Shown: piece by piece, positions 1 to 64,000 of the stretch
Position numbering within the stretch: position 1 is the first letter of the stretch
How the letters are laid out: every line of letters begins with the position of its first letter
Source of the DNA: a virus
Length of the DNA: 64,000 nucleotides
Virus record (IMG/VR): IMGVR_UViG_3300045988_160394
Coordinates: 1 to 64,000 of that record
Direction: 5' to 3' (one strand)
The notes under the pieces: generated by a model
Told to the model about the DNA's origin: nothing
Seen by the model: only the letters and a program-made list of their open reading frames with translations
Database searches by the model: none
Made by a program: the position numbers and the translations under genes

Positions 1-114
1 ATAATGATGTATTGATGTTATTATCTGGCTTTTATTTAATATTATCTGTAATATGGACAGGATTAGCTATATTTTTAACTATTTTAAGAAAGCATTTATA
101 ATTAGGAGGACACT

Positions 115-306
115 ATGAAAAGACGTTTTATAATGAATGTTAAAATTGATGGTATGGTAGAAATGGAAGAAGGAAGCGAAGATTATACTTTAGAAGAATT
201 AAATGAGCTATTAGTAACTAAGTTTAATGATATGATAAAAGAAAATTTAAGTGTAAATTTAGATATACCAAAAGATATTATATCAGTAGAAAGTAGATAT
301 GAGTAG
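115..306 (+). CDS. hypothetical protein (63 aa, acidic)
   Basis: ATG shortly after AGGAGGA; ends TAG; no recognisable motif. Confidence 0.5.
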   Translation: MKRRFIMNVKIDGMVEMEEGSEDYTLEELNELLVTKFNDMIKENLSVNLDIPKDIISVESRYE

Positions 307-319
307 GAGAGAATGATAT

Positions 320-658
320 ATGACAACTGTAGAATTAAGAGAAAAGCTTTTAAAAACAAAATTAGGATTAAATATATTAGCACAAGGTTCAGATTTTGTT
401 GATATATACGATATGGATGCAGATATAGATTTTAAAATATTATTTAATGGTAAAGAAATAGCTGATCCATTTGCTTATATAGAAAATGTAAATAAAGCTA
501 TTGAAGACTTTTTAAATAATTTAGATAAAGAGATAGATGATTGTGCAAAGAATATTATTAATGAAAAATATGAAGATTTATATGTTCAATCTTTAGATAT
601 ATCTAGAGCAGTAGAAGAATTACATCGAAGAATACAATCAGAAATGGAGTGTAGATAA
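320..658 (+). CDS. hypothetical protein (112 aa, acidic)
   Basis: ATG after GGAGAG; tightly follows the upstream stop; no motif. Confidence 0.55.
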   Translation: MTTVELREKLLKTKLGLNILAQGSDFVDIYDMDADIDFKILFNGKEIADPFAYIENVNKAIEDFLNNLDKEIDDCAKNIINEKYEDLYVQSLDISRAVEELHRRIQSEMECR

Positions 659-673
659 TTATAGGAGGATAAA

Positions 674-787
674 ATGTTAGAAGATTATAATACTGAAAGA
701 AAAATAATATTTCATTTTAAACTATGGTGTGTATTATCAGCATTAATTATAATTTGTACAGCAATTTGTTTTGCAATATGGCTCTAG
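674..787 (+). CDS. small membrane protein (37 aa)
   Basis: ATG after TAGGAGGA; hydrophobic stretch LWCVLSALIIICTAICFAIW; below the ORF-track length cutoff. Confidence 0.4.
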   Translation: MLEDYNTERKIIFHFKLWCVLSALIIICTAICFAIWL

Positions 788-797
788 GAGGTTAAAT

Positions 798-1145
798 ATG
801 ACTACAGAACAGTTTATAGATTTAGTTAATAAAAAACATGTACAAGTTCTACTTAATTTACAAAAATTAAGCAGTATATATGAATTAGGTAATATTGAAT
901 TATATGAATTTAATGGTGAATCAAAAGATGTATGGTGTGATATAAAACCTATAAATAATTTTAGTTCATTATCATATAAAGTTTTATGTGTACCTACAGA
1001 AAAGAACTATAATAATAAAGACTTCTATACTATGGACTTATTAAGACTTATAGAAAAAGGAGTTATTAAATTAAGAGTAGTTTATGATAAAAAATATAAT
1101 GATATGATAGGAGAGAAATGTTATGAATATCAAGAAAGAGAATGA
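798..1145 (+). CDS. hypothetical protein
   Basis: ATG at 798 has TAGGAGG upstream, so it is preferred over the ORF-track TTG at 771; ends TGA. Confidence 0.55.
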   Translation: MTTEQFIDLVNKKHVQVLLNLQKLSSIYELGNIELYEFNGESKDVWCDIKPINNFSSLSYKVLCVPTEKNYNNKDFYTMDLLRLIEKGVIKLRVVYDKKYNDMIGEKCYEYQERE

Positions 1146-1362
1146 TTTTTGTTTAGAACCAGGAGATCTTATTACATATGATGATTATAAATGTATTATA
1201 GTAGATGATACAGATGATGGAGAAAGAGAATATGCATACTTATTAATGGATGTATTTACAGGCAAAGTTGTGGATGGATTTAAAACTTTAGAGGAGCTTA
1301 AAGATTGGCCAAATGTATTTTTAATAGCTAAAGCTAATAGAATAACTTTAACGATTAAGTAG
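1123..1362 (+). CDS. hypothetical protein, paralog family A (with 2877-3107)
   Basis: Shares GDL..C.(I/V)VD...DVFT.K.V.GF....L......LIAK....L.IK with ORF 2877-3107; AGGAGAG RBS. Confidence 0.55.
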   Translation: MNIKKENDFCLEPGDLITYDDYKCIIVDDTDDGEREYAYLLMDVFTGKVVDGFKTLEELKDWPNVFLIAKANRITLTIK

Positions 1363-1372
1363 GAGGTTTATT

Positions 1373-1615
1373 ATGATAGGATTTAATTGTGGACCAGGAA
1401 CACCAAAAGATAGAAAGAAAAGCTGTATTCAGTGTAAACATTTTTTAATGTATGGAATTGGATCAGGTTATTGCGTAAGAACAAATAAAAATGATGAGGA
1501 TGATATGATATCACCTCAAGGCCATTGCAAATATTATAAGAGAAACTCTGAATTGTTTTATTCTGATGGAAGAATAAAAGATGAAGAATTGTTTGAAGAA
1601 ACGATGTATATATAG
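1373..1615 (+). CDS. Cys-rich small protein
   Basis: TAGGAGG RBS; CIQC...GYC...HC cysteine pattern. Confidence 0.5.
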   Translation: MIGFNCGPGTPKDRKKSCIQCKHFLMYGIGSGYCVRTNKNDEDDMISPQGHCKYYKRNSELFYSDGRIKDEELFEETMYI

Positions 1616-1624
1616 GAGTTAGTT

Positions 1625-1789
1625 ATGGATTATAATATTATTTATTCTAAAGAAATATTAGATTATATAAAAAAGCATTCTTTAAAGCAATTAAAAGAAA
1701 TAAGAAATCTAACTGAGCTTTGCAATGGAGATACTCAAATTATAGATATTTATATAAAAGCTAAAGAGAGAATGAATAAGAAGAGGTAA
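1625..1789 (+). CDS. hypothetical protein (54 aa)
   Basis: ATG after TAGGAG; fills the gap between annotated ORFs. Confidence 0.4.
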   Translation: MDYNIIYSKEILDYIKKHSLKQLKEIRNLTELCNGDTQIIDIYIKAKERMNKKR

Positions 1790-1793
1790 GAGT

Positions 1794-2063
1794 ATGAAAT
1801 TAAAAGAAAATATAAATTTTAAAGATTTAGAAAAGTACGGGTTCATTGAGGACCCGTCTAATTGTGAACCTGGAGAAACTTATTATAAAGATAATAACTA
1901 CTATTATGAATTTAATAGCTGCTACAGTGCAGATTTTAGATTAGTATGCAATATGCATACAAGAGAATTTGAAATATTAGCTATGTCAAAAGAAATTGGA
2001 CTATTACAATTATGTAGTTTAGATATTTTTATAAAATTAATTAAAGACGAATTGATAGAATAG
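1794..2063 (+). CDS. hypothetical protein (89 aa)
   Basis: ATG after AAGAGG; no motif. Confidence 0.5.
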   Translation: MKLKENINFKDLEKYGFIEDPSNCEPGETYYKDNNYYYEFNSCYSADFRLVCNMHTREFEILAMSKEIGLLQLCSLDIFIKLIKDELIE

Positions 2064-2078
2064 GAGGTTATTATATTG

Positions 2079-2276
2079 ATGTATGTTTTAAAAGATAGAC
2101 AATGTGAAAGATGCGGAAGTGATATTCAAGTATTACCATATACAGATAAAGACGAATACGGCAGATCAGAAACTGTTGTAGATTGCGGTATGTGTGTTTA
2201 TTGTGGCAAAATAGATATATTACCTCAAGAAGATTATAGACAATTTGTTAGTCAGTTTTGCATAAGAAGATATTAG
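2079..2276 (+). CDS. zinc-ribbon small protein
   Basis: TAGGAGG RBS; CERCG...CGMCVYCG (two CxxC pairs). Confidence 0.5.
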   Translation: MYVLKDRQCERCGSDIQVLPYTDKDEYGRSETVVDCGMCVYCGKIDILPQEDYRQFVSQFCIRRY

Positions 2277-2303
2277 TATAGATTATTAAAGGAGAATAAG
2301 AAT

Positions 2304-2486
2304 ATGTCAAAAGTTGTTATGTTAGAAAATGTAGGTTATGAAAAGAATGGAAAAATGAAAACATTAAAGCAAGGAGAAACTTATAGATTAACATCAAGGT
2401 TAGGATGTCAATATGGAGTTATTCTAAATAAAGATGGCTATATAGTAGTTCCAGGTAGAGCTATTAAATCTGTAAAGGAGAATTAA
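2304..2486 (+). CDS. hypothetical protein (60 aa)
   Basis: AAGGAG RBS; no motif. Confidence 0.5.
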   Translation: MSKVVMLENVGYEKNGKMKTLKQGETYRLTSRLGCQYGVILNKDGYIVVPGRAIKSVKEN

Positions 2487-2487
2487 T

Positions 2488-2715
2488 ATGAGATTAATAT
2501 TAGCTTGTCCTTATTGTGGAAATACTAATTTTGAACAAGAAAAAGTTAATCATTTAATAGCTGATGTTAACGGTGTATTTTTAGAACAAGAGACAGCTCA
2601 TAATGAAAAATTACAATTTACTTGTGATCAATGTGGTTTAAGAGATTATATATTTAATTTTATTATTAAATTTACAGGCAGTTTGCCAAAAGGAGTTAGA
2701 AAAGATTATGAATAG
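2488..2715 (+). CDS. zinc-ribbon small protein
   Basis: AAGGAG RBS; CPYCG ... CDQCG. Confidence 0.5.
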   Translation: MRLILACPYCGNTNFEQEKVNHLIADVNGVFLEQETAHNEKLQFTCDQCGLRDYIFNFIIKFTGSLPKGVRKDYE

Positions 2716-2875
2716 ATTAGAACCAGGTACAAAAGTAATTGGATTAAAATATGAATTTAAAGATACTGAAGGTAAAGTGTTAAAACAAATAGCAGAAACT
2801 TTAGTAGCTGTAATGTTTGAAGGTTGTGCTTTACCAGTAATAACTACAAGAGATAATTTAAAGGAGATAGAATAA
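2708..2875 (+). CDS. hypothetical protein (55 aa)
   Basis: ATG overlaps the upstream 3' end; fills an ORF-track gap; ends TAA just before the next start. Confidence 0.4.
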   Translation: MNRLEPGTKVIGLKYEFKDTEGKVLKQIAETLVAVMFEGCALPVITTRDNLKEIE

Positions 2876-2876
2876 T

Positions 2877-3107
2877 ATGATATGTAAAGTTAATATTACA
2901 AATTCTCTAATCAATATTGGAGATTTAGTTATGCATGAAGGTAAGAGATGTTTTGTTGTTGATATAGGTAATTATATTAATTTAATAGATGTGTTTACAA
3001 TGAAAACAGTTAATGGATTCCCTAATATACAATCATTAAGAGAATCAGACAGTGTTATCTTAATAGCTAAAAATAGAGAATTAGAGTTAAGAATAAAGGA
3101 GGAATAA
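2877..3107 (+). CDS. hypothetical protein, paralog family A (with 1123-1362)
   Basis: Same conserved motif string as 1123-1362; AAGGAG RBS. Confidence 0.55.
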   Translation: MICKVNITNSLINIGDLVMHEGKRCFVVDIGNYINLIDVFTMKTVNGFPNIQSLRESDSVILIAKNRELELRIKEE

Positions 3108-3109
3108 TA

Positions 3110-3430
3110 ATGGACCAAAAAAAAGTACAATCAATAGATAAAAAGTCAAAAGAACTAGAAGAGAAAATAGGTTTTTCATTTGGAAGTTTATTATATATAG
3201 ATAGTCAAATAGAGAAAAGTTTAGAATTTAATTCTGTAGTATTAAATGAGTTAAAAGAAAATTTATCTAATTTGAAAAATAGTTCTTTACCAGATAATGT
3301 AGTAGAGCCTATAATAAAAGAGATGAATACTCAAATAGAACATGTAGAAAGCGAAATAAGATGTGCTGAAAAAGTTAGAGAAGGCGTAAAGAAAAATGCA
3401 GCTAGATACAAGGAGGAAATAGGATGGTAA
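3110..3430 (+). CDS. coiled-coil protein (106 aa)
   Basis: AAGGAGG RBS; heptad-like, E/K-rich sequence. Confidence 0.5.
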   Translation: MDQKKVQSIDKKSKELEEKIGFSFGSLLYIDSQIEKSLEFNSVVLNELKENLSNLKNSSLPDNVVEPIIKEMNTQIEHVESEIRCAEKVREGVKKNAARYKEEIGW

Positions 3431-3579
3431 TTGGATTTATAGTTACGATGGCCTTATCATTCGTAGGATATGAAATAAACAATGCATTACCAAATTACAA
3501 CTATTTATTCTGTACTGTTTGGGGATGTTTTATGACGTTAGTAAATTTATATTTAAATAAAACATTAGATTTTAAATAA
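3424..3579 (+). CDS. small membrane protein (51 aa)
   Basis: ATG overlaps the upstream stop (ATGGTAA); two hydrophobic segments. Confidence 0.4.
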   Translation: MVIGFIVTMALSFVGYEINNALPNYNYLFCTVWGCFMTLVNLYLNKTLDFK

Positions 3580-3595
3580 AAAGGAGAGAGGTATT

Positions 3596-4210
3596 ATGAA
3601 ATTAGAGTTTAAAGGGCCTTTAATGGTTAATCCAGATCTTGTATTATTTTTTGAATTAAAAGAAAGAGAGTTATTTGATAATATTAAAAAGACTTATGTT
3701 TTAGATAAAGATAATGATTTTGAAGAAAAGTTTGTTGTTGAAGAAGGTAATTTTTTAAATCCTAAAACTTTTCGCAAAATTCCATCATTTATAGTTAAAA
3801 AGACTTCAAAATGTACAGAAGAAGATGTAGCTTACTTAAAAGGTTTATATGAAGTTGAAAAGAAAAAATATATAGTTAAAATAAAAAATCAATTATCAGA
3901 AGTACCTTTATCAGTAAGAGTAGAACAAAATAGCGATATTGTAGTTTATGTTGAAGAAGAATATTTTGAAAAAGTGAATGAAGTGCCTTATTTAGATTAT
4001 TCAGATAAGGATTTATATATAATAAGATTATCTAGCATTCTTCAAGATCATATAACACCTTTAAATAATGCTTTTAAAGGAAAGACATTGACTGAAGATA
4101 ATATTAATTCATATAAATCTTATTTAGAACTAGAATACAACAATAATATGTTAAATAAAATAAGAGAATTAATAGATACAACAATAGATTACAAAGTAGC
4201 AGTTAGTTAA
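3596..4210 (+). CDS. hypothetical protein (204 aa)
   Basis: AAGGAGAGAGG RBS; no motif. Confidence 0.6.
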   Translation: MKLEFKGPLMVNPDLVLFFELKERELFDNIKKTYVLDKDNDFEEKFVVEEGNFLNPKTFRKIPSFIVKKTSKCTEEDVAYLKGLYEVEKKKYIVKIKNQLSEVPLSVRVEQNSDIVVYVEEEYFEKVNEVPYLDYSDKDLYIIRLSSILQDHITPLNNAFKGKTLTEDNINSYKSYLELEYNNNMLNKIRELIDTTIDYKVAVS

Positions 4211-4228
4211 TAACTGCTATTCTTTTTT
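4198..4228 (+). terminator. Rho-independent terminator
   Basis: 8-bp stem AGCAGTTA/TAACTGCT, 5-nt loop, followed by ATTCTTTTTT. Confidence 0.6.
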
Positions 4229-4238
4229 GGTGATTAAA

Positions 4239-4784
4239 ATGGAAATTTCTAAGAAGAAACTGTTTTTTGCTACTTTAAAAACAATGATTAGTGAACATGG
4301 ATTTTTTATAGCAATTATGTTATCTGTTTTAATATTTGCTATTAATAAAGGAGCTAATATTGTTTTTTATGTTTTTATTACTATAGTATACTCTATAATA
4401 TTTAGTTATATAATATATAATTCTAAACAAGTAACTAAATATTCTTTAACAAATAAATATTATGGAGATTTATTACGAGAAACAATAAATAAGATTGATG
4501 AAATAAATAAATTAATAAGAGATCATCAGGATATAACAGTCAGAAAGAATCTTGATTCTTATATAAAAAGAAGAAAGATAGAAGGTTGTAATTGTGTTAG
4601 ATGGAAAGAATGCCCCGTGTTATATCAAAATATAATGCAGGATATTCTAGATAACGCAGATCAAGAATGTACTGAATGTTATATATTTAAATTAAAAATG
4701 GAAGCTGATGTTTTAAATAAAAAAGCATTACAAATTGTAAACAAAATAGATAAGATAAAAAATGAAGCTTGGAAGTATTTATAA
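4239..4784 (+). CDS. membrane-anchored protein
   Basis: ATG 4239 (in-frame TTG at 4227 is an alternative); N-terminal TM segments, then a Cys-containing soluble region. Confidence 0.55.
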   Translation: MEISKKKLFFATLKTMISEHGFFIAIMLSVLIFAINKGANIVFYVFITIVYSIIFSYIIYNSKQVTKYSLTNKYYGDLLRETINKIDEINKLIRDHQDITVRKNLDSYIKRRKIEGCNCVRWKECPVLYQNIMQDILDNADQECTECYIFKLKMEADVLNKKALQIVNKIDKIKNEAWKYL

Positions 4785-4796
4785 AGGAGAAAATTT

Positions 4797-5024
4797 ATGC
4801 AATATAATAACAATAATAGTGGAGCCTATGTAGCTGGAATTAGTTTTACTAGTACATTAGGTTTAATATTTATAGTTTTAAAATTAGTAGGAGTTATTGA
4901 TTGGTCTTGGTGGTTAGTATTATTACCTATATACGGACCAACATTATTTATTGTAATTATAATAGCTATATTAATGGTTATTGGATTAATAATAAATGCT
5001 TTTGAAAAAAGAAAGGATAGATAA
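4797..5024 (+). CDS. small membrane protein (75 aa)
   Basis: AAGGAG RBS; two long hydrophobic helices. Confidence 0.55.
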   Translation: MQYNNNNSGAYVAGISFTSTLGLIFIVLKLVGVIDWSWWLVLLPIYGPTLFIVIIIAILMVIGLIINAFEKRKDR

Positions 5025-5026
5025 TA

Positions 5027-5392
5027 ATGAGAGATTTTAAAGAGGGGGATATTGTTAGATTTATTACTGATGAATATAATTTAACATGCGAAAGAAGAAA
5101 AACAGTAGCTGTAGTTAAAGAAGTCTTTTCAAAGAGTTGTATAATTGAAATAGTAGCAATGATGGATGAAAAACATTATAAATATTTAATAGAAGAAACT
5201 CCTGAACAAGGAGTATATCATGTTAATAAATCTCATATGAAATTATATCAAGGTGAATATGATGATATACTAACAGTTAAAGCATTGATAGAAGAAAATA
5301 CAGATTATTATGCTAGAATTTTAAAAATAAGAAGAGAGAAAAGGAAGAATAAACAGTATAATATAGATTCTTTTTTATTGGAGGGATTTTAA
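5027..5392 (+). CDS. hypothetical protein, paralog family B
   Basis: F(K)EGDIVRF...ERKTVA.V...LLEGF-stop, shared with 5392-5787 and 6050-6349. Confidence 0.6.
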   Translation: MRDFKEGDIVRFITDEYNLTCERRKTVAVVKEVFSKSCIIEIVAMMDEKHYKYLIEETPEQGVYHVNKSHMKLYQGEYDDILTVKALIEENTDYYARILKIRREKRKNKQYNIDSFLLEGF

Positions 5393-5787
5393 TGCCAAAG
5401 TACGATTTTAAAGAAGGAAACATTGTCAGATTTACAGATAATAGAGTATATAATTATACTAATGAAGAAAGAAAAACTGTAGCAAAAGTAGTATCTACAA
5501 AAGATTATTTAGACTACAATCCTTATTATGTACAACAAGATGATGAGCTTTTAGTTAAAATAATAGCAATGGATAGTATTGGCGGTTATGAAATGATTGT
5601 ATCAAGAGAAGAAAAAGGAATATTCCCTGTTAGAAAAAATTGCATATTACCTTATAAAGGAGAATATGATAATATCCCTGATGTGAAAATGTTATTATTA
5701 CTAAATGGATATGGAAAAGATACGATTAAAAAGCTAAATAAAAGAAAAAATCACGATATTAATAGTGTATTGCTGGAGGGTTTTTGA
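5392..5787 (+). CDS. hypothetical protein, paralog family B
   Basis: TAATG overlap with the upstream gene; ends LLEGF-TGA at the same position as the paralogs. Confidence 0.6.
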   Translation: MPKYDFKEGNIVRFTDNRVYNYTNEERKTVAKVVSTKDYLDYNPYYVQQDDELLVKIIAMDSIGGYEMIVSREEKGIFPVRKNCILPYKGEYDNIPDVKMLLLLNGYGKDTIKKLNKRKNHDINSVLLEGF

Positions 5788-5790
5788 TTA

Positions 5791-6057
5791 ATGAATGAAA
5801 ATATAAAACAATTATTAGATCATACGAAGAATTCTAAAGTTGCTAATGATAAAATACAAATAGTAACTAAGCATTATGTATATAATTTATCTAAAGATAG
5901 TAAAGTAAAAGTTGATTGGTCTAAAGGTATAGTCCTATTTACATTATCTCATCAAGTAGATAAACATTATAATATAGAGTTTTGTCCTATAATAACTTTA
6001 AAGCAAAAACAGGTATTAAGAGTATTATTAAATAATAGAGGTGAATGCAGTGCATAA
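5791..6057 (+). CDS. hypothetical protein (88 aa)
   Basis: GGAGGG RBS lies inside the upstream LLEGF codons; no motif. Confidence 0.5.
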   Translation: MNENIKQLLDHTKNSKVANDKIQIVTKHYVYNLSKDSKVKVDWSKGIVLFTLSHQVDKHYNIEFCPIITLKQKQVLRVLLNNRGECSA

Positions 6058-6349
6058 TGATTTTAATATAGGAGATATAGTAAGTTTTACTGAAGAAGCC
6101 AAAGATGTATATAGATATACTACTAAAGAATCTGGTTGCATAGGTAAAGTTATAAAAAAGAATAAAACATTATCTATAGAAATATTAGATATTTGTGATG
6201 AATATAAAAATGCAATTGGTGAAGAAGTAAATGGTATTAATCCTAGATATGTAGTATTTAAACAAAGTTATAAAAGTTACAAAGAAGAAAAAATAAACAA
6301 AAAGAAAAGTAATTTTAATTTAAACAATTTATTATTAAATGGTTTTTAA
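6050..6349 (+). CDS. hypothetical protein, paralog family B
   Basis: GTG 6050 sits 7 nt after AGAGGTG and gives MHNDFNIGDIVSF, matching the paralog N-termini; ORF-track start is 6041. Confidence 0.55.
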   Translation: MHNDFNIGDIVSFTEEAKDVYRYTTKESGCIGKVIKKNKTLSIEILDICDEYKNAIGEEVNGINPRYVVFKQSYKSYKEEKINKKKSNFNLNNLLLNGF

Positions 6350-6360
6350 GGAGGGATCAA

Positions 6361-6636
6361 ATGATGTTTTTTGGAGTTTATGAATTAGAAGGAGATTACT
6401 TTGTTGTATTATCTTATACACATAACGAAGTAGGAGAATATATATTAGAAGAAGATGAAGCAATAGAAGATTTTTTATCTGATTCATTTATATATGAAGC
6501 ATATCCATGCATATATCAAGCTTCTAAAGAAGATTATGATTCATTAGAAGAATTAATAGATACATTACAAGGATGTGCAAAATTAAATTACAGCGAGGAA
6601 TTGTCAAAAACAGCGGAACAACAAGCACAAGAATAA
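6361..6636 (+). CDS. acidic hypothetical protein (91 aa)
   Basis: GGAGGGA RBS; very D/E-rich. Confidence 0.5.
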   Translation: MMFFGVYELEGDYFVVLSYTHNEVGEYILEEDEAIEDFLSDSFIYEAYPCIYQASKEDYDSLEELIDTLQGCAKLNYSEELSKTAEQQAQE

Positions 6637-6700
6637 ATTAAATTATTGTAAGGAGCTGTTGATATGATTAGAAATTATAAGAAGGAGAAAGATTAAAGAA

Positions 6701-6979
6701 ATGATTATAAAAGATATTAATATAGAAAAACCTTGTGAGGTAAAAAGAAAAGAAGATGGAATTTCAATAGAATGTAATTCAACTACTATTGATCATTTAG
6801 TTGGTAAATTACAAAAAGATAAGGATGCAAATATATTATTTATATGTAGTAATGACCATCCTTATAATACTTTTCATCAAGGATATAATTTAAAAGAAAC
6901 AATACAAATAAGAAATTATTTAAATAAATTAATAGCTATAGGTAAAAGTGTTGTGTCAAATGTAGAATTAAGACATTAA
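6701..6979 (+). CDS. hypothetical protein (92 aa)
   Basis: AAGGAG RBS; no motif. Confidence 0.5.
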   Translation: MIIKDINIEKPCEVKRKEDGISIECNSTTIDHLVGKLQKDKDANILFICSNDHPYNTFHQGYNLKETIQIRNYLNKLIAIGKSVVSNVELRH

Positions 6980-6997
6980 TTATAGTAATAGTATAAT
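6968..6997 (+). promoter_or_regulatory. candidate sigma-A-type promoter
   Basis: TTAAGA, 18 nt spacer, TATAAT (6992-6997), upstream of ORF 7026; AT-rich background makes chance matches likely. Confidence 0.25.
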
Positions 6998-7025
6998 AAA
7001 CAACATATTTTGAGAGGTGTTTATT

Positions 7026-7172
7026 ATGATAGTGAAAATAGTTAAATGTCCAAAATGCTTACAACCAACATTAATAATTACTGCTACAAATTCTAATGTA
7101 ACAAAGGAATGTAGCAATCCAAAATGTGATTTTGCAGAAAGCAATCTATTGTCAGATTATAAAAAGAAATAG
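7026..7172 (+). CDS. zinc-ribbon small protein (48 aa)
   Basis: GAGAGGTG RBS; CPKC ... CSNPKC. Confidence 0.4.
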   Translation: MIVKIVKCPKCLQPTLIITATNSNVTKECSNPKCDFAESNLLSDYKKK

Positions 7173-7180
7173 TATTATAT

Positions 7181-7210
7181 AAGAGTACCGTAACTGGTAC
7201 TCTTTTTTAT
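7181..7210 (+). terminator. Rho-independent terminator
   Basis: AAGAGTACC / GGTACTCTT stem, 6-nt loop, TTTTATT tail. Confidence 0.65.
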
Positions 7211-7223
7211 TGAGGTGAAATTT

Positions 7224-7430
7224 ATGAAAATAAAAAGTAAGTGTAAGACATGTGGAAGAACAACTTATGTTTGTATATCAGAAGAAAAAAGAAAATTAGC
7301 TAGTAGAATTAAAAAAGATATAAAAAACATAAAAAAAGGAGATTATACATGTTACTTCTGCGATCAAACTGATGTTAATTTGCTTAATAATATATTAGGA
7401 CATAAATTATTTAAAGGAAAGAAGGATTAA
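7224..7430 (+). CDS. zinc-ribbon small protein
   Basis: ATG 7224 after GAGGTG (ORF-track GTG at 7215); CKTCG ... CYFCD. Confidence 0.5.
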   Translation: MKIKSKCKTCGRTTYVCISEEKRKLASRIKKDIKNIKKGDYTCYFCDQTDVNLLNNILGHKLFKGKKD

Positions 7431-7432
7431 TC

Positions 7433-7693
7433 ATGGGGAAGAAAAATATTTGTTTTATGTGTGGTAAAAAAGAAACTTTTAGAGATAAATTAAAATTCTT
7501 TTTTGAAACAATTAACCCGAGTCGTACAATAATAATGCCATTACATGGTTATGTTGATATTGGAGGGAAAACATTTTGTTCATTAGAATGTTATCAAAGA
7601 TATATGAGTATATACTCAATGGATAGTGATGAAGCATGGTTAGAAGAAGCTAAAAGACAAAATACATACGATAGAAAAAATGGAGGATGTTAA
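7433..7693 (+). CDS. Cys-rich small protein
   Basis: CFMCG ... CSLEC; purine-rich RBS. Confidence 0.5.
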   Translation: MGKKNICFMCGKKETFRDKLKFFFETINPSRTIIMPLHGYVDIGGKTFCSLECYQRYMSIYSMDSDEAWLEEAKRQNTYDRKNGGC

Positions 7694-7695
7694 TT

Positions 7696-8037
7696 ATGAA
7701 AAAAATATATGCTGTTAAAGTAGGTAAAATCCCAGGAATTTATGAATCATGGACTGATTGTGAAGCTCAAGTAAAAGGATTTAAAGGTGCTCAATATAAA
7801 TCATTTACTAATAGAAAAGAAGCAGAAGAATATTTAAATGAAGGAAAACAACAAGAAGGATTAACTGAAGAAACTAAAGAAAATGTTAAATGGGATTTAG
7901 TTGGAATCAGAGAAGCTCTTAAAGAAAGAGATATAATGACTATCTTAGATAAGGTAGATTCTATTGCAGATTCATTAGGTATAGAACTAGAAGAAGAAAG
8001 CTTAAATGATTATATTATAGTAGAAGAAGAGAATTAA
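7696..8037 (+). CDS. RNase H1 N-terminal (hybrid-binding, Cauli_VI-like) domain protein without an RNase H catalytic domain
   Basis: KIYAVKVGKIPGIYESWTDCEAQVKGFKGAQYKSFTNRKEAEEYL matches the HBD consensus (YAV..G...GIY.sW.ec...V.G....yK.F....eA..yl); acidic tail. Confidence 0.6.
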   Translation: MKKIYAVKVGKIPGIYESWTDCEAQVKGFKGAQYKSFTNRKEAEEYLNEGKQQEGLTEETKENVKWDLVGIREALKERDIMTILDKVDSIADSLGIELEEESLNDYIIVEEEN

Positions 8038-8038
8038 T

Positions 8039-8227
8039 ATGAGAGTTATAAATGATACTTATATTCTTAAAAGAATATATGAGTTCAATGATAAAGAAGA
8101 ATATGAAAATTCTTTAGATATGTTAAACAATAACGGTTTTACTCCTTGTGAAGATTTATATAAAGTTGGAGATAAATTGTATTGTAAATTTATTAGATTA
8201 GAGTTAGGATGTGTGTCTTATGAGTAA
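8039..8227 (+). CDS. hypothetical protein (62 aa)
   Basis: TAATATG junction with the upstream gene; no motif. Confidence 0.5.
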   Translation: MRVINDTYILKRIYEFNDKEEYENSLDMLNNNGFTPCEDLYKVGDKLYCKFIRLELGCVSYE

Positions 8228-8231
8228 ACGG

Positions 8232-8348
8232 ATGGAAATAGTAAAAGGAGCTTTAATGTTAGCAGGTATACTGTTTGTAGTTACTAACTTTCCAATAGTA
8301 ATAGTTCTTGGTATAGTATTCTTGCTATTAAAAGCTTTAAGTAGATAA
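8232..8348 (+). CDS. small membrane protein (38 aa)
   Basis: Single long hydrophobic helix; fills an ORF-track gap. Confidence 0.4.
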   Translation: MEIVKGALMLAGILFVVTNFPIVIVLGIVFLLLKALSR

Positions 8349-8393
8349 ATCATATATTAATGTATAAAGATAAAAACTAAAGGTGGTTTTAAT

Positions 8394-8870
8394 ATGAAAG
8401 ATACATTAATAATAAGTGGATTTCCTGGCGTAGGTAAAAGCTATTTTAAAAACAATAATAGCAAATTAACTATATTAGATAGTGATAGTAGTAATTTCAG
8501 TTGATTAAAAGATAAAGATGGAAATAATACAAAAGAAAGAGATCCTGAATTCCCTAATAATTATATACAGCATATAAAAGATAATATGGGCAAAGTAGAT
8601 ATTATTTTTGTAAGTAGTCATGATGTTGTTAGACAAGCATTAAAAGATAATAATATGTTTTATTATTTAGTTTATCCTTGTAGATGTATAAAGGATGAAT
8701 ATTTACAAAGATATAAGGATAGAGGAAACAATAATTCTTTTATAGAATTTATAGATAAAAATTGAGAAGATTTTATAAAAGATATAGAAAAAGAAACGTT
8801 CCCTAAATTAATATTATTAAGAAGAGGACAACATATGAGAGATGCAGTCGCATTGTTAAGAGAAGTTTAA
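8394..8870 (+). CDS. P-loop NTPase / nucleotide-kinase-like protein with two in-frame TGA codons (8502-8504, 8763-8765)
   Basis: AAAGGTGG RBS; Walker A GFPGVGKS. The frame stays open for 158 codons if TGA is read (..SSNFS-TGA-LKDKDG.., ..FIDKN-TGA-EDFIKD..). A terminator follows the TAA. Confidence 0.55.
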
Positions 8871-8890
8871 TAGCTTCTCTTTTTATTTTA
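8858..8890 (+). terminator. Rho-independent terminator
   Basis: AAGAGAAG / CTTCTCTT stem followed by TTTTATTTT. Confidence 0.6.
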
Positions 8891-8912
8891 TAAAAAACTA
8901 GGAGGAAATAGT

Positions 8913-9029
8913 ATGTTAGCATTTTTTCAAACATTATTTGTAGGATTTGTAGGTTTTGTTAAGGAGTTTGTAAAAACTTTAGTTATTGACACTTTAGTTG
9001 GTGTTGTATTAAGACCAGTAGGATTATAA
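8913..9029 (+). CDS. small membrane protein (38 aa)
   Basis: TAGGAGGA RBS; hydrophobic. Confidence 0.4.
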   Translation: MLAFFQTLFVGFVGFVKEFVKTLVIDTLVGVVLRPVGL

Positions 9030-9059
9030 GATTAAAAATAGAATAAGGAGAATTATAAG

Positions 9060-9407
9060 ATGAGTAAAGATTTTAGAATTGAATTGTCTAAAAAAGAAAA
9101 AATAGATGCTTTTAGGAGAATGCCTCTACAAGTAGGGGCATATGTCCTATCTATACAATGTAGTAAAGTACATAATTGTACGCCACCTATAAATACATCA
9201 GTTTATAATTATAAAACAATGGAAGTAGCTATGTATAAAGACGGTAAAAATGTTTCTGTATTAACAGATGAGTTCTTTAATGATTGGGAAGATAGAGAAG
9301 ATTTTGCAGATTGTTATACATTATTACTTGATATAGCAGACAATGTTCCTGTAGAATTAATTCAGTCTTTAATAGATTATATATATAAGAAAAGCTTAAA
9401 ATGGTAG
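9060..9407 (+). CDS. hypothetical protein (115 aa)
   Basis: AAGGAG RBS; no motif. Confidence 0.55.
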   Translation: MSKDFRIELSKKEKIDAFRRMPLQVGAYVLSIQCSKVHNCTPPINTSVYNYKTMEVAMYKDGKNVSVLTDEFFNDWEDREDFADCYTLLLDIADNVPVELIQSLIDYIYKKSLKW

Positions 9408-9419
9408 GAGGATTTCAAT

Positions 9420-9719
9420 ATGTCTAAATTAGAAGATTTAATGGAGAAATATACGAAAACAGAGGATAAGGATAATGCACAATTTATAATGTCTTATGAT
9501 AAAGATGGTAAACAATATATAACTTTAATAAGAGATTATTATAAAATAAGAGACGGTTTCATAGATTTAATACAAAAAGAGATGAATGAATATTTAAAAG
9601 AAAAAGAAACTCTAGATAAAAAGAATGTAGATGTCTCAGTATATGAAGGATATTTAATGGGATTAAATAGAGCATTAGCTTTATTATTAATAGCAGAAAA
9701 AGAAAATAGTAATAGATAA
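9420..9719 (+). CDS. hypothetical protein (99 aa)
   Basis: TAGGAGGA RBS; no motif. Confidence 0.55.
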   Translation: MSKLEDLMEKYTKTEDKDNAQFIMSYDKDGKQYITLIRDYYKIRDGFIDLIQKEMNEYLKEKETLDKKNVDVSVYEGYLMGLNRALALLLIAEKENSNR

Positions 9720-9736
9720 GAAGGAGAATAATTGAT

Positions 9737-9949
9737 ATGAATACTTATATGATAAACTTTAACTCAAAGAAATGTAGCAGAGAGAAATTAAGATCTTTAG
9801 GAAAGGTAGTATACGAATCAAAATATATGGATGTGTTATACTTAAGTACTGATATGTCTATTGATGAGTTAAGAAATATAAACGGAATAGACAACGTATG
9901 TATAGAAGCAAAAGGTATTATAGATGATAGAATAGGATGTTATAGATAG
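9737..9949 (+). CDS. hypothetical protein (70 aa)
   Basis: AAGGAG RBS; no motif. Confidence 0.5.
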   Translation: MNTYMINFNSKKCSREKLRSLGKVVYESKYMDVLYLSTDMSIDELRNINGIDNVCIEAKGIIDDRIGCYR

Positions 9950-9958
9950 GAGATAGTT

Positions 9959-10120
9959 ATGAGAAGTGTTAGAGATGTCTTAAAAAAGAAAAAGTGTAAA
10001 TTCGTTTCTACTGAAGAAGCATTAAAGAATGTAGAGCCATTCTTTGATGAAGAAACTATTAAAAAATTAACGCATAAAGAAACATTATTAAAAGGAAAAG
10101 AAGATTTAATGAAAAGATAG
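9959..10120 (+). CDS. hypothetical protein (53 aa)
   Basis: TAGGAGA RBS; followed directly by a terminator. Confidence 0.4.
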   Translation: MRSVRDVLKKKKCKFVSTEEALKNVEPFFDEETIKKLTHKETLLKGKEDLMKR

Positions 10121-10121
10121 T

Positions 10122-10150
10122 AAAAAGCCCAGTCATTGGGCTTTTATTTT
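10122..10150 (+). terminator. Rho-independent terminator
   Basis: AAAGCCCA / TGGGCTTT stem, GTCAT loop, TATTTTT tail. Confidence 0.7.
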
Positions 10151-10166
10151 TATGGAGGTATTAAAA

Positions 10167-10853
10167 ATGGCTATTAAAAGAATATATTCTAAGGATAGAT
10201 ATTATACAATTAATGATGAGGAACTAGTTTCAGTTATAAAAGATCTTCAAGAAGTAAGAAAAAATGATGAAAAAAGACATGATATTCTAATTAAAGAATT
10301 ATTTAATCAATTAAGAAAAGTTTTAAAAACAGATTGTTATTTAACAGCTTCTATTGTAGATGATAAAACAGTAGATGTAATAGAATTTGAAGCAAAGGCA
10401 GAAGAAGATAAAGTCTTTACAGAAGTAAAAATTGATGATGAAAAGAAAAAACTTTATATTGAAATAGAAGAAGATGATATAATAAAGTATTATTATAAAA
10501 TAGTATTTGCAGGATTTGATGAAAGGATTGTATATATTTTAACTCATAAAAAGAAATTTTCTAAAAATGAAATTCATGTTTTATTAAAAGCATTATCTAA
10601 ACGTAACGCTATGAAATATTTAATGAATCATGATTTTAGATATGTAAGTGTGGATGATATTCATGATTCCGTATATAAAGACTTATTAAATTTAGGATTT
10701 GAAGATTTCAGTAAAGAAATGACTATATCTGGTGTATTTTGTGGTGGAATTTATGATGACTTATTAAATGATATAACGAAGGATATGACAGAAGAGGAAG
10801 AGATAAGAATTATAAAGAAATATTATCCTGAAAGTATGTATTATGAAGATTAA
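10167..10853 (+). CDS. hypothetical protein (228 aa)
   Basis: ATG 10167 follows GGAGG (10154-10158); the ORF-track ATG at 10152 has no RBS. Confidence 0.6.
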   Translation: MAIKRIYSKDRYYTINDEELVSVIKDLQEVRKNDEKRHDILIKELFNQLRKVLKTDCYLTASIVDDKTVDVIEFEAKAEEDKVFTEVKIDDEKKKLYIEIEEDDIIKYYYKIVFAGFDERIVYILTHKKKFSKNEIHVLLKALSKRNAMKYLMNHDFRYVSVDDIHDSVYKDLLNLGFEDFSKEMTISGVFCGGIYDDLLNDITKDMTEEEEIRIIKKYYPESMYYED

Positions 10854-10954
10854 AAAGGTGGTATGATTATGGGTAGAAATAAGAAATGCTTATCATGATT
10901 TGATTGAAAATACTGACCAATTAGAATATCAATATGCGAAAAGAGGTTATAAAT

Positions 10955-11248
10955 ATGGCAAGTAAATTAAAACATTACAAAATAACTCTTAAAAAGAACA
11001 AAAAAGAAATTGATGCTTATATAGAATCTTATAGAAATATAGAAGATGAACTAAAAAACAAAGCTATATTATCATTTTTTGATGAAAATAATAAGCTTGC
11101 AATAGTATATATGAAAGATATACATAGCATAAATTCAGAAGAAGAACATGATTATTTTACAGCATGTAATAGTTGTGGAAAAGGATTTATTAAATATGGT
11201 CCGTATTACGGCAAATGTATTATTTGTGAACATATGGATCAATGGTAG
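10955..11248 (+). CDS. zinc-ribbon protein
   Basis: ATG 10955 after AAGAGG (ORF-track start 10934); CNSCG ... CIICEH. Confidence 0.5.
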   Translation: MASKLKHYKITLKKNKKEIDAYIESYRNIEDELKNKAILSFFDENNKLAIVYMKDIHSINSEEEHDYFTACNSCGKGFIKYGPYYGKCIICEHMDQW

Positions 11249-11260
11249 AGGAGAGATATT

Positions 11261-11926
11261 ATGTTATCAATATTAACTAACTTTGGATGTCATTTTGGTT
11301 GTAGTTATTGTGTATACAGAGATAATGGAATACAAATACCTAGAACTTTTCTTAAGACTTTTGGCTGGAATCAGTTAGAAGAAGAATTAAAACAAAGAAA
11401 AGGAGAAACTATCTCTATATCAGGAGGAGGAGACCCTTTATATGAATATTCTAAAACATATAATATGGAGTTCTATGATAAGTTATTTGAATTATTAGAT
11501 AAATATGATTGTAAAGTAGAATTGCATACATCTATATTAAATTCTGATTTTCCTTATGACTTATGTGAAAGAGTAGTGTTTCATCTTAATATGCCTACTC
11601 AAATAAGCATGTTATTAGAAAGAGATAGAAACTTCTGCCCATTTCCTGATAATGTAAGAGTTGTATTCGTAGTACAAGAACATTATACTAAACATTTAAT
11701 CGATGAAATCATTAAAGAAATAGATGATGATGTTACTTATGAAATTACAGAATTATCTTTTAGACAAATGATAGATAAAAATGGACAACCATGCTATTAT
11801 TTGCATGATTATTTAAAAGCTGGCCATGGTGATAGATGGTATTATATAGAACAAGCTGATTATAATGAATACTTCGTTAATGATCATATAGAAAGAGAAT
11901 ATTTAAAGATTAAAGGAGATAAATAA
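11261..11926 (+). CDS. radical SAM protein (small, 221 aa)
   Basis: CxxxCxxC cluster motif GCHFGCSYC near the N-terminus plus SISGGGDPL (GGE-like SAM motif). Confidence 0.65.
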   Translation: MLSILTNFGCHFGCSYCVYRDNGIQIPRTFLKTFGWNQLEEELKQRKGETISISGGGDPLYEYSKTYNMEFYDKLFELLDKYDCKVELHTSILNSDFPYDLCERVVFHLNMPTQISMLLERDRNFCPFPDNVRVVFVVQEHYTKHLIDEIIKEIDDDVTYEITELSFRQMIDKNGQPCYYLHDYLKAGHGDRWYYIEQADYNEYFVNDHIEREYLKIKGDK

Positions 11927-11928
11927 AT

Positions 11929-12402
11929 ATGGTTTATAATATTTATAGAAGAAAAGTTAATAAAATATATAACGTATATAAATTAAATGTAAAAAGATAT
12001 CCTGCATGTTGTAATAAAAAAGATTTTTCTGATATTGTTTATAATTTAGAACAATTAAATAATGAAGAAGATAATAATTTTTCTAATTTCTTTATAGATT
12101 ATGAATATGAAAATATTGGCTATGAGAAATTTGCTAAGAAAACAGTAGAAGGCTCAGCAACATATCCAAATGGAATGCATTATGCTATAGGAGACAAAGT
12201 CTTTATAGGAAATGTTAGATATGAAATCATTGGAGTAGGTGATGGAATACTATATGTAGATAATTCTAATATAGTTAAAGAAATAGGTAAAAACGAATCT
12301 AATAAATTATATGAAGAAATACGTAATAAATATGAACATAAAGAAGAAATAAAAAGAAAAGAAAGTTTTAAAGATAAAATAATGAAATTATTTAAGAAAT
12401 AA
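11929..12402 (+). CDS. hypothetical protein (157 aa)
   Basis: AAGGAG RBS; no motif. Confidence 0.55.
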   Translation: MVYNIYRRKVNKIYNVYKLNVKRYPACCNKKDFSDIVYNLEQLNNEEDNNFSNFFIDYEYENIGYEKFAKKTVEGSATYPNGMHYAIGDKVFIGNVRYEIIGVGDGILYVDNSNIVKEIGKNESNKLYEEIRNKYEHKEEIKRKESFKDKIMKLFKK

Positions 12403-12424
12403 ATTATATAAGGAGATTTAGATT

Positions 12425-12988
12425 ATGGAAGATAAAAAATATGAAGAAGTTCATTTTAGAGTTGGTATTGATTTAAAAGCCGTTGTCGATGAATTATTAA
12501 AATATAGAGAACAAGGTAAGTTAGTTTGTACTGTGTTTAATACACATAAGCTTTATTCTGATACAGTTGAACTAGAATCAGCTTACAAACAAGTAACTGG
12601 TAAAACTTATACAGAGTTTAGAAAAATGCTTGAAGAAATGTTTAAAGAGAATAAAGAAAGAAGACGTAAACTTGAGGAAGAAATGCCTAAATTAATAGAG
12701 CATTATCAAAAAAGAGGTAAAGAAGTATTAGATGAAAAATATATAGAGGAATGGAACAGAATAGTTCCTTTTAGATTAGATGACTTGTATGAAGGAATGG
12801 AGCTTAAAAATTCATTAGAAATAATAGAAATGCTTAATTCTGGTTGTACTTTAAAAGAAGCTGAAGATAAGATGTATCAACAAGGTCATTCTGGAATGTC
12901 TTATAGATTAACTCTTGCATTAATAGATAGTTTTTGCGATAGAGGTAAAGACCTTAAAGAATATTGTTGTAAGGAGGAGAATAAATAA
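12425..12988 (+). CDS. hypothetical protein (187 aa)
   Basis: AAGGAG RBS; no motif. Confidence 0.55.
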   Translation: MEDKKYEEVHFRVGIDLKAVVDELLKYREQGKLVCTVFNTHKLYSDTVELESAYKQVTGKTYTEFRKMLEEMFKENKERRRKLEEEMPKLIEHYQKRGKEVLDEKYIEEWNRIVPFRLDDLYEGMELKNSLEIIEMLNSGCTLKEAEDKMYQQGHSGMSYRLTLALIDSFCDRGKDLKEYCCKEENK

Positions 12989-13215
12989 TGCATTTAGAAG
13001 TTAATATACAAAATTATGTTTTCTATGCTATATTATTATTTTTCTGTTTATGGAATACATTTAATACTTACAAAGTTAGAAATGAAACAGGCATAGAATA
13101 TAAAAGTAAAAAACATGATATAAAAATTACTAATAAACCTGCTTTAGTATTATTAATACTTTTTGATATAATTATATTATTAGCATTAATAGGATCATTA
13201 TTAAATATAATTTAG
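12988..13215 (+). CDS. small membrane protein (75 aa)
   Basis: TAATG overlap; two hydrophobic helices. Confidence 0.5.
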   Translation: MHLEVNIQNYVFYAILLFFCLWNTFNTYKVRNETGIEYKSKKHDIKITNKPALVLLILFDIIILLALIGSLLNII

Positions 13216-13225
13216 GAGTGTTATT

Positions 13226-13858
13226 ATGAAACAATATATATATCAAACATTAGCTAAGAAAAGATATTATTTAAGTATAAATAGGAGTAGTAATGGGTAT
13301 TACAACTTATTTGATTCTACAAAAAGACCAGATAGATTATATGGTTGTAATCTAAGAAGCATGTCTTTTGAAGATTTGTTTGAAAAAATAAAGTATTACG
13401 CAGATGAAAATTCCTTAAACCAATTAGGATATATAAATTATGAAATAGAACAAAACAATTATGAATTAGTTGACACAATAGAGCAAGATATTTCGTTAGA
13501 AAGATCAGAATTTTTGTGGATAGATGATAATAAATATGAAGTGAATTCTACAAAAGAAAATGAAGATGGTTCATTAAATGTTTATATCAATAAAATAAGA
13601 TTCACAGAGGAAATAGGTTTAAAAGAATGTGAAGACTTCAAAGAAAAAGTTGAAGCTATGAAATATATAAATAAGCAAGTTAAGATTATGCAAGAAGCTT
13701 TTTTAAAGATAGAAAAAAATAAAGAAAAAACTTTTTTAAATAAAGATTATTTAGATAAAGATTATAAAGATCACTTAGATGAAGATTATTCAGATGAAGA
13801 AACTAAAGATGATAAAAAAACAATCTTTCGTGAAAAAATAAAAAGGATTTTTAAATAA
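13226..13858 (+). CDS. hypothetical protein (210 aa) with KDY/D-rich C-terminal repeats
   Basis: TAGGAG RBS; LNKDYLDKDYKDHLDEDYSDEE low-complexity tail. Confidence 0.55.
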   Translation: MKQYIYQTLAKKRYYLSINRSSNGYYNLFDSTKRPDRLYGCNLRSMSFEDLFEKIKYYADENSLNQLGYINYEIEQNNYELVDTIEQDISLERSEFLWIDDNKYEVNSTKENEDGSLNVYINKIRFTEEIGLKECEDFKEKVEAMKYINKQVKIMQEAFLKIEKNKEKTFLNKDYLDKDYKDHLDEDYSDEETKDDKKTIFREKIKRIFK

Positions 13859-13862
13859 AATT

Positions 13863-13988
13863 ATGTTAGATAAGTTAATTAAAAAATATGGCATCGTATT
13901 AGTAATACTTTACGGTGCCATTTTAGTTGAAACTTTTCTTTGTATAATCTTATATATTGTATTATTAAAAGTTAGAGGAGTATTATAG
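13863..13988 (+). CDS. small membrane protein (41 aa)
   Basis: Hydrophobic; fills an ORF-track gap; weak RBS. Confidence 0.35.
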   Translation: MLDKLIKKYGIVLVILYGAILVETFLCIILYIVLLKVRGVL

Positions 13989-13990
13989 TT

Positions 13991-14191
13991 ATGTTTTATT
14001 TTTTTGTATTTATAGCATGGATATTAAGCATTTATTTAAGTTATGATTTTATAGTTAAATTAAAACCCAAACAATCTTGGGTAAGAATCAAAGGTAAAAA
14101 AATATACTTAGATAGAACTTGTTTAATAACTATAACAGTTTTTATGTCAACATATTATACAATATTATTATTAGAAAAATTTATATTATAG
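13991..14191 (+). CDS. small membrane protein (66 aa)
   Basis: AGAGGAG RBS; two TM helices. Confidence 0.45.
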   Translation: MFYFFVFIAWILSIYLSYDFIVKLKPKQSWVRIKGKKIYLDRTCLITITVFMSTYYTILLLEKFIL

Positions 14192-14203
14192 GAGGATAAC
14201 ATT

Positions 14204-15550
14204 ATGATTATAAAGTTACCTAAAGATGTTCAATTAATATTATCAGAATTAAATAATGCAGGATATAAAGCATATGTAGTTGGAGGTTGTATTAGAGATA
14301 GGCTGTTAGGATTAAGACCTAAAGACTGGGATGTAACAACTAATGCTACTCCTAAACAAATGATGAAAGTATTTAAAGGTTATAAAATAATACCTACAGG
14401 AATAAAACATGGTACTATAACTGTTATGATTAATAACGAAGGCTATGAAATAACAACTTTTAGAGCTGAATCGGAATATGATGAGCATAGAAGACCTGAG
14501 AAAGTTGTTTTTATAGATGATATTAAAGAAGATCTAGCTAGAAGAGATTTTACTATAAATGCAATAGCTTATCATCCAGAAGAAGGATTGATAGATCCAT
14601 TTAATGGAGCAGAAGATTTAGTATTAAAAAAGATAAAGACAGTAAGAAGATTTGGAGAAGAGATTAATGCTAGATTTATAGAGGACCCATTAAGAGCTTT
14701 TAGAGCATTTAGATTTGCTGCAAGATATGGGTTTGAAATATGTAGTGGTACATTAATAGCTATTGAATCTTTAGAAAAAGAAGATTTTAAATGTCTATCT
14801 AAAGAAAGAATTAGAGACGAAATTAGTAAAATAATATTACACAATCCTTTAATGTTAGATAGAATGAGTTTTAATATGTTAGACGTTGCATTCCCTGATT
14901 TAATATACAATCTATATGTAAAACAGAATCATCCTTATCATATATATAATGTATATGTTCATACCATAAAAGCAGTCATGGAATGTTATGATTCATTAGA
15001 ATTAAGATTAGCTGCATTACTTCATGATGTAGGAAAGAGAGATACTAAGACTGTAGATGATTCAGGGATTACTCATTTCTACGGACATCCTAAAAAATCT
15101 GCCGAGATGGCAGAAAAATATCTTAAAGAGTTAAGATATGATAATAAAACTGTAGAAAAGATTGTTACTGCAATAAAATATCATGATTGTGAATTAAATT
15201 CTAAAAAAGCTATTAAAAGAATAATTAGTAGAATAGGTATAGAAAATTTTGAATTATTATTAGATTTAAAGACTGTAGATATATTAGCTCAAAATCCTAA
15301 ATACAAAAAGGAAAGAATGTGTCAATTATGGGATGCAGTAGAGATATTAAATGAAATAAGAAGAAATAATGAATGTATAGGATTGAAAGACTTAGCTATT
15401 AAAGGTGGAGATTTAATAAAATTAGGTATGAAAGAAGGTCCTGAAATAGGTCAAATGTTATTTAAGCTATTAGATAAAGTATTAGAGAATCCTGAGCTTA
15501 ATAATAAAGATGATTTAATAAAGTTATATAATGAATTGAAAGATTTATAG
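14204..15550 (+). CDS. cca: CCA-adding tRNA nucleotidyltransferase with HD domain
   Basis: Pol-beta head GGCIRDRLLG..PKDWDVTT, RRDFTINA, and a C-terminal HD region (HP..H...LLHDVGK); 448 aa is typical. Confidence 0.9.
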   Translation: MIIKLPKDVQLILSELNNAGYKAYVVGGCIRDRLLGLRPKDWDVTTNATPKQMMKVFKGYKIIPTGIKHGTITVMINNEGYEITTFRAESEYDEHRRPEKVVFIDDIKEDLARRDFTINAIAYHPEEGLIDPFNGAEDLVLKKIKTVRRFGEEINARFIEDPLRAFRAFRFAARYGFEICSGTLIAIESLEKEDFKCLSKERIRDEISKIILHNPLMLDRMSFNMLDVAFPDLIYNLYVKQNHPYHIYNVYVHTIKAVMECYDSLELRLAALLHDVGKRDTKTVDDSGITHFYGHPKKSAEMAEKYLKELRYDNKTVEKIVTAIKYHDCELNSKKAIKRIISRIGIENFELLLDLKTVDILAQNPKYKKERMCQLWDAVEILNEIRRNNECIGLKDLAIKGGDLIKLGMKEGPEIGQMLFKLLDKVLENPELNNKDDLIKLYNELKDL

Positions 15551-15563
15551 GAGGATATTATCA

Positions 15564-16049
15564 ATGAGTAATAAAGATTTAGAAACAAGAAGAAAAGAGT
15601 TAGAGAAGGATATACAGGAAGCTAGAAATGAGTTATATATTTTAAACGAGGAACATGTAAAACAATTAAAAGCTAAGTGTGAGGAACGTATAGGAGAAGC
15701 TTATAAAATTGTTTATGACGATAATATAAGAAGTATTAATTGTGGGAAAGCATATTATTTAATGATAATAGATACAGACGAAATTAAACATCAATTAGTA
15801 GGCAATACTTTGTTTAATCAATATCAATTTAAAGTATTAATTTTTTCTTTAGATGATATAGGTAAAGAATATCCTATAAAAACAGAAATGAGACATTTAT
15901 ATAAGATTATAAATAGATATTCATCAAAACCTAAAGATAGTAGAATACCTTACGATAGTTTTACTAGTAAAGAGATAACAATGAAAGAATTTCTTGAAAA
16001 AGCAAAAGAAGCTCATGCAATATGGGCAAAGAATATAACAGAGGTTTAA
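15564..16049 (+). CDS. hypothetical protein (161 aa)
   Basis: TAGGAGGA RBS; N-terminal coiled coil. Confidence 0.55.
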   Translation: MSNKDLETRRKELEKDIQEARNELYILNEEHVKQLKAKCEERIGEAYKIVYDDNIRSINCGKAYYLMIIDTDEIKHQLVGNTLFNQYQFKVLIFSLDDIGKEYPIKTEMRHLYKIINRYSSKPKDSRIPYDSFTSKEITMKEFLEKAKEAHAIWAKNITEV

Positions 16050-16064
16050 TAGCCTCTGTTTTTG
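16037..16064 (+). terminator. Rho-independent terminator
   Basis: ACAGAGG / CCTCTGT stem, 8-nt loop, TTTT tail; overlaps the stop codon. Confidence 0.6.
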
Positions 16065-16090
16065 AATTAAAATAATAGGAGACACAAAAG

Positions 16091-16207
16091 ATGGGGAGAG
16101 TAGCAAAATTGAATAATAGAAAATCTAATCAAAAAAGAAGAAGAATTATTTTAGTTTATTACATAGTATTAGCACTATGCATTACTTTTTTATTGAAAAT
16201 ATCATAG
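16091..16207 (+). CDS. small membrane protein (38 aa)
   Basis: TAGGAGA RBS; basic N-terminus followed by one TM helix. Confidence 0.35.
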   Translation: MGRVAKLNNRKSNQKRRRIILVYYIVLALCITFLLKIS

Positions 16208-16220
16208 GAGGTAATTTATT

Positions 16221-16538
16221 ATGAATTTAAAAGGTATTATAGTACCAGATTACATAAAATATAAAGATAATATTTATAAATTAGATAAAGATACTTTATG
16301 TTATAAAAATCCTCTTGTAGGTGGAATGAGGATAGCGGTAGCAAGTTTTTCAAATAATATTATAACTTCAGTTGTATTAAATACGGAATGTGATTATTCA
16401 TCGTCAACTGAAGAAGAATATAATCAGCATAACGATAATATAAGAAAATTAAAAATAGAATATAATGAACAAGAAATAGATAATCTAGAAAAAAGAATAG
16501 ATGAATTAAAAAAAGAAATTGATAAGTTAAAGGAGTAA
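16221..16538 (+). CDS. hypothetical protein (105 aa)
   Basis: TAGGAGG RBS; C-terminal coiled coil. Confidence 0.5.
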   Translation: MNLKGIIVPDYIKYKDNIYKLDKDTLCYKNPLVGGMRIAVASFSNNIITSVVLNTECDYSSSTEEEYNQHNDNIRKLKIEYNEQEIDNLEKRIDELKKEIDKLKE

Positions 16539-16545
16539 TTTTATT

Positions 16546-18720
16546 ATGAAACAAGAATTATTATTTGTAGAAGATTTAAGCAAAGTAAAACCTTTTTGGA
16601 ACGATTCAAACGATTTTACTCATACTTGTATTGATATTGGACAATTTACTCGTGGTAGAAGACGTAGTAAAGTATGTCTTAAAAATATAAAACCTGAAGT
16701 AAGATTAATAAATGAAAAAAACGATCCGTTTGCTAATTCAACAACAGATGAATATTATACTAAAGAAGATTTTGTTTTTTATCATAATTCTAAAAAGGTA
16801 ACTCCTTTAACAAAAGAAAGAGAGTTTACCGTTAACGCACAAATAGGGTTGAATGAAGTTTTATATATAAAATCATTAGACACTATAGATGATGAGCAAG
16901 AATATAAAGATGATACTATGTTTGAATTTATTACTTATAATATAATGGACAAGACTATTAAAAATTTTTATATAGTTAATTCAGGAGATTTATTATATGT
17001 AGAATTAGAAAATGATTTTAAATATTATTTAGATAAAATATCTAATTCAATAGAAGAAAAGAAAATGGATATGGATGAAATTCTTTCTAAAGATGAATTT
17101 ATATTTGTAACTGCAAAAATAACTAGAATTAGTTTTTATTGTCCAGAATGTAACACTAGAATGTTCTGCAAACAAAATACTTGTAAAGATGTAGCCAAAG
17201 TATTAACTAGTGCTACTGTTTTTGATGATGATGATAAGATTTCATTATCTTTAACTTTCTTAGAAAAAGATGTTAGATTTAAAGTTGTATGGATGAGAAG
17301 TTATAGAAAAAAATTTGTATTTAATAAAAATACTTTAATGACTTATATGATTTCAGGGTTAGGAGAAAAAGGTAATAAAGCTTTATTGAGTAAAAATAAA
17401 AGTGGAGCTGTAATAGTTAGAGTTAAAAGCCACGAAAAATTCTTTTCACTTGGTAATATAGGTGGAACTAGAGCTAAAGACCATTACTTAAATGCTCTTG
17501 TTTCATTTTTAGAATATAGAGACAATTATTTAAAAGATCTTTTAGGTAAAGAATATGAATATGCTGCAAAAGATATTAAAGTTATGGAAGATAATTTCTA
17601 TATTGAAGAGGAAGAAGAATTAGCTAGTTGGTATGCTTCTAACTTAGAGGAAAGAAAAAAGATTGTAAAATATAATACTGTTTATAATCATTTAACAGAT
17701 AAAAAAAGATATGGATTTAATAATTTCTATATGGAAAGTTTAATAGAAGCAGTTAAACTAATAAGACCTTCTTTAATGAAAAATATAAGAGGTAAATCAG
17801 AAAAAGAAATATTAAAATTCTTTAAATTAAGAAAAAAGGATTTAAAATATTTTGTAGGATGGAATAAGAACTATACTGACCATACAACTGGTAATAGTCT
17901 CGTAAAAGCTAAAATTAATGAAATATATTTAAAAGTATTTGATTTAATAGATGATATAAACTTTTGTCAAAGATTATTTAAATCATTAATTATTGATGAT
18001 ATTGATAAAAAGTTTTATATTTCTTATTATAAAATGAATATTCCAATAAGACTTTTAAAGATTCTTAGAAGAAATATGTCAGAGAAAAGATTTGTTAGAT
18101 TTATAGAAAAATCAGCTGATCAAAACAATTGGTATTGGCAAGATGCATATAGCGATTATTCTAGATTAGGCAAAGCTAAAAAGAAGGTTGATTTTTCAAA
18201 GATGGATAACATAATTCAATTACATGATTTATGTTCTAGTCTTTATAGAAAAATAAGACATGAAAATAAAGTAATACCTGAAGAAAAAGCTTTAAAAGAT
18301 ATATTCGATAAGAGTTATGTATTCAATAATGAAATAACATATTCATTAGCTAAGGATACGCATGAATTAATAGATGTAGGTGCATTTATGAATATATGTG
18401 TAGGAGGATATGATTATAGAGTGATGAATAAAGAATCATTTATAGTAGTTGGATATGACAACGAACATAATCCTGTTACTTGTATAGAAATAAATCCAAT
18501 GGAAAACGACTTTTTCGCTAAATATAAAGTTAATCAAGTAAAGAAAAAGTATAATTCTCATGCATCTTTTGAAGAACAAAAGTTTTTAATAGAAGAAGTA
18601 TTTATTAAAAATAATATTATAGCAACTGAAATGTATGATTTTCGTGAATATTATAATAATGATGATAATGTTAAATCAACAGAAACAGTTAATAGAGCAG
18701 TAGAAATAGATTTTGTATAA
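16546..18720 (+). CDS. large protein with C-terminal PcfJ-like domain
   Basis: C-terminal ..FMNICVGGYDYRVMNKESFIVVGYD..VTCIEIN resembles the PcfJ signature and the C-terminus of ORF 38231-39718; internal CPEC zinc ribbon. Confidence 0.6.
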   Translation: MKQELLFVEDLSKVKPFWNDSNDFTHTCIDIGQFTRGRRRSKVCLKNIKPEVRLINEKNDPFANSTTDEYYTKEDFVFYHNSKKVTPLTKEREFTVNAQIGLNEVLYIKSLDTIDDEQEYKDDTMFEFITYNIMDKTIKNFYIVNSGDLLYVELENDFKYYLDKISNSIEEKKMDMDEILSKDEFIFVTAKITRISFYCPECNTRMFCKQNTCKDVAKVLTSATVFDDDDKISLSLTFLEKDVRFKVVWMRSYRKKFVFNKNTLMTYMISGLGEKGNKALLSKNKSGAVIVRVKSHEKFFSLGNIGGTRAKDHYLNALVSFLEYRDNYLKDLLGKEYEYAAKDIKVMEDNFYIEEEEELASWYASNLEERKKIVKYNTVYNHLTDKKRYGFNNFYMESLIEAVKLIRPSLMKNIRGKSEKEILKFFKLRKKDLKYFVGWNKNYTDHTTGNSLVKAKINEIYLKVFDLIDDINFCQRLFKSLIIDDIDKKFYISYYKMNIPIRLLKILRRNMSEKRFVRFIEKSADQNNWYWQDAYSDYSRLGKAKKKVDFSKMDNIIQLHDLCSSLYRKIRHENKVIPEEKALKDIFDKSYVFNNEITYSLAKDTHELIDVGAFMNICVGGYDYRVMNKESFIVVGYDNEHNPVTCIEINPMENDFFAKYKVNQVKKKYNSHASFEEQKFLIEEVFIKNNIIATEMYDFREYYNNDDNVKSTETVNRAVEIDFV

Positions 18721-18732
18721 AGAGGTGATAAT

Positions 18733-19137
18733 ATGTTGAGCAATGATAAGAATTTTGACATTTGTGATATTATCGATGTTGTAGAAGAAGAGATGAATAA
18801 ACCTTTTGAATTGCCTTATTCTTTAACTAATTTTTTAGGAGAAAATACAAGTTTAATAACAAGAACAGTTTTAGATAAAAAAGTATTAGTCGTAAAAATT
18901 GGAATAAGAAGTTGGTTAGGATTAGCTTATGATTTAGTGATAGAACTAGATCATTTCCCTGACATATCAGAAAAAGATTTGGAATACAGAGAAAAATTAA
19001 GAGATGCTTTTGAAGAAAAAAATACTAATAAAGCAAAAGATTTATTAGCTAATGAAAATTGGTGTATAGATAGTAATAATGAAATAGCTGTTAAGTTTGA
19101 TAAAAGTGTACAAGTTCTAAATCATTTTATTTATTAA
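18733..19137 (+). CDS. hypothetical protein (134 aa)
   Basis: AGAGGTG RBS; no motif. Confidence 0.55.
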   Translation: MLSNDKNFDICDIIDVVEEEMNKPFELPYSLTNFLGENTSLITRTVLDKKVLVVKIGIRSWLGLAYDLVIELDHFPDISEKDLEYREKLRDAFEEKNTNKAKDLLANENWCIDSNNEIAVKFDKSVQVLNHFIY

Positions 19138-19155
19138 TATAGTAAAATAATAAGG

Positions 19156-19190
19156 ACAAGCATCATATAAAGTGGTGCTTGTTTTTTTAT
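19156..19190 (+). terminator. Rho-independent terminator
   Basis: ACAAGCATCA / TGGTGCTTGT stem (one G-U pair), 7-nt loop, TTTTTTTAT tail. Confidence 0.7.
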
Positions 19191-19207
19191 AAGTGGAGGG
19201 GTTTATT

Positions 19208-19447
19208 GTGAAGAAAATAAGAATAGATAAATGTAAAAGATTTTTAAGACTAGAAATAGGCGGTGGAAGATATTATGTTATTACAACAGTTTTAGATTAT
19301 ACAGACTTAAATACTAACAAACATTTTACTAAAAGATACTCTAAAAAATATAAAAGTAAATCAAGAGCTTATAGAGCTTTTGAAAATAGAAAAACATCTT
19401 TTTTAAATAAAGAGGTTATTAGATTACATTTAGAAGAATTATTTTAA
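19208..19447 (+). CDS. basic hypothetical protein
   Basis: GTG 19208 follows GGAGGGG by about 7 nt (ORF-track GTG at 19193 overlaps the RBS). Confidence 0.45.
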   Translation: MKKIRIDKCKRFLRLEIGGGRYYVITTVLDYTDLNTNKHFTKRYSKKYKSKSRAYRAFENRKTSFLNKEVIRLHLEELF

Positions 19448-19459
19448 AGGAGAATACAT

Positions 19460-20224
19460 ATGAAAAATAAAACAATCAAATTATTATTAGCAACTACAAT
19501 AGCAGGAACTATATTATATACAGCTACTAATGTTAGAGCTGGTAATAAAGAAATTGTTGAGGATAATAATCCTGAAATAGAACAAGTTGAAATAAGTGAA
19601 ATAGAAGATAACTCTATAAAACAATATGAACAACAAGAGTTTAAAAAAGAGCAAATAAGAATAAATAATATTGTAAAATTAAAAGCCATTCAAGATGAAA
19701 ATGATAGGAAAGAAAATGTTGCATATCATTATAGTAATGTTACAATTAAATCAGGAATAACAGCAGAAGAACTAAAAGAATGTATTGACACATATAATCC
19801 CAATAATAATATTTCTGGGTTAACAGAAACTTTAATAGAAGCTGAACAAAAATATAATATTAATGCATTCTTTTTAACAGCTATCATAGCTCATGAGAGT
19901 ACATGGGGTAAATCTAATAGAGCTGTTAACCAAAATAACTTAGGCGGAGTAGAAGTATATAGCCCTACTTCAGAAGGTAAGACATATAACAGTAAAGAGA
20001 ATTCAGTTTTAGGGATTGCTAATTTTCTTAGAAGAGATTATTTAAATACAGATGGCAAGTATTATAATGGATTATCAACATCAGATGTAAATACAGCTTA
20101 TTGTTTAAAAGCTGATAAAAAAACAACTGATTATCATTGGACAGAATCTATAAATAATATAGCAAATGGATTAGAAAGTTGTTATCATGATAAAGTTAAA
20201 AAGTTAGTAAAAGGAGATGAATAA
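19460..20224 (+). CDS. secreted peptidoglycan hydrolase, mannosyl-glycoprotein endo-beta-N-acetylglucosaminidase (LYZ2) domain
   Basis: Signal-peptide-like N-terminus MKNKTIKLLLATTIAGTILYTATNVRA; NINAFFLTAIIAHESTWGKSNRAVNQNNLGG matches the glucosaminidase core. Confidence 0.7.
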   Translation: MKNKTIKLLLATTIAGTILYTATNVRAGNKEIVEDNNPEIEQVEISEIEDNSIKQYEQQEFKKEQIRINNIVKLKAIQDENDRKENVAYHYSNVTIKSGITAEELKECIDTYNPNNNISGLTETLIEAEQKYNINAFFLTAIIAHESTWGKSNRAVNQNNLGGVEVYSPTSEGKTYNSKENSVLGIANFLRRDYLNTDGKYYNGLSTSDVNTAYCLKADKKTTDYHWTESINNIANGLESCYHDKVKKLVKGDE

Positions 20225-20225
20225 T

Positions 20226-20444
20226 ATGATGATGCATAAAGATTGCCCTTTATGTGGTAAACAAGCTTATGCTGAAGGAGTAGATATAGGAGTAGGAATT
20301 GTTTATCCTCCACTATATTGTCCTTTTTGCGGATGGTCTAGTAATGAAGAAGATTGTCCTAATTCAAAAAATATAGAATATTGTAAAAGTTGTACAGAAT
20401 ATGAAAAATGTTTTGATCCTAGACAAAATAAAGGAGAGAATTAA
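20226..20444 (+). CDS. Cys-rich zinc-binding small protein
   Basis: ATG 20226 has better spacing from GGAG than 20217; CPLCG ... CPFCG ... CKSC. Confidence 0.5.
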   Translation: MMMHKDCPLCGKQAYAEGVDIGVGIVYPPLYCPFCGWSSNEEDCPNSKNIEYCKSCTEYEKCFDPRQNKGEN

Positions 20445-20446
20445 AG

Positions 20447-20941
20447 ATGAAAGAGACAAGAATAATTGGAGTAGATAGATTAAAAAGTGATTTATTTGAT
20501 AAAGTAAAGGAAAGAAAAATAATAGAAAACTATATTGAAGGTGAATGGACAGAAAGAGCTGTTCAGAATGTAAAGAATATGACTGAAATGCATTTTGGAG
20601 AGTTAGAACCTTTAGATATAGATCAATCTGAAAGAGAAAATATATTAAATTCATTTTCTACTGATGAATTAATATATGGTTTTGCACCTATAGATGAATT
20701 TGGAGAAGAAGTTATTTTTGGTATAAAACAAATATGGCCTTGGGAAAAGATTGGAACAGTTACTTTTGAAGAAGCTATAGAAAGATTATATAAATTCTTA
20801 AAACCTGTATTAAAAGAAGAAGTGACTTTAAATCAATTAAAAGCTGAATGTTATGAACATTGCGTATCAGAAGATGAATATGGAGCTATAACATATTATA
20901 AAGATAATATAAAGTGGGGTAAAGAATTATGGAAGAGCTAA
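20447..20941 (+). CDS. hypothetical protein (164 aa)
   Basis: GGAGAG RBS; no motif. Confidence 0.55.
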   Translation: MKETRIIGVDRLKSDLFDKVKERKIIENYIEGEWTERAVQNVKNMTEMHFGELEPLDIDQSERENILNSFSTDELIYGFAPIDEFGEEVIFGIKQIWPWEKIGTVTFEEAIERLYKFLKPVLKEEVTLNQLKAECYEHCVSEDEYGAITYYKDNIKWGKELWKS

Positions 20942-21234
20942 TTACTAAAAAAGAAGAAGGATATTTACATTTAGTAAATGATTTAACTAAAGAGTTGGAT
21001 ACTTATCTTGATTTTAGTCAAAAATACGATCTTAATAACTATATATACGAACATCCATTTAATAATAGTTGGCCTATTAGATATCCAGGAGCAACTAGAG
21101 GTGGAATTAAAGTAGATGAAAATAATATTATAACAGATATAGTATTGTATAAAGATTCAGATGATATCTATAAAGAAAATGTTAGAGATATATTAGAAAA
21201 ATATATAGGAATGAAACTAGTAGTTATAAAATAA
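20929..21234 (+). CDS. hypothetical protein (101 aa)
   Basis: Overlaps the upstream 3' end by 13 nt; no motif. Confidence 0.5.
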   Translation: MEELITKKEEGYLHLVNDLTKELDTYLDFSQKYDLNNYIYEHPFNNSWPIRYPGATRGGIKVDENNIITDIVLYKDSDDIYKENVRDILEKYIGMKLVVIK

Positions 21235-21245
21235 TGGAGGGTTAT

Positions 21246-21788
21246 ATGTGTAAATATATAGAATATAATGATTTAAAAGCTATTGATAAGCTATCTACTA
21301 AACTGGTAGATAGCTTTGATAATAATACAATTATAATATGTATAGGAACTGATAAGCATATAGGAGATTGTTTAGGACCATTAGTTGGGACTATATTAAA
21401 AGAAAAGAATTTTCCTATTAATGTATTTGGTACATTAAAACAACCTATTCATGCACTTAATATAAATAAAAAATACAAAGAAATTATAAAGAATTATCCA
21501 GATTATAAAGTTATAGCTATAGATGCTTGTTTAGGTGAAGATAAAAATATAGGGAATATATTTGTTAAGGAAAATGGTATATCCCCTGGTAAAGGAGTAG
21601 GTAAGGAATTACCTCATGTAAAAGGATTAGGAATAGCAGGTATAATAGATAGTTCAGATAATTCTGAATCATTTATTACTAAACCAATAAGGTTAAGTTT
21701 TATTAAAGATATGGCAGAAGTTATAGCCAATTCTTTAATAAAAGCATATGAGATAAAAAATAAAAAAGAATTGATTTTATGCGAATAA
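21246..21788 (+). CDS. yyaC: YyaC-like putative sporulation protease (DUF1256, GPR-related)
   Basis: IIICIGTDKHIGDCLGPLVGT...FGTL..PIHA.N....VIAIDACLG...IG.I......I.PG.GV.K.LP.V is the YyaC family pattern; GGAGG RBS before ATG 21246. Confidence 0.7.
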   Translation: MCKYIEYNDLKAIDKLSTKLVDSFDNNTIIICIGTDKHIGDCLGPLVGTILKEKNFPINVFGTLKQPIHALNINKKYKEIIKNYPDYKVIAIDACLGEDKNIGNIFVKENGISPGKGVGKELPHVKGLGIAGIIDSSDNSESFITKPIRLSFIKDMAEVIANSLIKAYEIKNKKELILCE

Positions 21789-21800
21789 AGGAGTAACAAA

Positions 21801-21905
21801 ATGAATTTAATAGAAAGAATATGGTTGTTTAAAGAAGTTATTATACCTTTAATAATATTTATAGGATTTTTAATATATTTGGGCGTTTTATATATAAAAG
21901 ATTAA
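21801..21905 (+). CDS. small membrane protein (34 aa)
   Basis: AAGGAG RBS; one TM helix. Confidence 0.35.
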   Translation: MNLIERIWLFKEVIIPLIIFIGFLIYLGVLYIKD

Positions 21906-21916
21906 GGAGTAGAAAT

Positions 21917-22081
21917 ATGTTGTTTAAAGATATATGTTTCTGTGATAATAAAGAATGTAAAAAACGTAAGAAATGTGGAAGAGCTTTAGAAAATTATTCT
22001 GACGAAGAGAAGAAAGATAGATTATTTTCTATGGCTATTTTTAATTGTGAAGAAAATAATATGTTTATAAAAAGGAGATAG
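21917..22081 (+). CDS. Cys-containing small protein (54 aa)
   Basis: AAGGAG RBS; fills an ORF-track gap. Confidence 0.35.
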   Translation: MLFKDICFCDNKECKKRKKCGRALENYSDEEKKDRLFSMAIFNCEENNMFIKRR

Positions 22082-22086
22082 TTATT

Positions 22087-22428
22087 ATGCATGATTTATA
22101 TATAATGTTAGTAGATAGAGAATATAACAAAAAAGAAAAGAAAAAAGATGTTTTGTATTTTATAACTGAACCTATAAAAAAGAATACAGATCTAGGAAGT
22201 AAAGATACTTATTATAGTATTAGACCTCATTCTAAAAATGGAGAATTGTTTAATGTAGGTGGATATGTTAGAATATGCAAAAAAGAAGATGAGCAAAAAG
22301 TTAAACAAGAAATGCTTAATGCTTATGCTAAAGAATTAAAAAAGGAAAAAGAAGAGGTTTTAAATAAAGTTCGTAGAGTTATAAGATTTTCAACAAAAGA
22401 AAACTTCAATTTAAATGTTACGTTATAA
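22087..22428 (+). CDS. hypothetical protein, paralog family C
   Basis: LYIMLVDREYNKK...VLYFITEP parallels MKKLQVMLVDKEYHKN..VLYFVVNE in 22700-23032; both have a K/E-rich C-terminus. Confidence 0.55.
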   Translation: MHDLYIMLVDREYNKKEKKKDVLYFITEPIKKNTDLGSKDTYYSIRPHSKNGELFNVGGYVRICKKEDEQKVKQEMLNAYAKELKKEKEEVLNKVRRVIRFSTKENFNLNVTL

Positions 22429-22446
22429 GATTTAGGAGGATTACAT

Positions 22447-22686
22447 ATGAAGTTAAATTGTAATAAACCATGGCATGTTAAGATTAATAAAAGTGCTGGT
22501 TTAGCAAAAATAAGAAAGTTAAAGAATATGTGTAGTTTAAGATATGTAGAAGAAAACTCACACTATTCTGTTTATGAAGTATGGAGAAGTTTAGATATAT
22601 GTTTACCTTTAATATTAGAAATGTTTAAAGATAGAGAAATATCTTTAATTAATCTTGAAGAAGCTTTTATAATATATGTTTGGTAA
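22447..22686 (+). CDS. hypothetical protein (79 aa)
   Basis: TAGGAGGA RBS; no motif. Confidence 0.5.
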   Translation: MKLNCNKPWHVKINKSAGLAKIRKLKNMCSLRYVEENSHYSVYEVWRSLDICLPLILEMFKDREISLINLEEAFIIYVW

Positions 22687-22699
22687 TAAGGAGTTAGAT

Positions 22700-23032
22700 A
22701 TGAAAAAATTGCAGGTTATGTTAGTAGATAAAGAATATCATAAGAATAAAGTTAAACATGTTTTATATTTTGTTGTTAATGAAATTGAAGAAGATGATAA
22801 CAGAAGAACAGGTATATATCTACATGATATCGTATCAATAAAAGAAGAAGATTCAAATAATTATTATAACTTATCTGGATTAAATACAATATGTTATAAA
22901 AAAGATATAGAAGAAGTAAAAAAGAAAATGATAACAAAGCATCTTGAAGAATTAGAGGAAGAAAAAGAAAGATATGATAAAAGAGTTATATTAACAATAA
23001 ATTTAATCAATGAAGAAAATTATAACATATAA
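22700..23032 (+). CDS. hypothetical protein, paralog family C
   Basis: ATG 22700 after TAAGGAG (ORF-track start 22676); paralog of 22087-22428. Confidence 0.55.
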   Translation: MKKLQVMLVDKEYHKNKVKHVLYFVVNEIEEDDNRRTGIYLHDIVSIKEEDSNNYYNLSGLNTICYKKDIEEVKKKMITKHLEELEEEKERYDKRVILTINLINEENYNI

Positions 23033-23052
23033 AACGATAAGGAGAGTAGATA

Positions 23053-23214
23053 ATGAAAGATCATAAAACTTGGTTTAAAAGCCTATCTCAAACTAAAGAA
23101 GGTATAAGAATGATGGCAGAAAATATTGATTATGCTCATGAAGAATATTTGTTAACAGCTGCTTTTCATTATCTTGAAGAATACGAAAAGCTATTAAATT
23201 CTAAGGAGAAATAA
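23053..23214 (+). CDS. hypothetical protein (53 aa)
   Basis: AAGGAGAG RBS; fills an ORF-track gap. Confidence 0.4.
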   Translation: MKDHKTWFKSLSQTKEGIRMMAENIDYAHEEYLLTAAFHYLEEYEKLLNSKEK

Positions 23215-23216
23215 TT

Positions 23217-23450
23217 ATGAAAATAGAAAGCTTTGAAAAATACGGATTAAGTAAAAAAGACTTTATTTTAGATGTATATCAATACAATAACTCTGAGAAT
23301 AAATTCAAAAGAGGAGTGCAAATATCCATACCTAAATATGGTATAAGTGTTAGGAGTGAATATAAGAAATCTCAAAAACAGAACCATGATAGATGTTTAA
23401 GAATGATAAAAATACTTCTTGAACATAATAGTAATCTTAATGAAATATGA
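23217..23450 (+). CDS. hypothetical protein (77 aa)
   Basis: AAGGAG RBS; ends TGA. Confidence 0.5.
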   Translation: MKIESFEKYGLSKKDFILDVYQYNNSENKFKRGVQISIPKYGISVRSEYKKSQKQNHDRCLRMIKILLEHNSNLNEI

Positions 23451-23463
23451 GAGGAGAATTGAT

Positions 23464-23748
23464 ATGAGAAGCAAAATACAATTTATTAATGATGAAATAA
23501 AAAGACTTGAAATTGAAAAAGAAAAAATTATAAAAGAAAGTGAAAAAATACTAAATAAAATAATATTAGAAGAAGTTAATTTCGGTTTATCAGATCCTAA
23601 TGACCCTAATCCTACTGCATATTTTCCTTGTGAATTTGTATGTATAGTCGATAGAGAAAATTATATAGTTAAAATATATGAACCTAGTATTGATACTTAT
23701 CATGTTGTAGATGTGACTTCTTTGCATATTGATGAATATATAGAATAG
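23464..23748 (+). CDS. hypothetical protein
   Basis: ATG 23464 after GAGAGGAG (ORF-track start 23419 lies inside the upstream gene). Confidence 0.5.
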   Translation: MRSKIQFINDEIKRLEIEKEKIIKESEKILNKIILEEVNFGLSDPNDPNPTAYFPCEFVCIVDRENYIVKIYEPSIDTYHVVDVTSLHIDEYIE

Positions 23749-23762
23749 GAGGTTTGATTACT

Positions 23763-23975
23763 ATGTTTGGTATGGAAATGGTAGAAAATACAATGCTTAC
23801 AAAAGGAAAAACTATTGCTAGAAAACATAAAAAGAAAAGAATCCAAAAGAAATGGTTGAAAAAGTATGGGTATAAAGATATTCCTGATCCTAAAGTTTAT
23901 GTCTTTGATGGAAAGATAATTGGACATCCAAAAACATTGAAAAAGATCGAAAAGGTTGCGAACAAAATGGTTTAA
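23763..23975 (+). CDS. basic small protein
   Basis: ATG 23763 is 9 nt after GGAGG; K/R-rich. Confidence 0.45.
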   Translation: MFGMEMVENTMLTKGKTIARKHKKKRIQKKWLKKYGYKDIPDPKVYVFDGKIIGHPKTLKKIEKVANKMV

Positions 23976-23990
23976 GAGAGGAATCTGAAT

Positions 23991-24269
23991 ATGAAAAAGA
24001 GAGCTATGAAAAAATATATACCAGAAGGTATTTATTGTTATGATAATAATAAAAGTTGTAAATGGTGGAAAAGATTATATACTAAAAGACTTGATAGAAC
24101 TAATTGTGAATTCGCAAAAACTTGCGAAGAAAAATGCTGGGAGCAACCAGATACACAATGCGAAATTATAGTATGTAAATGTGAATACCTTAACTATATA
24201 GATAGAGAACAAGACAGTTTATTATTCGATTCAGTTAAAGAATGTGGAGTTAAAAGAGGAGATTTTTAG
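23991..24269 (+). CDS. Cys-rich protein (92 aa)
   Basis: GAGAGGAA RBS; many Cys (CYDNNKSCKW..CEFAKTCEEKCW..CEIIVCKCE). Confidence 0.5.
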   Translation: MKKRAMKKYIPEGIYCYDNNKSCKWWKRLYTKRLDRTNCEFAKTCEEKCWEQPDTQCEIIVCKCEYLNYIDREQDSLLFDSVKECGVKRGDF

Positions 24270-24279
24270 GAGGATTTTT

Positions 24280-24669
24280 ATGGCTAAATTTGATATAGAT
24301 ATGAGAAATACTTTAATAGAAAGATTACAAGAAAAAAATGAAGAAATGAAAAATATGCAGAATAAATTTATAAATAATATAGATTATTCAAACAGTATTT
24401 TAATTGAATTCGAATTAAAAGATTTATGCGAAGAGATGTCAAAGATATTAAGAAATATAAGAATTTGCAATATAGAAGATCGTAGAGACGAATATATAAA
24501 ACAAATAATAAGAAGAAATTTCAATATTGAAGATATTGATACATTAGAATCAGTATTAAATAGAATACCTCTTGATATAAGAGTAAGAGGTAGATCAGAA
24601 AAGAATTGTAAAAGTAAAGAGTTTGAAGAAGATATTATATATTTTGTAAAAAGAGAAAAGTTAGTTTAG
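24280..24669 (+). CDS. hypothetical protein
   Basis: ATG 24280 after TAGGAGGA (ORF-track start 24244 overlaps the upstream gene). Confidence 0.5.
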   Translation: MAKFDIDMRNTLIERLQEKNEEMKNMQNKFINNIDYSNSILIEFELKDLCEEMSKILRNIRICNIEDRRDEYIKQIIRRNFNIEDIDTLESVLNRIPLDIRVRGRSEKNCKSKEFEEDIIYFVKREKLV

Positions 24670-24683
24670 GAGGTAACTTTATT

Positions 24684-24992
24684 ATGTCTAATTCATGGCC
24701 AGGTATACCTAAAAAGTATATATATGAAGCAAAAACAACTCATTGGTTCCCTGACGAATTAAAATGGTTTGATGATTTAAAAAGAATACAAGAGAAATTA
24801 AAAAGGCTATTAAATAAGAAAGAGAATAGTTTTATTTCTATAACAGGTTACTTATGTACAATTAATAATAATAAATATGTATATAAAGCTATTTATGTTG
24901 ATAAAGATACTCATGAAAAGGAAAATATAACTGTTTATTTATATAAAAGAGATCATGAATTATTACAGTCATGCCCATGGATGTTTAATTAA
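24684..24992 (+). CDS. hypothetical protein (102 aa)
   Basis: TAGGAGG RBS; no motif. Confidence 0.5.
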   Translation: MSNSWPGIPKKYIYEAKTTHWFPDELKWFDDLKRIQEKLKRLLNKKENSFISITGYLCTINNNKYVYKAIYVDKDTHEKENITVYLYKRDHELLQSCPWMFN

Positions 24993-25005
24993 GGAGGATA
25001 AATAT

Positions 25006-25083
25006 ATGAAAAGAATATTATTTGTGTCTATTGCAGGAAACTCTTATACTGTTGAATGTGATAAAATTATAGATATATATTAA
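25006..25083 (+). CDS. possible micro-ORF (25 aa)
   Basis: Strong AAGGAGGA RBS 7 nt upstream, but very short. Confidence 0.3.
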   Translation: MKRILFVSIAGNSYTVECDKIIDIY

Positions 25084-25092
25084 GAGGTTATT

Positions 25093-25497
25093 ATGGATAA
25101 TAAAGAATTTTTAAATGATTTTTATTATAAAAAATTAAAATTTTGTGGATGTGGATGCCCTTCTGACACTTTATTTATAGTTAGAAACATGTTAAATGTA
25201 GTAAAAATAAGAGGCGATAGATGGAGAGATTCAAAATGTAAATTAACAAATCAAGAAGTCTATGAAGAATATAAAAAGGGCATTAAAGAAGCTTTAAATT
25301 TAAAAGAAGAAGATGATTCTGTTATTTATAGTATAAATGAAGGAATCATAGAATCATTTTATAATGTATTAACTAATGTAGATGTATTAGAACATGGTAG
25401 CTCAATAGGAGGATCATGGTTAACTGATTATGGTAAAGAATTATTAGTACATCTTAATAGTTTATCTGATGATGATTTAAAAGATATTTTAGATTAA
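25093..25497 (+). CDS. hypothetical protein (134 aa)
   Basis: AAGAGG RBS; FCGCGCP motif; no family recognised. Confidence 0.55.
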   Translation: MDNKEFLNDFYYKKLKFCGCGCPSDTLFIVRNMLNVVKIRGDRWRDSKCKLTNQEVYEEYKKGIKEALNLKEEDDSVIYSINEGIIESFYNVLTNVDVLEHGSSIGGSWLTDYGKELLVHLNSLSDDDLKDILD

Positions 25498-25510
25498 AGG
25501 AGCTGTTATT

Positions 25511-25822
25511 ATGATGGATATGTATGCAGAACAAGGACATAAAGTTATATTTACTGGACAAGGAGGAAGAGATTCTGATAAAGAATTTGCTAATAAATAC
25601 TTAAAAGTAGGAGAAGTATATACTGTTAAAACAACTAAAGTATTTGATTGGATTTCTTTTGTTGTTTTAGAAGAACTTCCTTTTAAAGATTTCAATACAG
25701 TAATGTTTGAAGATTTAGAAGATGATGATACTTTTTATTATAATGAAATAGACGATGTAGAAGTAAAATGTCCAGAATGTTATAATATGTGCGATATTCC
25801 TGAAGTTTATAAGAGAGATTAA
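25511..25822 (+). CDS. hypothetical protein (103 aa)
   Basis: AAGGAG RBS; C-terminal CPEC..C. Confidence 0.5.
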   Translation: MMDMYAEQGHKVIFTGQGGRDSDKEFANKYLKVGEVYTVKTTKVFDWISFVVLEELPFKDFNTVMFEDLEDDDTFYYNEIDDVEVKCPECYNMCDIPEVYKRD

Positions 25823-25916
25823 ATAATGGATAATAAGGATAGATATTTTTATTGGTTATTCTGGTATTATGCATTAATATTCTTTTTTATATATAATTAA
25901 AGAAGGAGGAATTATT

Positions 25917-27161
25917 ATGGATATAAAAGAAATAAAAGAGAAGTTAAAAAGTGAAGAATATAACTTCTTAAGAGAAAATGAACATCTGAAAGATAGAATA
26001 ATATTTTTAACTTTAGGTGGCTCACATTCTTATGGAACAAACGTTGAAACAAGTGATTTAGATGTAAGAGGTATAGCTTTAGAAAGACCAGAAGAAATAT
26101 TAGGTCTTAGTAGATTTGAACAATTTACTAATAAAAAAACAGATACTACTATATATGGATTAAGGAAAGTTATAAGCTTAATGCTAAATTGTAATCCTAA
26201 TGTAATAGAAATGTTAGGAACAAGAGATGATCAAATATTAATGTGTAATAAATACGGTAAGATATTAAAAGATAATGCACATTTGTTCTTATCAAAAAGA
26301 GCTATAAATAGTTTTGGAGGATATGCTACAGCACAATTAAGACGCTTACAAAATGCTTTAGCTAGAGATAGTTATCCTCAAGCAGAAAAAGAAGACCACA
26401 TACTTAAAAGCATAGAAAATCAATTAAGAACATTAGAAGATAGATATCAAGCTATAGACAATGGTTATTTAAAACTTACTTTAGAAGATTCTGAAAAAGA
26501 AGATTATGATAAAGAGATAATGATGAGTATAAACTTAGAAAATTATCCTTTAAGAGATTTTAAAAATATATATTCAGAAATGAATAACATAATAAAAGAT
26601 TATGGCAAATTAAATCATAGAAATTCTAAAAAGGATGAATTACATCTTAATAAGCATGCTATGCATTTAATAAGATTACTTATAATGGGTAAGGAAGTTT
26701 TAGAAGGTAAAGGTATAAATACTTATAGAGAAGAAGAAAGACAATTATTTTTAGATATAAGAGAAGGTAAATACTCTTATGAAGAAATATTTGAGATGGT
26801 AGATAAATACGAAGAAGAGTTTTCAAAAGCAGCTGACAACACAGAATTACCAGCTAATCCAAATTATAAAGAAATAGAAAAGCTATTAATAGATATATAT
26901 AAAGATGCTTTTGCAGAGAAAGAAAAGATAGAACCAGGTTCAAAAGTTTATTTAAATATAGATGAAATAAAAAATAATAAACAATTAGAAGGAATATTAA
27001 CAATGTTAGAACCTGATAAGATATATACTGTTGATAAGATTTTTGAATTTCAAGAATTATATGATAAAGACTGGAACAAATTAATGAATATATCTTATGT
27101 AACACTTAAAGGATATGATGAAGAATTTAAATTTCATATAAGTATTTTTAAACAAATATAA
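25917..27161 (+). CDS. Pol-beta-superfamily nucleotidyltransferase (RlaP / PF10127-like)
   Basis: IFLTLGGSHSYGTNVETSDLDVRGI matches the GS..yG....SD.D.rG nucleotidyltransferase motif of the RlaP family; AAGGAGGA RBS. Confidence 0.6.
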   Translation: MDIKEIKEKLKSEEYNFLRENEHLKDRIIFLTLGGSHSYGTNVETSDLDVRGIALERPEEILGLSRFEQFTNKKTDTTIYGLRKVISLMLNCNPNVIEMLGTRDDQILMCNKYGKILKDNAHLFLSKRAINSFGGYATAQLRRLQNALARDSYPQAEKEDHILKSIENQLRTLEDRYQAIDNGYLKLTLEDSEKEDYDKEIMMSINLENYPLRDFKNIYSEMNNIIKDYGKLNHRNSKKDELHLNKHAMHLIRLLIMGKEVLEGKGINTYREEERQLFLDIREGKYSYEEIFEMVDKYEEEFSKAADNTELPANPNYKEIEKLLIDIYKDAFAEKEKIEPGSKVYLNIDEIKNNKQLEGILTMLEPDKIYTVDKIFEFQELYDKDWNKLMNISYVTLKGYDEEFKFHISIFKQI

Positions 27162-27176
27162 AAAAGAAAGAGAGAG

Positions 27177-29273
27177 ATGATAATTATGATTAATGAGAGA
27201 GTAAATACACCAGAATCAAGACCAAACGATGGATATTTAGAGTTTGAACAACAAATCAAAGAAACACTTAAAGGTTTTACAGATCAACACTGTATATTAG
27301 TAAAAACAGATGTATCAGGAGAAGATTTATGGGATGCTTATATAAATAACATACCTGAAGAAGATGGAGCTAGACAACATTATACTTGTAATGCATGTAA
27401 ATACTTTATAACTAGATATGGTTCAATAGCAATAGTAAATACAGATGGATCAGTTACTTCTGCTTTATGGAATCCTTCAATAGCTCCTAAATTCTTTAAT
27501 AAATCAGCTAAGGCATTAAAGAAAATAGTAGAAAAGGCTCCAGTTAAAAACATCTTATTGGTAGATGATAAAGTATTAGGTATTCCTAAAACAGGAGAAT
27601 GGACTCATATATCAGCTGAATTACCTGCTAGATATTCTGCTATTAATACAAATAGATTAAAAACAGCTAAACAAGTATTAGCAGAAAAGAAAGAAGAAGT
27701 TAGATTATTAAGTATGGCTCTTAATGATTTCGATGAAGAAATAATACAACAAGCTATAGACTTATTAGAATCTGATTCATTATATAGAGGTAATAGATTT
27801 GTAGATATGGTTCAATGGTTTAAAGGCATAAAAGTATGTCTAAGAAATATAAAAGGTACTGTTAAAAGACATAATTTATTAGTATTGCTTGCTTCAAGTG
27901 CACCTTCTGGAGCTGCTCGTATAAAAAATACAGTAGTTGGAGAGTTAATGTATAACTTAAAAGAAGGAATGTCTACAGCTGAAGTAATAAATAAATTTAA
28001 TGCTATGATGGACCCTTCTAAATATATGAGAGCACAAAGCGATCCTTCAGTAAATGCTGTTGCAGAAGCTGAAAAAGTAATAGAATCTTTAGGATTAGCT
28101 CCTTCATTAGAAAGAAGATATCTAAAGATAGAAGAAATTCCTGAAGAAGAAGTATTATGGAGACATAGACATGCTTTAGAAAAAGATAAAATAGTAACTG
28201 CACAACCATTAACAGCTGGTGGAGTATTTGGAGGAGTATTAAATAAAGTACAAGCTTCAAAACCTAAGACTAGAAGAGATGATGTTCCTGCAACTAAAAT
28301 GACATGGGAAAAATTCAAGAAAACTATATTGCCTAATGCTTTAACTATGGAAGCAAAAATAGATAATCCAAATAAATTAATGGCATTAGTAACAGCTGTT
28401 TATCCTGGTGAAAATATATTACAATGGTCTAATCCAGTATCATGGTATTATCATGGTGGAATAGATTCTGAAATGAAAAAGAGAGTTGAAGAAGCTGGAG
28501 GAAGATATGAAGATAATAAGATAAGATGTTCTCTTATGTGGAATTCTTATACTGACTTAGATTTACATTGTATAACTCCTAGACGTAGTCATATATACTA
28601 TGGCTCAAAACAAAGAGATGGTGGTTATTTAGATGTAGATATGAATGTAAGTCCTACTACTCAAACTCCAGTAGAAAATATAAGATGGAAAGATTCAGCT
28701 CCTAATGGAAGATATCAATTCTATGTTCATAATTATACTGATAGAAATAATCGCAACAATCCATTCAAAGTAGAATTACAAGTAGGTTCTACTATATTAA
28801 CTTATGAAGGAGTATTAGGAAGAGAAGGAGATAAACAAGTTGTATTTGAATTTGATTATCGTGATGGTCAAATAGTAAATATGTTAACTACAGGTGCTAG
28901 CTTATCTAATTCTGAATCTTGGAACGTTGAAGATAATTCTTTTGTTAGTGTTGATCTTGTAACTACTTCACCTAATCTATGGGGAGATAATAATCTTACT
29001 CAATTTGGTGAACATACATTCTTTATCTTAGATGGATGTAAAGACATATCAGAAGGTAAAGGAAGAGGATTCTTCAATGAAACTCTTATTAAAGATTTAT
29101 ATCCAATAAGAAAGACTTTAGAAGCTTATACTTCAGTAACTCCTATACAAGGTGTTGATGAAGCTACTGCATGTGGATTAGGTTTCTCTAATAATTCTGA
29201 TTGGGACTTAACTTTAAGAGTAGGAACAAAAGATGGTGGAACTAAGATAATAAAAATAGACAGATTAGATTAA
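27177..29273 (+). CDS. large conserved-looking hypothetical protein (698 aa)
   Basis: Long ORF with less biased composition than its neighbours; C-terminal beta-rich region (..DLDLHCITP..GGYLDVDMN..ENIRW..GRYQFYVHNY..); no confident family. Confidence 0.6.
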   Translation: MIIMINERVNTPESRPNDGYLEFEQQIKETLKGFTDQHCILVKTDVSGEDLWDAYINNIPEEDGARQHYTCNACKYFITRYGSIAIVNTDGSVTSALWNPSIAPKFFNKSAKALKKIVEKAPVKNILLVDDKVLGIPKTGEWTHISAELPARYSAINTNRLKTAKQVLAEKKEEVRLLSMALNDFDEEIIQQAIDLLESDSLYRGNRFVDMVQWFKGIKVCLRNIKGTVKRHNLLVLLASSAPSGAARIKNTVVGELMYNLKEGMSTAEVINKFNAMMDPSKYMRAQSDPSVNAVAEAEKVIESLGLAPSLERRYLKIEEIPEEEVLWRHRHALEKDKIVTAQPLTAGGVFGGVLNKVQASKPKTRRDDVPATKMTWEKFKKTILPNALTMEAKIDNPNKLMALVTAVYPGENILQWSNPVSWYYHGGIDSEMKKRVEEAGGRYEDNKIRCSLMWNSYTDLDLHCITPRRSHIYYGSKQRDGGYLDVDMNVSPTTQTPVENIRWKDSAPNGRYQFYVHNYTDRNNRNNPFKVELQVGSTILTYEGVLGREGDKQVVFEFDYRDGQIVNMLTTGASLSNSESWNVEDNSFVSVDLVTTSPNLWGDNNLTQFGEHTFFILDGCKDISEGKGRGFFNETLIKDLYPIRKTLEAYTSVTPIQGVDEATACGLGFSNNSDWDLTLRVGTKDGGTKIIKIDRLD

Positions 29274-29279
29274 TTTTAT

Positions 29280-29318
29280 AAGGTATAAGGGGTATTTCCT
29301 CTTATGCCTTTATTTTTG
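29280..29318 (+). terminator. Rho-independent terminator
   Basis: 13-bp stem AAGGTATAAGGGG / CCTCTTATGCCTT (two G-U pairs), TATTT loop, TATTTTTG tail. Confidence 0.75.
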
Positions 29319-29340
29319 ATTATAGGAGAGTAATAAAACT

Positions 29341-29769
29341 ATGTTTAATAAATATAAAGAAAAAGTTATTAATAGGATAATAAGACATTGTATGACTACA
29401 TATACTCCAATTGATTTAGATGATATGGTTTTAGGAGATTTATTATTTAATCGTAAATGCCATCTAAATGCTGTTCAAAGAGTAAAAGAGAATAAGGCTA
29501 AAGAAGTTTATTTATGTGTTTGTATAGCAAGAGAAAGTAATGATGTTATAGTACACTTTATAAATAAAAATGAAGATGATAAATATGTAGATAACACATT
29601 AGGATGGTGTTATAAAGCTTATACTTACTATATTGTAAGAAAAATAGAAGAAAATGAATATAATAATATTTCAGATATTCTTGCAAATATGAAAAAAGAA
29701 TTAGTATTTAAACATTCTAACAAAATAATGAGAAAATTAGCACAAATAGATTATGACAATTATGTATAG
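29341..29769 (+). CDS. hypothetical protein (142 aa)
   Basis: TAGGAGAG RBS; no motif. Confidence 0.55.
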   Translation: MFNKYKEKVINRIIRHCMTTYTPIDLDDMVLGDLLFNRKCHLNAVQRVKENKAKEVYLCVCIARESNDVIVHFINKNEDDKYVDNTLGWCYKAYTYYIVRKIEENEYNNISDILANMKKELVFKHSNKIMRKLAQIDYDNYV

Positions 29770-29782
29770 GAGAGGTTAATCA

Positions 29783-30259
29783 ATGAAATACAAAAGAGTA
29801 ACTAAAAAAGACTATATTGAATATACAAAAGCTCATAGGAAAGCTTTTAAAGAAGTAGAAAGAGAACTTTTAGGTAGAAATACATGGAGAAGTAAGGTTC
29901 ATGATTTAGATAAACTTATATTATATAGATTTTTAAGTGTTAAAACAGTTAGTAAGATTCATAGAAAATTTGCTTGGCATCATAATAGAGCTAAATCTAA
30001 AAATGATTTTATAGAACAAATAATAGATTGGCAATGTGCAGGAAGAACAAAACCTGATAAGCCTTTAAATGCATATCAAACTTTAATGAAATATCGTAGA
30101 GATGAAACAGATATTTACATACCTTTAATGTTTCAATTAGGAATATTAACTCCAGATAGAAAAATGTTAGAACCAGATGGTACTTATAGTAAAGCTTCTT
30201 TAACTAAGTGTAGGGTTAAAGATTTTGAAACAGGAGAATGGAAAACTGTAGATTTATAA
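29783..30259 (+). CDS. hypothetical protein (158 aa), His-rich motifs
   Basis: TAGGAGAGG RBS; KVHDLDK ... FAWHHNRAKS; family not confidently recognised. Confidence 0.55.
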   Translation: MKYKRVTKKDYIEYTKAHRKAFKEVERELLGRNTWRSKVHDLDKLILYRFLSVKTVSKIHRKFAWHHNRAKSKNDFIEQIIDWQCAGRTKPDKPLNAYQTLMKYRRDETDIYIPLMFQLGILTPDRKMLEPDGTYSKASLTKCRVKDFETGEWKTVDL

Positions 30260-30278
30260 TAAACAAGGAGTGATCATA

Positions 30279-31115
30279 TTGTTAAATAGAATGATAAATC
30301 AATTAAAAGAAGAGTTAAACTTTGATTTTAATAACCCTTCTTATAAAAAATTAGATGAAGAATTATCTAATAATGTTAGAGCAATTTATCAACTTTATGC
30401 AAATCAATGTAATCTTGAAAAGAATAGACCTATATATAGTTCTAATGGTGTTTTAATAGCTAATGGATTTGATAGAATAGTTATTGGAGATTATGGACCA
30501 TATATAGAATTTACAAAAGAACAAGCAAATGAAAAAGAATTCGTTGTTGCTACAGGACAAGAATATAGATTAACTCCAAGATATCATAGTACAATTAAAT
30601 ATGAATGGTATTCAACTAAACATCAGGATTGTAAATTATATTGGCAATTGCGTCCAGTTGTTTATGCTGATTATAAACCAGAAAGATATTATATAAGTCC
30701 ATTTGAAGTACATCAAAAATTAGATAAAAAGACAGTAGGAATAATTATTGCTGGAGGAAGAGATTTTACAGATTACATGCTTTTAAAATCTAAATGTAAC
30801 TTTTATCTGTCTAAGCTAGTACAAGCAGGTTATACTATACAAATTATATCTGGAAGAGCTAAAGGAGCAGATGATTTTGGTGAAAGATATGCAAAAGAAA
30901 TGGGATATGGTATTGTAAGTTATCCAGTTAAATGGATATGGAAAGACGGTAAATGTATAAATAAATCAGCAGGATATGAAAGAAATAAGAAAATGGCAGA
31001 AGATCCTATTGCTTATGCTTTAATAGCCTTTTGGGATAAAAGAAGTAGAGGTACTAAACATATGATAGGTTTAGCCAAAGAACATGATTTACACGTAAAA
31101 ATAGTAAACTACTAG
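30279..31115 (+). CDS. protein with C-terminal SLOG (DUF2493/YspA-like) domain
   Basis: IIAGGRDFTDY.....ISGRAKGADDFGERYA...G......W......AGYERNKKMA....ALIAFWDKRSRGTKHMI matches the DUF2493 SLOG pattern; start uncertain (TTG 30279 after AAGGAG; alternatives 30270 and 30291). Confidence 0.6.
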   Translation: MLNRMINQLKEELNFDFNNPSYKKLDEELSNNVRAIYQLYANQCNLEKNRPIYSSNGVLIANGFDRIVIGDYGPYIEFTKEQANEKEFVVATGQEYRLTPRYHSTIKYEWYSTKHQDCKLYWQLRPVVYADYKPERYYISPFEVHQKLDKKTVGIIIAGGRDFTDYMLLKSKCNFYLSKLVQAGYTIQIISGRAKGADDFGERYAKEMGYGIVSYPVKWIWKDGKCINKSAGYERNKKMAEDPIAYALIAFWDKRSRGTKHMIGLAKEHDLHVKIVNY

Positions 31116-31158
31116 AATATATTAAATACAAGAATATATTTTAGGAGGATATTAATTT

Positions 31159-31329
31159 ATGTATTTAGGAGTTCCACAAGTAATAATGTTAGCATTAATG
31201 GTATTTAATATAACTTTAAATATTGTAAAAGACGGAGAACCAAAAGATGAAAAATATAGTTTTATAACTACATTAATAGCTACTGCTATTAGTTTTGGGT
31301 TATTATATTGGGGAGGATTCTTCGGATAA
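31159..31329 (+). CDS. small membrane protein (56 aa)
   Basis: TAGGAGGA RBS; two TM helices. Confidence 0.4.
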   Translation: MYLGVPQVIMLALMVFNITLNIVKDGEPKDEKYSFITTLIATAISFGLLYWGGFFG

Positions 31330-31384
31330 AATAAATAAGTCTCATATATTATATCTATATGTAATATAAGGAGGCTTATTTTTT

Positions 31385-31768
31385 ATGGATGAAGTAGTAT
31401 ACGCTGAAAGAGATAATAATAAATATACTGAAAAATACACTGTATTTGGAGGAATGGATGTAGTATTAGTTGTTGATAAGAAAATAAAAGGAGAGATACA
31501 ATCTATAGCAGTAGATAGTATGAAAAAAGAAATAACAATTGGTATACTTTCTTTTGTAGGATCTTACGAAAAAGAATCTGTAGATTTTTATAAAAGCATT
31601 AAAGATGCTTTCATATTAGAAGCTTTTGCGAACGAATATGGAGATCATGCATGCTTTAGATATAATAAAGTAACATACAAAGGTTATAGAAAAAATCATG
31701 ATATTGATTCTACAAGTTTTATTGACCAATATATATATTCTTATGAAGATGAAGAATATATTGAATGA
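31385..31768 (+). CDS. hypothetical protein (127 aa)
   Basis: AAGGAGG RBS; ends TGA. Confidence 0.55.
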   Translation: MDEVVYAERDNNKYTEKYTVFGGMDVVLVVDKKIKGEIQSIAVDSMKKEITIGILSFVGSYEKESVDFYKSIKDAFILEAFANEYGDHACFRYNKVTYKGYRKNHDIDSTSFIDQYIYSYEDEEYIE

Positions 31769-31811
31769 GAAAAAGGCACGCCTTTTAAAGAATTAGTGAA
31801 ATATAACTGTT

Positions 31812-31838
31812 AAGGACTAGTAATAGTCCTTTTTTTTA
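31812..31838 (+). terminator. Rho-independent terminator
   Basis: AAGGACTA / TAGTCCTT stem, GTAA loop, TTTTTTTAT tail. Confidence 0.75.
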
Positions 31839-31867
31839 TAAAAAAATAGAATAAGAGGAGAATATAT

Positions 31868-33976
31868 ATGAAGTTAAATACAATTGCTAGATTAAGCGAC
31901 AAGTATGTAAAAATAGATTTTCAGGAGGAATTAATACAAGTTATAAGAGAAGGTATTTATAATATGAATCAAAAAGCTTTAGTAAATAAGTTTGTGTTAA
32001 GAACTTTTGAAACTAAAGCTTGTGAACATGGCTATGTAGTATTAGCAAATTCAGGTTTAACTAACAATTTTGAATATGAAGAGAAACAAGGCAAAGTTCA
32101 AATCTATGGAGTAGATGTTGAATACGGCCCAAATAAATTAGCTAACTATACTACTGATTTAATAAGTGTAGACTTTGGTAAAGGTAAAGATAATATAGCT
32201 AAAACTATTAACTATGTAAAGAAATCAGGATTATATGTTAATTTAGAAACTAAAGAATGTTATTTCGTAGTTAACTCAGATGTTATAACTGATGGAATGA
32301 ATCTTATAGAAGGAGAAGAAGCTAAAAAAGTTTTATCTGATTGTACATTATATAAAGGATATAGTTGGTCAAACTCAGAGGAGAGAAATTTAAGAGCAAC
32401 TCTAGTTAATGCTTCTAAATATGGAGCTAAAGAAAGAATAGAAAAACTTAATAAACAATTAGGTGGTTCTTTAGATTACTGGATGCATAAATCATTAGAT
32501 TTTAAAGCTATTCAAAAATTAGCTGCTAGAAATGGATTACAAAATCCAGGTGCATTATTCTTAGGAGAGTTCGGAAATGAAGAATGGGGAGCTTTATTTT
32601 TAAAGAAGAAGATAAGTGGTAATGCAGATGCTACTGAAAAGTATGGTAAATACTTAGAAGAAAGAGGAATAGAATTAGATGATTATATAATAGATGGTCA
32701 GCATATTAAAAATGCTGCTTGGTTAGTAGATGTATTATATAAACATCATAATATACAAACTACAGAAAAGGCTGTTGCAGGTATAATGGAACAAGAAAGA
32801 GCAGCTGGAGCTGGTAATAAATCAGCTGGATGTTATGAATATGAAGATATATTTAATACTATATTAGAATATTTAAAAGCTACTTATCAATATGTTATAA
32901 TAGGCAATCCTAATAAAATAGCTGTTATACATGATACTAATAGTTCTAAAATACCTAATTATAATGGTAGTCATTTTAGAAGCATGGTATTAGATATAGC
33001 TAGTGCTAGTTCTTGTGCATATACATCAGGACAATTGTTATCTAAATTAATGTTTATAGATCAAATAGCTACTAGTAAATTCTTATATAAAAGAATGTAT
33101 GATAATATGATAGATATGGCTGATACAACTGTAGAAGAAAGTGAATTCAGTTTAACAGGAAGTTTATCTCAAGTATTATTTGGATTAAATAAAGATATGG
33201 CTAGTACAGATATATATGCATTATCATCATTAGGACAAGATTTGATGAAATTTGCTAAAGGAGCTATAACTAAAACTAGAGTCAAAATAAAAGGTTCTAA
33301 CTATAGAGCTCAATTTGAAAATACTTTTATGATTTCTGGAGATAAATATCAAAGATTATTAAAGACTACTCCAGAAGGATATGTTGAATGTTATAATTCT
33401 GATGTTATAGCAAAAAACAGAAAAGAAATAAGAAGAGTTGAGAAAGAATATAAAGCTAATTTAAAAATAATGAGTATAGCAGAAGCTAGAGAAATAAGAA
33501 GATTAGCTTTAAATGAATTTATGGTAGGTATGGCATTAAAATATCCTTGCCCTGGTAACTCAGAATTTGAATTATTCAGATTCTTAACTAATCAAGAAAT
33601 AGAAGAAAGAGCTTATGAACAATTAAACAAAGTAACTGCTGATAAAATATATAGATACTTTACTTCAAAAGCTGGCGGTTGTATTGTTATAGCTAATGAA
33701 AACATATTAAAACATAAACTAGCTGGTATGGATACAGATTTTGATGGCTTAACTGTTGTATTAGAAAAAGAATTAGTAGACATAGCTAAAACAGCTTATA
33801 TTTCTGGTTCTATCACTGGATTAAATAACATACCATCATATACTGTAATCTTAAACAAGATAAAGAATACTAGCTCTAATTTTAATATAGTTGAAAATTG
33901 TGTGGATTTAAAATTTAAACAAGAACTTAATCAAGAATTAAACAATATAAAATTATTGAATGGAGTTGATATCTAA
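31868..33976 (+). CDS. large protein (702 aa) with a DxDxD acidic loop; candidate nucleotide polymerase (two-barrel RNAP-like?)
   Basis: AAGAGGAG RBS; ..ALKYPCPGNSEFELFRF.. then ..GGCIVIANENILKHKLAGMDTDFDGLTVVL (D622/D624/D626, nt 33731-33745) resembles the beta-prime/RdRP-type metal loop. The function is inference only. Confidence 0.6.
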   Translation: MKLNTIARLSDKYVKIDFQEELIQVIREGIYNMNQKALVNKFVLRTFETKACEHGYVVLANSGLTNNFEYEEKQGKVQIYGVDVEYGPNKLANYTTDLISVDFGKGKDNIAKTINYVKKSGLYVNLETKECYFVVNSDVITDGMNLIEGEEAKKVLSDCTLYKGYSWSNSEERNLRATLVNASKYGAKERIEKLNKQLGGSLDYWMHKSLDFKAIQKLAARNGLQNPGALFLGEFGNEEWGALFLKKKISGNADATEKYGKYLEERGIELDDYIIDGQHIKNAAWLVDVLYKHHNIQTTEKAVAGIMEQERAAGAGNKSAGCYEYEDIFNTILEYLKATYQYVIIGNPNKIAVIHDTNSSKIPNYNGSHFRSMVLDIASASSCAYTSGQLLSKLMFIDQIATSKFLYKRMYDNMIDMADTTVEESEFSLTGSLSQVLFGLNKDMASTDIYALSSLGQDLMKFAKGAITKTRVKIKGSNYRAQFENTFMISGDKYQRLLKTTPEGYVECYNSDVIAKNRKEIRRVEKEYKANLKIMSIAEAREIRRLALNEFMVGMALKYPCPGNSEFELFRFLTNQEIEERAYEQLNKVTADKIYRYFTSKAGGCIVIANENILKHKLAGMDTDFDGLTVVLEKELVDIAKTAYISGSITGLNNIPSYTVILNKIKNTSSNFNIVENCVDLKFKQELNQELNNIKLLNGVDI

Positions 33977-34208
33977 TATGGTAAAGACTATAACTAAGAA
34001 TAATTACTATAAAGAATGTGAAAAAGGAGACGTATTAATAGTAGATTATAAAAATAGTGGAAAATATTTATTTCTTATAGAAAGAATAGATAAAGAAAAT
34101 AAAACATTAGTTTTAAGAGATAGATTTCATCCTAATTATAGAGCAGAAAGCTTTTTTAATTTTGATAATCTAGAAAACGTAAATAAAATAATAAGAGTTC
34201 GTTTATAA
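33960..34208 (+). CDS. hypothetical protein
   Basis: ORF overlaps the upstream 3' end; ATG 33978 is an alternative start. Confidence 0.45.
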   Translation: MELISNMVKTITKNNYYKECEKGDVLIVDYKNSGKYLFLIERIDKENKTLVLRDRFHPNYRAESFFNFDNLENVNKIIRVRL

Positions 34209-34235
34209 AAAAATAGTTTTTTAGGAGTGTAGAAT

Positions 34236-36113
34236 ATGTTTAATATAGATACTTTAAAACAAGGAATTAACTTAAAGGAATCTAAAAGTTTAATTAGAAT
34301 AGCCAATAATGGGCAAGAACTGATGTATAAGTATTTATCAGGAGCAGACGATAATAGTACATACACTGCTCAAAATGTTAAATACATTATGGAAATGCAC
34401 GGTAATATAGATTGGAATAAAGTAGAAGATAAATCAAATGCTTTATTTAGTATAGGATATTCAGATCAAGGTAATATAATAGGTTTATTGACTAATACAA
34501 ATGCATTATTACAAGATATGCTTATATATTCAGATTTAGCAACAGCTAAAAAGAATTTATCAACAGTATTAAGCATTGAAGTAGGAGTTAATAAAATACC
34601 AGGTAAAAGATATGCAGTTAATGGGGCCTCTCCATTAACTTTTTCTTTGCCTGTAATAACTAAAGGTGGATACAAAACTTTAGCTACAGTTATTCATAAA
34701 GCTCATGCTGATAAGTTTGTAGAAATATTAAAAACTATAGATATAAACGCATTAACAAAAGAAGATATGATTTTAATAGCTAAAGATTTCGGGTTTATAT
34801 CAAGAACTCAAGAATTAGCTATAGACGTAGCAAAAGATAAGACAATAGAAATTGTAGATACTTCTGAATGGTTAAATCCAGGAGTTAAGGCAAATAATTT
34901 CTGGTTAGCTAAACAAGATAATGTAGAAGGATGGTATGCTAAAGATAATCTTAATGAAATTATTAAATCATTTAAAGAATGCAAGCCAATGCCTGATTTT
35001 ATAATAGAACCAAATGTTCCTGAAGAAGTATTAGATAAGATTTATACTACAGTAAATACTTCTGAATCTTTAGCAAGAGAAGCATTAATGCAAGCTACTA
35101 AAGATTATTTTAATAATACTTATAAAGATATGATTAGATACTCTCAAGAAACTCATTTAAATAAAGTAGCTAAATCTAAAGCTTTAGAATATAAACTATT
35201 ATCAGAAGCTATTAGAAATGTATTATTTGCTTATAGAAGTTTTGTTATAGATAACATACCAAAAGAAATGCCAACAGATATAGAAACATCTATGTTATTA
35301 AATAAAGAAATAAAAGCTAAAACAAATGCTTTTGCTAAAATATGTAGAAACACTATATATAAATTAGGTGAGACAGCAGGATTGGATGCATGTCTTATAT
35401 CATTAATAGCTTATGGTACAGATTTAATAGAAGTATCTAAAGATGAAGGGAAATATTTCAGAGCTATAATGCCAGAAGAGTTCAAAAAATTATATGCTAA
35501 AGATAAAACTGTTGAAAAGAAAGAAAAATTATTCTTCGTAGATGATTTCGTTAAAGATATGATAGACGAAGGAGAAGAATATGTAGTTAACTTTGTTGAT
35601 GGACAAGCTTTTGATAAAGATGGCATATTAATAGCTAAAGCAAGTTACAAATATAATGCTACTAATGCTAAAATAGTAGAAGATGAGTTTTCAGGAAGAT
35701 ATTATGCTGTTATAGAAGAAAATATAGAATTATCTCCTGTAGGAAACGAAGTATTAATAAGAATAGAAAATGCTGATAAACAATTCGTAGAAAAAACTAA
35801 ATTAATATATATACCTAAAACAAATATGAATAACAACGTAATTGTTGAAAATTCATGTGGAGAAACTTTTGCTAGAGGTAATTTTGGTTATAGATCAGTT
35901 CTACCAATAAGTTATAAATTAATGCTTTTAAACAATCAGAATTTAAATGAATATTATAAAAATAATAAAGAATTTGTTGTAGAGCAATTAATCAATAATG
36001 TAGAACAAATTAAGCAATATAATTTATTAAATGAAATTTATATAGATAAAATTATTACTGTAAATCAAGATAATGAAGATTATAAAACAGATTACGCTGT
36101 TATAATATTATAA
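34236..36113 (+). CDS. large hypothetical protein (625 aa)
   Basis: TAGGAG RBS; long ORF; no motif recognised. Confidence 0.6.
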   Translation: MFNIDTLKQGINLKESKSLIRIANNGQELMYKYLSGADDNSTYTAQNVKYIMEMHGNIDWNKVEDKSNALFSIGYSDQGNIIGLLTNTNALLQDMLIYSDLATAKKNLSTVLSIEVGVNKIPGKRYAVNGASPLTFSLPVITKGGYKTLATVIHKAHADKFVEILKTIDINALTKEDMILIAKDFGFISRTQELAIDVAKDKTIEIVDTSEWLNPGVKANNFWLAKQDNVEGWYAKDNLNEIIKSFKECKPMPDFIIEPNVPEEVLDKIYTTVNTSESLAREALMQATKDYFNNTYKDMIRYSQETHLNKVAKSKALEYKLLSEAIRNVLFAYRSFVIDNIPKEMPTDIETSMLLNKEIKAKTNAFAKICRNTIYKLGETAGLDACLISLIAYGTDLIEVSKDEGKYFRAIMPEEFKKLYAKDKTVEKKEKLFFVDDFVKDMIDEGEEYVVNFVDGQAFDKDGILIAKASYKYNATNAKIVEDEFSGRYYAVIEENIELSPVGNEVLIRIENADKQFVEKTKLIYIPKTNMNNNVIVENSCGETFARGNFGYRSVLPISYKLMLLNNQNLNEYYKNNKEFVVEQLINNVEQIKQYNLLNEIYIDKIITVNQDNEDYKTDYAVIIL

Positions 36114-36141
36114 TAATATTTTTTAGGGGGAAGAAAAAATA

Positions 36142-36774
36142 ATGAAAAAAGACAATTTTGAAATTAAGATTGAGGGATTGAAATACGGTAGTTATAGTAA
36201 AGAATTAAATGATATAGATTACCGTACAGCAGTAAAAATTTATTGTGAAACGCAGCAAAAGTTTAAAGGGATTGATTGTGATGTAATACTCTATAGAGTA
36301 TCTATAGATAGTGAAACTGGTAAAAAGACTAGGAAGTTGGAATATAAGAATCATATAGGTCAAAACACTATTATAGATAATAAGTTGAGACAAGTATTAA
36401 AAATATTTAAAGAAATAGAGGATATAAAACAGTTTCATAGAGAAACATCTTATACTGGAACAAATGAGTTTAATGATGTTAGGCATGTTATAGAATTAGG
36501 GCATACTAATGACTTATCTCCAGAAGAATGTAAAAAGATTTTTAATAGTATTAGGGATAAGGCTTTAGTAAGAAGACATTCTAAATCTGAATATGAATTA
36601 ATAAAAGAAATAAATGATGAATTTGGTCATATTCAAATAAAAACAAAGAATGTATTAGATAAATGTAGAAAAATAAGACACAATTCTAAGACAGCTAAAG
36701 CTATTAACAATGCAGCTGTAGCTGATGAAAAGTATAAAAATACATTACAATTATTATTGAAAGAATACATATAG
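36142..36774 (+). CDS. hypothetical protein (210 aa)
   Basis: TAGGGGGAAG RBS; no motif. Confidence 0.55.
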   Translation: MKKDNFEIKIEGLKYGSYSKELNDIDYRTAVKIYCETQQKFKGIDCDVILYRVSIDSETGKKTRKLEYKNHIGQNTIIDNKLRQVLKIFKEIEDIKQFHRETSYTGTNEFNDVRHVIELGHTNDLSPEECKKIFNSIRDKALVRRHSKSEYELIKEINDEFGHIQIKTKNVLDKCRKIRHNSKTAKAINNAAVADEKYKNTLQLLLKEYI

Positions 36775-36789
36775 CAAGGAGAGATTGAT

Positions 36790-38229
36790 ATGGAATTATT
36801 ATTAAAAGAAGAATTAGATGAAGTTATAGAAGAAGTAGAACAAAAAGAATTTATAGAAAAGAAATATGATTTTCCTTATAAGCAATATGTTGCTGTTATG
36901 AGAGATAGAGGAAGAAGTGCCAATTATGTAGTATGTTTAGGATGTGGCGAGAAAAAACGTTCAGAAGGATATTTTTCAGATTACAATTTAAAAGGATTAC
37001 CTGATTGTGATTGTGCTAGAAGCAATACTTTGTTCTGTTCTTTTGTTAACTATGACCAACAAGTAGCTAGTGCTATTCATGTTTCGAAAGTTAAATACAA
37101 TAAAAAATACTTTGAAACCACTATTCAAAATATACGATTTACTTTTGATTATAATGAAAAAATAATGTTTTATGAAAAAACTTCTGAAAGAGTTGTTTCA
37201 GAAGTTACTGTTAAATTTGAAATATTAGAATATAGAGCTAAACAAAACAAAATGGGTGGTTTTATAGAAACTAAAAATTATAATTCAGATGGAACATTTT
37301 ATACTGATAGATATACTTTAACTAAAAATAATTTTAATGAAGCATTCAATTATTATTATAATAATGATTTGGTAGATTTTAAAGAAAACATTATTAAATT
37401 AGGGTTAGCTCCATATAGAAAAACATCTGCCATGGTTAGTGATAATTTATGGTTAATATATACAAACTATAGAAGATTTAATTTTTTAATAGAAAATAAT
37501 ATTGGAGTATTAGAAGCTGATAATTTAGAAGAAAAAGCTAGGAATATAGAATTTATAAAAAATAAACCATTTTATTTTAAAATAGTTTCTGAAAAAATAG
37601 AAAAAAGAAGAAAAGATATATTAGAAGAAGAATTTGATTCACTTGGATATGATGGATATCATGTATATATGAGTTGGATACTTAATGAATATCCAACTGA
37701 AGATCCAAGATATTATGAAGTTTATAAATTAATATGTGAAATTGAAGATGATGATAAATACTATTTTGGATATCAAAAAAAAGATTTAGCTTTATTATTT
37801 GTAAAATGTGGCTATACAGATGAAGAAATAGATGCATATATTGAAGCATGTTTAAGGCAGTCATATAAAATACAAAATACTCATCTTAAAGATACTAAAA
37901 AAGTATTAGATATAGCAAATATTCCAATTGTAAAAATACCTAAAGAAATGCATGTGTTTTATAACAAAATGGATTTCCTTGAGAGGTTTGCTGGTAGAGG
38001 CGATCAATATAAAGAAATAATTAAAAAAGCTTTTAATATGAAAAATGGACAAGATATATTAGATAAATTTATATATTTAATTCATAAAAAAGGATGTGCT
38101 CCTAGAATTACTAAAAGGAATAAAGTATTGATTTTTCAGAATTATGATTTTGTTACTTACTATAATAAAGAATTAAAAGAGATATCAGTAGAAGAAGCAA
38201 AAAAATTAGCTGGAAAGGAGTTAAAATAA
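36790..38229 (+). CDS. hypothetical protein (479 aa) with N-terminal Cys cluster
   Basis: AAGGAGAG RBS; CLGCGEKK...CDC; abuts the PcfJ-like gene. Confidence 0.6.
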   Translation: MELLLKEELDEVIEEVEQKEFIEKKYDFPYKQYVAVMRDRGRSANYVVCLGCGEKKRSEGYFSDYNLKGLPDCDCARSNTLFCSFVNYDQQVASAIHVSKVKYNKKYFETTIQNIRFTFDYNEKIMFYEKTSERVVSEVTVKFEILEYRAKQNKMGGFIETKNYNSDGTFYTDRYTLTKNNFNEAFNYYYNNDLVDFKENIIKLGLAPYRKTSAMVSDNLWLIYTNYRRFNFLIENNIGVLEADNLEEKARNIEFIKNKPFYFKIVSEKIEKRRKDILEEEFDSLGYDGYHVYMSWILNEYPTEDPRYYEVYKLICEIEDDDKYYFGYQKKDLALLFVKCGYTDEEIDAYIEACLRQSYKIQNTHLKDTKKVLDIANIPIVKIPKEMHVFYNKMDFLERFAGRGDQYKEIIKKAFNMKNGQDILDKFIYLIHKKGCAPRITKRNKVLIFQNYDFVTYYNKELKEISVEEAKKLAGKELK

Positions 38230-38230
38230 G

Positions 38231-39718
38231 ATGATTGAATCAAAAGATATAATAAATTCATTTAAAAATTATACTAATACAGCTATATCACATGCAATGC
38301 CAGGGTATAAATATAGATATGTCGAATGCACTTGTGGTTATAAATCACATGTAGATAAGAAAACTTATCTTTCTCATTGTCCAAATTGCGGATGTAAAGT
38401 TTATATAAAAGATGATATGTTTTTTGGAGAAGCAACTCATCAACATAACATATCAGAATCATTTCCATTAAATGATAAAGATTATTATAGATTCGGCATT
38501 CTTATCTCTTCAAAGAATATTAAATATAAAATAAATTTTTCAAAAAAAATATTAAAAGATTTTAGATGTGAAAATGATTCACTGTTAGTATTTTTCGATG
38601 GATATGAAAAAGAAGAAGATAAAATCATGAGATTTATTGATATGAATACTGAAAAAGAAATAACTAAAGAAGAGTTTTTATCATTATCATCTACTAAAGA
38701 AATAGTTAATCTTTGTTATAGAAATGAATCTAGATATAAAAGATTTGCAAATAATAGTTATAGTTATATGAGCATATATACTTTTATGAATATTCTTAAA
38801 TCAATGATGATTGATTTTATATCAAATCCATATTATGAAATATTAGTTAAGGCTGGTATAGACCCTTATGAAATTTCTTCAGGTTTTAATTTAACAGTTA
38901 ATAAAGAAGGTAAATCTCCTTCAGAAATATTAGGTATAAAGAAATATTCATTAAATAAACTTAAAAAATATAAAACTAAATATATACCAATTAGAGAGGT
39001 TGAAGAACGATTAGGCTCAAAAATGGTTCAATATTATGATATATTTGTTGATGATTCTAATTGGAGTAGTGATGCTTTATGCTCAGATAATGTTGAAAAA
39101 ATTTCTTATATAATAAAAAATACTGGTATATCATTAAGCAAATTACATGAATATATAGATAGTTGCTATTCAAAACAATATATGTATCACTATGGCGAAT
39201 CATATATTTTAAATCTATATTATGATAGCTTAATAATGGCAGAGCAATTAGAGATACCTTTTGATAAGACTCCTAGATCTTTACAAAGATATCATGATGT
39301 TTTAACAAAAGAATGTAAACTTGTTGAAGATGAAATTAAATCAAGACAAATAGCAGAACAAATGGATAAATATAATTCTTTAGAATTAATTTCTGAAAAA
39401 GATGAAGACGGTAAATTTAAGAATAAATATTCTATAATATTACCTAGAAGTACTGGAGATGTTATCAACGAGGGAAAAACAATGCATCATTGTGTAGGAA
39501 GTTATGTTGATAGAATAATAAGAGGTCAATCTATTATACTGTTCTTAAGAAAATCTGATGATATTAATGGAAGAAGTATAGCTACATTTGAAGTTAATCC
39601 TAAGAATAAAAGAATAGTTCAAATACAAGCTTCTTATAACCAAAGACCTGAACAATCAGCTATTGATTTTATAAAGAAATGGTGTAAAAAACACGAAATA
39701 GATTGCAGCAGATATTAA
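38231..39718 (+). CDS. PcfJ-like protein
   Basis: C-terminal GKTMHHCVGSYVDRIIRGQSIILFLRK....SIATFEV...IVQIQASYN is the PcfJ domain signature; N-terminal CTCG..HCPNCGC zinc ribbon. Confidence 0.65.
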   Translation: MIESKDIINSFKNYTNTAISHAMPGYKYRYVECTCGYKSHVDKKTYLSHCPNCGCKVYIKDDMFFGEATHQHNISESFPLNDKDYYRFGILISSKNIKYKINFSKKILKDFRCENDSLLVFFDGYEKEEDKIMRFIDMNTEKEITKEEFLSLSSTKEIVNLCYRNESRYKRFANNSYSYMSIYTFMNILKSMMIDFISNPYYEILVKAGIDPYEISSGFNLTVNKEGKSPSEILGIKKYSLNKLKKYKTKYIPIREVEERLGSKMVQYYDIFVDDSNWSSDALCSDNVEKISYIIKNTGISLSKLHEYIDSCYSKQYMYHYGESYILNLYYDSLIMAEQLEIPFDKTPRSLQRYHDVLTKECKLVEDEIKSRQIAEQMDKYNSLELISEKDEDGKFKNKYSIILPRSTGDVINEGKTMHHCVGSYVDRIIRGQSIILFLRKSDDINGRSIATFEVNPKNKRIVQIQASYNQRPEQSAIDFIKKWCKKHEIDCSRY

Positions 39719-39737
39719 AATTAGGAGGAATAAAACA

Positions 39738-40703
39738 ATGATAAAAGAAAGAATTAGAATATTTACTCATACAGATTTAGATGGAGTAGGGAGTGTAGTG
39801 CTAATGAATGCACTCTCTACTAAAACAGAATGTATTAATTATACATCTCATAATTATCAAAATATAGATAAATCTATTATAGATTTTTATGAATCCGATG
39901 AGTATTTAGAATATGATAAAGTTTATATAACAGATATTAGCGTAAGAGAAGAAAAAGCTATTAAAGCTATAATAGAGATGAGAAAATCAATAGAAGTGTT
40001 ATTATTTGATCATCATGAAACAGCTGAAGAATTGAATAAATATGATTGGGCTACTGTTATCCCTAATAATACTCAAGAAAAAGATACATGTGGTACAGAA
40101 CTATTTTATAGATATTTATTAGAACTTTATAAAAATGATGATTATATATCAGGGATATTAAATAACATGGCTACTATAAAATATGTAGAATTAACTAGAT
40201 CTTATGATACATGGGATTGGGCCGCAACTAATAATGAAGAAGCTAATGATTTAAATAAATTATTTAGCATAAATAAAAAATATGAATTTATAGATGAGAT
40301 GTCATCAATTATAAAGTATAATAAAGATATATTTTCAGTTGAAAGTGAAAGCATGTTAAAAGCTTATGAAAATATATATCAAAAATATGCTTATAGAAAA
40401 CTAAAAGAAGTTAAACATTGTCATATAAATGGAGAAGTAGCAGGAGTAGTTTTTGCAGAAGATTATCAATCTGCATTAGCTCATGATATGTTAGATAAAA
40501 TTCAAATAATAGACGTAGCTGTTTTAGTTAATCCATCTACAGGACAAGTATCTTTTAGATCAAGAGAAGGCGGCCCAAATGTAAGAGTAATAGCAGAAGA
40601 AAGAAATGGTGGAGGACATACTAATGCTTCTGGTTGCTATTTAGGAGACAAATTTGTTGAAAAATTAGAATTATTATTATGTGAAGAATTAGGATGTGAA
40701 TAA
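39738..40703 (+). CDS. DHH/DHHA1 family phosphoesterase (NrnA/RecJ-like)
   Basis: Motif I THTDLDGVGS, motif II YITDIS, motif III LFDHHET, DHHA1 GGGHTNASG. Confidence 0.8.
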   Translation: MIKERIRIFTHTDLDGVGSVVLMNALSTKTECINYTSHNYQNIDKSIIDFYESDEYLEYDKVYITDISVREEKAIKAIIEMRKSIEVLLFDHHETAEELNKYDWATVIPNNTQEKDTCGTELFYRYLLELYKNDDYISGILNNMATIKYVELTRSYDTWDWAATNNEEANDLNKLFSINKKYEFIDEMSSIIKYNKDIFSVESESMLKAYENIYQKYAYRKLKEVKHCHINGEVAGVVFAEDYQSALAHDMLDKIQIIDVAVLVNPSTGQVSFRSREGGPNVRVIAEERNGGGHTNASGCYLGDKFVEKLELLLCEELGCE

Positions 40704-41097
40704 ATTGAGTTTATTTAAAAGAATCGTAAAAAGATTTGAGAATAAAACAAAAGAATCAGAAAGATTTATTAGCAAAAGTAAAATAATAGCAAGAAATGAA
40801 GCTATAGAGAAATATTATGAATTAGAAAAAACTAATAGTTTAAAAAGTTGTTTAGCTTGTAAAAATAGAGCATCAACTATTGATTATGATTTTGGATTAA
40901 TGCATTATTGCGAACTTAAAAGCCCTTTTTACTCATCTGATAAAGGAATAGATTGTTCAAAACAATGTAGATATTTTAATCAAAGAGATATTCTTGCATT
41001 AGGAAAAGAATATCTAGAAGAAGATAAGAAATTTTTAGAAGAAAAACAATCACAAGAGGAGTTAATAGATCCTCCTCTTGAACATCACACTTATTAG
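40696..41097 (+). CDS. Cys-rich hypothetical protein
   Basis: Start uncertain (GTG 40696 or TTG 40705); CLACKN...YCE...CSKQC. Confidence 0.5.
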   Translation: MNKLSLFKRIVKRFENKTKESERFISKSKIIARNEAIEKYYELEKTNSLKSCLACKNRASTIDYDFGLMHYCELKSPFYSSDKGIDCSKQCRYFNQRDILALGKEYLEEDKKFLEEKQSQEELIDPPLEHHTY

Positions 41098-41106
41098 AGG
41101 TGTTAT

Positions 41107-41205
41107 ATGAAATATGTTAATTATATTTTAAACATAATAGTTATTTTTTTACTTATACTTATATTTGATAGGTTAGAATTTATTACTGAGGTGATTGTAA
41201 AATGA
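41107..41205 (+). CDS. possible small membrane protein (32 aa)
   Basis: Hydrophobic micro-ORF with an ATGA overlap onto the ligA start; ends TGA. Confidence 0.3.
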   Translation: MKYVNYILNIIVIFLLILIFDRLEFITEVIVK

Positions 41206-43238
41206 GTTTAGGAAAAGAAGCTCTAAGAGGCATATTAAAAGCATATGAAGAAGCTTATTATTCTGGTGAAAGTGTTGTATCAGATGAAGAATATGATGGA
41301 TTAAAAGACTTGTACGTAGAAATGTATGGGGAATACGACTTTGTTCCAGGAGAAGGAAATACAGAGTTTGAAAAAGTAAAGCATTTATATCCATTAAAAT
41401 CTTTAGAAAAAGTTCAATTAAATGATCCAGATTTAAAAGAGAAAGTTAGAAAAATGTTACCATTAGTTATTCAACCTAAATTTGATGGATTATCAATAGA
41501 AATAACTAAGGTTAATGGTAAACTTAAATTTGTTACTAGAGGTAACGGAGAAGAAGGAGACGATGTAACTGCTCAATGTATGCAAATAGAAGGAATAGAA
41601 GAGCTATTAAATTTATTTGACAATGAAGAACAATCATTTAGAGCAGAAATTTTAATGTTTCATTCCGATTTTGAAAAGCTAAATAAACAAAGAGCTGAAG
41701 ACGGTTTAGAATTATTTAAGAACTGTAGAAATGCTGCTGCTGGAATGCTTAGAAATACAAACGATTTATCTAAGATAAATGGATTAACAATAATGTTATA
41801 TGAAGATTTATCTTCAATAGATACTCAAACAAATGTAATATGTTATATGCAAAATAAATTAAAAAACCCTGAATCAAATATATTAATATCTCCAACATTT
41901 TTATATATAGATGATGAAGAATATTTAGAAAAAGCTATTAAAAAACTACATTCATTAGAAGAGTTTAGAACAGAAATCGATTATGATATAGATGGATGGG
42001 TTATTAAATCTAATAAGTATAACAGTTTAGAATTGTTTGGAGGATATACAGGGCATCATCCTAAAAACGCTTTTGCTGTTAAAGGAGAAGCTAAAGGAGA
42101 ATGGACTAAAATAAAATCTATTACATGGCAAGTAGGTAAAGAAAATATAACTCCTGTAGCAGAATTAGAACCAGTTGAAATAACAGGATCAACTATAGAA
42201 AGAGCTACACTTCATAATGTATCTTTCTTAAAAGCTATTGGATTAACATCTTTAGAGTACAAAGATAAATATGGAACACAACCTTTAACAATGGTTAGAG
42301 TAGTAAAAGCTAATGATGTTATACCTAGAATAATAGAAGTAAAAAATCCTGAAAATGAAGACAATGCTCATAGTTATTCTAATATAATTCATCCACCAAG
42401 TAAATGTCCAGTATGTGGAGCACCTACAGCTATTAAAGATACTGAATCAGATAGTGAAATACTTATATGTACAGGGAATAATTGTCCTGCTAAAATGCAA
42501 AGAAAAATGGAGCTTATGTCTTCAAGAGAAGCTTTTAATATAACAGGACTATCAGAAGGAACTATAGCTAAAATAATAGATACATTTGATTTAGAAAGCT
42601 ATAGAGATGTATTATTAATGAATAAAGAAGATATTTTAAAATTGGATGGTTTTGCTGAAAAATCAGCTGATAAATTAGAAAAGGCAATTTATAAAGCTAG
42701 AGAAACTCAACCAATAGATAAAGTATTGTATGCTTCATGTATTCCGTTAATAGGAAGAGATGCTTGTAAGAAAATATTTGAATATTATACTATAAAAGAG
42801 TTTGAAGAAATATTAGAGAAAGATGAAGAAGATGCATTAAAAGATTTAACAGCTATACCTACAATAGGAGAAAAAATGGCTAAATCTTTATATGATAATA
42901 AGATAGAATATTATTATACTTCAGAATATATTTATCGTATGACAGATATAAAGAAAGAAGATAAAAAAGAAGTAAAGAATCAAAAAACTTTTTGTATCAC
43001 AGGACAAAGAGAGCCATTTAAGACTATAATAGAAGAAGCTGGTCATAAAGTAACAGGTTCTGTTTCTAAGAAAACAGATGCTTTAGTATGCTATATACCA
43101 GACGAAGAAGACACTCCTGATAGAAAGAAATCATCTAAAGAAAAGAATGCAGAAAAATTAGGAATAAAGATACTAAGAACTGAACCAGCTTTAAGAAACT
43201 ATATCAATGGTATAGATTGTGGTTTTATGTTTAAATAA
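41202..43238 (+). CDS. ligA: NAD+-dependent DNA ligase
   Basis: Domain Ia (YY.GESVVSDEEYD.L), adenylation motif KFDG (K93, nt 41478-41480), OB fold, Cys4 zinc finger CPVCG...CTGNNCPA, HhH region, C-terminal BRCT (KTFCITGQ). Confidence 0.95.
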   Translation: MSLGKEALRGILKAYEEAYYSGESVVSDEEYDGLKDLYVEMYGEYDFVPGEGNTEFEKVKHLYPLKSLEKVQLNDPDLKEKVRKMLPLVIQPKFDGLSIEITKVNGKLKFVTRGNGEEGDDVTAQCMQIEGIEELLNLFDNEEQSFRAEILMFHSDFEKLNKQRAEDGLELFKNCRNAAAGMLRNTNDLSKINGLTIMLYEDLSSIDTQTNVICYMQNKLKNPESNILISPTFLYIDDEEYLEKAIKKLHSLEEFRTEIDYDIDGWVIKSNKYNSLELFGGYTGHHPKNAFAVKGEAKGEWTKIKSITWQVGKENITPVAELEPVEITGSTIERATLHNVSFLKAIGLTSLEYKDKYGTQPLTMVRVVKANDVIPRIIEVKNPENEDNAHSYSNIIHPPSKCPVCGAPTAIKDTESDSEILICTGNNCPAKMQRKMELMSSREAFNITGLSEGTIAKIIDTFDLESYRDVLLMNKEDILKLDGFAEKSADKLEKAIYKARETQPIDKVLYASCIPLIGRDACKKIFEYYTIKEFEEILEKDEEDALKDLTAIPTIGEKMAKSLYDNKIEYYYTSEYIYRMTDIKKEDKKEVKNQKTFCITGQREPFKTIIEEAGHKVTGSVSKKTDALVCYIPDEEDTPDRKKSSKEKNAEKLGIKILRTEPALRNYINGIDCGFMFK

Positions 43239-43264
43239 GAGGGGTTATCCCTCTTATTCTTTTT
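43237..43264 (+). terminator. Rho-independent terminator
   Basis: AAGAGGG / CCCTCTT stem, 5-nt loop, ATTCTTTTT tail. Confidence 0.7.
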
Positions 43265-43293
43265 ACATAATATATAGTAATGGGGGAGTAAAA

Positions 43294-43740
43294 ATGGCTT
43301 TAAAAGAAAAAGATATTGTAAATCATTTATGTGAAAATTGGGAAGCATATTTCCCTGAATTAAAAGGATGTAAAAAAGAATATTCTTTTAGAGATTCAAG
43401 AGTAGATATTTTATCTTCTATTCCTGTAGATTTGTATGAAGAAGGTATAAGAGAAGAAGATGATCCTTTTAGATATACAAATGCAGCTGTTTTTATAGAA
43501 GTGAAATTTAATTCTGAAATGAGAGACTTGCTATTTGAATTAAAAAAACATATAGATTTTAGAAATTGGTATATAGAATATGGAAAATCTTTATGCTATA
43601 TAGTTGTTATATCTGATAAGTTTGAACCTAATATGGTTAAATTTATGGAAGAGAATGATATAACAATGTTTAAATATACAATAGAAAACGAAGATTTAAA
43701 TACATTAAAAATTGAAGAATATGAAACTGTAAAAAGTTAA
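43294..43740 (+). CDS. hypothetical protein, possible PD-(D/E)xK nuclease fold
   Basis: ATG 43294 after GGGGGAG (ORF-track 43219 starts inside ligA and the terminator); RVDIL ... FIEVKF fits a D...ExK pattern. Weak evidence. Confidence 0.5.
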   Translation: MALKEKDIVNHLCENWEAYFPELKGCKKEYSFRDSRVDILSSIPVDLYEEGIREEDDPFRYTNAAVFIEVKFNSEMRDLLFELKKHIDFRNWYIEYGKSLCYIVVISDKFEPNMVKFMEENDITMFKYTIENEDLNTLKIEEYETVKS

Positions 43741-43758
43741 AGGGGAAGATTTGGACAT

Positions 43759-44178
43759 ATGTATATTAAAGATAAATATAGAAATAAAAAAAATATAACT
43801 CAAGTAAGAAGAGGAGATATAATATGGTTAGATAAGAAAACTATTTATAGAGTATTAGGAGAAAATGTACAAGACTTAAATAGACCTTATTTAGTAATAT
43901 CAAATGATACTAATAATAAAAATTCGCCTACAATAGGTATTGTTAGTATATCATCACAAACAAGAAAAGCTAAATATCCAATGCATGTATACTTATCTAA
44001 AGAGAAATATACTAATTTATCATATGATAGCATTGCATTGGTAGAACAAGTGAAAACAATTAATAAGGACTTCGTAGTAGAAGTTTCTGATAAATTAGAT
44101 CAAGAAGATATAAATGCTTTAAATAAAGCTATTTTTATTCAATACATAGACGAGACATTACAAACAAAAATTGTTTAG
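43759..44178 (+). CDS. MazF/PemK-family endoribonuclease toxin-like protein
   Basis: RRGDIIWLD...NRPYLVISND.NN....IGIVSISSQTRK..YPMHV.L......DSIALVEQVKTINK tracks the MazF/PemK consensus along its full length. Confidence 0.7.
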   Translation: MYIKDKYRNKKNITQVRRGDIIWLDKKTIYRVLGENVQDLNRPYLVISNDTNNKNSPTIGIVSISSQTRKAKYPMHVYLSKEKYTNLSYDSIALVEQVKTINKDFVVEVSDKLDQEDINALNKAIFIQYIDETLQTKIV

Positions 44179-44190
44179 GAGATGGAGTGT

Positions 44191-44382
44191 ATGAAAGCTA
44201 TATGTATTAATGATAGAAAATGTAGAAATTTATTAAGCTTGGGAGAAGAATATGATGTAGAACCATGTTCTTTTAATAAAAACTGCTTTTCTGTAAAATT
44301 AAAAAATAATACAAAGAAAGGAGTTACTGCTAAAAATCATATGAACTTTAAAAGAGATAGATTCGTAGTAGTAAAGAAATAA
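44191..44382 (+). CDS. hypothetical small protein
   Basis: ATG 44191 is 9 nt after AGGAG (ORF-track start 44182 abuts the RBS). Confidence 0.45.
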   Translation: MKAICINDRKCRNLLSLGEEYDVEPCSFNKNCFSVKLKNNTKKGVTAKNHMNFKRDRFVVVKK

Positions 44383-44384
44383 TT

Positions 44385-44747
44385 ATGTTTAAAGATTGGG
44401 ATAAAAAAGATTTAAAAATAGGACAAGAAGTATATATAGTAGATCAAGGATGGACTTCTAATTTAGATTTAGAAGTAGATACTTACATTGTTTCTGAAAT
44501 TAAAAAAACAGTTATGAAATGTAAAAAAGGTAATTTTGTATTATCTTTTAAAAAAGGTAAGGCTACTTGTTCTAAATATTTCGATAGTTATACTATGTAT
44601 GAAACAAAAGAAGAAGCTCAACAATCAATAGATAATTATTATAATAGAATTAATAATAAAAACTATATAAAAAATAATTTAGCATATTTAAGTGATGAGC
44701 AACTACAGAAAGTAGTTGATTTGATAAAAGAAAATATAAGTAAATAA
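44385..44747 (+). CDS. hypothetical protein (120 aa)
   Basis: ORF starts immediately after the upstream stop; weak RBS. Confidence 0.5.
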   Translation: MFKDWDKKDLKIGQEVYIVDQGWTSNLDLEVDTYIVSEIKKTVMKCKKGNFVLSFKKGKATCSKYFDSYTMYETKEEAQQSIDNYYNRINNKNYIKNNLAYLSDEQLQKVVDLIKENISK

Positions 44748-44766
44748 TACAAAAGGAGATTAAAAA

Positions 44767-45465
44767 ATGGAATCATTAAAAAGACAATTTAAAAATTGGA
44801 CGACGTTAGACTATGCATGGTTAGTCATAGCTAACGCAATAATACTAGGATTAAGTTTATATTGGCAAGATAGTGTTATATCTATAATATCTGCTATTAC
44901 AGGAGTTACATGTGTAATTTTTGTATCTAAAGGAATGATGGCAAACTATATTGTTGGTGCTATTAATGTAGCTTTATATGCATACTTAGCTTTTAAATCT
45001 AGAATATATGGAGACTTTATGTTAAATGCATTTTATTATTTTCCAATGCAATTCATAGGTTTATATATGTGGAGTAAAGCTAGAGATAAAGAAGAAGACC
45101 ATGAAATAAGATCTAAAGCTTTAGACCATAAACAAAGAATAATATTATTTTTAGTGAGTATAGCTGCTATATTAGTTTATGCTGAAATATTAAAGCTATT
45201 AGGAGGAAATGTTCCTATAATAGATTCTACATCAACTGTATTATCTGTAATTGCTATGATATTAATGGTTAAACAATACTTAGAACAATGGTACCTATGG
45301 GTTATAGTAAATGTAGTTTCTATAATAATGTGGGTAATTTCTCTTTCAGAAGGAAGTGGAGATGTAGCTACACTAATAATGTGGATATTATTCTTACTTA
45401 ATAGCTTATATGGTTTATGGAACTGGAAGAAAGAAAATAAAAAGCAAAACAGTAAGGATTGTTAA
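44767..45465 (+). CDS. pnuC: nicotinamide riboside/NMN transporter PnuC
   Basis: About 7 TM helices; W..LDYAWL..., YGDFMLNAFYYFPMQFIGLYMW, ...EQWYLWVIVNV..., C-terminal LYGLWNW, all typical of PnuC. Confidence 0.8.
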   Translation: MESLKRQFKNWTTLDYAWLVIANAIILGLSLYWQDSVISIISAITGVTCVIFVSKGMMANYIVGAINVALYAYLAFKSRIYGDFMLNAFYYFPMQFIGLYMWSKARDKEEDHEIRSKALDHKQRIILFLVSIAAILVYAEILKLLGGNVPIIDSTSTVLSVIAMILMVKQYLEQWYLWVIVNVVSIIMWVISLSEGSGDVATLIMWILFLLNSLYGLWNWKKENKKQNSKDC

Positions 45466-45467
45466 AA

Positions 45468-45728
45468 ATGCTTATAAATATTGAAGAATTAGATCAGTTA
45501 ATGCAAGAAGATACAACTGATTGGAAAAATGTAAAACCAGGCAGTAAAGTTATAGTAGTTAATAGATATCAAAGATATGCACTGAAAAGATATTTCCATT
45601 CTTATAATAAAGAAAATGAAGGTTTCCCTTTTACTGTAGCGTTAACAAAAGATGATAACTTTACTGGAATAAAAGCTATAATAGATGATACTAATTATTC
45701 TATATGTTTTTTATTAGAGGAGGAATAA
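45468..45728 (+). CDS. hypothetical protein
   Basis: ATG 45468 (ORF-track TTG at 45459); no motif. Confidence 0.5.
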   Translation: MLINIEELDQLMQEDTTDWKNVKPGSKVIVVNRYQRYALKRYFHSYNKENEGFPFTVALTKDDNFTGIKAIIDDTNYSICFLLEEE

Positions 45729-45731
45729 AAT

Positions 45732-45962
45732 ATGATGATAATAGATTTAAAATCAGCACATGTCTATCGTTCTATTAGTGAAGTATTTTATCAAAATCCT
45801 GAATTAGAAAAAAATAGACAAAAAGTTATAGATCAATTAAACAAAACAGATTATTATAAAGATAAAAATACTTTTTTATGTGATATAAATAAATATGAGC
45901 TTATAAAAAACGAATATGAAAGTTTTATAACAAAATTAAATGAAGTATTTAATTTAAAATAA
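45732..45962 (+). CDS. hypothetical protein (76 aa)
   Basis: GAGGAGGA RBS; no motif. Confidence 0.5.
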   Translation: MMIIDLKSAHVYRSISEVFYQNPELEKNRQKVIDQLNKTDYYKDKNTFLCDINKYELIKNEYESFITKLNEVFNLK

Positions 45963-45964
45963 AT

Positions 45965-45995
45965 AACAGCGGCTATATGTCGCTGTTTTATTTTT
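45965..45995 (+). terminator. Rho-independent terminator
   Basis: AACAGCG / CGCTGTT stem, 9-nt loop, TTATTTTT tail. Confidence 0.7.
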
Positions 45996-46008
45996 AAGAG
46001 GTGATAAA

Positions 46009-46344
46009 ATGAGTTTAGATGAAGCTATAGAACATTTAAAAGAAAAGTTAGATGAGAATGATTTTATATGTGAAGAATGCAAGAATGAACATAAACAATT
46101 ATTGAAATGGCTATTAGAATTAAAATCTTATAAGAAAAAAGAAGAAGAATACGGCTGTTATTATTTATGTTATTGGAAAAACGAATTTAATGATGATGAA
46201 TCTTTTAAAGATAAATTTATGACAACAACATTTATTGATACAGAAGAAGAATTAAAAAGTAAAATAAAAGAAATAGATGATCAGTTTCCATTATTAGAAG
46301 TTGATTTTTATGGAAGAATGATTGACTTTAAGGAGGATGTTTAA
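46009..46344 (+). CDS. hypothetical protein (111 aa)
   Basis: AAGAGGTG RBS; no motif. Confidence 0.5.
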   Translation: MSLDEAIEHLKEKLDENDFICEECKNEHKQLLKWLLELKSYKKKEEEYGCYYLCYWKNEFNDDESFKDKFMTTTFIDTEEELKSKIKEIDDQFPLLEVDFYGRMIDFKEDV

Positions 46345-46346
46345 TT

Positions 46347-46571
46347 ATGCCAAGAGAAAAAACTTTTTATTATTGCAATATTTGTGATGTATGTTATCAT
46401 GACAAAAATAAAGCTGAAGAATGCGAAAATTCACACTTTATAGTTAAAAACATTAAAAAAGTAAAATACAATCAAGACTATAAAGTAAGATATCCTGATT
46501 CAATACTTATTGAAATGGAAAACGGAAAAGGTGAAAAGAAAGAAATAAGATATTTTAGAAGAGGAGTTTAA
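46347..46571 (+). CDS. zinc-ribbon small protein
   Basis: AAGGAGGA RBS; CNICDVC ... CENSH. Confidence 0.5.
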   Translation: MPREKTFYYCNICDVCYHDKNKAEECENSHFIVKNIKKVKYNQDYKVRYPDSILIEMENGKGEKKEIRYFRRGV

Positions 46572-46575
46572 TATT

Positions 46576-46974
46576 ATGAAAGATATGTTAAAAAAGATAA
46601 TTCACAAGACATTAGATGTAATACTTTTTATTTTTAAACATATATTTTTGATCATAGGTTTAATATTTATAGCATTTTCTATTATTGGTTTAAATATTGG
46701 AGCTGATAAATATGATTGTTTATTTATAATGATTTATGGATTCTTTTTCATTTCATCTTATTATGCTGAAGCAATAGCTAAAGTAAAAGCTGATAAGGTA
46801 AAAATACAATATGAAGAAGATTTATGTGATTTAACAGAACATTTAATAAGAGTAGTAAAATCAATCAATAGAAGTGCTGCTACACAAAACAGACTTAATC
46901 AGCAACTTTGTAAAGAAATAAAAGCATTAAAAAAAGAAATTAAAGAATTAAAGGAAGAGAATAAAAATGGGTAA
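46576..46974 (+). CDS. membrane protein with C-terminal coiled coil
   Basis: AGAGGAG RBS; two or three TM helices, then a heptad region. Confidence 0.5.
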   Translation: MKDMLKKIIHKTLDVILFIFKHIFLIIGLIFIAFSIIGLNIGADKYDCLFIMIYGFFFISSYYAEAIAKVKADKVKIQYEEDLCDLTEHLIRVVKSINRSAATQNRLNQQLCKEIKALKKEIKELKEENKNG

Positions 46975-47395
46975 TAAAAACGTAAAAGGCAGTATGAGCT
47001 GCTTTGGATGTATTTTTTCATGTGCATTATTTATTTTTATAATTTGTATGGGAGTATTGTTTTTAGGAGCTGTTTCTAAAAGTGCAGAAGAAAATAATTC
47101 AACTTATGTTGCTCCAGAACCAGAAGTAATGTATTATAAAACAATTCCTGTTGAAGTTGTAGACATTAAAAATACATGGAACAATGCAAAAACTAATACA
47201 TATATTTATAGTATAACAGTTAAATCTGAAGAATATGGATTAAATAAAACATTAGATATAAAAAACGGTTATCCATATTTTTATGAAGCTTATACTGGAC
47301 AAATTAAACCAGGAGATATTATTAATGCTGAATTAATATCTTATAAGCAAGGTGATACTGTTACTCGAAGATATATAAATCAATTAAAAAATTAA
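46967..47395 (+). CDS. membrane-anchored protein
   Basis: Overlaps the upstream stop; N-terminal TM helix. Confidence 0.5.
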   Translation: MGNKNVKGSMSCFGCIFSCALFIFIICMGVLFLGAVSKSAEENNSTYVAPEPEVMYYKTIPVEVVDIKNTWNNAKTNTYIYSITVKSEEYGLNKTLDIKNGYPYFYEAYTGQIKPGDIINAELISYKQGDTVTRRYINQLKN

Positions 47396-47404
47396 TTATG
47401 ATAC

Positions 47405-47457
47405 AATATTAAGGGCGGCCCCTCTTTTTGGGCTTCGCCCAATATTATTTAAGGGGG
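47405..47457 (+). promoter_or_regulatory. conserved intergenic cassette, copy A (second copy at 62893-62957)
   Basis: AATATTAAG, GC-rich hairpin, T-run, GGGC-TTC-GCCC mini-hairpin, TTATTTAAGGGGG; copy B carries a compensatory change (GTGC-TTC-GCAC). Confidence 0.4.
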
Positions 47458-47465
47458 ATATTTTT

Positions 47466-47726
47466 ATGAAAAAACACAGATATTGACTAAGAAGAAAAGG
47501 ACGTACATATAGTGTTATTTTTAATAACAAAGAGAGGACCGATATGATAATATTATTTATGCAATTTAGTTTTAAAGACTTTTGTTTTAAACCTAAAGCA
47601 TTATCTTTAGATAAAGATACAATAGCTATTAAATGGTTATTTATATATTTCGGTTTTATGCAAAAAGATAGTAGATATAAATGGCATCATGTTTTAGATA
47701 TACCAGATAAAGAAAGAAAGGATTGA
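47466..47726 (+). CDS. hypothetical protein with in-frame TGA at codon 7 (47484-47486)
   Basis: ATG 47466 sits 7 nt after GGGGGA; the ORF-track start 47544 has no RBS; same frame throughout if TGA is read. Confidence 0.4.
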
Positions 47727-47733
47727 TATTTAT

Positions 47734-48030
47734 ATGGAGAAAAGTAAAGTTATAATAGATAGAATAAAATTTATTAAATGTATAGATTGTGGTAAACCAA
47801 TAGCTCTTTATATAAAAGGAGAATACAACGATACAGGTACTTGTAATGAATGCTTTGCTCCTAATAGCTGTTTAAGAAACGGTATTGATGAGATGACAGA
47901 AACAGATTTATTTGATAAATATAATACAGAAGCTTTATATGATATTATGTTTTATAAAGAAAAGTTATTAAAACATTTATCATTAAAAGATTATTATACA
48001 TTATGGAAAATATGGAGGGATAATAAATGA
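47734..48030 (+). CDS. Cys-containing hypothetical protein (98 aa)
   Basis: AAAGGA RBS; CIDCG...CNEC; ATGA overlap with the next gene. Confidence 0.5.
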   Translation: MEKSKVIIDRIKFIKCIDCGKPIALYIKGEYNDTGTCNECFAPNSCLRNGIDEMTETDLFDKYNTEALYDIMFYKEKLLKHLSLKDYYTLWKIWRDNK

Positions 48031-48545
48031 ATAGTGAAAAAGAAACTGTTTATAGATGTATGAAATGTGGATCGCTATATTATAGTTATGAAGCTGCTGA
48101 AACATGTTGTGGACCAAAGTTATGTAAAGAATGTGGTAAAGAAATACCATATTGGAAAGAAAGATGTTGTGAATGCCGTGACAAGAAAATATTTGATGAA
48201 GCAAAAAAGATTCATTTAGAAGATTATAAAGGAAGCTATGTTTATGACTATATAAGTGAAGATTACTTTAGTAGTATTGATGATTTAATAGATTTTTATC
48301 ATGCTAAAGAAGAAGAATTGCCTAAGTATTGTTATGCTTGTACTCCTATAAGCTATTCTTTAGATATATATTCTGTTATTGAAGATAGTATAGTAGATTT
48401 ATATGAAGAATATGAAGAGGTTATGGATAGTTTAGTTGATCTAGATAAGTTAGAAGCATTTGTTGAAGAATGGAACAAAAAACAAGTTGACATATGCTAT
48501 GAACAAGATCAGTCAACTGTTATATTATTAGATGATATTAAATAA
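48027..48545 (+). CDS. Cys-rich protein (172 aa)
   Basis: GGAGGGA RBS; CMKCG..CCGPKLCKECG...CCEC, then an acidic C-terminal half. Confidence 0.55.
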   Translation: MNSEKETVYRCMKCGSLYYSYEAAETCCGPKLCKECGKEIPYWKERCCECRDKKIFDEAKKIHLEDYKGSYVYDYISEDYFSSIDDLIDFYHAKEEELPKYCYACTPISYSLDIYSVIEDSIVDLYEEYEEVMDSLVDLDKLEAFVEEWNKKQVDICYEQDQSTVILLDDIK

Positions 48546-48555
48546 AAATTTAATA

Positions 48556-48585
48556 TATACAAAATAATGTACCGTATGGTATAAT
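48556..48585 (+). promoter_or_regulatory. candidate promoter with extended -10
   Basis: TATACA, 18 nt spacer, TGgTATAAT (48577-48585), in the 76-nt gap upstream of the SPFH gene. Confidence 0.35.
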
Positions 48586-48621
48586 ATTGAAATAATAAAT
48601 AAAATGTAAGGGAGAATTTTA

Positions 48622-49494
48622 ATGAAGACAAAAAACTTAATAAAATTATGTTGCGGAATCGCAGGAGCAGTAGTTGTAATAGGAGGAATAACGTTACTTA
48701 CTTGTACAACAATAATTAAACCAGGATATGTTGGTATTAAATACAACATGAACGGAGGTGTACAAGATGAAACTTTAACTCAAGGTTTTCACTTTGTAGG
48801 ACCTTTAACTAAAGTTAAACAATATACTGTAGCAACAGAACAAGCTTATTTGTCTAAGGACGCAGAAGAAGGATCAGAAAAGGATAATAGCTTTATAATT
48901 CCAACATCAGATGGAAAAACTGTTAACGTAGATATGGAGTTTTCATATCATTTCGATCCAGATATATTACCACAAACATACACAAGATTTAAAGGACAAA
49001 GTGGTAAAGATATAGAAGAAACATTTATTAGAGGTAAAATTAAAGCATGGGCATCAGAAGTATCATCTAACTTTAGCGTTATAGATATTTATGGATCAAA
49101 AAGAGCAGATTTAAATAACGCTGTTCTTGCACATGTTCAAGATGAATTTAAACCATATGGTATAGCAATTGATTCTGTTAACTTTACTAGAATAGGTTTA
49201 GATGAACAAACTGAAAAAGCTATTCAAGACAGAATCAATAAGCAACAAGAATTAGAATCAGCTAAAATAGAAACAGAAAAGGCGAAAGAAGCTGCTAAGA
49301 AGAAAGAAGTTGAAGCAGAAGCTAATGCTAAAGCTAAACAAATTGAAGCAGAAGGACAAGCTAAGGCTAACCAAGAATTAGCTAATTCTATTACTCCAGA
49401 GCTTATTCAAATGAAAGAAGCCGAAGCAAGATTACAACATGGATGGGTAACTGTACAAGGTGGAACTCCAGTTGTAGACGCTAAAAATAATTAA
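48622..49494 (+). CDS. SPFH/band-7 (prohibitin/stomatin-like) domain protein
   Basis: N-terminal TM helix, IIKPGYVGIKYNM..G....L.QGFHFVGPL..V..Y, then an Ala/Lys/Glu coiled coil (AEANAKAKQIEAEGQAKANQELA). Confidence 0.8.
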   Translation: MKTKNLIKLCCGIAGAVVVIGGITLLTCTTIIKPGYVGIKYNMNGGVQDETLTQGFHFVGPLTKVKQYTVATEQAYLSKDAEEGSEKDNSFIIPTSDGKTVNVDMEFSYHFDPDILPQTYTRFKGQSGKDIEETFIRGKIKAWASEVSSNFSVIDIYGSKRADLNNAVLAHVQDEFKPYGIAIDSVNFTRIGLDEQTEKAIQDRINKQQELESAKIETEKAKEAAKKKEVEAEANAKAKQIEAEGQAKANQELANSITPELIQMKEAEARLQHGWVTVQGGTPVVDAKNN

Positions 49495-49499
49495 TAAAT

Positions 49500-49528
49500 G
49501 AGATGGCTTAGTCCATCTCTTATTTTTA
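49500..49528 (+). terminator. Rho-independent terminator
   Basis: GAGATGG / CCATCTC stem, 6-nt loop, TTATTTTTAT tail. Confidence 0.7.
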
Positions 49529-49544
49529 TAAAGGAGTGTTTTTT

Positions 49545-49988
49545 ATGAATATAATAGAAGGATTTAGAGGGCAATATTATTTTCTATCTAATTTCTCTGA
49601 TAGTAAAATATGCTACAAAGGACATACATATAAAAATGGAGAAGCTGCTTTTCATTCTGAAAAGAATGGTTTTAGTGAATATAAAGAAAAGTTAGAAAAA
49701 GCAAATCCATCAGAAGCAAAGAAATTAGGAAGAAGAGTTAAACTTAGACCTGATTGGGAACAAGTTAAAGAAACTGTTATGCATGATATAGTTTATGCGA
49801 AATTTTCACAAAATGAAGATTTAAAAAGAAAGCTTTTAGCTACTGGCAATAAAATATTAATAGAAAGTAATACTTGGCATGATAACTATTGGGGAAACTG
49901 TATTTGTGCTAAATGCAAAAACAAATACGGTAAGAATATGCTAGGAATAACATTAATGAGAGTAAGAGAGGAATTGAAACAATGTTAG
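49545..49988 (+). CDS. NADAR (DUF1768/YbiA-like) family protein
   Basis: F.GQYYFLSNFS....Y.G..Y.NGEAAFHSEK....A..LGRRVKLRPDWE..K...M..IVYAKF.QN..L...LL.TG...L.E...HD.YWG is the NADAR signature. Confidence 0.8.
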   Translation: MNIIEGFRGQYYFLSNFSDSKICYKGHTYKNGEAAFHSEKNGFSEYKEKLEKANPSEAKKLGRRVKLRPDWEQVKETVMHDIVYAKFSQNEDLKRKLLATGNKILIESNTWHDNYWGNCICAKCKNKYGKNMLGITLMRVREELKQC

Positions 49989-50236
49989 CAATGTTTGCTT
50001 TTAGAGTAATGTTGATACTTATTTTGATATTAGCTTTTATAATAATATCAAATGTTATATTTGAAAGAAGAAAACAAAAAAGAAAATGGAATAATGGATA
50101 TTGTCCTGAATGTAAGGGACAATGGCTTTTATTAGAAAAATACAACAATGAAAATAGATATGTTTGTGAAAATAATAATGCACATAGATGTATTATAACT
50201 TACGAAGATATAGATAGAAAAAGAGAAGAAGGTTAA
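49982..50236 (+). CDS. membrane-anchored zinc-ribbon protein
   Basis: N-terminal TM helix; CPECKG ... CENNNAHRC. Confidence 0.5.
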   Translation: MLAMFAFRVMLILILILAFIIISNVIFERRKQKRKWNNGYCPECKGQWLLLEKYNNENRYVCENNNAHRCIITYEDIDRKREEG

Positions 50237-50254
50237 TATAGCCTTCTTTTTTTT
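50226..50254 (+). terminator. Rho-independent terminator
   Basis: AAGAAGG / CCTTCTT stem, 9-nt loop, TTTTTT tail. Confidence 0.65.
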
Positions 50255-50295
50255 GTACATATAAGAGGAAATTTATATTAAAGGAGATTATTGAT

Positions 50296-51636
50296 ATGGC
50301 AACTAAATGTATAAAAATAGCTTTTGATTTTGCAAAAGATAATACTATAGATAAAAAAGATTTTTATAAAGAATTAAGAGATATAAATTATAAAACATGG
50401 TTGGCTTGTAATAGAGCTATTACTTACTTTTATACTAACGATATGCAGAATATGGTTCAAAAAGATATTGGTATTCCTAAACAAGATGATAAAGAACTGT
50501 TTGGAAAAAGTTTCGGAGCTTGGGTAGAAAACAGAATGAATGAGTTAATGGAAGGATGTTTATCTACTAATGTAGCTCAAACAAGACAATTTGTTGCTAA
50601 TAGATATGCTCAAGATAAAAAGAATGGGCTATTTAAAGGTCAAGTATCTTTAACTCAATTTAAAAAAGATATACCAATAATAGTTCATAATAAAGCTTAT
50701 AATATTATAGATACTGATAAAGGATTAGGTGTAGAAGTAAGTCTTTTTAATAAAGAAAAACAGAAAGAATTAAACGTTAAAAAGATTAAATTAGTATTTC
50801 CTAAATTAGATGGATCTTCTAAAGCTACGCTAATTAAAATAATGGATAAAACTTATAAACAAGGTTCAATACAAATAACTTATAATGAAAGAAAAAGAAA
50901 ATGGATGATGATTATAAGTTATACTTTTGAAGCTATTAAAGATGAAACATTAAATGAAGATATTACATTAGGAATAGATTTAGGTATAGTTAATGTGGCT
51001 ACTATGTCTTTATATGATTCTAAAAATAATAGTTTTAATAGCATAGCTTGGAAAGAAAGAATTATACCAGGGGATGAGCTTATACATTATAGACAAAAGA
51101 TAGAAGCTAGAAGAAAATCTTTATATATAGCTACTAAATGGTCTAGTGATAATGCTTCAGGCCATGGTTATAAAAGAAAAACAAAGACAGCTAATAAAAT
51201 AAGTGATAAGTATTCAAGATTTAGAGATACTTATAATCATAAGATATCTAGATATATAGTAGATTTAGCTATTAAACATAAAGCTAAGAATATACAAATG
51301 GAAGACTTAAGTGGTTTTTCAGATTATCAATCAGAAAGTTTATTAGCTAACTGGAGTTACTACGATCTTCAACAAAAGATAAAATATAAAGCCGAAGGAA
51401 AAGGTATTAATGTTATATTCATTAATCCACAATATACTTCTAAAAGATGTAGTAAATGTGGTAATATACACGAAGAGAATAGAGATTGTAAAAACAATCA
51501 GGCTAAATTCGAATGTATAGTATGCGGTCATAAAGAGAATGCAGATATAAATGCTAGTAAGAATATAGCTATACCACAAATTGATACTGTAATAAAAGAA
51601 TATATAAAAGATAAAAAAGAGGCTGCTATAAGTTAG
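50296..51636 (+). CDS. cas12f: miniature RNA-guided nuclease, Cas12f-type (TnpB-derived), 446 aa
   Basis: RuvC-I GIDLG (D228, nt 50977-50979), RuvC-II IQMEDL (E336, 51301-51303), zinc ribbon YTSKRCSKCG...CIVCG, RuvC-III NADINASKNIA (D417, 51544-51546). From memory, the C-terminal 220 aa run collinear with Firmicute Cas12f1 proteins (..FRDT.NH..SRYIVD.AIK.....IQMEDL...NW.YYDLQQKI.YKAE..GI.V..I.PQYTS.RCS.CG). Confidence 0.85.
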   Translation: MATKCIKIAFDFAKDNTIDKKDFYKELRDINYKTWLACNRAITYFYTNDMQNMVQKDIGIPKQDDKELFGKSFGAWVENRMNELMEGCLSTNVAQTRQFVANRYAQDKKNGLFKGQVSLTQFKKDIPIIVHNKAYNIIDTDKGLGVEVSLFNKEKQKELNVKKIKLVFPKLDGSSKATLIKIMDKTYKQGSIQITYNERKRKWMMIISYTFEAIKDETLNEDITLGIDLGIVNVATMSLYDSKNNSFNSIAWKERIIPGDELIHYRQKIEARRKSLYIATKWSSDNASGHGYKRKTKTANKISDKYSRFRDTYNHKISRYIVDLAIKHKAKNIQMEDLSGFSDYQSESLLANWSYYDLQQKIKYKAEGKGINVIFINPQYTSKRCSKCGNIHEENRDCKNNQAKFECIVCGHKENADINASKNIAIPQIDTVIKEYIKDKKEAAIS

Positions 51637-51717
51637 TAGTCTCTTTAGCTATATTTAAAGACCGTAGGGCAGGAAGAACTATATCTAAAAATGGAATGAT
51701 AGAATTGGTTATAAAAT

Positions 51718-51856
51718 AAAGGTTGATTTACCAGCCTAAAGATGAGATAGTGATTTCTATTAGAAATAATACTCTCATTAAACGCTCCAACTAGATTGGT
51801 AAAAGGCTAGTGCAAAACAATAATATTATTGGGCGTGTACTAGGATATAGCTTTTG
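51718..51856 (+). ncRNA. tracrRNA/omegaRNA-like structured RNA, copy 1
   Basis: Nested stems TTTACCA(51727-33)/TGGTAAA(51797-803) and ATGAGA(51742-47)/TCTCAT(51773-78); conserved in copy 2 with compensatory changes; ends in CTTTTG. Strand and ends are inferred. Confidence 0.55.
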
Positions 51857-52018
51857 TTAATATTTAATAAAATGATTTAAATATAAGGGTTTAATATTAA
51901 CATAAGATGTATTTAAATTTAAACAATCTATGTGTAGGACAGTTCCTGTACTAAGTTTAATATTAACATAGGATGTATTTAAATGTAGAATCAATATTAG
52001 CATAAGGTATATTTTAAT
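51855..52018 (+). CRISPR. mini CRISPR-like array 1
   Basis: Two 30-nt repeats, GTTTAATATTAACATAAGATGTATTTAAAT (51889-51918) and the same with one mismatch (51955-51984), separated by 36 nt. Degenerate repeat copies flank them at 51855-51882 and 51989-52018. Confidence 0.5.
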
Positions 52019-52081
52019 TTACTCCAAGTAGTTCATTATAAAAGCATATTTAATGACTTTCAATATAATTTATAAAAAGAT

Positions 52082-52246
52082 AAAGGGTGTTTTACCATCC
52101 TAAAAGTGAGAAAGTGATTTTGGAAACGGCTTAAATGATAAGCTTAAAATAAATTTAATACTCTCACTAAACGCTCCAATAAAGTTATTGGTAAAAAGCT
52201 AGTGCAAAATGATTAAATTCAGGCGTGTACTAGAATACATTTTTTA
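52082..52246 (+). ncRNA. tracrRNA/omegaRNA-like structured RNA, copy 2
   Basis: Homologous to copy 1 with a roughly 25-nt larger variable loop; stems TTTACCA(52091-97)/TGGTAAA(52189-95) and AGTGAGA(52105-11)/TCTCACT(52162-68); ends in a small hairpin plus TTTTTATT. Confidence 0.55.
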
Positions 52247-52277
52247 TTAAAGTAAACGGATTGGCTTAAATATACTG

Positions 52278-52338
52278 GTTGAACTTTAACAAGAATTGTA
52301 TTTAAAGATGTGCTCTTTTGGCACTAATGTATTTAAAG
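52278..52338 (+). CRISPR. degenerate CRISPR-like unit 2
   Basis: GTTGAACTTTAACAAGAATTGTATTTAAAG (about 22/30 identity to the array-1 repeat), then 20 nt (ATGTGCTCTTTTGGCACTAA), then an 11-nt repeat 3' fragment TGTATTTAAAG. Confidence 0.35.
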
Positions 52339-52382
52339 AAATATTAATTAAGATTTGATATTGATATATATGTTAAAATAAA

Positions 52383-52408
52383 TACTCTTCCCAATTGAGG
52401 GAAGAGTA
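52383..52408. other. GC-containing hairpin closing the non-coding locus
   Basis: TACTCTTCCC / GGGAAGAGTA stem with AATTGA loop; no T-run on the + strand (an A-run lies upstream), so its terminator role is unclear. Confidence 0.35.
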
Positions 52409-52426
52409 AAGTTAAAGGAGATTTTT

Positions 52427-52993
52427 ATGATATTGTATCATGTAAGTGAAAATTTGAACAATTATATTGATGTTTTCTATCCAAGAATACCATCTGAAGA
52501 TAGAATGTGTCTAGGAGAAAATATTTCCATAAAAAGAGTATGCGTATCATCAAATATAGCTGGAGCTTTTTCTGCTATGCCAAGAGAAGATGATATAGCT
52601 AATAAGAAGTTTAGAGTATATGAATTTGAATTAGACGAAAAAGATAAAGATTTATTAGATTATAAAACAATATATAATAGAAATTATGTTCAAGATAGTT
52701 TATGTACTAAAGAACATTGGATATTAAAAAATATTAAGCCATCAAGGCATTATGATATAATAGTAAAAAGTTATGATAATGAATTGATACCTGTTTTACG
52801 TAAAGATTTATGGAAAACTTATTTTAATACATACGCAGATGATCAAGATGCTTTCTTAGAGAAAAACGGTGGCTTTTTAATGTCAGCTTTTAAAAAAGTA
52901 TTTTATATAAAAGATAATGTCGAATTTATATCTGAAAATGATATATATGAATATTTAAATTATGATAGGAGTGATATTAATGGTTTATATTAA
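52427..52993 (+). CDS. hypothetical protein (188 aa)
   Basis: AAAGGAG RBS; no motif recognised. Confidence 0.55.
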   Translation: MILYHVSENLNNYIDVFYPRIPSEDRMCLGENISIKRVCVSSNIAGAFSAMPREDDIANKKFRVYEFELDEKDKDLLDYKTIYNRNYVQDSLCTKEHWILKNIKPSRHYDIIVKSYDNELIPVLRKDLWKTYFNTYADDQDAFLEKNGGFLMSAFKKVFYIKDNVEFISENDIYEYLNYDRSDINGLY

Positions 52994-53207
52994 AGTTTAT
53001 GATAGATATATAAACAAGCCAATAGATCAATTTAAATTAAATATAAATGCAGAAAAGCTTTCAGTTGGAGATCGTATTATTTGTAATAAAAAGAATGGTA
53101 CATCAGAAGAGTATAGGATTAAATCAATACGCCATGAAATAGCATTTGAAGGCGGATATGAAGAAGATGTAGCTGCATATAAAAAAACAATAATAGAAGT
53201 AAATTAA
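52980..53207 (+). CDS. hypothetical protein
   Basis: ATG 52980 is 7 nt after TAGGAGTG (ORF-track start 52962). Confidence 0.5.
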   Translation: MVYIKVYDRYINKPIDQFKLNINAEKLSVGDRIICNKKNGTSEEYRIKSIRHEIAFEGGYEEDVAAYKKTIIEVN

Positions 53208-53233
53208 TACTTATAAATAAGGGGAGATATTAT

Positions 53234-54466
53234 ATGAGCCGTAAATATTGTACAAGAAACGCTTGTGAAAACGAAAAATTAATAGATAAATGTACATGTT
53301 GTTTCGATTGTGATCTTATTGGAGAATGTGAAGCAGAAGTTAAATGTATCATAAGAACAAAGGACAATTATATGGATTGTCCTTTTATAGGAAAAAGAAT
53401 TAATGAAGGGGAGACTACTATGAATAAAATAAATGATTTACCTAAGGTTGGAGTATTCTTTGGTAAGATGATACCACCTCACAGAGGACATTTAACAGCT
53501 ATTATTAATGCAGCTACTAGATGTCAAAAACTTTATGTTGTAGTAAGTGATAATAAACATACAACAGAAGAAATATGCAGAGAATCAGGTATAAAAAATA
53601 TACCTGTAGAATTAAGAATTCAATGGCTATGTCAAGAGCTTCAAGACTTAGATCATATTAAAGTTGTTGCTCTTGATGAAACACATATACCTGCATATCC
53701 TAATGGATGGGATGAATGGTGTGATTTAATGAGAAAGGCTGTTAAAGAAGATATTGATACTTTCTTTTGTGGAGAAGAAGAATATTGTAAGCAATTAAAA
53801 GAGCATTTCCCAGGTTCAGATGTAATTCTATTTGATCCACAAAGAAATACTTATAATATAAGTGCTACTACAATAAGAACTAATCCTCAAAAACATTGGG
53901 ATCATATATTAGGACCTGCTAGACCATTCTTTGCTAAGAGAGTATTAATAGCAGGGACTGAAAGTACAGGGAAGACTACAATGGTTAAGTACTTAGCTAA
54001 ATTATATAATACTTCATGGTCAGAAGAAGTAGGAAGATATTATGCTTCTAAATTCCTAGGAGGAAATGAAGAAATTTTTACTGATGAAGATTTTACTAGA
54101 ATAGCATATCAACAAATAGAACAAGATTACGCAGCTCTTAGAAGTTGTAATAGAGTTTGTTTCTTTGATACTGATCCAACAGTTACTCAATACTATTCTA
54201 CTTTATATATGGGGCATAAAAACCTTGAAGTAGAATCAGCTATTAATCCAACTAAATATGATATTGTTATATTATTAAAACCAGATGTTGAATGGGTTGA
54301 TGATGGACAAAGATTAAATGGTGATCAAGAAAAAAGAGAAGAATTACACAATAGATTAAAATATATGTATCTTGAAAGAGGTTTTAAGAACGTTGTTGAA
54401 GTATCTGGAGATTATAATGAAAGATTAACAGCTATTATAAATATTGTTGATGATTTATTAAAGTAA
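53234..54466 (+). CDS. nadR: NadR-type bifunctional NMN adenylyltransferase / ribosylnicotinamide kinase, with Cys-rich N-terminal extension and no HTH domain
   Basis: Nucleotidyltransferase motif GVFFGKMIPPHRGH...VVVSD, ISATTIR, then Walker A IAGTESTGKTT plus EEVGRYY and a D..P..T..Y region typical of the RNK domain. Confidence 0.85.
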   Translation: MSRKYCTRNACENEKLIDKCTCCFDCDLIGECEAEVKCIIRTKDNYMDCPFIGKRINEGETTMNKINDLPKVGVFFGKMIPPHRGHLTAIINAATRCQKLYVVVSDNKHTTEEICRESGIKNIPVELRIQWLCQELQDLDHIKVVALDETHIPAYPNGWDEWCDLMRKAVKEDIDTFFCGEEEYCKQLKEHFPGSDVILFDPQRNTYNISATTIRTNPQKHWDHILGPARPFFAKRVLIAGTESTGKTTMVKYLAKLYNTSWSEEVGRYYASKFLGGNEEIFTDEDFTRIAYQQIEQDYAALRSCNRVCFFDTDPTVTQYYSTLYMGHKNLEVESAINPTKYDIVILLKPDVEWVDDGQRLNGDQEKREELHNRLKYMYLERGFKNVVEVSGDYNERLTAIINIVDDLLK

Positions 54467-54518
54467 TCAACATAATCTTATTGATATATAATTATTGAAA
54501 TTGAAAGGATGATTTGAA

Positions 54519-55124
54519 ATGAGAAAGAATAAATACGGAGAGATAACAGAAATAAATAGTGGTAAAACATATACATCTATCAATGAAGTTTGTAATACTT
54601 TAAAAGTAAATAGAAATAGACTTTATAAATTATTTAGAGAAGTAGATATTAATAAACCATATTTAATAGAAATAGATGGATTTAAATTCTCTAAAGCTAT
54701 GAATGTTGATACAACGTTAGCTTATAATAAAGCTAGCAATGTTCAAGTCGTAAAAGATGAAGAAGGTACTTTAGCTCAGCCAGCTAAAGAGGTTGTAGAA
54801 ATGTATTCTGGTAAAACTTTTTCTAGTATTAGAAAGTGTTGTGAATATTATGGTATGTCTATTAATGTTGCGTATAAAAAGCTTTCAAAGACAGGCGTTT
54901 ATGAAGATGAAGATAAAACATTGTTTTTATGTTTAAAAGACTGTATTACTGTTGAAATAACAGATTTAGTAAACAAAAGAATTAAAGAGAAAGAAAATGA
55001 ATATGAAATATTAACAAGTAATAATGGCTCTGTATTTATACTAAAAGAAGATCAAATAGTAAAGAAATGTGTTTCTGCTAAAGATCTATTAGAGAGTGTA
55101 AAGATAAAAGAAGTGATTATTTAA
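54519..55124 (+). CDS. DNA-binding-like protein with two NUMOD1-like HTH repeats
   Basis: Internal repeat: EINSGKTYTSINEVCNTLKVNRNRLYKLF versus EMYSGKTFSSIRKCCEYYGMSINVAYKKL; no nuclease motif seen. Confidence 0.5.
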   Translation: MRKNKYGEITEINSGKTYTSINEVCNTLKVNRNRLYKLFREVDINKPYLIEIDGFKFSKAMNVDTTLAYNKASNVQVVKDEEGTLAQPAKEVVEMYSGKTFSSIRKCCEYYGMSINVAYKKLSKTGVYEDEDKTLFLCLKDCITVEITDLVNKRIKEKENEYEILTSNNGSVFILKEDQIVKKCVSAKDLLESVKIKEVII

Positions 55125-55196
55125 TATATTATAGTATTTGATTGTTAATATAATAATTATTAAAGAATTATTATTAGCAAGAGAGGATTATGGTAT

Positions 55197-55685
55197 ATGA
55201 TAAATAAAGAAATTGGAAAACAAATATTAAATCAAGTTCATTTTGAATTTCAAAGTGAAAGACAATATATAGCTATGGAATATTATTTTAGAAAATTAGA
55301 TCTTAATGGATACGCAGATTTATTTCATGAATATGCATTAGAAGAAAGAAGACATGGATATGATATGTTAGCTTTCCTTGATGATTGGAATTATCCTATT
55401 ATAATTAATATGGACCAAAGAGAAATTATTAATACATTCCAATCACCATTAGATGTATTTGAAAAAGCTTTAGAACATGAAAAAGAAATAACAGCTGCTA
55501 TCGTAAAGATATGCAACAATGCTGTTAAATGTGGAGACGTTATATCTAAAGAATTCTTAAATAAGTATTTAACAGAACAAAGAGAAGAAGAAGATAAGAT
55601 GCAAACTAGATTAATGAGATTGAAATTAGCTGGTTCAGATAGCTCAGCAATTTTATTGTTAGATCATGAAGATGGTAAGCATTAA
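55197..55685 (+). CDS. ferritin-like protein (non-heme ferritin family)
   Basis: Four-helix ferroxidase pattern: E..SERQYIAME.YF....L.GYA..F...A.EERRHG..M..FL ... ALEHEKEIT. Confidence 0.8.
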   Translation: MINKEIGKQILNQVHFEFQSERQYIAMEYYFRKLDLNGYADLFHEYALEERRHGYDMLAFLDDWNYPIIINMDQREIINTFQSPLDVFEKALEHEKEITAAIVKICNNAVKCGDVISKEFLNKYLTEQREEEDKMQTRLMRLKLAGSDSSAILLLDHEDGKH

Positions 55686-55692
55686 TATTTAT

Positions 55693-55727
55693 AGGCTATT
55701 ATTAATTTAATAGCCTTATTTTTTTAG
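55693..55727 (+). terminator. Rho-independent terminator
   Basis: AGGCTATT / AATAGCCT stem, 8-nt loop, TATTTTTTT tail. Confidence 0.7.
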
Positions 55728-55739
55728 GAGGGAAAATAT

Positions 55740-56111
55740 ATGTATGATTTACTGTACTACTATGATAGATTAGAATTAGATGAAGTCCTAGAAATCTTTT
55801 TAAAAGATAATGTTAGTAAAGATCATGTAATATCTATATCAAAAAATGATAGTATAAACATTACATCTGCTGTTATTAATGGTAAAATATTTTATGGTAC
55901 AAAGCATTTATCATTTAGTAAAGATAAAACAGGTAACTATCATATTAAAAATAGAAGATATTCACTTAGAGGTAACTGTACTGATAATGAATTAGTTACA
56001 GAAGCAGTTTCTGACAATATGGAATACATTATTAATCCTAACAATATTAGTTTTATAAGAAAATCAAATATAAAAGGAGTTAGTTTTTTTGATGAACAAT
56101 ATCGTCAATAA
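55740..56111 (+). CDS. hypothetical protein (123 aa)
   Basis: TAGGAGGGA RBS; no motif. Confidence 0.5.
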   Translation: MYDLLYYYDRLELDEVLEIFLKDNVSKDHVISISKNDSINITSAVINGKIFYGTKHLSFSKDKTGNYHIKNRRYSLRGNCTDNELVTEAVSDNMEYIINPNNISFIRKSNIKGVSFFDEQYRQ

Positions 56112-56177
56112 AATATAGACAAGTTGTAATGCTTATGGTAAAATTAAACAAGTTAAAGTTGAAAGGTTGTGTTTTAT

Positions 56178-56792
56178 ATGAAAATGACAGTACATGCTGC
56201 ATTAGCAGAATTAAAAAAATTAGATCAAAGAATAAATAGAGCGATTAGGACTGGTAGATTTGTAGGAACTATAAAAGGGGAAAAATCTACTGAAAAAGTT
56301 CAAAATACTACAGAAACCAGAGAAGAATTCAAAGTTAGTGCAAAAGCAGATTTCGATTCAGCTACTGATTTAATAAATAGAAGAAATGAAATTAAGAAAG
56401 CTATTACATTATCTAATGCTACTACTAAAGCACAAGTCGGAACATTAGAAATGACAGTAGCAGAAGCGATCGAAATGAAATCTTCTATAGAGTATAAAAA
56501 AGATTTCAAAAGAGCTTTAGAAATACAATATAGTTCAGCTATTTCTAATATAGAAAGAGCTAATGAAAAAGTTGAAGCTAATATGGATAAAATATTAGAA
56601 TCAATGGGTAAGGATGCTAATAAAGAGTTTATAGATAACTATAGAGCTACTTATAGTTTTTCAATAATAGATCCAATATCTATTAAAGAAAAGATAGAAT
56701 CATTAGCTAAAGAAATAGAAGATTTCGAAAGTAATGTAGATATAGCTTTATCTGTATCTAATGCTACTACTTTTATAGAAATAGAAGATTAA
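56178..56792 (+). CDS. hypothetical helical protein
   Basis: ATG 56178 (ORF-track GTG at 56169); predicted helical/coiled-coil composition. Confidence 0.55.
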   Translation: MKMTVHAALAELKKLDQRINRAIRTGRFVGTIKGEKSTEKVQNTTETREEFKVSAKADFDSATDLINRRNEIKKAITLSNATTKAQVGTLEMTVAEAIEMKSSIEYKKDFKRALEIQYSSAISNIERANEKVEANMDKILESMGKDANKEFIDNYRATYSFSIIDPISIKEKIESLAKEIEDFESNVDIALSVSNATTFIEIED

Positions 56793-57243
56793 TATATAAA
56801 TGGAGATGAGGCTCTTGCCAAAACTCTCCTTTTATGTTAATATATATATAAATTAAATAACACACAATATCTGACTTATTGTGGGCATAGCGAAAAGACA
56901 AACTATAAGATCCTTTAAAAGATAGGTTAATTCTTTTGCTAACAAGTGATATTTTGGGATATATCAAATAATAGATTTTATTGTTTTTAAAGATGAAAAA
57001 CAAGCTATAACATCTTTTCTGAATGAGAAAACATGTTTACCTTAGTGTTTTTTAAATATGTATTAAAAGCTTAAATCTTAAAGATTAAATCTCATAAGTT
57101 CAAGCATTAAAGTTCTTTATTTTATTTAAAGGTTAAGAGTTAAAAGATAAAGATTGATAAAATCCTGGGTTAAAGGTTATGAGGTAATCTTATATTGCTC
57201 TGTTTAATCCTCCAGGCAGCTATGTTCACAATATATATACATA

Positions 57244-57275
57244 AGGAGAGCCATTGTGGTTCTCTTTTTTATTTT
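57244..57275 (+). terminator. Rho-independent terminator-like hairpin
   Basis: AGGAGAGCC / GGTTCTCTT stem (two G-U pairs), 5-nt loop, TTTTATTTT tail, directly followed by AAGGAGGAG. Confidence 0.5.
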
Positions 57276-57289
57276 AAGGAGGAGATAAA

Positions 57290-57577
57290 GTGGGTAGAAT
57301 TATTTATTGCAGACAACCTAAATATCCTAAACCGCCTATTCCAGGTAGTAGGAAAGATACTTATAATGAAATAGTTAAAAAAGAACATTATGGAGTAGAA
57401 GTTTGAGAAAATGTAATTACAGACAAAGTAAGAAAAACTAAATGCTTATGTTTTAATTGCAGAAAACTAGGTAAATGTGATATAGCAAATCATTTATATC
57501 AATTTTGCAAAAAGAATAATATCGCACTAATGATGACAAGATGTAAGGAATTTGATTTTGAAGGAGAGTGTAATTAA
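57290..57577 (+). CDS. Cys-rich protein with in-frame TGA (57404-57406)
   Basis: GTG start 7 nt after AAGGAGGAG; the frame is open for 95 codons if TGA is read (..HYGVEV-TGA-ENVITDK..); CLCFNC..C..C motif downstream of the TGA. Confidence 0.45.
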
Positions 57578-57578
57578 A

Positions 57579-57824
57579 ATGAACGTTAGAATAGGTATAG
57601 ATGAACAACCATGTCTTGAAGTTGGAGATGCTGTTGTAGCAAAAGACAAGTTTTATATAGTACGTGTTGAGAGTGGACAATATATAGCAAGATGTATTAA
57701 TGATGGCTATGGACTTACTGGATTACATGGAACATTAAGAAGATTACAAGAATCTTTAGAAAAAGAAAATGCAAAAATATATCCTAAGAGTAAATACGAA
57801 TTAGTCTTAAGAGAAAAAAGATAA
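57579..57824 (+). CDS. hypothetical protein
   Basis: ATG 57579 after GAAGGAGAG (ORF-track TTG at 57552 lies inside the upstream ORF). Confidence 0.5.
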   Translation: MNVRIGIDEQPCLEVGDAVVAKDKFYIVRVESGQYIARCINDGYGLTGLHGTLRRLQESLEKENAKIYPKSKYELVLREKR

Positions 57825-57838
57825 AGGGAGATAAACTA

Positions 57839-58420
57839 ATGAATAAATTAAAGTCTTTAGAACAGCAAACTAATAATAGATATTTAAACGTTTATAAAGC
57901 TAAATATGAAAATAAAGAAAAGAAAACTGAATATGAATATTATATAGCTACTAGAAGAAAAAGAGAAGATATGGCTTGTGTAGCTAAAGATAAAAATAAA
58001 ACAGATGCTGTTATGATAGTTCCAACTGATCCAGTTACTGACAACATGTATTTAATAAAACAGTTTAGACCTGCTGTTAATGATTATGTAATAGAATTCC
58101 CTGCTGGTTTAGTTGATCCTGGTGAAACAGAAGAGCAAACAGTAGCGAGAGAATTATATGAAGAAACTGGATTAATAGCTGAAATGATAAACTTAACCGT
58201 ACCTTCATCATATACTTCTGTTGGAATGACAGATGAAAAAGTAGCAGTATATACAGCTATTGTTTCAGGTAAACCTAATACAAATAATCTTATGGATAAT
58301 GAAGACATAGAAATATTAACTATTAAATCTTCTGATTTAAATGATGTTATTAATGGAGTATATGGTGAAGTATCTATAAAGACAAGAATAATATTAACGT
58401 TTTTAAATCTAACATGTTAA
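57839..58420 (+). CDS. Nudix hydrolase, ADP-ribose pyrophosphatase-like
   Basis: Perfect Nudix box GLVDPGETEEQTVARELYEETGL (Gx5Ex7REUxEExGU), preceded by EFPAG as in the NudF/ADPRase subfamily. Confidence 0.75.
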   Translation: MNKLKSLEQQTNNRYLNVYKAKYENKEKKTEYEYYIATRRKREDMACVAKDKNKTDAVMIVPTDPVTDNMYLIKQFRPAVNDYVIEFPAGLVDPGETEEQTVARELYEETGLIAEMINLTVPSSYTSVGMTDEKVAVYTAIVSGKPNTNNLMDNEDIEILTIKSSDLNDVINGVYGEVSIKTRIILTFLNLTC

Positions 58421-58432
58421 GGAGGTTATTAT

Positions 58433-59299
58433 ATGCTATTAAAATGTAATCAACATAGAGATGATTTAGCGAAAAATCTAAAGAGTTATTGTAAAATTGA
58501 TGGCATAAGCATGTTTATTCAAGTAGGAGATAATCCTGCTAGTACCACTTATATTAATCAAAAAAAGAAAGCATGTGATAAAGCAGGAATACAATATGAT
58601 CATGTTGTATTAAATAAAGATATAACAGAAGAACAATTAATAGCTAAAATAAAAGAATATAACGATTGTACAGATGTTATAGGAATAATGGTTCAACTTC
58701 CTTTACCAGTTCATATTAATGAAGAAGCTATTATTAATGCTATCAAACCAGAAAAAGACATAGATGGATTCACTCATGTTAACAAAGGTAAACTAATGGT
58801 TGCAGATGAATCTGTTGTAGTTCCTTGTACTCCATACGGAATTGACGTTTTACTTGATACAATAGGCTTTGGTTATGAAGGAAAAAATGTTGTAGTGGTA
58901 GGTAGAAGTAATATAGTAGGAAAACCTATGACTCAGCTATTAATAAACAGAGGAGCTACTGTTACTTGTTGTAATAGCAAAACTTCTAAAGAAACATTAA
59001 CAAACTTAATATTAAATTCAGATTTATTTATATCTGCTATAGACAAGCCTAACTATTTTGATATACAATATTTTGGAAAGGATAATTTAGCCAAGTTATC
59101 AAATGTAATAGCTATAGATGTAGGAATATTTAGAATAGAAGATAAACTCCATGGGAATATAAACAAGGAATTATATGATTATTTTAAAGCTATTACGCCT
59201 GTTCCAGGTGGAGTAGGACCTATGACTATAGTAGGTGTATTATCTAATATTACAAAATGTGCTTCATTACAAAATAAAATAGAATTTATAGAGAAATAA
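58433..59299 (+). CDS. folD: bifunctional 5,10-methylene-THF dehydrogenase / methenyl-THF cyclohydrolase
   Basis: VGDNPAS..Y...K.KAC...GI, GIMVQLPLP, KDIDGF, PCTP.G, VVVVGRSNIVGKPM, ISA..KP, TPVPGGVGPMT: the full set of FolD motifs. Confidence 0.9.
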   Translation: MLLKCNQHRDDLAKNLKSYCKIDGISMFIQVGDNPASTTYINQKKKACDKAGIQYDHVVLNKDITEEQLIAKIKEYNDCTDVIGIMVQLPLPVHINEEAIINAIKPEKDIDGFTHVNKGKLMVADESVVVPCTPYGIDVLLDTIGFGYEGKNVVVVGRSNIVGKPMTQLLINRGATVTCCNSKTSKETLTNLILNSDLFISAIDKPNYFDIQYFGKDNLAKLSNVIAIDVGIFRIEDKLHGNINKELYDYFKAITPVPGGVGPMTIVGVLSNITKCASLQNKIEFIEK

Positions 59300-59508
59300 T
59301 GATAGACATTATAACTAATACTAGAGAAGCACAGGCTAATTATTTTGCATTATGTTTGTTAATGCCTAAGAAAGAATTTAAAGATGAAATGTATAAAGCT
59401 TTTAATAAAAAAGATTATACTTATGATATGCAATTAGTAGCTAATCATTTTAATGTTCCATTAGAAGCTGCTATTGTACGAGCTAGAGATTTAAGGATTA
59501 TAAAATAG
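59299..59508 (+). CDS. ImmA/IrrE-like C-terminal fragment (no HExxH)
   Basis: EAQANYFALCLLMPKKEF resembles the motif downstream of the ImmA/IrrE metalloprotease active site; only 69 aa and the catalytic motif is absent. Confidence 0.45.
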   Translation: MIDIITNTREAQANYFALCLLMPKKEFKDEMYKAFNKKDYTYDMQLVANHFNVPLEAAIVRARDLRIIK

Positions 59509-59526
59509 GAGGTTGTTTTTAAGACA

Positions 59527-60258
59527 ATGGATAAGTTTCAGATTAAGATATTAAACCCAGAAGAAGTAAAGACATTATTTAAACGTTGAGGGACGTTCGC
59601 ATGTAAATGTTATGACACTCCTGCTAAATATGCAGAAAGAGTTGGTAAATCATGCTTACAATCAGGACACTTTTCAGGATCAAGAAGTATATATATAGAA
59701 ATAGATGTTAGTAATGTACCTAGAGCTCTTGTAGATCAAATAATAAGAAGAGAACAAGGATGCGTTAAAAACGTTGAATCTGGTAGATATGTAGATTTCT
59801 CAGATTTTGATTATTATACTTCACCATTAATAGCTAATGATCCAATAGCTAAAGAGATATATGATGAACACATGAAAGCTACTAGAGAAGTTTATTCTTT
59901 ATTAGTTAAAAGATTAAATGAAAAAGGGATAACTGGTGAAAGAGCCTTTGAAGCAGCTAGAGGAGTTGCTCCTATGAACTATAGAACAGGTATGGTTCTA
60001 GGATTAACATTAGAAGCTTTAATAGGCTTATGTCATGAAAGATTATGTAGTAGAACTCAAGAACATTCTAGACATTTAATCAAGATGATAAGAGATGAGG
60101 TTCTAAAGCTTATACCTGAGTTAGAGCCATATTTAGTAGTGAAATGTGATTATCTACAATGGTGTCCAGAAGGAAGTAAATGTTGTGGTAGAAAACCAAC
60201 TAGAAAAGAATTCTTAGAATTTATTGATTCTAATAAAGTTAAAGGGAGTGTTAAGTAA
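59527..60258 (+). CDS. thyX: flavin-dependent thymidylate synthase ThyX with in-frame TGA (59587-59589)
   Basis: ATG after AGGAGG; the frame is continuous with ORF-track 59872-60258 if TGA is read; ..SGHFSGSRS.., ThyX-motif-like RREQGCVKNVESGRY, ..ARGVAPMNYRT.. helical region. Confidence 0.7.
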
Positions 60259-62888
60259 TGGCAAAGAATATAGTATTTAATTCAGATGCAAGAGAAAAGA
60301 TAAGACAAGGTGTCAATGTATTAGGAGATGCTGTTAGAGCAACTATGGGACCTAAAGGTAGAAATGCTATCTTAGAAAGAACACCTGGTTCTCCATTAAT
60401 AACTAACGATGGAGTTACTATAGCTAAAGAAATAGAATTAATAGACAATATAGAAAATATGGGAGCTCAAATAGTAAAAGAAGCAGCTATTAAGACTAAT
60501 GATGAGGCAGGAGATGGGCCACAACCTTTATATTCTAAAATATTAACACCTAATGGTTGGACTACTATGGGTGAAATAAAAAAAGGTGATGTTATATGTG
60601 GTACAAATAATACTCATCAAACAGTATTAGAAGTTTATCCTAAAGGGAAAAAAGAATTGGTTATAATTACATTCTCTAATGGCAAACAAGTTCATTGCTG
60701 TCAAGATCATTTATGGACTATAAATACAAGCTATGGAAAAAGAAAAACCATGACAACAAGAGAAATGATAAACAAAGGCGTATACAAACTTAATAGCCAA
60801 GGTGATAAAAGATATAATTTCTATACACCTTCTAACACAGTAGAGTTTCAAGAAAAAGAATTACCGATACATCCATACCTTTTAGGTGCTCTATTAGGAG
60901 ATGGCTCATTAACTGGGACAGGGAATATAGAATTAAGCTTAGGATATAATAAAGAGCACATAATAGAAAAAATATATCCGATATTACCTGACAATATACA
61001 AATATCAATACAGGATTGTTTAGACAAGAATTGTTATAGAGTCAAATTTTCAAAAATAGATAAAACTAATCCTATTTCTATGGAAAGTTTACTTAATGAA
61101 TTAAATCTATTAGGAACTAATAGTAAAAATAAATTTATACCTGAAATTTATTTATATAATTCAGTTGAAAATAGAACACAATTGTTAAATGGTTTAATAG
61201 ATACAGATGGATATAACAATAATAGAGGATTGTTTGAATTTTCTACTGTTAGCGATAAACTTAATGAATCCTTCACAGAATTAGTTAATAGCTTAGGAAT
61301 TCAAACATCATATACTTTACACAAAAGAGATAATGACTTATTATCTTATTCTTTCAATCCTATTCATAGACATACTCAATTAAAAGGTTATAAATATGGA
61401 ATAAAAATAGTAGATATTGAAGTTGTTAATAAACTAGAAGAAATGAAATGTATAAAAGTATCAAATCAAGATAATTTATATATAACAGATGGATATATAG
61501 TAACACACAACACTACTACAGCTACAGTTTTAGCACAAGCAATCATAAATGAAGGTTATAATGCTCTTTCTACAACTGAAGATGTTTCAGAAGAAGAAAA
61601 GAATCAATCTATATACAAAGGTGCCAATCCTGTTTTATTAAAGAAAGGTATAGAAATAGCTACTAAAATAGCAATAGATGAATTAAAAGCTATAGCTAAG
61701 CCTATAGAAACAGATGAAGAAATAAAACAAATAGCAACTATATCTTCTGCTAGTGATGATATAGGAGAATTAATATCTCAAGCTATTAAAAGAGTAGGTA
61801 AAGACGGTATAATTACTACTACTGAATCACATACTATAGAAACTACTTTAGAAGTTAAAGAAGGTTTTGAATTTGACAGAGGTTTTTATTCACCTTACTT
61901 TGCTGATGATCAAGAAAAAATAGAATCTGTTTTTTATAATCCATTAATACTTGTAAGTGATCAAAAGATGAGAACTCAACAAGAAATAGTACCTTTATTA
62001 GAACAAGTGTTAAAAGTTCAAAGACCTATAGTGTTTATAGTTGATGAAATAGAACAAATCGTATTCTCTTCTTTATTAAGAAATAAAATGAATGGGAATA
62101 TGGATGTAGCAGTAATAAAAGCACCTGGATTTGGGGCAAAAAGAAAAGAGCTATTACAAGATATAGCTATTTTAACAGGAGCAACTTTTATATCTGAAGA
62201 ATACGCTTTAACTATGTCAGAAGCTAGAATAAACTTATTAGGTTCATGCGAGTCTATAAAGATAACTAAAAATAATACTATTATATTTAATGGTTCTGGA
62301 GATAAAGAAGAAATAAATAAAAGAGCAGAACACATTAAGAATAGTATTAATGCTGATAATATATCAGAATACGATAAAGAAAAACTAGAAGAAAGATTAG
62401 CTAAAATAACAGGTGGTATAGCTACTATAAAAATAGGAGCTGCTACAGAGCCTGAATTAAAAGAGAAAAAGTTAAGAATAGAAGATGCTATTAATGCCAC
62501 TAAAGCAGCTATAGAAGAAGGAATAGTTGCAGGTGGTGGAACAGCTTTATTTAATCTTTCACCAGTAATATTAGAAAAGACTAAAAACTTAGTAGGAGAT
62601 GTATATCAAGGAGCATTATGTGTAGCATTAGCTGTTAATTCTCCAATAATACAAATAGCTATGAATGCAGGTGTAAATGCTACTAAGGTTATGGAAAATG
62701 TTTTAAAGACAGCTAAAGAAAAAAGCAATCCTAATATAGGATATGATGCTTATAATGATGCTTATGTTGATATGTTAGAAGTAGGAATAATAGATCCTGT
62801 AAAAGTTACTAGAAATGCATTACAAAATGCAGCTTCAGTAGCTGCTATACTGTTAACAACAGATGTAACTATAAGCAACTTTCAATAA
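60258..62888 (+). CDS. groEL: chaperonin GroEL (Cpn60) precursor interrupted by an intein
   Basis: Exteins (87 + 458 aa) carry GroEL signatures: AR....GV..L.DAV..T.GPKGRN, ITNDGVTIAKEIEL, AGDG|TTTATVLA, GGG.ALF, IIDP.KVTR.ALQNAASVA. TAATG overlap with thyX. Confidence 0.95.
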   Translation: MAKNIVFNSDAREKIRQGVNVLGDAVRATMGPKGRNAILERTPGSPLITNDGVTIAKEIELIDNIENMGAQIVKEAAIKTNDEAGDGPQPLYSKILTPNGWTTMGEIKKGDVICGTNNTHQTVLEVYPKGKKELVIITFSNGKQVHCCQDHLWTINTSYGKRKTMTTREMINKGVYKLNSQGDKRYNFYTPSNTVEFQEKELPIHPYLLGALLGDGSLTGTGNIELSLGYNKEHIIEKIYPILPDNIQISIQDCLDKNCYRVKFSKIDKTNPISMESLLNELNLLGTNSKNKFIPEIYLYNSVENRTQLLNGLIDTDGYNNNRGLFEFSTVSDKLNESFTELVNSLGIQTSYTLHKRDNDLLSYSFNPIHRHTQLKGYKYGIKIVDIEVVNKLEEMKCIKVSNQDNLYITDGYIVTHNTTTATVLAQAIINEGYNALSTTEDVSEEEKNQSIYKGANPVLLKKGIEIATKIAIDELKAIAKPIETDEEIKQIATISSASDDIGELISQAIKRVGKDGIITTTESHTIETTLEVKEGFEFDRGFYSPYFADDQEKIESVFYNPLILVSDQKMRTQQEIVPLLEQVLKVQRPIVFIVDEIEQIVFSSLLRNKMNGNMDVAVIKAPGFGAKRKELLQDIAILTGATFISEEYALTMSEARINLLGSCESIKITKNNTIIFNGSGDKEEINKRAEHIKNSINADNISEYDKEKLEERLAKITGGIATIKIGAATEPELKEKKLRIEDAINATKAAIEEGIVAGGGTALFNLSPVILEKTKNLVGDVYQGALCVALAVNSPIIQIAMNAGVNATKVMENVLKTAKEKSNPNIGYDAYNDAYVDMLEVGIIDPVKVTRNALQNAASVAAILLTTDVTISNFQ
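60519..61511 (+). mobile_element. intein (331 aa) with LAGLIDADG homing-endonuclease domain; class-3-like W/C/T signature
   Basis: Inserted between G87 and T of the DG|TTT loop. Block A-like PQPLYSKILTPNGW; block B ..QDHLW (W, nt 60714-60716); LAGLIDADG motifs LLGALLGDGSL and LNGLIDTDGY; block F MKCIKV (C, nt 61449-61451); block G GYIVTHN followed by +1 Thr. Confidence 0.85.
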
Positions 62889-62892
62889 ATAA

Positions 62893-62957
62893 AATATTAA
62901 GTGGGCAACTAGTTAAGGGGGCCCACTTTTTTTGTGCTTCGCACTTATTTAAGGAGG
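62893..62957 (+). promoter_or_regulatory. conserved intergenic cassette, copy B
   Basis: AATATTAAG, terminator hairpin, T-run, GTGC-TTC-GCAC (62934-62944), TTATTTAAGGAGG; same order as the copy at 47405-47457. Confidence 0.4.
62900..62933 (+). terminator. Rho-independent terminator
   Basis: AGTGGGC / GCCCACT stem, 14-nt loop, TTTTTTT tail. Confidence 0.7.
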
Positions 62958-62965
62958 TGAATTGT

Positions 62966-63859
62966 ATGTGAGAAAGAAAGCTAACGAATAAACAGAAGAA
63001 AAAAGAAAAACAATTGAAGAAACAAAAAGAAAAAGCTGAAAGAGAACAATTTATTAATAGCTGTATGAAAGAGATTAATGATGAATTAGACAGAAGTTAT
63101 ATTGTAATTGACGATATGCTAGAAAAAATAAGTAAAGATTTTGTTGATTCTGCTATTAAAATAGAAGAATATAAACAGTCACTAATTCATATTGCATACA
63201 GAGATGATTTGGATAAAGAAAGTTATTCAGATTATAAAGAAGTTAAAGATATTATTACTAATATAGAAGAGATTAGAAAAAATATGAATTCTAAATATAT
63301 AGATATGTTTTCTGATAGTACAGAGAATTCTATACTCCAATTAGCAGAAGAATCTATAAATAAAATTGCTGATATTATTAAAAGCATTCAAGCAGATATA
63401 AAAGGCCAAAAGAATGACTTTTTAATACTTTCTATATTATTGGATAGGTCTAAGAGAATATTAGAAGAATATAACACATACATAGTAGAATCTGTCTTAG
63501 AATCTAATCCTTATATTGATGCGTATATAGAAACAGAAGAATCTTATTATAATTTCTTATTAGAAATAGTAGGAGATAAAGAAGATAATCCTGAAGATAT
63601 TACACAAGAAGAAATAAGAAAATACAATGATAGATTAAGAGTAGAATATTCTGATTTATCAAGATTTCTTACTTTAAAGGGATATGTATGCGTTAGACAA
63701 AATAGTACGACTCATGCAATATGGAGAAACGAAGAATTAGGAATATCTGTTCCATTACCTAATAAATCTGGTACAGTTCCACAAGGAACAGTTTCTAAGC
63801 TATTAAGAATAATAAATAGTAATAGATATGAATTAGCAGAATTTATAATGGAGGAATAG
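62966..63859 (+). CDS. coiled-coil protein with C-terminal HicA-like domain; TGA as second codon if the start is 62966
   Basis: ATG 62966 is 6 nt after AAGGAGGTG and in frame with ORF-track TTG 63014 through TGA 62969-62971. C-terminal FLTLKGYVCVRQNSTTHAIWRNEELGISVPLPNKSGTVPQGTVSKLLRII fits the HicA/YcfA pattern. Confidence 0.5.
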
Positions 63860-63861
63860 TT

Positions 63862-64000
63862 ATGGTTGTATTTGTTATAATAGAAGAAACATTGTTTGAA
63901 AATGAAAATCCATTAAATGAAATTGTATATATAACTTCAAGTAAAGAAGATTGTTTAAGTACTCTTAATAGACAATATCGTTTAGCAATAGCTGATATGT
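63862..64000 (+). CDS. hypothetical protein, 5' partial at window end
   Basis: ATG after GGAGGAA; the ORF runs off the window. Confidence 0.4.
   Translation, partial: MVVFVIIEETLFENENPLNEIVYITSSKEDCLSTLNRQYRLAIADM

What the first reader, a model, noticed from the sequence alone, without database searches (positions are those of the whole stretch)
51718..52246. Two copies of a structured RNA supported by compensatory base changes
Copy 1 (51718-51856) and copy 2 (52082-52246) share conserved blocks: AAAGG.TG.TTTACCA.CCTAAA..TGAGA.AGTGATTT, AATACTCTCA.TAAACGCTCCAA, TTGGTAAAA.GCTAGTGCAAAA and GGCGTGTACTAG.ATA. They are separated by a variable loop of 11 versus about 36 nt. Two nested helices are preserved. 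The outer helix is TTTACCA/TGGTAAA in both copies. The inner helix is GATGAGA/TCTCATT in copy 1 and AGTGAGA/TCTCACT in copy 2. Here A51742-T51778 becomes G52106-C52167, and G51741-T51779 (wobble) becomes A52105-T52168. Covariation between paralogous copies argues for selection on RNA structure rather than on coding or a protein-binding site.
Basis: seen in the sequence. Interest (0 to 1): 0.7.

Follow-up and report, generated by a model that had tools for sequence, protein, structure and literature searches.

The report
Two tracrRNAs of a phage Cas12f
The two structured RNA copies are most likely paralogous tracrRNAs of a miniature Cas12f CRISPR nuclease carried by a large Clostridium-type phage; each sits in front of its own tiny CRISPR array, whose repeats look like those of bacterial type I-B systems.

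Summary
Copies 51718-51856 and 52082-52246 align at 82% identity. The inner helix is kept by compensatory changes in both copies and across about 40 related sequences.

The RNA lies just downstream of a 446-aa Cas12f1 gene of the V-U3 clade (50296-51636), whose nuclease motifs are intact. Each copy is followed by a mini CRISPR array. The RNAs meet three sequence-testable criteria for Cas12f tracrRNAs:
- They are on the same strand as cas12f, next to arrays, in every relative found.
- A 3' long anti-repeat pairs with the copy's own repeat.
- The loop of the 5' hairpin pairs with the last 4-6 nt of the cognate repeat, and this co-varies across 19 distinct loop/repeat combinations (0 of 10,000 permutations).

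Two local hairpins, the short anti-repeat and an internal pseudoknot explain those bases better.

The repeats match Rfam CRISPR-DR3. Repeat 1 is 28/30 identical to a chromosomal repeat that sits next to cas6-cas8b. Protospacers of relatives lie in C. perfringens phage and Clostridium plasmid DNA, with a 5'-TYA flank.

This is a known kind of system. The less usual features are two diverged tracrRNA-array modules per effector and type I-B-type repeats. Expression was not tested.

The parts
50296..51636 (+). cas12f1 gene (446 aa, V-U3 / type V-F1 clade; annotated elsewhere as 'TnpB family' or 'transposase')
   Evidence: PADLOC Cas12u3 4e-119 and Cas12f 2e-118, both full length. PDB matches: AsCas12f1 8J12 at 4.5e-69 over residues 9-438, and 1e-106 with the family profile; OsCas12f 9NZQ. 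Pfam Cas12f1-like_TNB and OrfB_IS605. D228, E336 and the CxxC..CxxC motif are invariant, and D417 is conserved in at least 90% of 24 homologues.
51616..51646 (+). Terminator-like hairpin overlapping the cas12f stop codon
   Evidence: 13-bp stem plus a T-rich tail; 4 such sites found against 0.5 expected. This is a consensus match only.
51700..51705 (+). -10-like box TAGAAT about 14 nt upstream of tracrRNA-1. The equivalent TATAAT lies at 52064-52069 upstream of tracrRNA-2.
   Evidence: Both boxes sit in register in direct repeat D3. This is an inference; the promoter scan did not list either box as a promoter-like site.
51714..51869 (+). tracrRNA-1. Hairpin 1 at 51720-51737, with its loop (the short anti-repeat ATTTAC) at 51726-51731. 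Helix 2 pairs 51741-47 with 51773-79. Pseudoknot pairs ACGCT 51782-86 with GGCGT 51832-36. Hairpin 3 at 51787-51799. Helix 4 pairs 51807-13 with 51837-43. Hairpin 5 at 51818-51831. Long anti-repeat at about 51843-51868.
   Evidence: CM hit of 143 bits. Pair counts. Anti-repeat:repeat duplex of -15.9 kcal/mol. Loop:repeat-end pairing.
51889..52018 (+). CRISPR array 1: repeat 51889-51918, spacer 51919-51954 (36 nt), repeat 51955-51984, degenerate repeat 51989-52018
   Evidence: Direct-repeat families D1 and D2. Rfam CRISPR-DR3 at 42.7 and 42.2 bits against a gathering score of 41. Repeat and spacer boundaries.
52078..52258 (+). tracrRNA-2. Hairpin 1 at 52084-52101, with its loop (the short anti-repeat TTTTAC) at 52090-52095. 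Helix 2 pairs 52105-11 with 52162-68 and has a 50-nt apical insert. Pseudoknot pairs 52171-75 with 52222-26. Hairpin 3 at 52176-52191. Helix 4 pairs 52199-205 with 52227-33. Long anti-repeat at about 52233-52257.
   Evidence: CM hit of 158.8 bits. Duplex with repeat 2 of -16.4 kcal/mol. Coordinates read.
52278..52338 (+). CRISPR array 2 (decayed): repeat 52278-52307, a 20-nt truncated spacer 52308-52327, and the last 11 nt of a repeat at 52328-52338
   Evidence: Rfam CRISPR-DR3 at 42.7 bits. Partial repeat is family D11. The spacer is itself a hairpin followed by a T-rich tail. The same arrangement is kept in relative L126.

Best explanation
The two copies are paralogous trans-activating CRISPR RNAs (tracrRNAs) of a phage-borne type V-F1 CRISPR-Cas12f1 system.

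Shown by sequence analysis:
- The upstream gene encodes a Cas12f1 of the V-U3 clade with an intact RuvC triad and zinc ribbon.
- Each RNA has a conserved scaffold of five nested helices plus an internal pseudoknot.
- Each RNA has two elements complementary to the CRISPR repeat that follows it 20-45 nt downstream. One is a long anti-repeat at the 3' end, which pairs with repeat positions about 1-26. The other is a short anti-repeat in the loop of the 5' hairpin, which pairs with the last 5 nt of the repeat, immediately 5' of the spacer.

Inferred by analogy with AsCas12f1:
- Each tracrRNA is transcribed from its own promoter, possibly as one transcript with its array, because only 22-29 nt separate the anti-repeat from the first repeat.
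- It pairs with the repeat-spacer RNA.
- A Cas12f dimer binds this dual RNA.
- The complex cuts DNA that matches the spacer next to a 5' PAM. In four protospacers of relatives that flank is 5'-TYA.

The likely function is to attack competing plasmids and phages in the same Clostridium host. The repeats are of the host type I-B kind, so spacers are probably acquired through a host I-B adaptation module.
For: - **Protein.** Full-length matches to Cas12u3/Cas12f profiles and to AsCas12f1 and OsCas12f structures, with conserved catalytic residues.
- **RNA.** All covariance-model hits lie on the cas12f strand, directly downstream or a few hundred nt upstream of the gene. Covariation is strong in all helices, including a pseudoknot the model did not contain (81% paired, 5 of 5 pairs with double changes). 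Frequent G.U pairs fix the strand.
- **Arrays.** Nearly every hit is followed by a CRISPR array with 64-68 nt periodicity.
- **Long anti-repeat.** It follows helix 4 and tracks even unrelated repeats: L054b GAATTTATACTAT:ATAGTATAAATT, L002 CTATAACCTT:AAGGTATAG, and 19 bp in L004.
- **Short anti-repeat.** Across 19 distinct loop/repeat-end combinations, cognate pairs average 4.95 contiguous bp against 3.47 for non-cognate pairs, and 0 of 10,000 permutations reach that. This is the architecture reported for AsCas12f1: a long R/AR stem plus a 5-7 bp short R/AR pseudoknot (PMC11246509). The AsCas12f1 sgRNA sequence shows the same pattern, with 5' hairpin loop GTTCAG and repeat end TGAAC.
- **Differences between the two window modules.** Loop A to U goes with repeat-end U to G. 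In the long duplex, T-A becomes C-G and A-T becomes T-A.
- **Activity.** Phages with Cas12f 99% and 96% identical keep both modules but carry different spacers. One of those spacers matches a C. perfringens plasmid at 34/35, and spacers of L043 match phage phiSM101 and plasmids at 100%.
Against: - There is no transcript evidence for either RNA. The promoter call rests only on a -10-like box.
- Primary-sequence similarity to the one characterised relative tested (the AsCas12f1 sgRNA) is not significant (z = -0.6 and 3.3).
- No Rfam family matches the scaffold.
- The window's own spacers have no detectable target.
- Array 2 is truncated, and its 20-nt 'spacer' folds as a terminator-like hairpin, so module 2 may be decaying or may serve another purpose.
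- The two modules are not cleanly orthogonal. tracr1 pairs with repeat 2 as well as with repeat 1 (-16.2 vs -15.9 kcal/mol).
- The main covariation alignment was fitted to the model structure.
Confidence: 0.9

Rival explanations
1. The RNAs are omega-RNAs (reRNAs) of an IS200/IS605 TnpB transposon nuclease. In that case the scaffold would be followed directly by a fixed guide at the transposon's right end.
For: NCBIfam names the protein 'guided_TnpB' (160 bits, above the cut-off of 100), whereas Cas12f2 scores below its own cut-off. Public records annotate homologues as transposase or TnpB. Module 2 and loci L015 and L127 have only one repeat plus one fixed 'guide'.
Against: - The RNA starts about 80 nt after the stop codon rather than overlapping the gene's 3' end.
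- In many loci it lies upstream of the gene.
- It is followed by CRISPR repeats to which it is complementary at two sites.
- Spacers differ between near-identical phages.
- The protein matches Cas12f/V-U3 profiles full length at 1e-119.
- There is only one copy of the gene in the window. No tnpA was identified among the neighbouring ORFs scanned.
Confidence: 0.03
2. The arrays are phage-borne type I-B mini-arrays that simply exploit the host Cascade. The structured RNAs would then be unrelated leader or regulatory elements, and Cas12f/TnpB would be a bystander.
For: The repeats match Rfam CRISPR-DR3. Repeat 1 is 28/30 identical to a chromosomal array next to cas6-cas8b. Spacers are 34-38 nt and protospacer flanks are TCA or TTA, as reported for clostridial I-B systems (PMC4860712). 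Huge phages with host-like repeats are known (PMC7162821).
Against: The RNA, the array and cas12f co-occur in dozens of loci with many different repeat families. Both anti-repeat elements of the RNA change in step with the repeat. A leader element has no reason to do that. Use by the host Cascade in addition to Cas12f is not excluded.
Confidence: 0.04
3. Module 2 (tracrRNA-2 plus the single repeat) is a decaying remnant with no current function. Only module 1 would be active.
For: Array 2 has one repeat, a 20-nt truncated spacer and an 11-nt repeat fragment. The spacer forms a hairpin. In L126 the apex of helix 2 in copy 2 is deleted and the spacer region has indels.
Against: The tracrRNA-2 scaffold scores higher than copy 1 against the model (158.8 vs 143 bits). 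It keeps every helix, the pseudoknot and both anti-repeats matched to repeat 2. The module is retained in all three related phages. A 20-nt guide is a workable length: the published AsCas12f1 sgRNA construct carries a 20-bp guide. The apical part of helix 2 is variable across the whole family.
Confidence: 0.2

Closest known systems
AsCas12f1 (Acidibacillus sulfuroxidans) type V-F1 CRISPR-Cas system and its tracrRNA:crRNA (PDB 8J12, 7WJU, 8DZJ)
   Same: - The protein aligns over its full length (residues 9-438 against 16-432 of the chain; E 4.5e-69) with the GIDLG, QMEDL and NADxNA motifs and the zinc ribbon conserved.
- The RNA shares the same logic: a 5' hairpin with a 6-bp stem and 6-nt loop, whose loop pairs with the last 5 nt of the repeat; several internal stems; and a 3' long anti-repeat.
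- The tracrRNA is encoded next to cas12f on the same strand.
- No cas1 or cas2 was identified among the ORFs scanned around the locus.
   Different: - There is no significant primary-sequence similarity between the RNAs, and the order of internal stems is not obviously the same.
- The element here is phage-borne.
- There are two diverged tracrRNA-array modules per effector.
- The repeats are AT-rich and of the type I-B kind.
- Protospacer flanks of relatives are TYA (three TCA, one TTA), which is not uniformly the NTTR PAM reported for AsCas12f1.
Clostridial type I-B CRISPR arrays (Rfam RF01316 CRISPR-DR3; C. pasteurianum and C. tetani systems)
   Same: 30-nt repeats of the form GTT..AACA..GTATTTAAAT, 34-38 nt spacers, the same transcription polarity, and 5'-TCA/TTA protospacer flanks. 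Repeat 1 is 28/30 identical to a repeat that sits next to cas6-cas8b.
   Different: The window has no cas6, cas8b, cas7, cas5, cas3, cas1 or cas2 next to the arrays. The arrays hold only 1-2 repeats and are each preceded by an RNA complementary to the repeat, which type I systems do not have.
TnpB omega-RNA (IS200/IS605) and TranC transposon-CRISPR intermediates
   Same: The protein belongs to the TnpB/Cas12 superfamily. The RNA scaffold contains a pseudoknot and lies on the gene's strand. The tracrRNA and first repeat are close enough (a 22-29 nt loop) to act as one guide RNA.
   Different: The guide comes from a CRISPR array. The RNA does not overlap the gene. No transposon features were seen. 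LaTranC matches only the C-terminal RuvC/zinc-finger part, at E 8e-12.
CRISPR systems of huge phages (Al-Shayeb et al. 2020, PMC7162821)
   Same: The element is a large phage: related contigs are 257-264 kb. It carries a compact type V effector, very short arrays and host-like repeats, has no adaptation genes among the ORFs scanned near the locus, and its relatives carry spacers against other mobile elements.
   Different: That study did not describe tracrRNAs for these systems, a pair of diverged tracrRNA-array modules, or matching of the anti-repeat to type I-B repeats, as far as the text searched shows.

Membership tests
Type V-F1 (Cas12f1, V-U3 clade) effector | Full-length similarity to Cas12f1/V-U3 profiles and to solved Cas12f1 structures | tested here: met
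   PADLOC Cas12u3 4.1e-119 (residues 1-438) and Cas12f 1.9e-118. AsCas12f1 at 4.5e-69 with the single sequence and 1e-106 with the profile; OsCas12f at 2.5e-96. Caveat: NCBIfam places it only in the general guided_TnpB model, and Cas12f2 scores below its cut-off.
Type V-F1 (Cas12f1, V-U3 clade) effector | Intact RuvC D-E-D triad and C-terminal zinc ribbon | tested here: met
   D228, E336, C385, C388, C407 and C410 are invariant, and D417 is conserved in at least 90% of 24 homologues. These residues align with the AsCas12f1 motifs.
Type V-F1 (Cas12f1, V-U3 clade) effector | A CRISPR array adjacent to the effector gene | tested here: met
   Arrays at 51889-52018 and 52278-52338. Arrays are also present next to the homologues.
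Type V-F1 (Cas12f1, V-U3 clade) effector | RNA-guided, PAM-dependent cleavage of double-stranded DNA by a protein dimer | not testable with these tools
   This needs biochemistry. The only indirect evidence is four protospacers of relatives with a 5'-TYA flank.
Cas12f1 tracrRNA | A non-coding RNA gene next to cas12f and the array, on the same strand | tested here: met
   All covariance-model hits are on the cas12f strand, within about 1 kb of the gene. No ORF of 40 aa or more lies on the + strand across either copy.
Cas12f1 tracrRNA | A long anti-repeat complementary to the CRISPR repeat | tested here: met
   51843-51868 pairs with repeat 1 (-15.9 kcal/mol) and 52233-52257 pairs with repeat 2 (-16.4 kcal/mol). 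The anti-repeat follows unrelated repeats in L002, L054b, L053 and L004.
Cas12f1 tracrRNA | A short repeat/anti-repeat stem of 5-7 bp forming a pseudoknot with the 3' end of the repeat (PMC11246509) | tested here: met
   The hairpin-1 loop is complementary to the last 4-6 nt of the cognate repeat in 19 distinct combinations, and 0 of 10,000 permutations reach the observed value. Physical formation of the stem was not tested.
Cas12f1 tracrRNA | Sequence or model-level homology to a characterised Cas12f tracrRNA | tested here: inconclusive
   Local alignment to the AsCas12f1 sgRNA gives z = -0.6 for copy 1 and 3.3 for copy 2. No Rfam family matches the scaffold.
Cas12f1 tracrRNA | The RNA is expressed, base-pairs with crRNA and is bound by Cas12f | not testable with these tools
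   No transcriptome data are available. Only a conserved -10-like box and an upstream terminator-like hairpin bear on this.
TnpB omega-RNA (IS200/IS605) | The RNA overlaps the 3' end of tnpB and ends at the transposon's right end, with the guide taken from flanking DNA | tested here: not met
   The RNA starts about 80 nt after the stop codon, lies upstream of the gene in many loci, and is followed by CRISPR repeats.
Type I-B CRISPR repeat family (Rfam CRISPR-DR3) | The repeat reaches the Rfam gathering score | tested here: met
   42.7, 42.7 and 42.2 bits against a gathering score of 41.
Type I-B CRISPR repeat family (Rfam CRISPR-DR3) | The repeat type is associated with type I-B cas genes | tested here: met
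   L128 has 8 repeats GATTAATATTAACATGAGATGTATTTAAAT immediately upstream of cas6 (TIGR01877, above its cut-off) and cas8b/Csh1 (99.5 bits against a cut-off of 104). The window itself has no I-B genes near the arrays.

The most novel reading that the evidence does not exclude
The phage's Cas12f tracrRNAs are tuned, through both anti-repeat elements, to the repeat types of host type I-B CRISPR systems. A class 2 phage nuclease would thereby plug into a class 1 host system.

It could use host Cas1-Cas2-Cas4 to load spacers into the phage mini-arrays. It might even load crRNAs transcribed from the host's own I-B arrays. The two diverged tracrRNA modules would then let one effector read two different repeat families. 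The recurrence of dual modules with different repeats in other elements (L054, L013, L005, L061) would reflect this.
Probability: 0.3. Interest if true: 0.75.

Novelty: new variant of a known kind. Interest (0 to 1): 0.45.

Why it matters
Type V-F1 systems lack Cas1 and Cas2, and how they obtain spacers is an open question. A 2024 preprint noted that V-F1 and I-B systems co-occur and have similar PAMs, and proposed shared adaptation (10.1101/2024.04.09.587696).

This locus and its relatives add concrete sequence evidence on that question:
- The repeats are nearly identical to a repeat that sits next to I-B cas genes.
- Spacers are of I-B length.
- Protospacer flanks are TYA.
- The tracrRNA's two anti-repeat elements co-evolve with whichever repeat family the array uses.

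The locus also provides a compact natural system: a 446-aa nuclease with two alternative guide scaffolds of about 150 nt. It shows that a single Cas12f can be paired with two diverged tracrRNAs, which may be useful for guide-RNA engineering. The covariance model and alignment could seed a new RNA family for annotating 'TnpB/transposase' genes that are really CRISPR effectors.

Tried and rejected
- **Phage DNA search.** blastn of the locus against the INPHARED phages found no match. Relatives came from plasmids, genome contigs, IMG/VR and Logan contigs instead.
- **Rfam.** A permissive scan of 50000-53000 found only CRISPR-DR3 for the repeats and chance-level hits for the scaffold.
- **First duplex test.** A broad tail-versus-repeat duplex-energy test across 31 modules was noisy, because repeat boundaries were loose, sequences are AT-rich and many repeats are alike. 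I replaced it with curated duplexes and the loop/repeat-end test.
- **AsCas12f1 sgRNA alignment.** Not significant.
- **Self-targeting.** Neither window spacer has a match in the window, allowing up to 3 mismatches.
- **Targets of the window spacers.** None were found in phages, plasmids (spacer 1 only), IMG/VR or metagenome contigs.
Rejected on pair counts.
- **AGCCT/AGGCT helix.** I considered this pairing by eye. It is not kept in copy 2 or in the C. baratii copies.
- **Second effector.** ORF 14204-15550 (448 aa) is unrelated to Cas12f and is a tRNA nucleotidyltransferase.
- **Weak model hit.** The hit at 62718-62848 (E 0.85) lies inside a GroEL-like ORF and is chance.
Full report
**1. The observation.**

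Copy 1 (51718-51856) and copy 2 (52082-52246) align at 82% column identity. They share the listed conserved blocks, and the variable stretch is 11 nt in copy 1 and 36 nt in copy 2.

The inner helix and its two changes are exact: G51741.T51779 becomes A52105-T52168, and A51742-T51778 becomes G52106-C52167. TTTACCA and TGGTAAA are complementary in both copies.

**2. Context.**

Both copies lie in an 790-nt intergenic region (51637-52426) on the + strand. The region is directly downstream of ORF 50296-51636 (446 aa). That protein has these matches:
- Pfam Cas12f1-like_TNB and OrfB_IS605.
- NCBIfam guided_TnpB.
- PADLOC Cas12u3 at 4e-119 and Cas12f at 2e-118, both full length.
- Solved AsCas12f1 structures at 4.5e-69 (1e-106 with a family profile), then OsCas12f, SpCas12f1-like, CnCas12f and Un1Cas12f. 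LaTranC matches only weakly.

The RuvC D/E/D residues and the zinc ribbon are conserved. So the gene is a Cas12f1 of the V-U3 / type V-F1 clade, although public records call its homologues 'transposase' or 'TnpB'.

Each RNA copy is followed by a small CRISPR array:
- Array 1 has repeats at 51889-51918 and 51955-51984 around a 36-nt spacer, then a degenerate repeat.
- Array 2 has a single repeat at 52278-52307, then a 20-nt truncated spacer and an 11-nt repeat fragment.

All three full repeats reach the Rfam gathering score for CRISPR-DR3.

The window otherwise looks like part of a jumbo phage. It encodes a tail fibre protein, tRNA nucleotidyltransferase, NAD-dependent ligase, a GroEL-like protein, NMN adenylyltransferase and Nudix proteins, and the ORFs that match known families are all on the + strand. 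The two closest Cas12f proteins (99% and 96% identical) are on 257-kb and 264-kb contigs.

**3. Relatives and RNA structure.**

The protein has 607 homologues at E<=1e-20. I fetched 121 related loci from plasmids, genome contigs (Clostridium, Sarcina and others) and IMG/VR viral contigs.

A covariance model built from five RNA copies found 47 hits at E<1 in the window plus L001-L099. It found more hits in L100-L121 and L125-L127. Every hit is on the cas12f strand, either just downstream or a few hundred nt upstream of the gene.

On the 47-sequence alignment:
- 92% of cells are paired, against 33-39% for slid controls.
- 29 of 30 pairs show changes on both sides.
- 0 of 500 shuffles reach the observed values.

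Because that alignment was fitted to the model, I also ran MAFFT + RNAalifold on 19 sequences. It independently recovered hairpin 1, helix 4 and hairpin 5, with 14 of 17 pairs compensatory.

A pseudoknot that was not in the model is 81% paired, with double changes at all five pairs. It joins ACGCT 51782-86 to GGCGT 51832-36, the two most conserved blocks.

The outer helix is not: only 69-75% of cells are paired, many cells are unpaired, and there are almost no double changes. Its bases belong to hairpin 1 (AGGTTG/CAGCCT) and hairpin 3 (CCAA/TTGG), both 96% paired with many double changes. Frequent G.U pairs in the helices show that the + strand is the folded strand.

**4. Why this is a tracrRNA.**

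- **Arrays follow the RNA.** Almost every RNA hit is followed within a few tens to a few hundred nt by a CRISPR array with 64-68 nt periodicity. The repeat families differ widely: I-B-like GTT..AACA..GTATTTAAAT, GTTACAAT..GTAAG, I-C-like ..GGGTTGAAAC, and GTCTCCCCCGCGTGTGCGGGGATGGACC.

- **Long anti-repeat.** The sequence directly 3' of helix 4 is complementary to the cognate repeat.
  - In the window, 51843-51868 pairs with repeat 1 (-15.9 kcal/mol) and 52233-52257 pairs with repeat 2 (-16.4 kcal/mol).
  - In loci with unrelated repeats the anti-repeat has changed to match: L054b GAATTTATACTAT:ATAGTATAAATT, L002 CTATAACCTT:AAGGTATAG, L053 AGAATACAACTT:AAGTTGTATT, and 19 bp in L004.

- **Short anti-repeat.** Published work on AsCas12f1 describes a crRNA:tracrRNA duplex made of a long R/AR stem plus a pseudoknot containing a 5-7 bp short R/AR stem (PMC11246509).
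  - In the published AsCas12f1 sgRNA sequence, the loop of the 5' hairpin (GTTCAG) is complementary to the repeat's end (TGAAC).
  - The same holds here. Loop ATTTAC (51726-31) matches the end of repeat 1 (TAAAT), and loop TTTTAC (52090-95) matches the end of repeat 2 (TAAAG).
  - Across the family the loop tracks the repeat end: ATTCT:AGAAT, TTCCA:TGGAA, ATTCA:TGAAT, GGTCC:GGACC, ACTCAC:GTGAGT, TGTGA:TCACA, TTTCA:TGAAA, ATAGT:ACTAT.
  - For 19 distinct loop/repeat-end combinations, the cognate mean is 4.95 contiguous pairs against 3.47 for non-cognate pairs, and 0 of 10,000 permutations reach that.

- **The two window modules differ by compensatory changes at both contacts.** Loop A to U goes with repeat-end U to G. 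In the long duplex, T-A becomes C-G and A-T becomes T-A.

**5. Are the systems active, and against what?**

The 99%- and 96%-identical phages keep the order tracr1-array1-tracr2-array2 but carry different spacers in array 1. One of them has five spacers.

Spacer matches found:
- The array-1 spacer of L126 matches a C. perfringens plasmid at 34/35.
- Spacers of L043 match the tape-measure gene of C. perfringens phage phiSM101 and related phage-plasmids, and a plasmid replication gene, all at 100%.
- A spacer of L012 matches a C. botulinum plasmid at 94%.

The four distinct protospacers all have a 5'-TYA flank: three TCA and one TTA. No target was found for the window's own spacers.

**6. The type I-B connection.**

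Repeat 1 is 28/30 identical to an 8-repeat chromosomal array that sits directly upstream of cas6 and cas8b. Clostridial I-B systems have 30-nt repeats, about 36-nt spacers and TCA/TTA/TAA PAMs (PMC4860712).

A preprint has already reported that V-F1 systems co-occur with I-B systems and have similar PAMs, and proposed that V-F1 borrows the I-B adaptation module (10.1101/2024.04.09.587696). Phage-borne V-F/V-U systems without adaptation genes, and phage arrays with host-like repeats, are also known (PMC7162821). The data here fit that idea and add the co-evolution of the tracrRNA with the repeat. They do not prove shared adaptation.

**7. Two modules.**

The two window tracrRNAs are 74% identical to each other. 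That is about as far apart as each is from tracrRNAs of other elements (71-78%). Repeats 1 and 2 share 22 of 30 positions. So the copies are old paralogues or separately acquired modules, not a recent duplication.

Dual tracrRNA-array modules recur in other loci: C. baratii plasmid pNPD11_1 (one on each side of the gene), L054, L013, L005 and L061/L108. The two modules often use different repeats. In L054 the pairing is clearly module-specific.

In the window the modules are only partly specific. tracr2 with repeat 1 gives -12.5 against a cognate -16.4 kcal/mol, and tracr1 with repeat 2 gives -16.2 against -15.9 kcal/mol. I found no paper describing two tracrRNAs for a Cas12 effector in the library searched.

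Module 2 may be decaying. Its array is truncated, and the 20-nt spacer forms a terminator-like hairpin. However, its scaffold is fully intact and is retained in all three phages.

**8. Mechanism: shown versus inferred.**

Shown:
- The effector family and its intact catalytic motifs.
- The conserved RNA fold.
- The two complementarities to the repeat, and their co-variation with it.
- The arrays, and spacer turnover between near-identical phages.
- Protospacers in phage and plasmid DNA with a 5'-TYA flank.

Inferred:
- Transcription from a -10-like box (TAGAAT at 51700-05 and TATAAT at 52064-69, which sit in register), after a terminator-like hairpin at the end of cas12f.
- Possible co-transcription with the array, since only 22-29 nt separate the anti-repeat from the first repeat.
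- Binding by a Cas12f dimer and PAM-dependent DNA cleavage.
- A role in competition with plasmids and other phages.

**9. Verdict.**

The finding is real, and it is explained by a known kind of system: the tracrRNA of a type V-F1 CRISPR-Cas12f. It shows a less usual architecture, with two diverged tracrRNA-array modules and type I-B-type repeats on a jumbo phage. This tracrRNA family has no model in Rfam. Interest is moderate.

Noticed in passing
L127:505-545 (- strand), metagenome contig OGUL01007581.1: In this relative the tracrRNA starts about 10 nt after what looks like the 3' end of a tRNA gene (..GGTTCGAATCC..CACTCCGCCA). It is followed by a single repeat only. A tRNA-tracrRNA fusion could supply a promoter and a processing site.
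   Followed up: no
window 52308-52327: The 20-nt truncated spacer of array 2 is itself a hairpin (GTGCT-CTTTT-GGCAC) followed by a T-rich stretch, so it resembles an intrinsic terminator. It is conserved, with one G-to-A change and a 4-nt insertion, in the phage whose Cas12f is 99% identical (L126:4968-4991).
   Followed up: partly
L126:4782-4896: In this close relative, copy 2 of the tracrRNA has lost almost the whole apical part of helix 2 (GTGAG-TTAATAA-TCTCAC). The window has a 50-nt insert there. That region is therefore dispensable and varies across the family.
   Followed up: partly
window 52383-52408: A strong 10-bp GC-containing hairpin (TACTCTTCCCAATTGAGGGAAGAGTA) lies between array 2 and the next ORF. 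The T-run is on the - strand side only, although no substantial ORF lies nearby on the - strand.
   Followed up: no
L010:3774-3811 and 3842-3879: Two adjacent spacers in this Clostridium ihumii array are identical (GGAAGATGGACCATCCAGTTACTTCCCACTTTTATTGT). This points to a repeat-spacer duplication.
   Followed up: no
window 49536-49988 and 53234-54466: The Cas12f locus is flanked by genes related to NAD metabolism or ADP-ribose handling. The counterpart of the upstream ORF in L125 and L126 carries Pfam NADAR. The downstream ORF is a 410-aa NMN adenylyltransferase-like protein (PHROG 3462, 2e-105), and Nudix ORFs lie further on. These could be counter-defence or NAD-salvage functions.
   Followed up: no
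window 60258-62888: An 876-aa ORF combines a C-terminal GroEL-like part (residues 419-874, 2e-142) with an N-terminal P-loop part that hits terminase-large-subunit, DnaC and primase families. This is an unusual fusion, or an inserted element.
   Followed up: no
L001:4016-4390 and 5793-6160 (C. baratii plasmid pNPD11_1): Two almost identical tracrRNA copies, each with its own array and different spacers, flank the cas12f gene, one on each side. The record annotates none of this and calls the gene a TnpB family protein.
   Followed up: partly

What the first reader, a model, noticed from the sequence alone, without database searches (positions are those of the whole stretch)
60519..61511. Class-3-type intein with LAGLIDADG endonuclease splitting the ATP-binding DGTTT loop of a phage GroEL
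The GroEL reading frame is interrupted exactly between G87 and the first Thr of the universally conserved AGDG-TTTATVLA nucleotide-binding motif by 331 aa that end in ..GYIVTHN, followed by Thr(+1). The insert has two LAGLIDADG motifs (LLGALLGDGSL, LNGLIDTDGY). Aligning the ILT of PQPLYSKILTPNGW with block A of canonical inteins puts a Pro, not Cys or Ser, at intein position 1. The three hallmark residues of class-3 inteins are all present. These are Trp two residues after the block-B His (QDHLW), Cys at block F position 4 (MKCIKV, where standard inteins have Asp) and Thr before the terminal His-Asn (VTHN). Class-3 inteins splice through a branched thioester on the block-F Cys. Insertion in the most conserved catalytic loop is typical of intein homing sites. 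No groES is adjacent; the upstream neighbour is thyX.
Basis: partly seen in the sequence, partly recalled or inferred. Interest (0 to 1): 0.75.

Follow-up and report, generated by a model that had tools for sequence, protein, structure and literature searches.

The report
Class-3 intein inside a phage GroEL
A jumbo-phage chaperonin (GroEL) gene is interrupted in its ATP-binding loop by a mobile, self-splicing protein insert of the known "class 3" type. It is an ordinary kind of element sitting in a host protein where I found no earlier report of one.

Summary
ORF 60258-62888 encodes an 876-aa GroEL. Its AGDG|TTTATVLA nucleotide-binding motif is split by a 331-aa insert (60519-61511) that starts with Pro and ends in THN, followed by Thr+1.

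Near-identical phage contigs carry the uninterrupted gene. One is 98.5% identical in nucleotides and has an exact 993-bp empty site, so the junctions are fixed without relying on motif alignment.

The insert is a HINT splicing domain with a nested LAGLIDADG endonuclease (AF2 pLDDT 93; Foldseek top hits are TliVMA and PI-SceI). It meets every sequence criterion of class 3 inteins:
- no N-terminal nucleophile;
- His B:10 and Trp B:12;
- Cys F:4;
- Thr G:5;
- His-Asn at the C-terminus;
- Thr at +1.

Across 104 inteins at this GroEL site, these residues are invariant or nearly so. Inteins are more alike than their exteins, their distribution is patchy, and dN/dS is 0.1-0.2. All of this fits an active homing element.

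Pro1 is not unusual, because the class-3 prototype (MP-Be DnaB) also starts with Pro. What is new is the host. I found no chaperonin intein in the literature library, in 50,697 GenBank phage records or in the top BFVD hits, yet about 100 metagenomic 50%-identity clusters carry it.

Verdict: a new member of a known kind. The splicing chemistry is inferred, not shown.

The parts
60258..62888 (+). GroEL precursor gene (876 codons plus stop) made of N-extein, intein and C-extein
   Evidence: Single ORF. Pfam Cpn60_TCP1 7.9e-57. The identical protein occurs on 7 metagenomic contigs of 0.2-1 Mb, for example ENA ERZ1756024 NODE_19, 263,172 bp.
60258..60518 (+). N-extein, 87 aa, ending ...EAGDG (Gly at -1)
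   Evidence: Collinear with the intein-free alleles P0084, P0085 and P0368. N-extein dN/dS against L004 is 0.10.
60519..61511 (+). Intein, 331 aa (993 nt), Pro1 ... Thr329-His330-Asn331
   Evidence: Exactly absent from L003, L002 and L008. PDB phmmer and profile hits to gp41-1, MchDnaB1 and MsmDnaB1 inteins. AF2 pLDDT 93.3; Foldseek hits TliVMA and PI-SceI at 1e-15 to 1e-14.
60519..60833 (+). N-terminal half of the HINT splicing domain (about aa 1-105), with block A (PQPLYSKILTPNGW) and block B (CCQDHLW)
   Evidence: Aligns to gp41-1 residues 4-91 and MchDnaB1 residues 4-77. The domain limit is approximate, taken from the mini-intein P0059 and the AF2 secondary structure.
60708..60716 (+). Block B His64 (B:10), Leu65 and Trp66 (B:12, the W of WCT)
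   Evidence: His is 104/104 and Trp 102/104 in GroEL-site inteins. Both are invariant in the cross-host alignment A1. They align to the block-B H-x-W motif of MchDnaB1, which is H65/W67 in the paper's numbering (PMC7664689).
60834..61388 (+). Nested LAGLIDADG homing-endonuclease domain (about aa 106-290). Motif 1 LLGALLGDGSL is at 60879-60911 and motif 2 LNGLIDTDGY at 61185-61214.
   Evidence: Pfam Hom_end 1.9e-7 (31.6 bits, cut-off 21.1). LAGLIDADG_3 scores 22.3 bits, just under its 22.5 cut-off. The motif Asp residues are kept in 97 and 98 of 104 homologs. dN/dS is 0.09-0.18. The domain is absent from the mini-intein allele P0059.
61389..61511 (+). C-terminal part of the HINT domain, with block F (EEMKCIKVSNQDNLY) and block G (GYIVTHN)
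   Evidence: Aligns to the C-terminal blocks of 6riz, 6rix and 6bs8.
61449..61451 (+). Cys311 = block F position 4, the predicted initiating nucleophile
   Evidence: 104/104 in GroEL-site inteins and invariant in A1. Aligns to Cys124 of MchDnaB1 and Cys118 of MsmDnaB1 (PMC7664689, PMC6195587).
61503..61511 (+). Thr329 (G:5), His330 (G:6) and Asn331 (G:7, the cyclising Asn)
   Evidence: Thr 103/104, His 104/104, Asn 104/104.
61512..61514 (+). Thr+1, the first C-extein residue and the first Thr of the GroEL GDG-TTT phosphate loop
   Evidence: Thr 104/104.
61512..62888 (+). C-extein, 458 aa plus stop
   Evidence: Pfam Cpn60_TCP1 stretch 449-873. With the N-extein it is 99.4% identical (3 aa differences) to the intein-free P0368.

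Best explanation
This is a mobile class-3 intein carrying a LAGLIDADG homing endonuclease. It is inserted in the phosphate-binding GDG|TTT loop of the GroEL gene of an uncultivated, roughly 263-kb, low-GC jumbo phage.

What is shown:
- The 993-bp element is a precise, in-frame insertion relative to near-isogenic intein-free alleles.
- It has the HINT plus LAGLIDADG architecture.
- It carries all class-3 signature residues.
- It is under purifying selection.
- It is distributed patchily among related phages, and the inteins are more similar to each other than their host genes are.

What is inferred from the published class-3 mechanism (Tori 2010, Tori & Perler 2016, Beyer 2020):
1. After translation, Cys311 (F:4), activated by His64 (B:10) and positioned with Trp66 (B:12) and Thr329 (G:5), attacks the Gly87-Pro88 peptide bond. 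The N-extein is moved onto a branched thioester at Cys311.
2. Thr+1 takes the N-extein over as an ester (the block-G branched intermediate).
3. Asn331 cyclises and releases the intein.
4. An O-to-N shift restores the GDG-TTT peptide bond. The product is a 545-aa functional GroEL and a free 331-aa endonuclease.
5. The endonuclease cuts intein-free GroEL alleles at the GGAGATGGG|ACTACTACAGC site during co-infection, and the intein is copied in by repair.

Until splicing occurs, the chaperonin's ATP site is disrupted.
For: Junctions and insertion:
- Intein-free alleles P0084, P0085 and P0368.
- DNA alignment shows an exact 993-nt presence/absence, with 98.47% identical exteins in L008.
- Synteny NUDIX-FolD-ThyX-GroEL-HicA-like...ClpP is shared by intein-plus and intein-minus contigs.

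Intein identity:
- Pfam Hom_end, LAGLIDADG_3 and Intein_splicing.
- phmmer against PDB: gp41-1 4.8e-10, MsmDnaB1 3.4e-6.
- Profile against PDB: gp41-1_WCT 1e-17, gp41-1 3e-14, MchDnaB1 8e-11, MsmDnaB1 1e-9, full length with position 1 on position 1.
- AF2 pLDDT 93.3, pTM 0.90.
- Foldseek hits endonuclease-bearing inteins at E 1e-15 to 1e-11 and class-3 mini-inteins. BFVD hits inteins in viral ATPases with TM about 0.83.

Class-3 signature:
- The invariant columns in a 36-sequence cross-host alignment are H64, W66, C311, I312, T329, H330 and N331.
- In 104 GroEL-site inteins: position 1 is P 100 / C 4; H 104; W 102; C 104; T 103; H 104; N 104; T+1 104.
- The class definition and the Pro1 prototype are in PMC2807308. 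The mechanism is in PMC5222942 and PMC7664689.

Mobility and function:
- Intein versus extein identity is 93.4 vs 83.2% and 80.1 vs 62.9%.
- Only 3 of about 22 closest GroEL clusters carry it.
- dN/dS is 0.09-0.2 in both the HINT and endonuclease parts.
- The LAGLIDADG Asp residues are conserved.
Against: - No experiment exists. Splicing, the Cys311 thioester and endonuclease cleavage are all inferred.
- Grafting WCT onto gp41-1 did not by itself give class-3 splicing (PMC7664689), so signature residues are necessary but not proven sufficient.
- The closest solved relative by sequence is a class-1 intein (gp41-1 wild type, 3e-14), not a class-3 one.
- Pfam Intein_splicing is below its gathering cut-off (19.5 vs 35.8 bits), and LAGLIDADG_3 is marginally below its own.
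- I could not read the AF2 coordinates, so the distance from Cys311 to the scissile bond was not measured.
- Four GroEL-site relatives have Cys at position 1, so a class-1-like route is conceivable in part of the family, though not in this Pro1 copy.
Confidence: 0.85

Rival explanations
1. It is a real intein but splices by another route. One option is class-2-like direct attack of Thr+1 on the N-terminal junction. The other is a class-1-like route using some other upstream nucleophile. In both cases Cys311 would be only structural.
For: - The closest solved homolog by sequence is the class-1 gp41-1 intein.
- Four of 104 relatives at this site have Cys1.
- WCT grafting alone was not sufficient for class-3 splicing (PMC7664689).
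Against: - Position 1 is Pro, which cannot form the linear (thio)ester.
- Class 2 is defined by the absence of WCT, and known examples use Cys+1 (PMC2807308). Here WCT is complete and +1 is Thr.
- Cys F:4 is 104/104 invariant, whereas standard inteins have Asp there.
- The empty-site alleles leave no room for a shifted junction that starts with Cys or Ser.
Confidence: 0.07
2. It is a decayed or splicing-dead intein remnant, or a domesticated insertion. The interrupted GroEL would then be non-functional or function with the insert in place.
For: - No experimental evidence of splicing.
- Some public 'inteins' have turned out to be pseudogenes (for example Arsp-FB24, PMC3196547, listed).
- The neighbouring thyX carries an in-frame TGA, so some gene decay in this region is conceivable.
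Against: - The 876-codon frame is intact and the identical protein occurs on 7 large contigs.
- All catalytic residues are invariant across 104 diverged copies.
- dN/dS is 0.1-0.2 for intein and extein.
- The insert splits the GDG-TTT phosphate loop that every other GroEL homolog retrieved here keeps uninterrupted, so an unspliced product is unlikely to be selected.
Confidence: 0.05
3. It is an assembly chimera or an intron-like nucleic-acid element rather than a protein-level insert.
For: Metagenomic origin. Several long 'GroELs' in the homolog list are assembly duplications (P0093, P0105, P0114).
Against: - The same 876-aa protein is found independently in ENA, Logan and JGI assemblies.
- Homologous inserts at the same codon occur in about 100 distinct 50%-identity clusters.
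- The insert is in frame, has intein blocks and gives no Rfam intron hit in the window.
Confidence: 0.01

Closest known systems
Mycobacteriophage Bethlehem DnaB intein (MP-Be DnaB), the class-3 prototype (Tori et al. 2010, PMC2807308)
   Same: Phage-encoded. Begins with Pro1. WCT triplet (Trp B:12, Cys F:4, Thr G:5), His B:10, His-Asn terminus and Thr+1. About 340 aa, with a nested LAGLIDADG endonuclease domain according to Kelley 2016 figure S3 for Bethlehem. Inserted in a nucleotide-binding loop.
   Different: The host is a P-loop helicase (insertion in the Walker A region), not a chaperonin. The sequence relationship is distant: the best GenBank phage hits to this intein reach only 36.6% identity.
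MchDnaB1 and MsmDnaB1 class-3 mini-inteins (PDB 6rix, 6riy, 6bs8)
   Same: Full-length profile alignment at 8e-11 and 1e-9 with the same register. The H/W/C/T residues align to H65/W67/C124/T143. The catalytic Cys-His-Thr triad is described in PMC7664689.
   Different: They are bacterial mini-inteins without an endonuclease, they start with Ala, they sit in DnaB, and MchDnaB1 has Ser at +1 (PMC7664689).
gp41-1 split intein (PDB 6qaz; engineered gp41-1_WCT, 6riz)
   Same: Closest solved sequence relative (3e-14; 1e-17 for the WCT-grafted variant). It shares Thr G:5 (LTHN) and the block-B Cys (C-S-E-E-H-L).
   Different: It is class 1 (Cys1, Phe B:12, Asp F:4), naturally split, lacks an endonuclease and sits in a gp41 helicase. 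The top rank of 6riz is inflated by the grafted W and C.
P-loop-inserted relatives in metagenomic phage PhoH-like, AAA, RecA, DnaB, SNF2 and terminase proteins (P0012-P0075)
   Same: The same intein family at 28-41% identity, with WCT invariant. They are inserted as GxGK|A/E-Q-P-L ... THN|T, again directly before the Thr of a phosphate-binding loop.
   Different: The host fold is a P-loop NTPase, and position 1 is mostly Ala instead of Pro.
Phage-encoded GroEL-like chaperonins (for example Bacillus phage AR9 and Staphylococcus jumbo phages)
   Same: A jumbo-phage GroEL without an adjacent co-chaperonin. The AR9 protein is reported to work without one (bioRxiv 10.1101/2020.12.14.422802).
   Different: None of the 275 GenBank phage records with a GroEL homolog pairs it at one place with an intein related to this one. 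Identity to them is at most 49%.

Membership tests
Intein (HINT splicing domain) | In-frame insertion within a conserved host protein, absent from orthologous alleles | tested here: met
   Exact 993-nt presence/absence against L003, L002 and L008. The exteins rejoin to a 545-aa GroEL that is 99.4% identical to P0368.
Intein (HINT splicing domain) | HINT fold with blocks A, B, F and G | tested here: met
   PDB profile hits to intein structures at 1e-17 to 1e-9 over the full length. AF2 pLDDT 93 with Foldseek hits to inteins. Pfam Intein_splicing gives only 19.5 bits, below its 35.8 cut-off.
Intein (HINT splicing domain) | C-terminal His-Asn followed by a Cys, Ser or Thr at +1 | tested here: met
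   H330-N331|T+1, each 104/104 in site homologs.
Class 3 intein (Tori et al. 2010) | No Cys, Ser or Thr at intein position 1 | tested here: met
   Pro88 of the precursor is intein position 1. The junction is fixed by the empty-site alleles and by the register to 6rix and 6bs8. P is 100/104 at this site.
Class 3 intein (Tori et al. 2010) | Trp at block B position 12 (two residues after His B:10) | tested here: met
   H64-L65-W66. W is 102/104 and invariant in A1.
Class 3 intein (Tori et al. 2010) | Cys at block F position 4 | tested here: met
   C311 in EEMKCIKV. It is 104/104 and aligns to Cys124 of MchDnaB1.
Class 3 intein (Tori et al. 2010) | Thr at block G position 5 | tested here: met
   T329 in VTHN, 103/104.
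Class 3 intein (Tori et al. 2010) | Thr or Ser at +1 (one known exception has Cys) | tested here: met
   Thr, 104/104.
Class 3 intein (Tori et al. 2010) | Splicing absolutely requires Cys F:4 and passes through a block-F branched thioester intermediate | not testable with these tools
   This needs expression, C311A/S and N331A mutants, and a test of thiol lability of the intermediate.
Class 1 (standard) intein | Cys or Ser (or Thr) nucleophile at position 1, usually with Asp at F:4 | tested here: not met
   Pro at position 1 and Cys at F:4.
Class 2 (KlbA-type) intein | No N-terminal nucleophile and no WCT triplet | tested here: not met
   The WCT triplet is complete. Definition from PMC2807308.
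LAGLIDADG (DOD) homing endonuclease | Two LAGLIDADG motifs, each with the conserved acidic residue, in a pseudo-dimeric alpha-beta domain | tested here: met
   LLGALLGDGSL and LNGLIDTDGY. Asp is kept in 97 and 98 of 104. Pfam Hom_end 31.6 bits against a 21.1 cut-off. Foldseek hits PI-SceI, PI-PfuI and I-Tsp061I.
LAGLIDADG (DOD) homing endonuclease | Site-specific cleavage of the intein-free allele | not testable with these tools
   Indirect support only: patchy distribution, intein identity higher than extein identity, and dN/dS 0.09-0.18 in the endonuclease part.
GroEL / Cpn60 chaperonin (host protein) | Cpn60_TCP1 domain with the GDGTTT nucleotide-binding loop | tested here: met
   Pfam 7.9e-57. 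The loop is restored only after removal of aa 88-418. The protein is 50-52% identical to Clostridia GroELs.

The most novel reading that the evidence does not exclude
The GroEL-site inteins are a large, undescribed class-3 intein lineage (about 100 or more clusters at 50% identity) that crossed from Walker-A P-loops into the structurally unrelated phosphate loop of a chaperonin.

In jumbo phages the intein would then act as more than a parasite. Because the initiating nucleophile is an internal Cys, next to an invariant Cys at B:6 and a frequent Cys at B:7, splicing could be redox- or metal-gated, as in MsmDnaB1. That would time activation of the phage chaperonin during infection.

The family contains both Pro1 and Cys1 forms with a full WCT triplet, and its closest solved relative is the class-1 gp41-1 intein. 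[quoted passage not shown] That would bear on the published argument that class 3 arose independently.
Probability: 0.12. Interest if true: 0.7.

Novelty: new member of a known kind. Interest (0 to 1): 0.4.

Why it matters
- **Wider host range for class 3.** The 2010 class-defining paper listed its non-KlbA inteins that lack an N-terminal nucleophile only in helicase-like proteins, mostly at P-loops. A chaperonin host shows the element can colonise a different ATPase fold, provided there is a Gly-rich loop followed by Thr.
- **A ready-made experimental system.** Near-isogenic intein-plus and intein-minus phage alleles (98.5% nt identity) define the exact homing site and the exact spliced product.
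- **Raw material for engineering.** More than 100 diverged natural sequences with Pro1 (and a few with Cys1) and an invariant Cys-His-Thr/Trp set could guide work on class-3 inteins. These are of interest because they need no N-terminal Cys.
- **Annotation.** These 850-930-aa 'GroEL' proteins in metagenomes should be read as precursors of about 545-aa chaperonins.

None of this changes the understanding of how inteins work.

Tried and rejected
- Megablast of 58000-64000 against GenBank phages found no match.
- The IMG/VR pattern scan with the precursor gave no confirmed relative.
- tblastn of the whole precursor against 50,697 phage records found no record covering 80% or more at one place, so no deposited phage has GroEL joined to a related intein.
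- Literature searches for class 3 intein + GroEL, intein + chaperonin, and phrases such as 'GroEL intein' found nothing relevant. In the two Staphylococcus jumbo-phage papers I opened, which mention both words, the intein is in gyrA. The other hits, including the phage CBB paper, were judged from titles and abstracts only and not opened.
- Tori & Perler 2011 (J Bacteriol) is not held, so its list of class-3 hosts could not be checked.
- The long 'GroELs' P0093, P0105 and P0114 are assembly duplications, not inteins.
- A shifted N-junction starting with Cys or Ser is excluded by the empty-site alleles.
- A second intein of this family in the window: none.
- AF2 coordinates are not exposed to scripts, so active-site distances could not be measured.
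- Reading the whole window with TGA as a sense codon gave no general gain in ORF continuity apart from thyX.
Full report
**1. The observation**

The + strand carries one uninterrupted ORF, 60258..62888 (876 aa). Pfam places Cpn60_TCP1 (7.9e-57) on both sides of a central segment that instead matches Hom_end, LAGLIDADG_3 and, weakly, Intein_splicing.

The sequence reads ...KTNDEAGDG | PQPLYSKILTPNGW ... NLYITDGYIVTHN | TTTATVLAQAII.... The insert is aa 88-418, nt 60519-61511, 331 aa. These are exactly the coordinates given.

**2. The junctions are fixed by natural empty-site alleles**

A search with the conceptually spliced 545-aa GroEL returned three kinds of close relative:
- the same 876-aa protein;
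- 545-aa proteins that read AGDGTTTATVLA without interruption (P0084 92%, P0085 90%);
- intein-containing alleles on more distant exteins (P0086, P0098).

The 90% cluster of the window protein itself contains P0368. This is a 545-aa allele that differs from the predicted spliced product at only 3 residues.

Its DNA (L008) is 98.47% identical to the window's exteins (25 of 1638 nt). The only indel in the gene is the 993-bp intein...GGAGATGGG|[CCACAACCT...ACACACAAC]|ACTACTACAGC... against ...GGAGACGGA|ACTACTACAGC... (also L003 and L002).

No alternative register gives GDGTTT, so a shifted junction beginning with Cys or Ser is excluded. Four of the 25 differences lie within 24 nt of the junction. 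That is suggestive of a co-conversion tract or of target-site drift, but it is not significant on its own.

All these contigs share the order NUDIX-FolD-ThyX-GroEL-HicA-like ... ClpP-ClpX-like.

**3. What the insert is**

- *Sequence against solved structures.* The closest chains are inteins only: gp41-1 (4.8e-10 for the engineered WCT variant 6riz, 1.5e-8 for the wild type), MsmDnaB1 6bs8 (3.4e-6) and MchDnaB1 6rix/6riy.
- *Profile of the splicing domain.* A profile built from 20 GroEL-site inteins with the endonuclease removed improves these to 1e-17, 3e-14, 8e-11 and 1e-9. The alignments are full length and profile position 4 falls on chain position 4, so Pro1 corresponds to residue 1 of the class-3 structures. 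His64, Trp66, Cys311 and Thr329-His-Asn align to H65, W67, C124 and T143-H-N of MchDnaB1 (residue roles from PMC7664689).
- *Structure prediction.* An AlphaFold2 model of the intein with 8 flanking residues on each side is confident (pLDDT 93.3, pTM 0.90). Foldseek against the PDB ranks endonuclease-bearing inteins first (TliVMA 1e-15, PI-SceI 1e-14, PI-PfuI 3e-9). The mini-inteins follow, including the class-3 ones.
- *Viral structures.* In BFVD the best matches (TM about 0.8) are intein-containing viral SMC, AAA, RecA, terminase and DnaB proteins.

So this is a bipartite intein: a HINT domain (about aa 1-105 and 291-331) with a nested LAGLIDADG domain (about aa 106-290).

**4. Class assignment**

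Tori et al. (PMC2807308) define class 3 by three features:
- absence of an N-terminal Cys, Ser or Thr;
- the co-varying triplet Trp B:12, Cys F:4, Thr G:5;
- Thr or Ser at +1.

Their prototype, the MP-Be DnaB intein, itself begins with Pro1. The window intein meets every sequence criterion.

The conservation pattern is more telling than the single sequence.
- In a MAFFT alignment of the query with 35 homologs from GroEL, PhoH-like, AAA, RecA, terminase-like and other hosts (28-54% identity), the only invariant columns are His64, Trp66, Cys311, Ile312, Thr329, His330 and Asn331.
- Across 104 inteins at the GroEL site, position 1 is Pro in 100 and Cys in 4. His B:10 is 104/104, Trp B:12 102/104, Cys F:4 104/104, Thr G:5 103/104, His-Asn 104/104 and Thr+1 104/104.

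Class 1 (nucleophile at position 1) and class 2 (no WCT) are therefore both excluded on tested features.

The mechanistic criterion is obligate use of Cys F:4 through a block-F branched thioester. It cannot be tested here. The failure of WCT grafting to convert gp41-1 (PMC7664689) is a reminder that the signature is necessary rather than sufficient.

**5. Is it alive and mobile?**

- The intein is more conserved than its host gene. Window against P0086: intein 93.4%, extein 83.2%. Window against P0098: intein 80.1%, extein 62.9%. The closest exteins (92.5% and 99.4%) lack it.
- Only 3 of the roughly 22 nearest GroEL clusters carry it.
- Nei-Gojobori dN/dS between the three intein-plus alleles is 0.12-0.20 overall and 0.09-0.18 in the endonuclease part. 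This is similar to the N-extein.
- The acidic residues of both LAGLIDADG motifs are kept in 97 and 98 of 104 copies.
- A mini-intein allele at the same site also exists (P0059).

This is the classic picture of a homing element cycling through gain and loss. Endonuclease activity is inferred, not shown.

**6. How it most likely works**

Shown: the anatomy, the junctions, the conservation and the polymorphism.

Inferred from the published class-3 pathway (PMC2807308, PMC5222942, PMC7664689):
1. Cys311 attacks the Gly87-Pro88 bond, giving a branched thioester.
2. Thr+1 takes over the N-extein as an ester.
3. Asn331 cyclises.
4. An O-to-N shift restores GDG-TTT.

The loop that is split is the conserved GDGTTT motif, which every other GroEL homolog retrieved here keeps intact. 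From general knowledge of GroEL it contacts the nucleotide phosphates. The precursor should therefore be inactive as an ATPase until it is spliced.

**7. Context**

- The identical protein lies on seven 0.2-1 Mb metagenomic contigs (for example 263,172 bp).
- The window is 25-33% GC and all long ORFs are on one strand. It encodes a CCA-adding enzyme, an NAD-dependent ligase, RlaP, NadR-like, NUDIX, FolD, ThyX and PcfJ-like proteins. This fits a jumbo phage.
- The nearest cellular GroELs are from Clostridia at 50-52%.
- No Cpn10 lies within 10 kb, although another phage with a GroEL-site intein does have Cpn10 directly upstream (L010).

**8. Comparison with what is known, and novelty**

The architecture, signature, Pro1 start and phage setting match the class-3 prototype. 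The difference is the host.

[quoted passage not shown] The mycobacteriophage survey lists terminases, DnaB, RecB and others, but no chaperonin (PMC5050341).

I found no chaperonin or GroEL intein in any of these places:
- the 8-million-paper library;
- 50,697 GenBank phage records, where 275 have a GroEL homolog and none has it joined at one place to an intein related to this one;
- the top 50 BFVD hits.

All GroEL-intein clusters I looked up are metagenome-only. Their only label is 'chaperonin GroEL'.

The family is nevertheless large. About 100 of the best 150 representatives at 50% clustering are 800-930-aa GroELs with the insert at this codon, and they sit in diverse phage-like contexts.

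The nearest non-GroEL relatives sit at GxGK|...|T in Walker-A loops. The lineage therefore appears to have moved between two unrelated folds that both offer a Gly-rich phosphate loop followed by Thr.

I class it as a new member (a new insertion-site allele and host) of a known kind. Caveat: Tori & Perler 2011 and InBase could not be consulted.

**9. Verdict**

- Confidence that this is an intein at exactly these coordinates: about 0.98.
- Confidence that it belongs to class 3 by signature: about 0.9.
- Confidence that it splices through Cys311: about 0.8 (inferred).

Interest is moderate (0.4). It is a clean, well-supported example with a new host protein and useful natural controls, but it involves no new mechanism.

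Noticed in passing
window 59527-60258 (+); in-frame TGA at 59587-59589: The thyX gene directly upstream of GroEL is a full-length frame of about 243 codons with a single in-frame TGA (..LFKR*GTFACKCY..). The homolog in L006 has Trp/TGG at that position (LFERWGRFSCKCY; 74% identity). Related contigs L003 and L002 carry the same TGA, and L004 has an in-frame stop at the same position (codon not printed); their thyX differ elsewhere. It is therefore not a sequencing error and not obviously a decaying pseudogene. TGA ends only 6 of 88 long ORFs in the window, and there is no tRNA in the window. Possible explanations are TGA-to-Trp recoding, readthrough, a suppressor tRNA elsewhere in the genome, or translation restart.
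   Followed up: partly
window 51767-52306 (repeats), next to ORF 50296-51636: Rfam CRISPR-DR3 just reaches its gathering score at 51889-51918, 51955-51984 and 52278-52307 (- strand). There are 29-nt direct repeats spaced 66 nt apart and a duplicated block of about 95 nt (51767-51860 and 52156-52250). All of this lies immediately downstream of a TnpB/Cas12f-like ORF (Cas12f1-like_TNB 1e-21). It could be a mini CRISPR array or repeats associated with the TnpB element in a phage genome.
   Followed up: partly
window 59299-59508 (+): This 69-aa ORF matches only the C-terminal end of IrrE/Peptidase_M78 (profile positions 73-122). The segment of about 210 bp (59286-59496) is missing from the otherwise 88-98% identical contig L008, so it is an indel polymorphism between FolD and ThyX.
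   Followed up: partly
homologs P0273, P0281, P0299 (GroEL-site inteins): Four of 104 inteins at the same GroEL site begin with Cys instead of Pro (GDG|CQPL..., GDG|CQDL...); across all 104, Cys F:4, His-Asn and Thr+1 are invariant. They may be natural Cys1-plus-WCT forms relevant to how class 1 and class 3 relate.
   Followed up: partly
window 60696-60701 (Cys60-Cys61 of the intein): Block B carries a Cys-Cys pair just before His64 (HCCQDHLW). Cys60 (B:6) is invariant in the 20-sequence profile. Cys61 (B:7, usually Thr in standard inteins) is Cys in 80 and Ser in 22 of 104. gp41-1 also has the B:6 Cys. Together with the catalytic Cys311, this could give a disulfide or metal switch like the one described for MsmDnaB1 (PMC6195587). 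This is speculation and was not tested.
   Followed up: no
P0059 (568 aa) and other short alleles: Mini-intein versions without the LAGLIDADG domain occupy the same GroEL site; P0059 is one. Among the 104 full copies aligned, intein lengths run from 241 to 417 aa. This points to endonuclease loss within the lineage.
   Followed up: partly
L009 6857-9637 and 10001-12631: In another phage-like contig, a 926-aa SNF2-family helicase with its own Hom_end_hint/LAGLIDADG intein lies two genes upstream of a GroEL that carries the GroEL-site intein. That makes two intein-bearing genes within 6 kb.
   Followed up: no
window 61560-61610 (C-extein aa about 12-40): Shortly after the splice site, this GroEL and its phage relatives have an acidic insertion of about 8-15 aa (NALSTTEDVSEEEKNQSIYKG) compared with bacterial GroELs (..EGLKNLAAGANP..). 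It is variable between alleles. This was seen by eye in the sequences and was not analysed.
   Followed up: no
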